Assembly: GCA_000697335.1 (NCBI GenBank)
Contig: JNEM01011310.1
Coordinates: 1 to 36,335 of the forward strand
Source: Conidiobolus incongruus B7586
Lineage: Eukaryota
Reading direction: 5' to 3'
Length of the DNA stretch: 36,335 nt
Shown: piece by piece, positions 1-36,335 of the stretch
Layout of the letters: each line of letters begins with the position of its first letter
Position numbering within the stretch: position 1 is the stretch's first letter
Translations under genes and position numbers: made by a program
Notes under the pieces: model-generated
Seen by the model: the letters and a program-made list of their open reading frames with translations, nothing else
Database searches by the model: none
What the model was told of the DNA's origin: nothing

Positions 1-89
1 TGAAATAAAAGAATATTTTAACTATTAATTATTAAAATATATTGACATCCATTTTAATTTCAATATTTATTAAAATATAAATATTGGAA

Positions 90-1150
90 ATGATTATAAA
101 ATATTTAAGAATAAATGAATAAAAATAATTTTACACTAATTATTCCAATTTTGAAATTTTATAATAACCTGATTCAATATAAAAGTTTAAGATCTTATTC
201 AGAATAACTGGTTTAATGGTAAAAATACCAGATTAAGAATAAAATTCAACTATATTCAACTTTATTTTATTTGAAAAATCAAAAAAAATTATGATATATT
301 AGTGATAATATTCGAATGGTTATTTATGAATAAATTAAAATCTTTAATTAGTCAATACCAATCAATACTGTTAAAATAATAAAGAATTTCAACTATTCAT
401 TCAGTTTAAAAATCTTGTCATTATTTTCATTCTTTTTTGATAAAAAAATTCAATATAATATGAAGTATACTATTAATTAATCAAATCCTATTGTATTCTA
501 ATGAATTTTAAACTTTATCAGCTATCAAAATGATTATTATTTATTTAAATAGATATGAGTTCATATATAAATATAATATATTATAATTATATTCAAAATT
601 ATCAGTTTTTATTTTTTTCATTATAAAATATTAAATTATTTAATTGAATTTGGTTTAGTATATTAAAACATAATTTCTTATTATAATAGTTTGTATATTA
701 CTTATAAAATACTTTGTCAATTATTAATATGAAATAATTAAAGTTTAATTCAAGTAAATAGTATTTTATTGTTTGTTAATAAACCTAAAAACTAAGAATA
801 TTAATTATAAAATAATATCGAATATATAATTATTTTTCAAGGAAGGACTATAAGTCAGATATAATAACTAGCAAATCAATTTAGAATTACGTTTTATATT
901 TGACAATAATTATGTAATATAATTGGTTTATATTGGACTAATTATGACGGATATTGTAGTTAGATGAATTAATAGCAATCAAGAAATCTATATGATCTAT
1001 CAAAATTATTTATACTTGAATCAATTTATAATTAAATATAGTGTGTAGACAATAGAATTTAAATTGTATTAAGTTGAGTGTGCATATATAATAAAATACA
1101 TATTGAAAATAAACTCTTTGAATTTAATCAAATATTCCTAAAATAAATTT
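90..1150 (-). pseudogene. Possible highly decayed LRR/F-box-like gene relic
   Basis: Minus-strand fragments between stops (e.g. ILIDHIDFLIAINSSNYNI, TYSPSLKN, KFQNWNN) resemble RNI-like LRR proteins. No intact ORF; boundaries approximate; pattern recognition only. Confidence 0.25.
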
Positions 1151-4100
1151 AAATTTAAAATTTTTGTCTAAAATTAATATATACAATTATTAAATATTTT
1201 AAGAATACTATTAATATTTTGTTATTAAATTATTATTTAAAAAACTTTTTTTTAATTTTCAATAATTAAATAATGTAATATTAAATTTAATAATGTTTTT
1301 AATAAAATTTGATAATTTTAAAGTATAAATAATTTAGTATTTTCTTTATTATTGAATATCATATTAATTAATGGATTAATTTTATATAATATCTGATTTT
1401 GATCTAATCAAGATAATAAAATTTATATCAATTTTTCCCTTATTTGGATAATCAGTAAAATATATTGATAAAAATTAATTCATATTTTGATTGTAAGCTG
1501 TATGATTATAGTATATTATCATAATATCAAAATTACATTGAAAATGCAGAATTAATAGTTGGTATAGTTTTATTAAGTAAAATAGAAATGTATTATAGAG
1601 TTAAATTATTGTAAATATCTTGAAGTAAATACCGTATATTTTACTAGAATAAATTAATTTTAATGGAATAAAAAAGTTTTTGAAGTGATTATTAGAGTAA
1701 TTTGATTAAAGATGTTTAATTAAAATGAAAAGAAGAAAGAAAGAGGTTAAGATACAAAACATAATAATATTTTATATTCAATTCAAGGATTCAGATTCTG
1801 TTTTTAAAAGAAATCAATGTTAAAATGAAATTTTCACATTCTCATCACACGTTATTGATAGATGTTAAATGGATATTTTTCATATATCGGAGAATCGTGA
1901 GGTTAATAACATTCTTAAGAATTAAAATCTCTTTATCTCATCTGTTGGATTAAATTAGGTTTTCAATGGGAATATTCGTATATTTTTGTGATTTGGTATT
2001 GTCTGGACTTGAATTTAAATGAATTAATAAAAGTAAAACATTCATATTCTTAACAAAAAATTAGAATCATATGCCGATAAACTGAAGTTTGTTTGCGGTT
2101 AAAAATTGCCAAATAAGGTAGTACAGAACAATATATATAAAATTATATATTAATATCAAATTAAAATTATTAAATTATTTTGATATTTTTACCGTTTAAG
2201 GATTGCAAATATTTAGGAAGTAATCAATAATTCTATGAATTCTAATTCATTTGAATTTTCTAGAAATTAATATGATTAATTTTGAGGTTTTGAGTTAAAT
2301 TTATATATTAAATATTTTGATGATTTGAGTAAATATTGATTATGTATAACAACTGAAAAGTGACTTGTAATTTTAAATTTAATGTGATGTGTGAAATATG
2401 AATATACAAGTTCCATTAACAGAAGGCTAATTGATCAGAATTAAATAATATTAATTAAAAGAAAATATCACAGCAATATCATAAGTTAAGATATTTAATT
2501 AACTCCTTACATTTATTTTCAGTCACAATTTCTTGATAGTAACAATTTGATGGCATTAATAGTGTCAAAATTATGAAGTAAAACAAATCAATCAAATGAG
2601 TCCCCATTTTATGGGGAATTGAAATTCGATTGAATTAATTAGGCGGACCATTAGATTTAGTATTCATGTGGACCAATATCTTATGGTCTATTTGTGTTAC
2701 TCTGTATGAGTATTCGTTGATGTTCACATATGATAACATCTTCTTTGATCATTTTATTGTTTTTATGAAACATATTAATCATGATATATTCTAAAAAATA
2801 TACTAATTAGTCAATATTTATATTTGTTATATCTTATTGGTTAATAATAATTTCAAACTCTTATAATATTTTATATATACTCTTTATATAGTTAAATTCT
2901 ATAAACTGTTATTCTAATTCTGAAATTGAGATATTGTCTGTTGATAATCATAGGAGATCTTAATAATATCTAAATAGGATATAAAAATATTATTGATTTA
3001 TGAAATTAATTGTATTCAAATATAATATATTAACAATATGGTTTATATGAAATATAAATATTACTTAATAAACAATAAATTATAGTGCTGCCGATTGGCT
3101 TCATTTTAGTAGTTATTGGGCTGATTTTTTATCTATACATGTGCAGAATAAAAGAAGCCATAAAATGAATTAAACCTTAAGAAATTTCTTCAAATATCAA
3201 ATATTATTTAAAAATAATTTTTTGTACATAAACAAATGGATTTTATTTCCATGAAAAGTAATTTGTTCAACTTCCTTCTTTACCCAATCCACCTAGTGTA
3301 CATTAAAACTAATTCAGTTCAATTAACGGGATTGTTTCCTTCAGTCCTAAATTAACTTTAGGGTTATGATATCATCGTTTAATTTGATTAACCAAATTTT
3401 GTCAAACTATTAAGTAGTGTTATTCATTTCAAAACTCCCTTTTAATATATTCTTTAATCAATATACTTAATATTATAATCATATTCAGAACTCATAAAGG
3501 ACTACTTTCATCAATTAACGTTAGTAAAAATTTAATTCACACTTAATATAAATGAGTTTTCCACAATATGAAATCATTCCGTTAGTACACATATTCAATA
3601 TAAATTAAAATTAAAATAGTAAATATCGGGTTTTAATAAATAAATATTATAAATATTTATATAATAAAATATAATTATTAGTCAAATTTTAATACATATA
3701 AATTTAAAATGATTATTTAAAAAAATGAATTATAATAAATATGAAATATTTTAAGATTAATAGGAATATAATTATTTTTTTTTTCAAAATAAAAAATATG
3801 ATTTTAAGTATTTTTGATTTATTAGGAAATAAAATTAATAATAAAATAAATTTTGAAAAATAATTAAATATGAAAAGAATAATATAAAACAAGCATGCTT
3901 AAAATCCTTGGACTGTCATTTGGAAATTAGATGGAGAATTGATCACACATTTCACAGTCTTAAAAGGATGTTATTTAGAGAATTGCAAGAGTACTAATCA
4001 ATCATGACAGCTGATGAGGACAATATAGCCAAATATTCTTTTTTAGTAAATGTACTAATTAATCAAGTGGGTTTTTTCACGAGTCTTTAGAATTCAGCAG

Positions 4101-4216
4101 ATTGTATTACACAGACCTCAACAAGTTCTTTTGTCCTCGTAATTGCTCGCCCTCATGGAGGTGGAATTAAAATTGCGATTTTTATGTGCATGGGTATATG
4201 AGCAGAGCTTGATTGA

Positions 4217-4392
4217 ATTGGCCAATAGATTTTTGTGATAAGCAATTTGGCTGTAATGGGACTTCTATCCACTACCTACATTAACTCGTTGAAAAATTTT
4301 TCACTCATGTTTGATTGGACGGCCCCTCACTCGACCAATCATGCATGGTAAATTCCAAACCCACAACCGTCCCACCTGAGTTTCGTATAAAA
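4217..4392 (+). promoter_or_regulatory. Promoter of the DUF3020 gene: four CCAAT/ATTGG boxes and a TATA box
   Basis: ATTGGCCAAT palindrome at 4217-4226, ATTGG at 4314-4318, CCAAT at 4335-4339 and TATAAAA at 4386-4392, about 85 bp upstream of the ATG, in a locally GC-richer stretch. Confidence 0.55.
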
Positions 4393-4476
4393 AGCTAATT
4401 TGGGACTGAAAATTTTTCAACTTGATTTCCAAGTCCTATATTTCACTTAAGTGCTGGGTTTATTACTTCATTTAAG

Positions 4477-5079
4477 ATGGCTCCCGTTCATAAAATCCTT
4501 CGCAACCGTGCCACCCCAGTCCCTTCTTCTGCCCCCACATCCTTACCTTCTTCCCCTCGCCCTAGTTCTACTTCTGAACAAGATGCCGCTACTCTCGAAA
4601 TGATCCGTAAAAAGAACAGGGAGCGCAAAATGATTTGGCGTAAGAACAACAGTGGCAAGAATAAAGATAATGATCTTAAATGCCGTGTTAAGAAGCGCGC
4701 TAATGACTTATACGGTCCCTTCGATTCAGTTGCCAAACAAATGTTTATTGAGCAAGAATTTCAAAAGCGCCGTAATAAGAGACTCGCAAGGGAAAACCGC
4801 TTAAACCAGAATGGATCTCCTCAACCCACTCCCAGTGTTGGATATGAGGATGTTGCTGACATGTTGGGATTCTCTTCTAGCAGCTTTACTAACACTCCTG
4901 CCGAATCCAGTCCCACACCAATGCCTGAAGAAGTTCCTAATGTCATTCCCACATTCTTCCGTGGATCATTGGAAATTTCAACTAAGCGTCGCTTCGTTCC
5001 AGATACTCCATCTAATGTTGCTGATGATACTATCGCCATTGCCCAAGCCTTAGTTGACTTCAGTCAATCCTTCTGTTAA
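4477..5079 (+). CDS. DUF3020-domain protein (Spp41/Adn1-like putative nuclear regulator), 200 aa, intronless
   Basis: IRKKNRERKMIWRKNNSGKNKDNDLKCRVKKRANDLYG...FIEQEFQKRRNKR matches the fungal DUF3020 pattern (NRERKKxWR...NKDNDLRxRVxKRA). S/P-rich flanks and coding-like GC content. Confidence 0.8.
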   Translation: MAPVHKILRNRATPVPSSAPTSLPSSPRPSSTSEQDAATLEMIRKKNRERKMIWRKNNSGKNKDNDLKCRVKKRANDLYGPFDSVAKQMFIEQEFQKRRNKRLARENRLNQNGSPQPTPSVGYEDVADMLGFSSSSFTNTPAESSPTPMPEEVPNVIPTFFRGSLEISTKRRFVPDTPSNVADDTIAIAQALVDFSQSFC

Positions 5080-5417
5080 TGACCACTCACTGCCCTTCCA
5101 TCTCCATGTATAGAATACCAATCTCTCATTTTAATTATTTATTCGATAGACTCCCCCCCTTCCGCTTCATTACTAATCCGCTTTAAGACAGTTAATGATG
5201 AATTCATTCTGTCCTAGTATAATTTGACTCCCTCAAATTATATATAACCTTATTCCTCTCATGATCCCCATTATAGAATTCATATTTATTAAGTTTTAAT
5301 AATACCATTTTGCATATATAATACACCAATATCAACTAAAGTTTGATATTACTAATGAAATCATCAATTAACCCATGTAGAATAATTTAATAATAAAAAA
5401 TAAACATAATAATAAAC

Positions 5418-5439
5418 ATAATAATAATAATAATAATAA
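5418..5439 (+). repeat. (AAT)n microsatellite
   Basis: About 7 tandem AAT/TAA units read directly from the sequence. Confidence 0.7.
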
Positions 5440-8072
5440 CTTATTGTTTTTCTGTTTCTAAACTAATGATCCAAAATATTATTCTTGCTTTTTAGAAATT
5501 AATTAACCAATAAACTTAGACATTGTATTAAAATAAAAAAATATTTATAAAAAATTCTTAATTCTCAATTAATGTAAAATTCTATATTCGTATTAATAAC
5601 TTGAGAAATATTAAAATTAAATGAATTCAATTTTGATGTATAATGATTTTATTCCCTATTTAAATACTAGTATGAGATTTAAATGTCCTTATTGTTAAAT
5701 ACAATTCTTAGAATATATAGTATATATTATTAAATGTATATTTCAAAAAATTATTATTGAAATATAGAATAATTTATATAATTTATATATGATATTATTA
5801 ATTTATCAATTAATTGATTAAGGTAAATTATTATTATTAAAAATTTTCATAATTTTTAATTTTTTATTTTTCAAAAGATATATTGAAGAAAAAAAAATAA
5901 GGAAAATTTTCAATGTAAAAATTATTAAATATTATCAATATTTACTATTCTATAATATATATATATATTAATCAATTTATATGAAAATTAAAGGGATTTT
6001 CATATTAGAATATCAAATTTTAAAAAATACTTTAAATCATAATAATGATTTAAAATTTCAATTAATTGTATGTATATATAATTGATATTATATACTTAAA
6101 ATAACTATAATTAAATTAATCACTATTAAATAAATGAATTAATATCAAAATAATTGATAATTGATAATTGATAATATATAATATATAACCTTAATATTAC
6201 ATAATCTTTTAAACATTATAGATAGATAGATCAATACTATAAAATTCTAAAATAATAACTGAGAAGATAATGATTATTTTAGTATTATAGATGGATTAAC
6301 TATAAAACCAGTTTTTATCATTTTTATATGTTTATTATCTTACGAATTTTATTAAATATTTGAGACTTAATAATTTTTTTAATAATGATCAAATAAATTT
6401 ATTCAACTATTAAAGTGAAATCACTATAAGTTGAGTTATTGGTAATGAATGTTAGAACAATAATATGGTAGATAATTCTAATTAGAGATTATTTGCATAT
6501 AAAGGAATATTAAAATAGTTATATCTATAGCATGCATATTCATGAAATATTGCTTATAATGTTGTACATATGATATTCCTAATAATATTAATAATCAACT
6601 ATCATCTCAAAATCATTTAATAAATTGAAAAAATCAAGTTAATATTTACATTATTATTTTTATTATTCAATTATTTAATTAAATCATAATTTCTTTCATA
6701 TTTTGAAATAACGTGTTATTATACAATTTAACTACGATTAGAAAATTTTTTTATTTTATTTACATTTTTGGTAATTTCCCCACAATCAATATTTTTCCAG
6801 TGATTTTACAGTTTGTACAACTTTTGATTTGATTTAATTGTACTTAGTGAATATAAAATTGTCATTAAAATATTAGTCAATTTCATTGTATTAGAAATAT
6901 TATAAAATTAATTAATTAATAATTTTATATAATTAAAAAGTTTATAAGAGTTCATAATTGAAATATAAATTATTTTTAAATTAAGTTAATATAATTTATT
7001 ATAGACAATTTGTTTAATATTTATTAAATCATTGAAATATTTTAAATGTGCATTAAATATATAATTTTACCATTAAAATAAGAACATTTGCACTTTAGAT
7101 GATTAAATTAAAAATAACCTAAACAAGGGATGAATACTCCAATATCAAAAAAAGTTAGTTTTAATAAAATTAAATAATGCTCAACCGAAGATAGAGAGTA
7201 TATTTTATAGTAATCATAGTATACAAAAGTGAGTATAAAGTACAGCCAATATCGGATATAAAATTCAGAGTACTCTAATTGTGATAATTAAAGTTTGAAT
7301 CAAATTATTTAAATTTTTATCCAAAAGTTGAGAAATTAAAAAAAATAAAGAAAAAAAAATTAAAAATAGATAATATTAAAAATAGTAAATTACATTTAAT
7401 AATTAAAATAATTTTTAATATTCACTAATTATCTTAATAATGTTTTAATAATACATTTTGGTGTATAATTCTAAATTTATTATAAAATTTCCTTTTTTTA
7501 ATTCATAATTTTATAAAAATATTTATTATTTTTTTTAAATTAATATCTTATTTAATACTAAAACTAATTTTAATTCATATTAGTAATATCATTAATTTTT
7601 TTTTAATTTTTAATTTATTTTTTCTATATTTTTATTCACATAATTAAATTTTATAAATTATTAATTATTGAAAAAATTTTTATATATTAACAGCTATTAT
7701 TTTATTTTAATATTAATATTAATTATTATGAATATTTTAATTTATAAATAGTATGATATTAATATTTTAATATATTATAAAAATAATTATAATTCTTTAT
7801 TATATTTTGTTGTATAATTAAATTATTATAAATTTCGATTTTTAATCCTTTTAATATGTTTTTATAAAATTATCAGTGTACTTATTTATCTCTGCAAATT
7901 CACTCTTATTTAGTTTTTATATTAATATTAGTCTATCATTTTGTAACTTTAATTATTTACTATCTTGGCTATTATAATTAAAAATTGAATTAAAGATTGA
8001 AATTTATTAAAAATATTATCGTTTTATTAATCATCTATCAAAAATATCCAAACATATTCTATTATCTTATAT

Positions 8073-10779
8073 TTAAGTGAAGAGACATAAAGTATGATCC
8101 GCACCACACGAGAAGATCCAGGGTTGAGTGGGATGGAACTGAGTTTGTAAGACACCTAAACTGTCCGTGATTTCATGACCTCTCAAGATCTTGACAGGGA
8201 CAATAAGAGGATTTTGTAAGAGGTCGGAGTATACCATACCATGGAAGATTTGGATGGTACCATCGTCCGAACTTGAGGCGAAGAGTGGGTAGCGAGGATG
8301 ATAGGTGACTGAACGGATGGCTTGCTTGTGGAATCGGAGGGTCTTATAGGGCTTGCTGGACCAGTCCAAATCGAACCAGCAGAGTCTTCTATCATAACTA
8401 CCTACAATGACGTTGTCACCCTTAGGATGGACATCCAAACTAGATAACCATTGAGCTCCAGATTGTAAAGTACGTTCCAGTTTTTGAAGTTGCAAGTTAT
8501 AAATACGGACAGTGCGTTGTAATAACACCAAAAAGTGTGGCTTGGTGGGGTGGAACATAAGTTTTTGAACTTTACCTTGGAGCTTGTGGAAAGGTCTTTG
8601 AGTAGAGTGTTTGGAGAGTTGATGGATCAAGATGGAGTTGGGACCATCTTCAGGTGAGAGAGTGGCAAAGTAGTCACCCTTACGATGCCAGATAACTTGG
8701 GCTAAGTCTTTAGTGACACCAATAACAGCCAAGACATCTTGGTCAGCTTCAGATTGAGTGGGCTTTCTCCATTCAGCCTTGGATTTGTCAGTCTTCATAC
8801 CAGCAGCAGCTCTACCTGAGCTAATTAAAGAAGTAGTTCTAGTCAAAGCTTCAGAATGAGTAAGTAATTCAGGGCAGAGTAGCCAGACTTCATTCTCACA
8901 GCAAATAGCAATCAAATTAATTTCAGGGTTAGGATTCCAAGCGACTGAGGTAATAGGAGCAGATAATTTGTAACTCTTGAGGCATCTACCAGTAGAAACT
9001 TCCCAAATTTTAACAGTTTTGTCATCTGAACCACTAACCATGTAGACACCAGAAGGGTCAAGGGAGAAGGAACGAATACGATGAGTGTGTCCCTTATATC
9101 TAATGGCCAATTTGGTAGGGAAAGGCTGGAGATCTTTAGGATCAGGTAGTTTGGGAATTAAAGATTCAGGATCAATATCCAACTAATATAATAAATGAGT
9201 AAAAATAATGTGATAAGTACAAAATAACTAACCTTATTCTTTCTAGATCTAGGATTCAAATAGAGATTCATACATCTCTTGAAAGCTTCTTGGTAGCTTC
9301 TAGCATAACCAGGAACACTTCTCAAATTATTATACCTAATAATAATCAATCAATCATGCAAATCAATATATTTACCCAATAAAATTACTTTTGAGGAATA
9401 AAGTCCTTTTCACGATCTTCGGGAGCAGTCTTTTGCCATTCTTCCTTCTCTTCGTCATTAAACAAGTATTCTTCGGGAGGATTGTAGGATTCACTATGAT
9501 CTGGTAAGGCCTTCTTGGGAGCTGGCATAAAGTCTCTGTCTCTCATCTTGTTTTCAGCAGAATCGTCCCAAAGGTTGTAAGTCTTAGGAGTTTTAGACTT
9601 TTTGACCTTCTTTAACACAATTTTGCCCTCTCTGATGGCTCTAACTAATTTCATAATCTAAAAATTATGATTAATAACTATAATATTATAGTTTGATGAT
9701 AAAATTATACCTTTTGATTTTCCCATTTGGAAGGTTGGAATCTGCGTTTAGGTTCAGGAGCAGAGCTCAAAGGCATTTCTTCTACTTTAGAAGTGAAATA
9801 TTCGATGGTTGGCTAATTAATTATATTAGAAATTAGCTAATGAATATAACCAGTATATAAAATGCTTACTTCATAAGGATTGTAATCAAGTTGAGGGAAT
9901 TGACCCAATTGAACTTTCTTAATAATTTGTAATTCTTCTTCAGACAATTTAACATTCTTTTGACCCAATTCATCACGAACAGTTTTCCTAATTTTGAATA
10001 AATAAACCTGAATATATATAAAATCATGAAATAGTTATTACCAAGCGTCGGGATCGTCCATTTGATCCAAGAATTTATCTAATTCGTCACCTTGAGCAGG
10101 ACGGTAGATCTTTTTACCATCGACATTGTAACCAATGTGAGGGAATTCATCGTACCATTCCATAGGAACATTACCAATAGTATTTTCATTCTAAAAAAAT
10201 GTTAAAATAGTTATTACATTAGAAATATTTGCATAATTACATCTTCAGCAGAAGTATCAGAATCATAGATGGGATCGATTTCTGGAAGCTTTTCATTGGG
10301 ATCTTTCTTAGATTTTTTATCAGTTTTGGGTTTAGTTTCTTCTTCCCAATCAAATTCAGATCTAAAAATTTGAATCAGAATATGTATAAAATTGGGAATT
10401 ATTCTAATATTTACTCAGAATCATCATCATCATCATCTTCACTAACATCAGGATCAGAATCCAATTCTTCATCATCTTCACCGTCATCCTCCTCTTCAAT
10501 ATCAGCTTCTTCATTATCGGATTCATCCTTCAAAGTTTCACTTCCGTCAGTATCGGATTCAGGGAAGTCCAATTCGTCACCAGAATATTTTTCCTCTTCA
10601 TCTTCGTTAATAGTCTCCTCATCGCCCTCAATGGTCATAGAATCCAATTTAAATTCTGTATCGTTAACAGTTTTTTCCAATTGTTGATCGAACTCATCAT
10701 CACTTTCAATTTCCTTTAAGGTTCTAACTTTATCATTTTTACTAGATTTTTCTTGAAGTTTGGATTTAGATTTAGCCAT
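8073..10779 (-). CDS. ERB1: Ribosome biogenesis protein ERB1/BOP1 (PeBoW complex), about 778 aa, 8 exons
   Basis: Exons 10779-10415, 10361-10241, 10190-10042, 9987-9870, 9812-9711, 9657-9389, 9335-9233, 9182-8073; all introns GT-AG and frame is conserved. Acidic N-terminus, BOP1NT motifs ([58 protein letters not shown]) and a WD40 C-terminus ending [21 protein letters not shown]. Confidence 0.97.
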
Positions 10780-11237
10780 TATTTTAATTATTTTTTTAAA
10801 AAATCAATTATAAATTAATTTATAATAATCAATTATTTTTAATTAATTGTATATTCTATACTTTAAATTGACTTTTTAGTGAATTATAAAATTTGATAAG
10901 GTTAAATTTATGAGAATTTAACCTAAATATATTTTATGGGATTAATCCTCAAATATAGTAAAGAAATTGAATTTATTTAATCAACATATTAATCAATAAT
11001 TATGAATAATATAGGATTTAAATATTTATTGAAATATAATCAAATGATTGTTTTTTTCATAATTGTTTATAGATATTTCTGTTAGAAACACTATAATATA
11101 TGATACATTAAAATTTAATCTATTTACAAATCGATATCATCCCATAATATTTTTAGTTATACCCGAATATAAATATTTTCAAATGTTATAAATTAATAAA
11201 ATACCAATCAAAATAATAGTTATTTAGCATTTAATAA

Positions 11238-12824
11238 ATGGAAAATAGTAATAATATTTCAACACCCATTAAAAATGGCCCACCTGATGCAGATTCAGAT
11301 CCCGTTCAACTTACTCCCGCTCAATTAAGAATTGCTAATAAAAGAGTAATGCTATCTTATCTATAATGAGTTTATAATTAATCAATTTTGACTTAGAAAC
11401 AACTATTTTCAGGGAAATCATCTAGTAAAAATGATTCGATGAACACACCGTCAAAATCAGCACAAATTCCAGTTAATAGATTTGCTAATACGCCGTCCAA
11501 GAGGGAAGACATTGTCACTCCTGTGAAACATGCGAGATCTTCGATGAATTTGAAAAGAACTTCGTCATTGATGGATATGTTTCAAACTCTTTCTAACGAG
11601 CTTAGAGTTCCTGAAATTGTAGAAAATGGATCACTGTCTAAATCTTTACACCAACTATCTGAGGTTGACTTCATTTCAAAACATAATTTCGATAGTGAAA
11701 ATAGCCAAGATGAAGAAAGTGTTGGATCGTTTTATAGTGAAGAGGAAGAGAGTGAACAAGTTGAAATGGCTATTGTTACACCTGTCAAAAAGGGTAAACT
11801 GATCCAGAATTCGGATTCTATGATGCTTTCTTGGAGTCAAAAGAAACCTGATACGCCTTCTATACCTCTTCCAGAGTTACCCAAATTTGATAAATTGAGC
11901 ACAGCTCAAAAAATCGAACCTAGTCCTCAATTACATATTGATTTATTAGATCAAACATTAAAAACTCAGGTTACATTCCAATGGAAAGAATCTGTTAACT
12001 TTCAAAAACTAGGTAATCATGACAAGATTAAGTCTTATATAACGAGTGGCATTCAATTAGACACTGAGAACTCTGTCGAGTCATCGCTTTACAAATTTTA
12101 TGCATCGACTATCAATTATCAATACCCATTAAGACCTTTTTCCCCTTCATTTTCCAACAGTTTAAAGTCCATACTACTGAAGCCTATTCGATTCAATACT
12201 CAACAAACTGCATCCAAAACCAAGACTGCCAAGCAGGATTTGCAGACAAAAGAAAAGAATTTCTACCTCCAGTTGGTATTGGAATGGTCCCAAGTGTTTG
12301 ACAACCTCTTCAAAAGCTACTTCTCCTATAAATTAATCCAACAATTCACTTATATCAACTGCTCATTCAGTGTGCAATTCATCACCTGCCAAGAAGCCCA
12401 AATTCCCCAATGCATTATTTACAACTGTCCCTTCTCATTCAAAAACTATCTTAACAAAAACTCTGTCAAATATGAAATTTTGACAAATTCCAACACTTCC
12501 AAATTCTCGACACCCACTACGAATGTATGGATCTTAACTCTCGAGGGAGTACAACAAGTTTACAGTTATTTAAAAACTTACAAGCCTATCGAAATAGATT
12601 TTGAATCTTTTTCGCTTCCGAAATTGATTTGCAGAGATCCTTTCCTATTGGGAACTAAAATATTACCCGAATTACAATGGAAGGATGATAAATTGGAATT
12701 TGGTAATGGGTTTTTGATGCAGTCTCAAGTGAAGGAGATTCAGGATTGTTTGGGTGAGTTGATCAAGGATGATAAAATTAACTTTAATTGTACTACTTTG
12801 ACTAAATTGAATCCTAATACTTAA
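11238..12824 (+). CDS. DONSON: DONSON-like (downstream neighbor of SON / humpty dumpty family) replication factor, about 511 aa, 2 exons
   Basis: Exon 1 11238-11345, GT-AG intron 11346-11396, exon 2 11397-12824 in frame. Collinear motif similarity to animal DONSON as I recall it: DQTLKTQVTF~DWSIKTRLLF, FYASTINYQYP~FQQSLIYWLHP, EWSQVFDNLF~DWSVSFTSLY, FTYINCSFSVQF~FYVCTYQFTVLF, LPKLICRDPFLLGT~PPTLLSPVAFRGAT, LEFGNGFLM~LEITGPIM. Confidence 0.75.
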
Positions 12825-13448
12825 TAAAATCAACTTTAATTGGTTGTTTTTTATTTGTTCATAATTTTGATTTATTATAATCAATTGCAATACTTGATAA
12901 TTAATGATTCCATATAATCAAAATTCGTAAAATTAACAATATATTAAGCAAATATAATTAAATAATGATATATTACAAATTTATTTATGTATTTATTTTC
13001 AAGCAATAAATCAAAACAAGATGATGATTTTGAATTTTTAAATTTTTTACTCATCAAATTGTAATAATTCTTAAGACAATATTTTATAATGATATTACTT
13101 CTATATTATATTGATATCTGGTTTAACTAGATAAGCTTACTATAAATTATAGCTAATAGTAAAAGATCGATTATTGATGATATAAAGTAATTAATAAACT
13201 TGCTTAATGAGTGTTCAATAAATTCTTATTAAAGTTCAGAGACTTAAACCAATATAACTCTCTTATAAATAATTCGATTAAACCATTATATCAGACTGAA
13301 TTCATTCTATTATTAAACTCGGGCTGAAATATGATTCTAGCCTTTAAGTTTAAAATTGTTATATCCATGTTGAAATAACCAATTATAAATGTATTACGAT
13401 AGATGGAAAAGTATTTATTAATGTATAATAATGGTTATATAATATCAT

Positions 13449-15469
13449 CTATGCACCATATTTAAGGTAATATTGCAATACTTTTGGATGTGCTTGTACT
13501 TTTGAGGGATCAAAATTAAGTAACTGCAAACCGTCCACGGCAGTACATCTACTGAGTGCGACATAAGCTTGACCTAATATTTAATTAATACCCGATGTAA
13601 GATAGAGAAATTGAAGATAATACCTTTTTCAAAAATTCTAGCCAAATCAATTTTTACCTTTTCAAGAGTCAGACCTTGAGCTTTATGAATGGAGATAGAC
13701 CAAGCTAAACCCAGTGGAACTTGAATGCGCATGGCGAGAGTTTCACCATTATTATCCCAAACAATTTCTTCAGGAGTGATTACTTGGTCGTATCCGTTAA
13801 TAAACTTTACACGAGGATACATACGATTAGCATCGAATAGATCTTTGTTTTTCTTATCACTTAGAGAAAGAGGACTTGGATATTCAAATCCCACAACTTT
13901 ACCTAGAAGACCATTCACTAAACTTGAACCAGAACTAAGATTTTTGAGTAACATCACTTGAGACCCAACTTTGAGATCCAGCTGTTCAGGAAGTCTACAT
14001 ACATTGTTGAGTTGTTTTTTAAATATTTCTTCTCCAGTGTCATAGGCTATATACCTATATATATCTCCTGTTAATTGCGCAAGTTTTGTTGAGTTGAAGG
14101 CGTCAACTTCATTTCTAGTGGAGAACAATTGAGTTGGTTCAATTCCATCTTCCATGTTTAAAGGTCTACTTAAAGTTTGGAATAAGTCCAATGAAGCTTG
14201 TGTAATTATTCCCAAGCGAACTTCATTTAAAATCCTTGATAACTCTATATAAAAGCTAATTAGTATTAACGAATTAAATATTAATACTAGTATTACCAGG
14301 ATCTTTTTGACGGTAGATCTTTTTCAATATTATCGTTTCCTGAATACATCTGTCCCAAGTTTGTGCTTCGAAAGCAAATTTTATATTGGCGTCTTTTTGA
14401 ACTGGTGGAAGCTGGAAGAAATCTCCTGATATAACCAACTAGTAATAAAAATCAAATTTAATTTCAAATTAACTAAAAAATATAAAATTATTACTTGAAT
14501 ACCACCAAAAGGTTGATTATTTCTTCGAACCACTCTGGCTATGTACTCTAATTTATCAAATAAAGAAGCATCCATCATGGATACTATAAATAAATTTTAA
14601 TACGATATTAAATAGTTAAAATAATAAAAATATTTACTTTCATCAATAATTAACAATTGAACATCTTCCCATCTCTTTCTCTTGTGCTTATTTTTCATAA
14701 TAGCTTCAGCCAACTTTTCAGCAGTATTGGTACCAAGACCAATTCCTGCAAAACTATGAATAGTAGAGCCACCTAAATGAAAAGCTGCTAGGCCCGAAGT
14801 AGCTGTTACAGCTATATAACTGGTGCCAGCATCATAATAAAGCTTGTTGGTTCTGCCAGTATATTGCACGCTTTGGGCAATATCAATAATTTTTTTGATA
14901 ATTAAAGATTTACCAGTACCTAAAACAATATTTAATAAATCAAAGTTCTACATAAGGGACTGTTATTATTATATTGAAAATAACTCACCTGCAGAACCGG
15001 TAAAGAAAACATTTTTCTTATGAGCAAAAATGAAATCAATAACTCCCTGTTGTTCTGGGGAAAGTTCCCTCGTGACACTTGATCTATAATTCAAATCATC
15101 TTTGCTGAAGTGTGAATTGATTTCGATAGGACTGTTTCTATTGATGCTTTTGGAAAATGGTTGGTTTTGCTTATCTACATTTAAAAATCTCTCTGAGAAT
15201 GACGAATTTCTCATAAAAGTTTGTGTTTGAGTTTGAATTCTGGAACTAAATGTAGGCGAATTATGTTTAACAGAGTCAAAAGCAGCTTGAGGATCTATTT
15301 TTGTTTTACGCTTTTGACTTTCAATAAATAAGCTGTTAACATTTTTTGGAGTGGACATAGATTTAAAAAATTGTGAGATTTTAGGCTGAGCGTCATTATT
15401 ATCTTTTTTAATAGATTTAGATTTAGATTTAGAATTTTTAGAATTTACAAATACTCCTGACCCAAACAT
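13449..15469 (-). CDS. PIF1: PIF1-family 5'-3' DNA helicase (Pif1/Rrm3/Pfh1-like), about 579 aa, 6 exons
   Basis: Exons 15469-14989, 14919-14638, 14583-14495, 14438-14297, 14244-13624, 13573-13449; introns GT-AG. Motifs [29 protein letters not shown], Pif1 signature [59 protein letters not shown]. Confidence 0.96.
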
Positions 15470-15619
15470 ATTTTAAAAAATTTAAATAATTAATCAAAAT
15501 AAAAAAAATAATAGGTAAAGAAGAGATATTTATTCTTTTTGATTTTTATATTAGAGTTCATTCTACACAAATTAATCAAATTAATTACTTTATTGGGAAA
15601 CCAGAATTGTCATGTAAAA

Positions 15620-15687
15620 TTTCGTGATGGCCAATCAAATGTCCTGACAATACAAAATATTGATTGGATATTACAAATCATTTCGTG
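15620..15687 (-). promoter_or_regulatory. Two SCB-like elements (CACGAAA) and a pair of CCAAT boxes upstream of PIF1
   Basis: TTTCGTG at 15620-15626 and 15681-15687 (CACGAAA on the gene strand), flanking CCAATCA (15631) and TGATTGG (15661), 150-220 bp upstream of the ATG. Confidence 0.5.
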
Positions 15688-15908
15688 TTTTATAAAATGA
15701 TTATTAATACATAAACAAAAATTTGTTTGGTACATGTAATATCAAACAAAAACACGGTATAATAATATGTAAAAAAAACTATCTTCATTAATTTATTATT
15801 TATAAATATCATCTAACGCTTTGTAAAAAATTATAATTAAATATCATTATTAATCAGTTGAATTATCCAATCATATAATATGAATTAACATTTATTAAAT
15901 ATAAAAAA

Positions 15909-17659
15909 TTAAACAGAATTAATATTTTTTAAATCACATTGGTTATCTTTAGGGAAATAAATTAAGAAATCGCCACTCTTACCAAAAGATCCAGGATTGG
16001 CATACAAACAGTAATCAGTAGGGATACTGTAAGCTGTGTTAGAATCAGGTAAAATTAAAATATCTGGTAGATAGTCTAATCTTAAGCTGTGATCGAATTG
16101 AGGATGAATAGGCTGGCAATTAATGGGAATTGGTGACAGATGTCCTCCTTGAACAATAGTCTTCAACAAATTCATCTGTGAAAATTGATTGATATTGGTT
16201 GAATCCTTGTTGAGTTGAATGAGTTGATTTCGATGAATTTGCTGGAATAAGTTCTGTCGATATATATTTAACTCCCTCTTACAATATAGTACCTTAGTTG
16301 GATTAGTGGTAAAATGCACGTTTCTTAATATTTCTTTAAGTGGCTTGACCAAATAATTTAGTAGGGGAGTTTGTGGAATTGCAGAACTGATATTAAGGTC
16401 GTTAGGTCCTGGAATGAAAATAAAGTGGGACCAACTACACAATCTTGGGAATTTGAAAAGACACTGAGCCAATTTACTGAATCCTGTAACATAATTTGTA
16501 AAGCTCGCAGAATTGGAATTGATGGGGTTGGAAATAAAATTGCCACTCAGGATAAATGATAGAGGCACGGTTGGAAAATCTGATGTAGATTGATTAATCT
16601 TAGTTAGTAAAGCTTGGAAATCTTCCAAGGTCTTAGATTGATCTAAGAAAAAGTCGGAGATCATTATCATATAAACATCAGATGATTGCTCTTGAATTGT
16701 GTCAATTTGAGCTTGTGATAGAGGAAATGGTGGTTTGTTAGAAGGGTGGTAAGGATGACTAGGAGGAAGCGATTGTGGCTTAGTAAATTCGTAAGAAGGA
16801 AACTCAATTCTTTCAACTGAAAAGACTTTGTCTGGATCCAATTGACCGTGAATTAATACCATGCAATGATCTGTTAATAAATCCGTAGTAGATTCGCATT
16901 TTTCAAAAGATAGAGGGATATAACCGTCAGGATCTTGAAGATGAATAGTGTTATCAATGATTGTAAGCATTCCAAATAAAGTAAATTTGCCAGAAGTTCT
17001 ACCTAAGATTGATTTGGTGCTATTAAGGAATTGTGATCCTTGTCGACTCAGTCTTTTTGGGACATTGTTTTGGTTAAGGCGAGTATAGATAGAGTAATAT
17101 CTATCATGATACATCTGATACCTTGCTTCAGGGCCAGAAAGAAGTGATGTAGGTTTAAGATCCCTATAATTAAGTGAGTAAACAATCCATTTGGTTAAAT
17201 TAAGAATTTTACTTGATTAATTGTTTTTTCAGTGGATCATATGTTGCCTTAACCATATCAAAGGCATCAATAACTTTGAGTAAATTAGATACGTCAACTT
17301 GATCACCCCAACTTTCAGAAACAATCATCTCTCCTTCATTTCCTACCCCTAATAGAGTACCCAACTGTTTCTGCACTCTTTCAAGATCGTTTGGCTGAAT
17401 AATAATATTGCCATCTATTTAATCAAATATGCTAGTTAGAATTGAGATATTAAGACATATAAATAAAAATACCTAATAATTCCTTGCATTTTTGAGCCCA
17501 AATAATCAATTTGTTGGTTAAATCTGAATCAGAGTTTGATTGGTTAAAATATTGTATAATATAATTTACAGATTCTGAAGATAATAATAACTGATTTTGT
17601 TTAGTAAAAATTCTATGAATTAAACTAGTCGATATATGATAGTTGGGTTGTGAGCTCAT
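15909..17659 (-). CDS. DPB2: DNA polymerase epsilon subunit B (DPB2/POLE2), about 547 aa, 3 exons
   Basis: Exons 17659-17473, 17414-17213, 17163-15909; introns GT-AG and in frame. Motifs KVIDAFD, LFGMLT, HLQDPDG, ISDFFLD, FILSGNF, SHFIFIPGPND, FTTNP, QGGHLSP, DHSLRL..LPDILILPD, NPGSF are typical of the POLE2 inactive phosphoesterase fold. Confidence 0.93.
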
Positions 17660-17749
17660 ATTGTATTATTTTTATAATATTTAATTACACGATTTATAAT
17701 TTGATAAAAGTTATTAGATTTAATATATAAATTACATGTTTGTATTTCA

Positions 17750-17858
17750 ACGCGTGTTTGTGAATTAATTTTATTTTTTATTGAATATGGAAATAAAATT
17801 ATGGGATTATACTATTTTAAAATTTTATTGGATAAATCATAAACTCGATATTTTCGTG
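17750..17858 (-). promoter_or_regulatory. MCB (ACGCGT) and SCB (CACGAAAA) elements upstream of DPB2
   Basis: ACGCGT at 17750-17755 and TTTTCGTG at 17851-17858, about 90 and 190 bp upstream of the ATG, in CpG-poor DNA. Confidence 0.55.
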
Positions 17859-19299
17859 ATTTTTATTACTCTTTATGCGAATTTATATTGAATTTGATAA
17901 AATAGAGGTTAAATTAAAATAAGTGATATATATTTTAATAATTATTATATATAAATAATATGTTATGAGTTATATTTTTTATTAATATAACAATGATGTT
18001 TTTCAATTCAATAAAATTTAAAAAAAATAATTTTATTATAAGCGATTTTAATACATTGAAAATTAATAGTTTCTGTTTTAAAACTTTGACTATTATTTTT
18101 CAATATTCTTGAGTGGTATTATTGCTCATTCAGATTGTTAAATTGATTTATTACAAAAACTAATGAGTATAAAATTAATTTATTTCAATAATGAGGAATA
18201 TCTAGAGTATCATCAATGTAAAGATCTCCATAGACACATTAATGTTTATTTAATATGATAGGTCATTAATTGCAATATATAATATACTACATGATTATAT
18301 TAATATCGCTTCAATTACGAATCTATGAACTAAAGGATACAATAGTATAAGTATATCACTACAATCATTACAATATTGCTTTTTGAAATAATATAAATAC
18401 TCAAACCTTTTTAATTGATATATTAATACTCAAGTATTAAACATCATTTGACTCGTTCTTTGCATTGCTTTAATCATGATTCTAGTAAATCTTTTTTGTA
18501 AACATTTCGTTATTTAAGAGCAATTATATTTCCATTTAACAGCTTATTATAAAAGATTATTTTAATGTTAAAGTGTTTCTTAAATACTTGAGCACAGGAC
18601 TGTGTAATGATTCTTTATGATTGGATAATAATTCAATAAGCCACTCGTCATTCCATATATTAGGTGTACTAATTTCACTGTTTGATAAGATTGAGCCATT
18701 ATAATTGTTTGATACTTTATTAATGAAGTTTGTGTGTAAATTTTAAATTTTGGTTAATATTTAATATTTTGGGAAAATATTATCAAAAATCAAAATCGTT
18801 TTAGAATCGGTTCAAGTTTTAAAGGTACCTGAATTTTAGATACTATTAACAAATAAATCGTGTTTATTTATTGATATCCAATTACTTAAGTATAATTAAA
18901 GCTTTATAAATAATCCGTAATATTTAAACAACCAAGATTAATTAAATATTAAATATAATTGATAATCATTCCCTATTCAGTTAATATTATAATTTTTATA
19001 CTTAATTCTTTGTTATAATCATTTATTGATATTGATAGCTTGAAAATTATTCATTCTCATTCATAATGTTAATAAGAATTATGTTTTAAAAGATATATTT
19101 AATGGATTTAAAAGCAATTGAACGGAGATGCATTGTTACTTTTAAAATTCTGGACTTTTGGATCCTATTATAATAACGATACTATAATGTATATGGAAAT
19201 TTCGACTAATCAAACTAAAAGTGATCGATGTTATTTTCGAATGCCAACAAAGATTATATAAAGAATAATGAGTAGATTAATGAATTTCATAGTACTAAT

Positions 19300-20604
19300 A
19301 TGTTATTCAAAATGAAGTCAATTATCCATATTACTCTCCAATTATTGTCCTTTTCCTTATTGAAGACTTTTGCTCAAGATGTCAGCGCAACTGAAAGGGA
19401 TGCCAATAAAACAGTCGAAAAGAGATTAGTTTCACATTTGCAAGATTATATTAAAATTAAAACCGTTCATCCTTCTCCCGAATATCACAAATCTACCGAA
19501 TTTTTGGCCAGATATGCTAAAGATCTCGAAATTCCTCATCAAGTGATCGAGTGTGTAAAAGGCAAGCCTATTGTCATCATGACCCTCAAGGGCAAAGATC
19601 CAAATCTTCCATCAATCTTCCTCAACTCTCACACTGATGTTGTGCCTGTATCTTTGGTTCACTGGAAGTGGGATCCTTTCTCAGGTCAATTAGCTAAAGA
19701 CGACAAGGGTGAGGAGATCATCACTGGTAGAGGCACCCAAGATGCAAAGAGTATTGGAGTTGCCTATCTTGAAGTTATTCGCGCTTTAAGCAAAAAGGAA
19801 TTCGACCTTTTGAGAAACATTCATGTTGCCTTCACTCCAGATGAAGAAATCGGTGGTATTGATGGAATGAAGTGCTTTGTGGAATCTCAAGATTTTAAGA
19901 AATTAAATGTTGGATTCGCTTTGGACCAAGGTTCTGCTTCTCCTGTAGATAATTTCAAGGTATACTATGGTGAGAGAGTCAGTTGGTCCATCAATGTGAC
20001 TGCTGTTGGTGATACCGGCCATGCTAGTACTTTTGTCAAGAATTTGGCTTATGAAAAGTTCAACAAATTTTACAATCATTTGAGCGAATTAAGAAAAGAG
20101 GAGGAACAAAAGTTAGAATCTGGAAAAGTTGCTAATATCGGTGAAGTTACCACTATCAATTTGACTATGCTTAAAGCAGGAGAAGCTACCAACACCGTCC
20201 CCGATACCATTAATGCTTATTTTGATATTAGAGTTTCTCCCAGAACTGATTTGAACAAGTTTAAGAGAGAATTAAACAAATGGGCTAAAAATTCAGATGT
20301 GAGCTTTGAATTTGTTAAGGGAACTCCTCAGCACACTATTACCGAGTATCAAAACACCATCTGGTGGAAAGCTTTTGCCCATACTGCTAAAGTTCATAAT
20401 GTTACTTTGAGTACTGAAATCTTCGGTGGAGCAAGTGATTCTAGATATTTGAGAGAGAAGAATATTCCAGCACTTGGTATCAGTCCTTTCCGCTTGCATC
20501 CATATTTGGCTCACAACCATAATGAATACCTTAAAGTTGACACCCTTGTCAATGGTTTCCAATTTTATAAGACTTTGATCCAAAGATTGGCTAATGCAAA
20601 TTAA
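19300..20604 (+). CDS. ACY1: Aminoacylase-1-like M20A metallopeptidase with predicted signal peptide (copy 1), 434 aa, intronless
   Basis: LNSHTDVVPV, GRGTQDAKS, PDEEIGG, YGER, GHAS, FDIRV, SDSRYLRE, AHNHNEYL. Hydrophobic N-terminus MKSIIHITLQLLSFSLLKTFA (alternative start 19312). LDEG motif reads LDQG. Confidence 0.92.
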   Translation: MLFKMKSIIHITLQLLSFSLLKTFAQDVSATERDANKTVEKRLVSHLQDYIKIKTVHPSPEYHKSTEFLARYAKDLEIPHQVIECVKGKPIVIMTLKGKDPNLPSIFLNSHTDVVPVSLVHWKWDPFSGQLAKDDKGEEIITGRGTQDAKSIGVAYLEVIRALSKKEFDLLRNIHVAFTPDEEIGGIDGMKCFVESQDFKKLNVGFALDQGSASPVDNFKVYYGERVSWSINVTAVGDTGHASTFVKNLAYEKFNKFYNHLSELRKEEEQKLESGKVANIGEVTTINLTMLKAGEATNTVPDTINAYFDIRVSPRTDLNKFKRELNKWAKNSDVSFEFVKGTPQHTITEYQNTIWWKAFAHTAKVHNVTLSTEIFGGASDSRYLREKNIPALGISPFRLHPYLAHNHNEYLKVDTLVNGFQFYKTLIQRLANAN

Positions 20605-21756
20605 TTTTAAAATATATCTATAATTTTCTATTACAAACTGATTTTATATTAATTTTGTAATAATTTTTATATAAATATAGAAATAAGATGATTAATAGTT
20701 AGAAAAATGATATATATTTCTATGTTGCTATTGATAATTTGATACTTTGATATATTAACAAGAATGATAGATTGGGCTACTTTTAATTTGAACTAAAATC
20801 TATCAACAGATTAAATCCAATGTAGGTATTAAATTTCATATAAATAAATGGTAGAAAAAATCGATTAATTTTAGTCTGAAGTTAATATAAAATTATATCT
20901 CAGAGTTGAGCATTATCTTTTCAATTTCTTATATTTGAACTTAATATATTTCAAAGGATATCTGATTCTAATTTTATCAATTAGCATATATTTAATTATT
21001 GTTGATTTGGATACGAATGAAATTCATTGTTTCTAGAATTTGTAGTTAGTTTGAGATCAATATTCATGTAAATTATACTTGATCTATGATAATATTATAT
21101 TTTACAATAATTTATAATTAAAGATGACTGATAGAAAAGTACATGTAATATAATTTTGTAAATTATTTATTAATCCTCTGCTATTTAACATATCAGGACT
21201 GTATGTCTTAAAACTTACTGTTGAAACATTGTAGCAGAATATCCAGAAAAACACTCTTTATCTTTATCACTTTTGGGGTTTAAATAGTTGATTTAGTGAA
21301 TGATATAGGGCTTGATTAAAATCTAATAAAGAGAACAAAGAGAACAAAGAACATCCTTTAATTATAGATTGACAAAGACAACTTAAAATAGAAATAATAT
21401 AGTTTAACTATCAAATTTGGAAGGGTAGTTAATTTTGAAATACAACAATAATATTGATTAAAAATATAAATTCTTCATTTAATTTATATTTAAACAAAGT
21501 AAAATTGAGGACATTATTATATATATTATTTGCTACAATAAAGTATCTTTTAGATATACTGATTCCTTAGATAATTATATAATAAGAGAATCGAATATTA
21601 AACTAATTGTGTTATATATTTTTATTCCAATAGATACTTTATAATTTAAATCATGTGATTAAACAATTTATTATGCTTGTAAAGTTTTAAATCAAGATTT
21701 ACATATATCCAGAGAGCTTTATTAATCTTCTGGAATTTATTAGAAAACTATTCAAC

Positions 21757-23020
21757 ATGGTATCAATATTTAAAAGTCTCTTCCTTTTTGCATTATTAGA
21801 TGTATTCTAAATCACCATATTCTAAAATGTAAACCGATCTCAAGAATCCAATGATGCAAGTAAGAATGCTCTAATATCTAAGATGCAAGAATACCTCCGT
21901 ATTAAAACTCTTAATCCTACACTCGATTATACTAAATTGAATTATTGGCTATGATAAGTAATTGAATATTACATCTAAGATCTTTTAATGTGTGAAAGGA
22001 GTTCCCCTTGTCATCATGATCCTCGGGGGCAAAGATCCCAATCTCCCATCAATCTTCCTCAACTCTCACACTGAGGTTGTGTCCATATCTTTGGCTCGCT
22101 GGAAGTGGGATCCTTTCTTTGAAGAATCAACTAAAGATGAGCAAGGTAAACAAATCATCATATGTAGAGAAGCATAGGATTGTAAATCAATTGAAGCCTT
22201 TTACCTTGAAATGATCAGATCGTTGAAGAAGTCGAACTTCAGCCATTTGAGAACTATTCGTAAATCATTTTCTCCTGATGAAAAGAATGGCAGTTATCCT
22301 AAAATGAAATACCTTTTAAAATCAACGAGTTCAAGAAGATAGATACTGGATTCTCTTTGTACGAGAAAGGCATGAATCTTGATGACGGATATTTGGTATT
22401 TATTCGTGAGTGTTAGATGGTCCAATGATTTGATAGCTTTTGGTCATTTTGGCCACCCTAGTACATTTGTAAAGAATTTGGCTTATGATAAATTTGAAAA
22501 TATAATCACAAATTGAGTAAGTTTGAAATCCAGGAAGAAGGGAAATTAAGAAATGGAAATGTAGTTGACCTTGGAGATATTACTGTTATTAATCCAATCA
22601 CTTTGAAGACCGGACAAGCTGCAAACACTGTACCTGATACCATTAATACAGTTTTCGATATTAGAGTTTTAGCCAAGACTGATTTACACCAGTTGTATTT
22701 ATTCAAATGGGTTAATCAAACTAGAGTAAGTATTGTATTTACTGAGGGCACTTTCAACACCTCTATTACTGATTACCCAAATTCCATATGGTCAAAATCA
22801 TTTACTGAGTCAGCAAAAGAATGTAATATAATTTTATGTACTAAGATTTTCTCAGGAGGGATCAGTTATAGATATTTAAGAGAGAAAAATATACTATCAA
22901 TTTGAATGAGTCCTTTAGATTAAACCCAGGCTATGCTCACAATCATAATAAACGTCTCAGAATAAAAGTACTTTTTTATGAATTTAAGTTTTAAATTTTA
23001 TTTTCAAATTACCCAACTCT
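21757..23020 (+). pseudogene. ACY1: Aminoacylase-1 pseudogene (copy 2)
   Basis: Full-length collinear similarity to the flanking copies (MVSIFKSLFLFALLDVF*, LISKMQEYLRIKT, GKDPNLPSIFLNSHTEVV, ANTVPDTINTVFDIRV, RYLREKNI, AHNHN) broken by several stops and frameshifts. End coordinate approximate. Confidence 0.9.
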
Positions 23021-23049
23021 TCAATCTATATTAATATTCACAAATTGAA

Positions 23050-24050
23050 ATTATATAATAATTATATTTTTAATTAAGTCTATCATATGAAAACGCTCAA
23101 TTATTTTCATGACCTTCTGTTAAAGAGTTAATAAATTTGGTTTTAACTTTTTGAATTGAATTTTCAAATATTCTATCAACGTTATATATTGAATCAATGA
23201 TTAAGGATATTGATATTATAATATAAAAATTATCAAAGAATTTTTCAATTATTTTATTGCGTGTATGTATTTTATCATATAGTCCAGATAATTATTCAAG
23301 CTGAATCATTCATAAGCTAAATCAACATATATTCCTTATTGTATTATTTTTCATCAATATGAATTAAAATCTTGTTTAGTTAATGATATAATTTAAAAAC
23401 CTAAATATTAGGTGAGTAAAGGCATAAAATATTCGAATTTGTTATCGATTATTTCATGTATGAAATGAGCATATTAGGTAATCAATTTTTATTTCAATAT
23501 TTCAAATGTATTACAAATAATTAGGATTTGGATCATAGAGAGTTCTAATTAAAAATATATTGAGTGTTATACAATTGAATAAAAGTTAATAAATATAATA
23601 TTGAGTGTATACATTGCTGATGAATATATGCATTTTGATTATATATCTAAATAAATTTTATTAAATCCATGATACATTTAATTAACAAATTTTAAATGGT
23701 TCTTTTTTCATTTAAATGCTGATTGATATTAAACACAATTGAATATATATTTTTATATTATTCAAAAAAAATTATAATATAACTCTTTGAAATTTCAAAT
23801 TTTCCCTAAATTTGTGATATTTTAATATATCCAAGGTCATTATATAATGAAAAATTGAATTAACTCAATTTCAACCTTGTTTAGTGAATATATACATATT
23901 TGCAAGTAAAATAATTTTAAAGTGTGGTGGAAAGATTATGACTTATTATTTTGAATATTAAAATATTTGATAAAACCAAAATATAATATAGAATTTATTT
24001 ATAATATTAATATTATATGTTAACACAAAAAGTTTCAAATACAAATTATT
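23050..24050 (-). pseudogene. Possible decayed LRR/F-box-like gene relic
   Basis: Fragments FGFIKYFNIQ, IIFPPH, LNVSWI and HENN*AFSYD lie in plausible N-to-C order with many stops. Pattern recognition only; boundaries approximate. Confidence 0.3.
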
Positions 24051-24862
24051 GAATTAACTCTGTATATAAAAAATATGTTAAATTGGTATAATTTTAGATG
24101 AATATTTATTTATCACTTTATAATTTAAATAATAGGAATTTTTTGCAATTGAAAAAAAAATAAACATTTTAATATATAAAAAGTAAAAATAAATATATAT
24201 TATTAAATTATTAATTTCTTTTATTTTTAATAATTTTTTGCTATACTTTTAATAAAGATTTAACACCTAAAAAACAATTCTTTTTATTAAAGACTAAAAT
24301 TTAATGTTTTACAAACCAATTAAATTTTCCTGTAGAAATTTTCTTTCTTATAAGCTAGTTTTTTAATTACCTAAAACAATTATAATTATATAAGTTATAA
24401 TCTAAAGAATATATTAGATGTAGTAGTTTTTTCTAGTTATTTTTAATTAAAAAGTTTTTTATAATTTTAAATTTATGTATTTTATAATTATTATATAATT
24501 AATAAGTTTTATTAAATTATATTAAGAATACTAATTAAAAATAGTTTTATTTAAAAAAATATAAAGTTTATTATTAATTAATTTTCTTTTAAGAACTAAA
24601 TAAAGATAACATATATTATTATAATTTATTATAATAATTAACATTTGTTTATTAATAAAGTGTTTATTTAAAGGAATTTATAAAAAAGGTTGATTTAACT
24701 TAATTTAACACTTTGATTTATGTTTTAATAAAAGATTATACAAAAAAATTTAAAATTTATTAATTATAATAATTTACTATAAAAGCTTTAGTTTTTAATT
24801 ATATCTTAATAAGCTTTGTTTAATAATAACTACTCTAACTTTTTTTTAAGTTTTAGTTCAAT

Positions 24863-25420
24863 TATTAGGTATTTATTTTATATTTTTATTAATTAATTTT
24901 AATTTAAACTTTAATATATATAAAATACTTGTGTAACTAATATTAAAATATTTTAATAATTCTTTAATTAAAATAAAAAAGTACTTTTTAATATATTTTT
25001 TATTTTATTAACAATTAAAAAAAATAATAGTTAAAATTAATCTTTTAGATTTTAATAGGTTTTAAATAGTTTCTCTTTTAGTTTTAAAGTAATTTACCTA
25101 GTAATAAATTGTTGATTTAAATAATACTTTATTATTAAAAGCTGTTTATAAATTTTAAATGATTTTAGAGGGTTTATAGTTAAATTTTATTAATACTAAA
25201 ATAAAAAACTTTTGATAGTTATTATTTAATTTAAGTATAATTGAATTAAACAACTAATTTTAAAAAATTATTTTTTTAATCAAAAAAGTTATTATATATA
25301 TATAATTTAAAACTATTTATTTTCTTATTTGTTTTGTATATATTTTTTTATTTAAAACTAATAATATGTTTGAAAAATCAGAAATTAAAAAATTTCCCAT
25401 TTCTTCAATTCCATGGTAAT
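24863..25420 (+). repeat. Dispersed repeat copy A; inverted partner at 35778-36335; transition-hypermutated
   Basis: Manual alignment to the reverse complement of 35778-36335. For 25018-25257 vs 35941-36180: no gaps, 35 differences in 240 nt. The same C/G-stripped composition continues left to about 24200. Confidence 0.92.
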
Positions 25421-25429
25421 AATAATTTA

Positions 25430-26937
25430 ACTCTTATAACTATATCAATAATTGAAGAGAAGTGCAAAATTACAAGTCAATGATTATAATAGAGATGGAG
25501 CTTAGGTCCTTGAAATAGATATTATTTCTTATTGTTGGAATAAAAAGTATTTTTATACTAATGCAGCTTAATATAAATCAATTCATTGATTCAAAAGAGT
25601 AAAATTTGAATAATTTTTTAGATTATAATTCAAATATTCATTAATCCATTGTACTTAATATCTCAATTTCAATTAAAACCAAAAATCATAATGGTGATAA
25701 GATTTAAAATGAAATATGTACATATGCTCTAGATAGGAATTTTTCAATTATTACACTATTCATTGGTTATTAATTGTTTTATATTCGATTTCAGATATAA
25801 ATATTGAAATTTTTATTTCAATGTGGTTATGATAAACGAAAAATAATAGTTCTTTTTTGGCTAATATTGGCAATTGAGCATCAAATGAGTTAAATGCTTC
25901 ACCTTTATTGCAAAATTCACTGAAATGAACATTAATAATGGAATAGAAAATTGAAAATTGAAAATTGTTTTGAATGCGGAGCTGAAAGTAAATGAAGGTC
26001 ATGCTGAGAAAATACCTCATATTCCATATATCTGCTACATTACTGGAATTCATCCATAAATCAATACAACGCTATGCATTCTTTGATATTATATAGTATT
26101 CTGATCATATAATAGCATAGTTTCATAAGATAATTAGTTGAAATGCAGGCAACAAAGTTATTATGATTAAACTCATAATTAGACTATTCCAGATATGAAT
26201 AGGTCGCTTCAAAACAATTCATTCATTAAAAATAATACTATTAAAAGTATTATAGCATATTATCATTGACTGGAAAAATACAATAACTAAATCGATTTTT
26301 ATTCAATTTTATTAATATATAAATGATTCCAGATATGGTATTATCTTGTTTTGAATGGACGCAATTTTGGTATTGATTTGATTTTTTTATATTTTAAATA
26401 TATTGTATAAAAATGAAAGTTATAGTGTTGATAGTTATCATTATAACATTTGCCATTGTATAATATATATTGCTTAATTCAAAATTACAATTGATTTTCT
26501 CACTATCGTTTTTGGTATATTTCATTAATTTGATTTCAAGTTTGGTTAATAAATAAAAACACCTTACATAAAATCAATCATATGAACAGTTTTGTTACAA
26601 AAGTCTCTTGAAGAGTTTTCATTGTTATTAAAAGTTGATGTAATATTAAATATTTCTTTATACTGGAAATTGGTACAATATTATATATATTAGCTTATAT
26701 TCAAATATCTTAAAATTATTACCCTTGATATTAAATAACTATTATTTTGGTTATGATTTTTAGATTTGAGCATTGAATAAAATATTTTAAGTCCCGAAAT
26801 TTTATAAATTCTGTTAATTGAAATATCGGAACCTGAATGTTATTAATAGCATAATATTTCAAATATTCAATTACTTCATGGTTTGTAAAAATTTTGCATG
26901 TAATATCATAATTTTTATTTAATAATAATATTACCAT
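25430..26937 (-). pseudogene. Possible decayed coding relic (F-box/LRR-like)
   Basis: Short minus-strand ORFs 26731-26937 (KIFTNHEVIEYL) and 25760-26053 plus fragments LMLNCQY and YNH*LVILH suggest one broken gene of about 1.5 kb. Weak. Confidence 0.25.
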
Positions 26938-27003
26938 TTTTTATATGTAAATTATTTTTGGTATATAAGAGAGCTATAAGTTTACCATTATTGGATTACA
27001 TAA

Positions 27004-28311
27004 ATGCGTTTATACCATATGAAATCAGTTTTAGTTAATTCTTTTACGATCCTGTTTTTAACCTGCAGTTCTTTTGCTGCAGACTCGACCTCTACTCAAA
27101 GTAAGGTAGTGAATGATTCAAGTGAACAGACGTTGATTTCTAAGCTTCAAGAATATATTCGCATCAAGACTGTCCATCCTACTCCGGACTACGCTAAATC
27201 CACCGAGTTCTTGGTTAACTATGCTAAGGAACTCAACCTCCTATCTCGAGTATATGAATGCATCAAAGGGAAGCCATTTGTCATTATGACTTGGGAAGGG
27301 AAGAACCCCAGCCTCCCATCTGTTGTCCTCAATTCTCACAGTGATGTTGTACCTGTATCTTTGGCAAACTGGAAGTGGGATCCCTTTTCTGCAAAAATTG
27401 CTAAGGATGCTGAAGGGAAGCAAATCATCACTGGGAGAGGTTCACAGGACTGCAAACCAGTGGGAATTTCATACCTCGAGACTATTAGAGCGTTAAAGAA
27501 GTCCAATTTTAGCCCTTTGAGAACTATTCATGTTTTTTTCTCACCTGATGAGGAGCTTGGTGGTATTGATGGAATGAAGTGCTTTGTTGCATCAAATGAA
27601 TTCAAGAAAATGAATATTGGATTCTCTTTAGATGAGGGAGCAGTACTACCATTAAATGAGTACAGAGTATTCTATGGCGAGAGAGCCAGATGGTTGGTCA
27701 ATGTAACTGCTGTAGGAGATACAGGTCATGCTAGTACATTTGTTAAAAACTTAGCTTATGAAAAATTCAATAAATTCTATCAAAAGTTGAATAAGTTTAG
27801 AAGTGAAGAAGAGAAGAAATATGAAAATGGACTTTTGGGCGATAATGGAGCGGTGGCAACCATAAATCTCACATTCCTCAAAGCTGGTCAAGCCTTAAAC
27901 GTAATTCCTGATACAATTAATGCCATATTTGATTTTAGAGTTTCTCCTAATACTGATATAGCCAAGTTTAAAAAGAATTTAGTCAAATGGGCCAACCAAG
28001 CAGGCGTAAGTTTAACCTATCCTGAGGGCACACCAGATCCCTTAGCAACTAATTACAGCAATACCATTTGGTGGAAAGCTTTTACTGATTCAGCTAAATC
28101 TCACAATGTGACTTTAAATCCTTACATATTTGGAGCAGCTACTGATTCCAGATATTTGAGAGAGAGAAACATCCCAGTTCTAGGTTTGAATCCTTTTAGA
28201 CTCAATCCAATGTTGGCACACGATCATAATGAATATCTCAAGGTCGAATCTCTTATGGACGGTTTTAAGTTTTACAAACTTTTAATTCCTAGGTTAGCTA
28301 ACATAGCTTGA
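27004..28311 (+). CDS. ACY1: Aminoacylase-1-like M20A metallopeptidase with predicted signal peptide (copy 3), 435 aa, intronless
   Basis: LNSHSDVVPV, GRGSQDCK, PDEELGG, SLDEG, GHAS, FDFRV, TDSRYLRE, AHDHNEYL, so all metal ligands are present. N-terminus MKSVLVNSFTILFLTCSSFA|AD. Confidence 0.94.
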   Translation: MRLYHMKSVLVNSFTILFLTCSSFAADSTSTQSKVVNDSSEQTLISKLQEYIRIKTVHPTPDYAKSTEFLVNYAKELNLLSRVYECIKGKPFVIMTWEGKNPSLPSVVLNSHSDVVPVSLANWKWDPFSAKIAKDAEGKQIITGRGSQDCKPVGISYLETIRALKKSNFSPLRTIHVFFSPDEELGGIDGMKCFVASNEFKKMNIGFSLDEGAVLPLNEYRVFYGERARWLVNVTAVGDTGHASTFVKNLAYEKFNKFYQKLNKFRSEEEKKYENGLLGDNGAVATINLTFLKAGQALNVIPDTINAIFDFRVSPNTDIAKFKKNLVKWANQAGVSLTYPEGTPDPLATNYSNTIWWKAFTDSAKSHNVTLNPYIFGAATDSRYLRERNIPVLGLNPFRLNPMLAHDHNEYLKVESLMDGFKFYKLLIPRLANIA

Positions 28312-28994
28312 ACTATCAACAAATTATGATTTAACTATTATAAGTTATAATATATTATTTTCAAGTGTGTTGTTTTATTCCAAATTTCTGATGGTCAAAT
28401 TAAAATAAATTTTAAATAAATAAACTATTTTTATAATATATTAAATAAATTTCATAGCCATCATATACAATTGAGTGATAATTTAAAAATACTCAAGCTA
28501 ATGTTTTATATAATATCGTAAGCAATGCATATGGTTTCTTTAGAATATGAGTTTTGCCAAATCAATTTATGAGTCTATAGAGTATTGAAGATTATAAATA
28601 TAAGATAAATTTTGGGTTAATTTATTAAAATAAACTGGTTAACATCAAAATATAGCTATAGCATTCATAGTTAACCTAGTATACCTTATATGAATAATAT
28701 CTTTGAATGCAACACCAAAAATTAAACATTTTCAATGTACCATTGCTAAAGAGTTAATTTTGTGATGAAAGTCAGAAATAGTTGTCATGATTTCATTTCA
28801 ATCCCATAAAGATAAAGTGTCAAAAAACAAATTTAAAATAGATCATCGTCCAAATTTTGATAAGAATAGTCCATCTAGAGAAAATTCATATATTGTATAT
28901 AACTTTTAAGCTTTCGTCCACCTGATTACAGTTTTTATTTAGTATCTCCTTTTTTCTGTATCATATATTATTATTTCCTCTATCTTTATTAACC

Positions 28995-29666
28995 ATGTCT
29001 GGCAAACCTATCCTTCCAAAGAACTCCATTAGTTCAGGGACGGAACAAACTAACCAAGGTAATTTTTACTTAATTTTGATTTTAAACAATCTTTCCTTAT
29101 GATTTATTTGTTTTAGTGCTCAACCAAGTTATTATTTCTAACAAAGATCTTTATATTGAAAATTTACTCAAAACTATTCGAGCTTACAAATCAGAAGTTG
29201 AAAGGCTGAAATTTAAAAATTCATTATTAGAAGTAAGTATTTATTATATATTTTATATGAATATTATTTGACTTTTAAATTTTTCAATAGAGTGATTTTA
29301 CAGAAGCCAAACAAAAGTTAAAGAAACACAAAAAAGATTTCAAATCAAAGGAATATTATCTCAAACAAATATCCAAGCTTTCTAAACAAAATAAAAAGCT
29401 GTAAGTATGACTTAACTTATTTATATACCAATATTAATTACTTTTATAGAAAAAAAGAAAATAATAGATTAAAAAATACTTCGGAAGCAGTTTCATACGA
29501 AGATCGCTTAACGCCTGCCAGTTTCAGTGAAATACTTCCATCTTCATCAGACTCCAGACCTTCGACGCCTCCAAATCATCCAATCACTATTCACATGCAA
29601 CAAATGGCTGATAAATTGAACAGTCTTAAATCAGAATACTTGCACCTTGAATCTAACTGGAATTAG
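28995..29666 (+). CDS. Small coiled-coil protein, 168 aa, 4 exons (absent from the ORF track); probable truncated paralog of the gene at 31503
   Basis: Exons 28995-29058, 29117-29232, 29291-29400, 29450-29666. Three GT-AG introns (58, 58, 49 nt) give an uninterrupted 507-nt ORF MSGKPILPKN...YKSEVERLKFKNSLLE...KLSKQNKKLKKENNRLK...LESNWN*. Confidence 0.8.
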
Positions 29667-31502
29667 CTACCTTTAATATGATTATTTATTATCCCTATTC
29701 ATTCCCATTCTTTCCAACGTATATTATTTAATCTATTCACTATCCATCAATAAGTGTCTTTGCAAATAAATTTCGCTATGCCACTCTATATATCGATGGT
29801 TTATCATATTATTTTGTAACCTAAACATATACATATTTGCAATTCAATATATATATTCATAACAATATCAACAGTAATAATAAATATAAAGCTACAAATA
29901 ATAAATCTACTCTATTTGAAATTTTTATTCTCAAAAATTTGACCTCTAAATTGAGATTTATTGCGATTTTACGAAGAAAAAGTTGGAATTATATTTACCA
30001 ATCAAGGACTTTGTATATAATTTTATTTGTATGAATTGTATTAGAGGTTTTATTGACTAGAATCACAAAAGTCATTATTCAAATAATTATTAAAAATTCT
30101 TGAACCTAGGTTGAATAGTTGGGATGAGTATTTTATCCTAAATATACTAACTATAATTTTACTTAATTAAATTTAGTCAATGAGTCATAATATATTAAAA
30201 TTAAACTCACAATATCAAAAAATATAGATTAAATATATCTTATGAGAAATATGCTATATGTAGTAATAAAAATTGATAACAGAAATTTATTTTCATTTTG
30301 GATGATTTGGATTATATTTGAATAAATTTTTTAATTTTTGTAGATACTTTATTATAAAAATTCAAATTACTGATTATAAAGATATTTGGTAGTTATTTTG
30401 AATTTTTAGTATTCCTATGTTAATTAATCAAGTTAACATTTTCAATTTAAATTACCTTGTCAACTTTAAATAAAATCAATATTTAATCAACAGATGGTTT
30501 TTTCCAAGTAGAATAAATGCCGAAGAATTTGATGCAAATGTTGAATAAAGCAAATATTACTTAATATTAAAAAATTTGGATTGATAAGATGAATATATTG
30601 AATATTAAATTTTTATTTTATAAATGAATATATCTCATAAAACTTATTTCATTGAACTAATATTGTGTTTATATGTTAGTATTAAGAAGGTTAAATTTGC
30701 CTTTTAAACTAGAATACTATAAATGATATCATTTATAAATGCATATATATTTTCAATGCTTTCCATTTAATATCAATTGGTATGCTTTTATAAACTCTTG
30801 TGTATTTTATATTGGTGATATTGACATTAACACATAATTTTATAAAACTTTTTTGAAACCTGAAATAATTTAAAATTTATTTAATGAATATAATATATTA
30901 ATCACTGTGTTATTATTATATGCAATAACTATTCAATGATAATATTATCGAATTATCTATAAAATTGTGCTATTTTTTTTTATAAATTTTGATTCTTTTG
31001 TTTTAATGACTTAGAGGTCCCATACTTTTTATATTCAATTCATAAATTAATTTAAACCTTGTAATTATTGAGCAGAAATCATCATAATAATTTATAAAAT
31101 ATGACATCTAATTCTAGTTATCCAATCACATATCAATTTTAAACCCATTATCCAATCAAATGCCATTATTTATAATTCTTTCAAACATCGATTTTTCAAT
31201 TGGCATTAAATTTAGTGTCTAATTTTGTCTCAATTATCAAATTTCCAATTATTAATCCAACATTCTTCAGACTCCTTAGTCTTGTTTTTTGACTGTGTCA
31301 TAGTCAACAAAATACTCTTAATTATTTAATATTAAATACAATATACTAATAATAAAAGCTATTAGGCTTTTTTAAACTATATATAATTATCTGGGCTTAA
31401 TATCTTTCAAGGTGGACTTATTGACCTCATCAACGACTAATATTATCCTAATCAAAAACTTGTATTATTGAATTTGATATATTTGGTGTATATTTATATA
31501 AA

Positions 31503-33971
31503 ATGGATACCAATAAAGAACTTGTCCTTGAAAAAGTTAAAAAAGTTAAAGAAACAGTTACTGAGATTAACCGTTGTTTTAAATTTGTCAAGTTTGCTAA
31601 AGAAGGTACTATCCTCTTTAAACTATGTAATAATGAAATCTAACTAGATGATTTCATTTTATTTAGAAATGGAGAAATTTAAAAAGTTACATGAGGAGTC
31701 AAATGGTAAAGTTTTAAGTCTTCAGGTCGAACTACAAGAAAAAGATGCTCAATTAGTCCAAGCCCAAGTTTCTATGTCTAATTTAGCTTCAGAAGTCAAT
31801 AATTTCAAAACCAAAGACAAATCCTTTGAAGTAAAACATAGTTTATCATTATGATCATTTATATTTATAATAACTCTTATTTTAGACTTTAACTTCTCAA
31901 TTGAACCATAAAATTGCTGAGTATAAGGAACAACTTGACCTATATCGAGAAGTTGAAGACCAAAACAAAAAGTTGCAGAAAGAGAACTCTAAGCTGTAAT
32001 TATTATTTTTAAAGTGAAAAAGCTTTCATAATATATTAACCTTGCTATTTTAGTAAAAATGAGAAAAACTCCCTTGGGGCGGAAATCTATGAGCTCAAAA
32101 ACAAAATTAAAGAGAATGTTACAAATCAGGTGAATCCAGCACAACTAACTGATCTTCAAAATCAAAAGAATGAGCTCCAATTGGAAAATATGAGATTATC
32201 TGCAGAAAACGCCGAGTTGATAACGAGACTACAGAAAGCAGATGAGGAATTGAAGAACTTCCAACAAAAGCTGGCAAATATTGATTCCGATTATTCTATG
32301 CTTGAGGAAATGGTGTCGAAAGCTTTTGCAGCTGATAAAAATACGCTAATCACAAAATCTGACAAAAATAAATATAAACTAAAGGCTAAGAATCTCAAAG
32401 TCAAGTTAGCTAATGCTAATGCCAAGATAGCTCAAAAGAACGAAAAACTTAAGTCTGCCAAAAAGAAAATCCAGCAAATGATGACCTTTATAAATCAGTC
32501 GGCTTTGAGTCCATCTATGACCTCTATGAATGCACCTCCCTCTTTTTGTGAAATCTCGAGCATACCTCCTCCACCCGCATCTATAGAAACTTCCGCTCTG
32601 AGCAATATTGTAACTCATACTTCTATAACTCCCCACGATTCTCCAGTTCTCAACTCTCAATCTTTCGCTAAAAAACCTAACCAATCATCTCAGTTGAATG
32701 CGACAAATTATGATATAGACAGTATTTTTAATGATAACGATAACGATGATTTAGCGAACACATCTACTAACAAAAACCCATTCAACAAAGATTTTACAAC
32801 AAATGGAATCTCAAAACACAATTTGAATGTGTTGAGCCAATCTGAGTTTCAAGCATTGACCCAATCAATTATGGATGATCTTCTCTCTGATGATGAGAAT
32901 GATGAAGAACAATCAACACTAGTTACAGACTCTACTATATCTAAGAGATCATTAACAGGCAACATATCTTCCTCAGGTCAAGCACCTCAAAATAAACTTG
33001 TTCAATCTAAGAATCCTGTTGGTGATCGCATTCAACAAATGAAGTCAAAGGCTTTAAAGGCCTCTCAAGCGCAGTCTGCTTCCTCAGCTAGTGTTCCACC
33101 TACATCTAATTCCTATCATAACTACTATCCTCGTTTCACAATCGAGACTAACCTGAAACGACTTTTGCAAAAACTACCATACACCAAAGGTCTCACTTCT
33201 CTTTATGTAAAAAACTGCGAGCCTATGATTCAAGATACTAGTGCCATATTAATGAGTATTTTAAAACTAGTCAAACAGTCATCCATTGGCCAACTGGAAA
33301 TGGGGGAGACTATCTTTGAATCACTTGATGAAGTTTGGGTAAACTCTGTTTATCGAGTACCTTTGAACACAGATTTGCAGGATTTAGAATATAGAATCAT
33401 TATTAGCCTTGTACTTTTTAATACCCATTTTCCAAAATATAATCTGATTGAGTACATTATGGATCAACTGCCGAAGCATATCCTCGATCCTGTCGAAAGT
33501 TTGAAACAGCCAGTCTCATACACTTCGTCATTATGTCAAATATTTGTATCACTTTGTAAAATTACTGAAGATATTGCCCGATGCCGTGTTTTCTTTTATG
33601 ATGTTTTGACTCTTTTTGTAGATTGCCCATTTCAATTGCAAATTTTGTCAACCATTGCAAATATTTACCCTGAAGTTGCCTCATATTCAGAATCTAATCC
33701 TCCTCATCTCAACATTTTTTTAAATGTAATCGAGTCAGCCATTGCTGGTATATTTATGGCAGACACGAACGTCGATGATGAGGTATATCAAATATTTATT
33801 GATAAGTGTAACTGGAGCTTACTACACCAATCTCCTACTCTGCTCGAATCAATTGAGAAACTTAGTGAATTGCAGCTAGATTCAGCATCTCCCGATGAAA
33901 GTATAGACTTTTTAATCCAACAATCGCTGACTATTGCGAGAATATTTGGATCAGAGCAATTAAAATTTTAA
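31503..33971 (+). CDS. Coiled-coil protein with ICE1-like (little elongation complex subunit 1) C-terminal helical domain, about 764 aa, 4 exons
   Basis: Exons 31503-31605, 31667-31830, 31886-31995, 32054-33971; introns GT-AG and in frame. N-terminal coiled coil, S/N/D-rich disordered middle, and C-terminal SLCQIFVSLCKITEDIARCRVFFYDVL...IANIYPEV...KCNW resembling ICE1 ALCRVYVGICRQLGDLERARLFCYSLL...IANMWHDI...FLNW (recalled). Gene model is solid; ICE1 identity is moderate. Confidence 0.6.
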
Positions 33972-34053
33972 ATCGAATATTATGTACATTTTAATAACAA
34001 AACAATAAATCATATCACTTATTCTGATATGAAATCATTGTATGTTTTTATTT

Positions 34054-35353
34054 TTATAAACTAGACTTGAAGTTCTTAATGTAAGTTTGGTGCATTTGAA
34101 CTAATTTAGGGATGAATAAGCTTTCAATTTCCACCTTGGAATCCACTTGTTCAGCACTTAAGTTAATCTCTTCAACTTCGTCATGGGTTACAAATAAAAC
34201 GCGATGCTTTCTAGTAGTTAAAAGATTACCAATTACTAATTGATGTTGATAACGCTCAATAGATTGTTGACATTTAGGAACAAGAAGATTTGGATCAGTC
34301 TCAAGCTAATTAATTGATTTAAGATTAATTGAATTTGAGAGACTGATATATAGGAATTTACTTTAAATGATACAATAAAAGCTTTAGGAGCCCATTGTTT
34401 CACAATTGGTTTTAAAAATTTAGGTACTTTTGCTAAACTGATAATTAAATCCCCCTCACTAGATTGGATTTTATGTTCAACCTATTCTCAATGTAATCAG
34501 TATATGTCTATTGAATAAAAATGAATAAATATACCATCTGATGACTGGGGATAAAGAAATCAGAAACTGCGGCAGCTAAATAAAATAATGCCATATGCTG
34601 AAGCTGATCCAGGATTTTAGTGGCCTTTGTGAGGATGAATAAGTAATCGGATACTGTTACAAATGGGATTTCAAGCAAGGTTTGATTTTGTTTGACCTAT
34701 AAATTATTAATTTCATACCAAAATGTTTATACAATATAAATACCTTTTGATACTTCATTAATATACTTTCGAGTTTGCTAGATACATTGGAGTTAACTAG
34801 AATAGTATATTAAAATGATATAACTTATAAATATAAATTTAAAGCTACCTTGAATGATATTTTCATCACCATATTGTTTAAAACTCAAGTAATCTAAAAA
34901 ACAATTGGTGGTATGGCTATAGTGTCTACTAAAAGGTTGAAGACTGAATTGTCTGTGTAAAAAAATAACATGATAGCCGTTATCTAAAAAATATGTAAAT
35001 TTCTGAATTAAGAATATGACCAATAAAAGCATATATGTATATATAGATTATTTAGTATAAATATGAAAAGGATATTCAGCAGATGTGGCACCTCTTGTAC
35101 CAGCAGAGAAGTTGTCAATATAGCGGACTGTTTGGTATTCCAAGGGAACAGTCGTACCTCCACTCTAAAGTATTTGAATATTAGTTTAAATTTAAACATT
35201 ATATGAAAAGCGTCAATTTACAGTAACTAAAACAACTGGATGGTCTAGTTTTTTAGCTTTTTGGATAAAGCGATCGATTTTATCTTCAATTTCTTTTAAA
35301 TTGCTAGGAGGGATGGATTGAGCTAGATATTCTTCAGGATCAATAGTAGTCAT
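34054..35353 (-). CDS. CAB2: Phosphopantothenate-cysteine ligase (CoA biosynthesis), 317 aa, 7 exons
   Basis: Exons 35353-35222, 35164-35076, 34994-34849, 34796-34744, 34696-34535, 34481-34362, 34305-34054 (954 nt). Motifs [81 protein letters not shown]. Confidence 0.96.
34995..35075 (-). other. U12-type AT-AC minor spliceosomal intron (CAB2 intron 2, 81 nt)
   Basis: 5' end ATATCCTTTT, branch-site-like TTCTTAAT (35014-35007) 12 nt before the terminal TTTAC. Removal restores GCT GA|A TAT TTT TTA = SAEYFL. Confidence 0.92.
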
Positions 35354-35777
35354 TTTTTATAATATTGGTATTTATATTAATTTAGCAGAATATAACAAAA
35401 TAATTTATATTACTTACGAAATATATCATGGACTTGATTTCATCTTGTAAATATTCTTTAAACCTAATCAATTGAAATTATGGGTTTAATTCCAAGAGTA
35501 AAATCTATGAAACCTATTATGATATAAAGAATCTTTTCAAAATAATTTAAACAATGATAAAATATAATTTAAACATTATCAAATATTCAGATGATATAGT
35601 CACCTATATTTTTCAATTTAAATAGTATCCAGTAATTAAATTATAATATACTATTTATTTTTACTCATTTGTTTAATTCTTATTAAGTGAATAAAATGGT
35701 ATCCATTTTAATTCAATAATATCAAACCAAAAATAAAATAAACATCAGATATAAGTATGCAGAATGAATTTTAAAAA

Positions 35778-36335
35778 TATTACCTTGAATTTGAAGTAAT
35801 GGGAAATTTTTTGATTTCTGATTTTTCAAACATATTATTAGTTTGAAATAAATAAATATATACAAAGTTAATAGGAAATTATATATTTTTAATATATATA
35901 TATAATAATTTTTTTTAATTAAAAAATTAACTTTTTAAAATTGGTTGTTTAATTTAATTATATTTAAACTAAATAGTAATCATTAAAAGTTTTTTATTTT
36001 GATATTAATAAAACTTAACTCTAAGCCTTTTAAAATTATTTAAAATTTACAAATAATTTTTAATAATAAAGTATTATCTAAATTAATAATTTATTATTAA
36101 GTAAATTACTTTTAAATTTAAAGAAAAATTATTTAAAACCTGTTAAATTTTAAAAGATTAACTTTAATTATTATTTTTTTTATTGTTAATAAAATAAAAA
36201 AATATATTGAAAAACACCTTTTTATTTTAGTTAAAGAATTATTTAAGCACTTTAATATTAGTTTTACAAGTATTTTATATATATTAAAGTTTAAACTCAA
36301 ATTAATAAATAAAAATATAAAATAAATATCTTATA
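35778..36335 (-). repeat. Dispersed repeat copy B (inverted relative to 24863-25420), running off the window end
   Basis: Reverse complement aligns to copy A along its length, e.g. AACTAATAATATGTTTGAAAAATCAGAAAT(C/T)AAAAAATTTCCCATT. Confidence 0.92.

Follow-up and report, generated by a model that had tools for sequence, protein, structure and literature searches.

The gene at positions 11238–12824 (+) of the window, by which is meant the whole 36,335-nt stretch of DNA analysed, very likely encodes a strongly diverged homologue of DONSON, as judged from a predicted structure. DONSON serves in animals to assemble CMG, the helicase that unwinds DNA; the candidate appears to be without the D3 loop that grips MCM3 and so probably functions in a modified manner. 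According to the reading favoured here as a whole, to which a probability of roughly 0.45 is given, this diverged DONSON would still take part in CMG assembly without a D3 helix and would be linked to Dpb11/TopBP1 through a tail carrying CDK sites. The presence of DONSON in an early-diverging fungus is already known and is not new; orthologues in fungi have been stated, with that of Mortierella elongata as an example (OAQ33768.1; 24%, 2E-14 to human; Evrony 2017 and its supplement, in excerpt). What may set the candidate apart from this known presence is the apparent loss of the MCM3 helix combined with the CDK-site-rich tail, and, if the reading is true, a conserved DONSON without that helix would show which parts of the protein go first and what takes over from them. 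The preliminary description of this DNA regarded DONSON function in fungi as essentially uncharacterised, which is consistent with the matches listed in the open-access literature, a body of work that leaves subscription journals mostly outside; no work on a DONSON copy without the MCM3 helix was among those matches.

Gene model and predicted DONSON-like core

As read from the sequence, the candidate is an intact, real gene of two exons that starts with ATG at 11238 and encodes 511 amino acids followed by a stop. Its parts are:

11238–11345 (+): exon 1, residues 1–36, a disordered start with the CDK site TPIK (11262–11273) and the first part of a basic helix-like motif (11313–11345)
11346–11396 (+): intron of 51 nt, phase 0, GT..AG
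11397–12824 (+): exon 2, residues 37–511 and the stop, a single open frame

The GC content of the intron is 0.22, compared with 0.35 in both exons, and its size is in line with the 49–58 nt intron candidates of the neighbouring ERB1 and DPB2 genes; left unspliced, exon 1 stays open for only 6 further codons before a stop. The first exon had indeed been missed by the open-reading-frame track, as initially remarked, and the splice junction creates the motif TPAQLRIANKRKQL, the basic helix-like motif being situated at residues 26–40, across the junction. This helix presumably resembles the N-terminus of DONSON, and the order of motifs in the candidate, which we take to be like that of DONSON, is used as a lead only.

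The only relative retrieved from the databases, by a word-index search, is P0001, a JGI 'hypothetical protein' with 61% identity in the core and 63% over 424 columns, the model of which begins at the equivalent of candidate residue 95. Since the candidate is conserved with P0001 to 61% in the core, it is probably under selection, and it diverges faster than DPB2 does between the same two organisms (82%). Searches of the Atlas with the candidate were blank, and a metagenome scan for the gene yielded 220 pattern matches, none of them confirmed. The profile searches made here gave no link to DONSON, the family match by which the preliminary description was to be checked: the Pfam scan gave 0 families, and a profile built from only two sequences (the candidate and P0001), run against 1,835,955,588 representatives (1.84 billion proteins) at E ≤ 0.001, returned a single match, P0001 itself. 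Searches of PDB sequences with the single sequence and with two-sequence profiles found no DONSON chain at E ≤ 10; matches to CooA and RPABC2 (E 0.07–2.5) were dismissed as noise. The Mortierella DONSON, in contrast, is found by plain sequence search, whereas the candidate goes undetected even by the two-sequence profile.

The support for DONSON comes from structure. The regions concerned are:

11907–12821 (+): predicted folded DONSON-like core, residues 207–511, superposed on DONSON only in part
12330–12581 (+): subdomain superposed on DONSON, residues 348–431, corresponding to Xenopus residues 283–435 and worm residues 280–474

A model computed from the two sequences without templates had a pLDDT of 42.5 and a pTM of 0.34, with pLDDT rising to 84 in the central sheet. 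In a Foldseek search of 350,542 chains with this model, the entry of Caenorhabditis elegans DNSN-1 (8ouw) ranked first (E 0.02) and that of Xenopus laevis DONSON (8q6o) fourth (E 0.23), both E values lying above 0.001; the worm match extended over 296 columns with 11% identity and an rmsd of 24.6. VIA, run on 48,161 chains, gave only two with Z ≥ 5, namely 8q6o_R (Z 6.6) and 8ouw_F (Z 5.8), followed by a chain at 4.8; the two were taken as DONSON subunits from the entry titles, the residue ranges and the fact that no other CMG entries stood near the top, and the Z of 6.6 is below the 'typical best 7–8' that the tool quotes for models without a clear match. The superposition on Xenopus DONSON, the best structural match, had an rmsd of 3.9 over 79 aligned residues with 8% identity, and that on the worm protein, the second VIA match, an rmsd of 3.3 over 73. 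The same two chains led when VIA was applied to 998 Foldseek-ranked chains; in this set 7 chains had Z ≥ 5 and the next unrelated chain, at Z 5.5, was tied with the worm chain.

Because DONSON entries were among the leading chains in three blind structure searches, homology to DONSON is proposed, the family having been named before the searches were made. The DONSON-like identity put forward in the preliminary description is thus in all likelihood right, by structure over residues 348–431 and not by sequence. The superposition on DONSON, also foreseen there, held over these 84 residues, where the Xenopus and worm entries occupied ranks 1 and 2; the DONSON core fold is seen for 84 of the 305 core residues, with modest scores in a low-confidence model. 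It is very unlikely, in our estimate, that the protein is instead a lineage-specific CDK substrate with a small alpha/beta subdomain whose likeness to DONSON is a coincidence of a poor model. Such a view would accommodate the uniformly negative sequence searches, the Z values below 8 and the single-sequence model (pLDDT 38.6), with which neither Foldseek nor VIA found a DONSON match, but it leaves unexplained why DONSON structures from two distant animals should take the first two places among 48,161 chains with a gap to the third, and why a subdomain should follow a long disordered tail as the DONSON layout has it. In Xenopus DONSON, too, the folded core comes after a long disordered N-terminal part.

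The D3 loop and partner contacts of the core

Xenopus D3 comprises residues 345–395 with W381 (Cvetkovic 2023 PMC7616792, in excerpt), and its MCM3-binding helix has D374, E377, W381 and E384, the TOPBP1-BRCT3 contact being made by N430 (Lim 2023 PMC10801813, in excerpt). The corresponding worm helix (417–435) with W425 binds the MCM3 AAA+ domain and is essential (Xia 2023 PMC7615117). The D3 helix is described as required for CMG assembly, being essential in the worm and nearly so in Xenopus (PMC10801813, PMC7616792, PMC7615117, in excerpt). Two elements of the candidate model correspond to these regions:

12480–12521 (+): short loop at the D3 place, 14 residues, with no Trp-bearing acidic helix and of the same length in P0001
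12540–12581 (+): helix matching the N430-bearing Xenopus segment, which ends at 435, with no Asn in the candidate or in P0001

Across the D3 loop, residues 348–431 of the candidate, 84 in number, take the place of 153 residues in Xenopus and 195 in the worm. The candidate is thus about 70 residues shorter than Xenopus DONSON across 283–435, with D3 and its W381 included, and about 110 residues shorter than worm DNSN-1 across 280–474, the stretch that holds the W425 MCM3 helix. As 84 residues stand for the 153 of Xenopus and 79 of the 84 are aligned, no room is left for the MCM3-binding D3 loop, which appears to have been deleted; by structural register, a D3-loop helix with a tryptophan and acidic residues is absent from both the candidate and P0001. 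According to the model, therefore, the candidate appears to be without the loop by which DONSON grips MCM3. An asparagine equivalent to N430 is likewise absent in the predicted fold, a position mapped from the aligned range only. A hidden exon encoding the missing loop was considered and found unlikely, with a continuous frame and no second piece in the window; the 6 intron candidates in exon 2 include none that is AT-rich (GC 0.31–0.41).

These apparent losses bear on the suggestion that the lineage keeps an ancestral DONSON-type or a hybrid DONSON+Sld2 system, which found no support, the D3/MCM3 helix, the N430 asparagine, PGY and NPF all seeming to be lost. Since determinants essential in animals seem to be gone, the candidate looks derived and not ancestral, which argues for a stripped variant of DONSON. 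A state with both DONSON and Sld2 is, moreover, already described in C. elegans, which uses DNSN-1 and SLD-2 together (Xia 2023 PMC7615117 and PMC13421386, in excerpt). The two factors are unrelated (Lim 2023 PMC10801813, in excerpt), and no search produced a sequence or structural match of the candidate to Sld2/RecQ4, Pfam having been applied to the candidate and the structural comparison having covered the core, residues 207–511.

The loss of the D3 helix could equally mean that the role in initiation has been lost. The candidate would then be a DONSON homologue outside CMG assembly, a derived remnant kept for another S-phase job such as fork protection, checkpoint or Pol epsilon handling and heading for the same loss that most fungi have undergone, with GINS delivered by Dpb11 and Sld2 as in yeast. 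Four animal determinants that look lost or altered (the D3 helix, the N430 Asn, PGY/Y8 and NPF) would be expected of such a remnant, as would the extreme divergence, faster than that of DPB2 (61% against 82%), and a takeover of the DONSON role by yeast Dpb11 has been proposed in a 2026 Nature paper, which poses as an open question how yeast manages without DONSON (PMC13421386, in excerpt). We nevertheless regard this explanation as unlikely, because the core and two blocks of the tail are well conserved with P0001 and because the basic N-terminal helix-like motif and the CDK sites remain.

The N-terminal tail and its CDK sites

The part of the protein preceding the core contains the following features:

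11445–11789 (+): low-complexity tail with 4 full CDK sites (T53, T68, T77, T164), NRF, a conserved block and an acidic tract
11475–11483 (+): NRF
11571–11672 (+): conserved block of the tail
11682–11759 (+): acidic tract
11778–11888 (+): second conserved tail block, residues 164–200, holding W182

Residues 1–205 have 5 full CDK sites where 0.41 are expected, a number reached in none of 20,000 shuffles. Of the 11 segments tested, enrichment was confined to the exon-2 tail (4 sites, with 0.30 expected), and the 9 segments other than the two N-terminal pieces of the candidate had 0 or 1 site each. The site at T164 is kept in P0001, the one of the five that can be checked, the other 4 lying upstream of the start of the P0001 model.

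In Xenopus the N-terminal element that binds Sld5 comprises residues 6–22 with Y8 (PMC10801813, PMC7616792, in excerpt), and in the worm it is a helix at 4–19 (PMC7615117, in excerpt). Compared with Xenopus DONSON, the candidate lacks an Asn in the N430 helix and a Y8-like aromatic residue in its first 39 residues, and it has NRF in place of NPF. Exon 1 contains neither an aromatic residue nor PGY; in the N-terminus of the candidate as a whole, F40 is the first aromatic residue and PG[YF] does not occur. The NPF motif is absent from the candidate. NRF had been noted at the place where an NPF-like motif might be expected; it is present at residues 63–65, but its occurrence is within chance: of 20,000 shuffled tails, 35% contain an N-x-F, and an N-[PRK]-F is found in 7.7%. 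NPF itself is dispensable for CMG assembly in Xenopus (Lim 2023 PMC10801813, in excerpt). Since an NKF variant in EXO1 is predicted to use the NPF pocket of POLE2 (POLE2-NPF paper, in excerpt), binding of NRF to that pocket is possible.

Residues Y513, E520 and S522 of human POLE2 are needed for NPF binding (POLE2-NPF paper, in excerpt). At the C-terminus of the DPB2 encoded in the window (15909–15960, −), the corresponding residues are F, D and K, as they are in its relative P0002, those for E520 and S522 being read from an ungapped extension beyond the printed alignment. This is difficult to reconcile with a canonical DONSON of animal type, in which the MCM3- and TOPBP1-binding motifs would simply have moved or diverged, an explanation that we consider quite unlikely. 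Motifs in disordered regions can change position, and the W182 block is a speculative candidate for a relocated partner-binding motif: over residues 162–186, 20 of 25 are identical to P0001, and the conserved tryptophan adjoins the acidic tract. The W182 segment, however, has 1 acidic residue within −8 to +4, unlike the helix with D374, E377, W381 and E384.

The reading favoured here, in which a diverged DONSON acts in CMG assembly without a D3 helix, would proceed as follows. The core would dimerise as in animals and the basic N-terminal helix would bind Sld5 of GINS. For docking on MCM, the core would touch GINS and the N-terminal domain of MCM3, the D3 helix playing no part; the folded domain of worm DNSN-1 itself contacts both (PMC7615117). 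CDK phosphorylation of the tail may have taken the place of the constitutive TOPBP1-BRCT3 contact, or that contact may have weakened, and the phosphorylated tail might be read by BRCT pairs of Dpb11/TopBP1, by analogy with yeast Sld2 and Sld3. The likeness to budding-yeast Sld2 is one of analogy only and consists in CDK sites grouped within a disordered stretch of a protein that may deliver GINS. In its most far-reaching form, this would make the protein a rewired DONSON, with the core dimer kept, the MCM3 helix and the TOPBP1 contact lost and a CDK tail feeding a Dpb11 circuit, an extant link between the DONSON pathway of animals and the DONSON-free one of yeast; we hold this form to be rather unlikely.

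Gene neighbourhood

The window consists of AT-rich eukaryotic DNA. The genes around the candidate are ERB1 (−), the candidate (+), PIF1 (−) and DPB2 (−), in this order, with DPB2 3 kb from the candidate:

8073–10779 (−): ERB1/BOP1, divergent, 458 bp from the ATG of the candidate
13574–15469 (−): PIF1 helicase, limits approximate
15909–17659 (−): DPB2/POLE2, Pol epsilon subunit B (human POLE2, E = 1.3e-48)

The candidate, PIF1 and DPB2 are three replication genes in 6.4 kb (11238–17659), a grouping that may be due to chance. DPB2/POLE2 is a known partner of DONSON in animals (POLE2-NPF paper, in excerpt). A word-index search with DPB2 found only P0002 (82% identity), and, as P0001 and P0002 are each listed on one contig of 71,177 bases, the linkage of candidate and DPB2 is probably kept in the relative. 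Distant ERB1-like loci amounted to 479 stretches, of which 80 were kept, many of the loci being short and some not ERB1; next to none of the 80 did a DONSON-like gene or DPB2 turn up (E of the best match 0.87), as far as the weak two-sequence profile can detect one.

Upstream of DPB2 there are an MCB-like ACGCGT and an SCB-like CACGAAA (17750, 17852), and two further CACGAAA precede PIF1 (15620, 15681), together all 3 CACGAAA and one of the 2 ACGCG of the window. This distribution may point to promoters of a yeast-like G1/S type for DPB2 and PIF1; no MCB or SCB box was found upstream of the candidate.

An open reading frame at 4426–5076 (+) has a DUF3020/SPP41 domain (E 1e-16), which we take to be a fungal family and which suggests an early-diverging fungus as the source of the DNA, while the best match of ERB1 is to human BOP1 (407 bits), the yeast proteins giving about 371. 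An open frame of 643 codons at 32040–33968 (+) looks coiled-coil-like by eye and has no Pfam family at E ≤ 0.01. Three tandem copies of an M20 peptidase with hydrophobic N-termini are present at 19276–20601, about 21720–22917 and 27004–28308 (all +); the outer two are open and 61% identical, and the middle one, with in-frame stops and frame changes, looks like a pseudogene.
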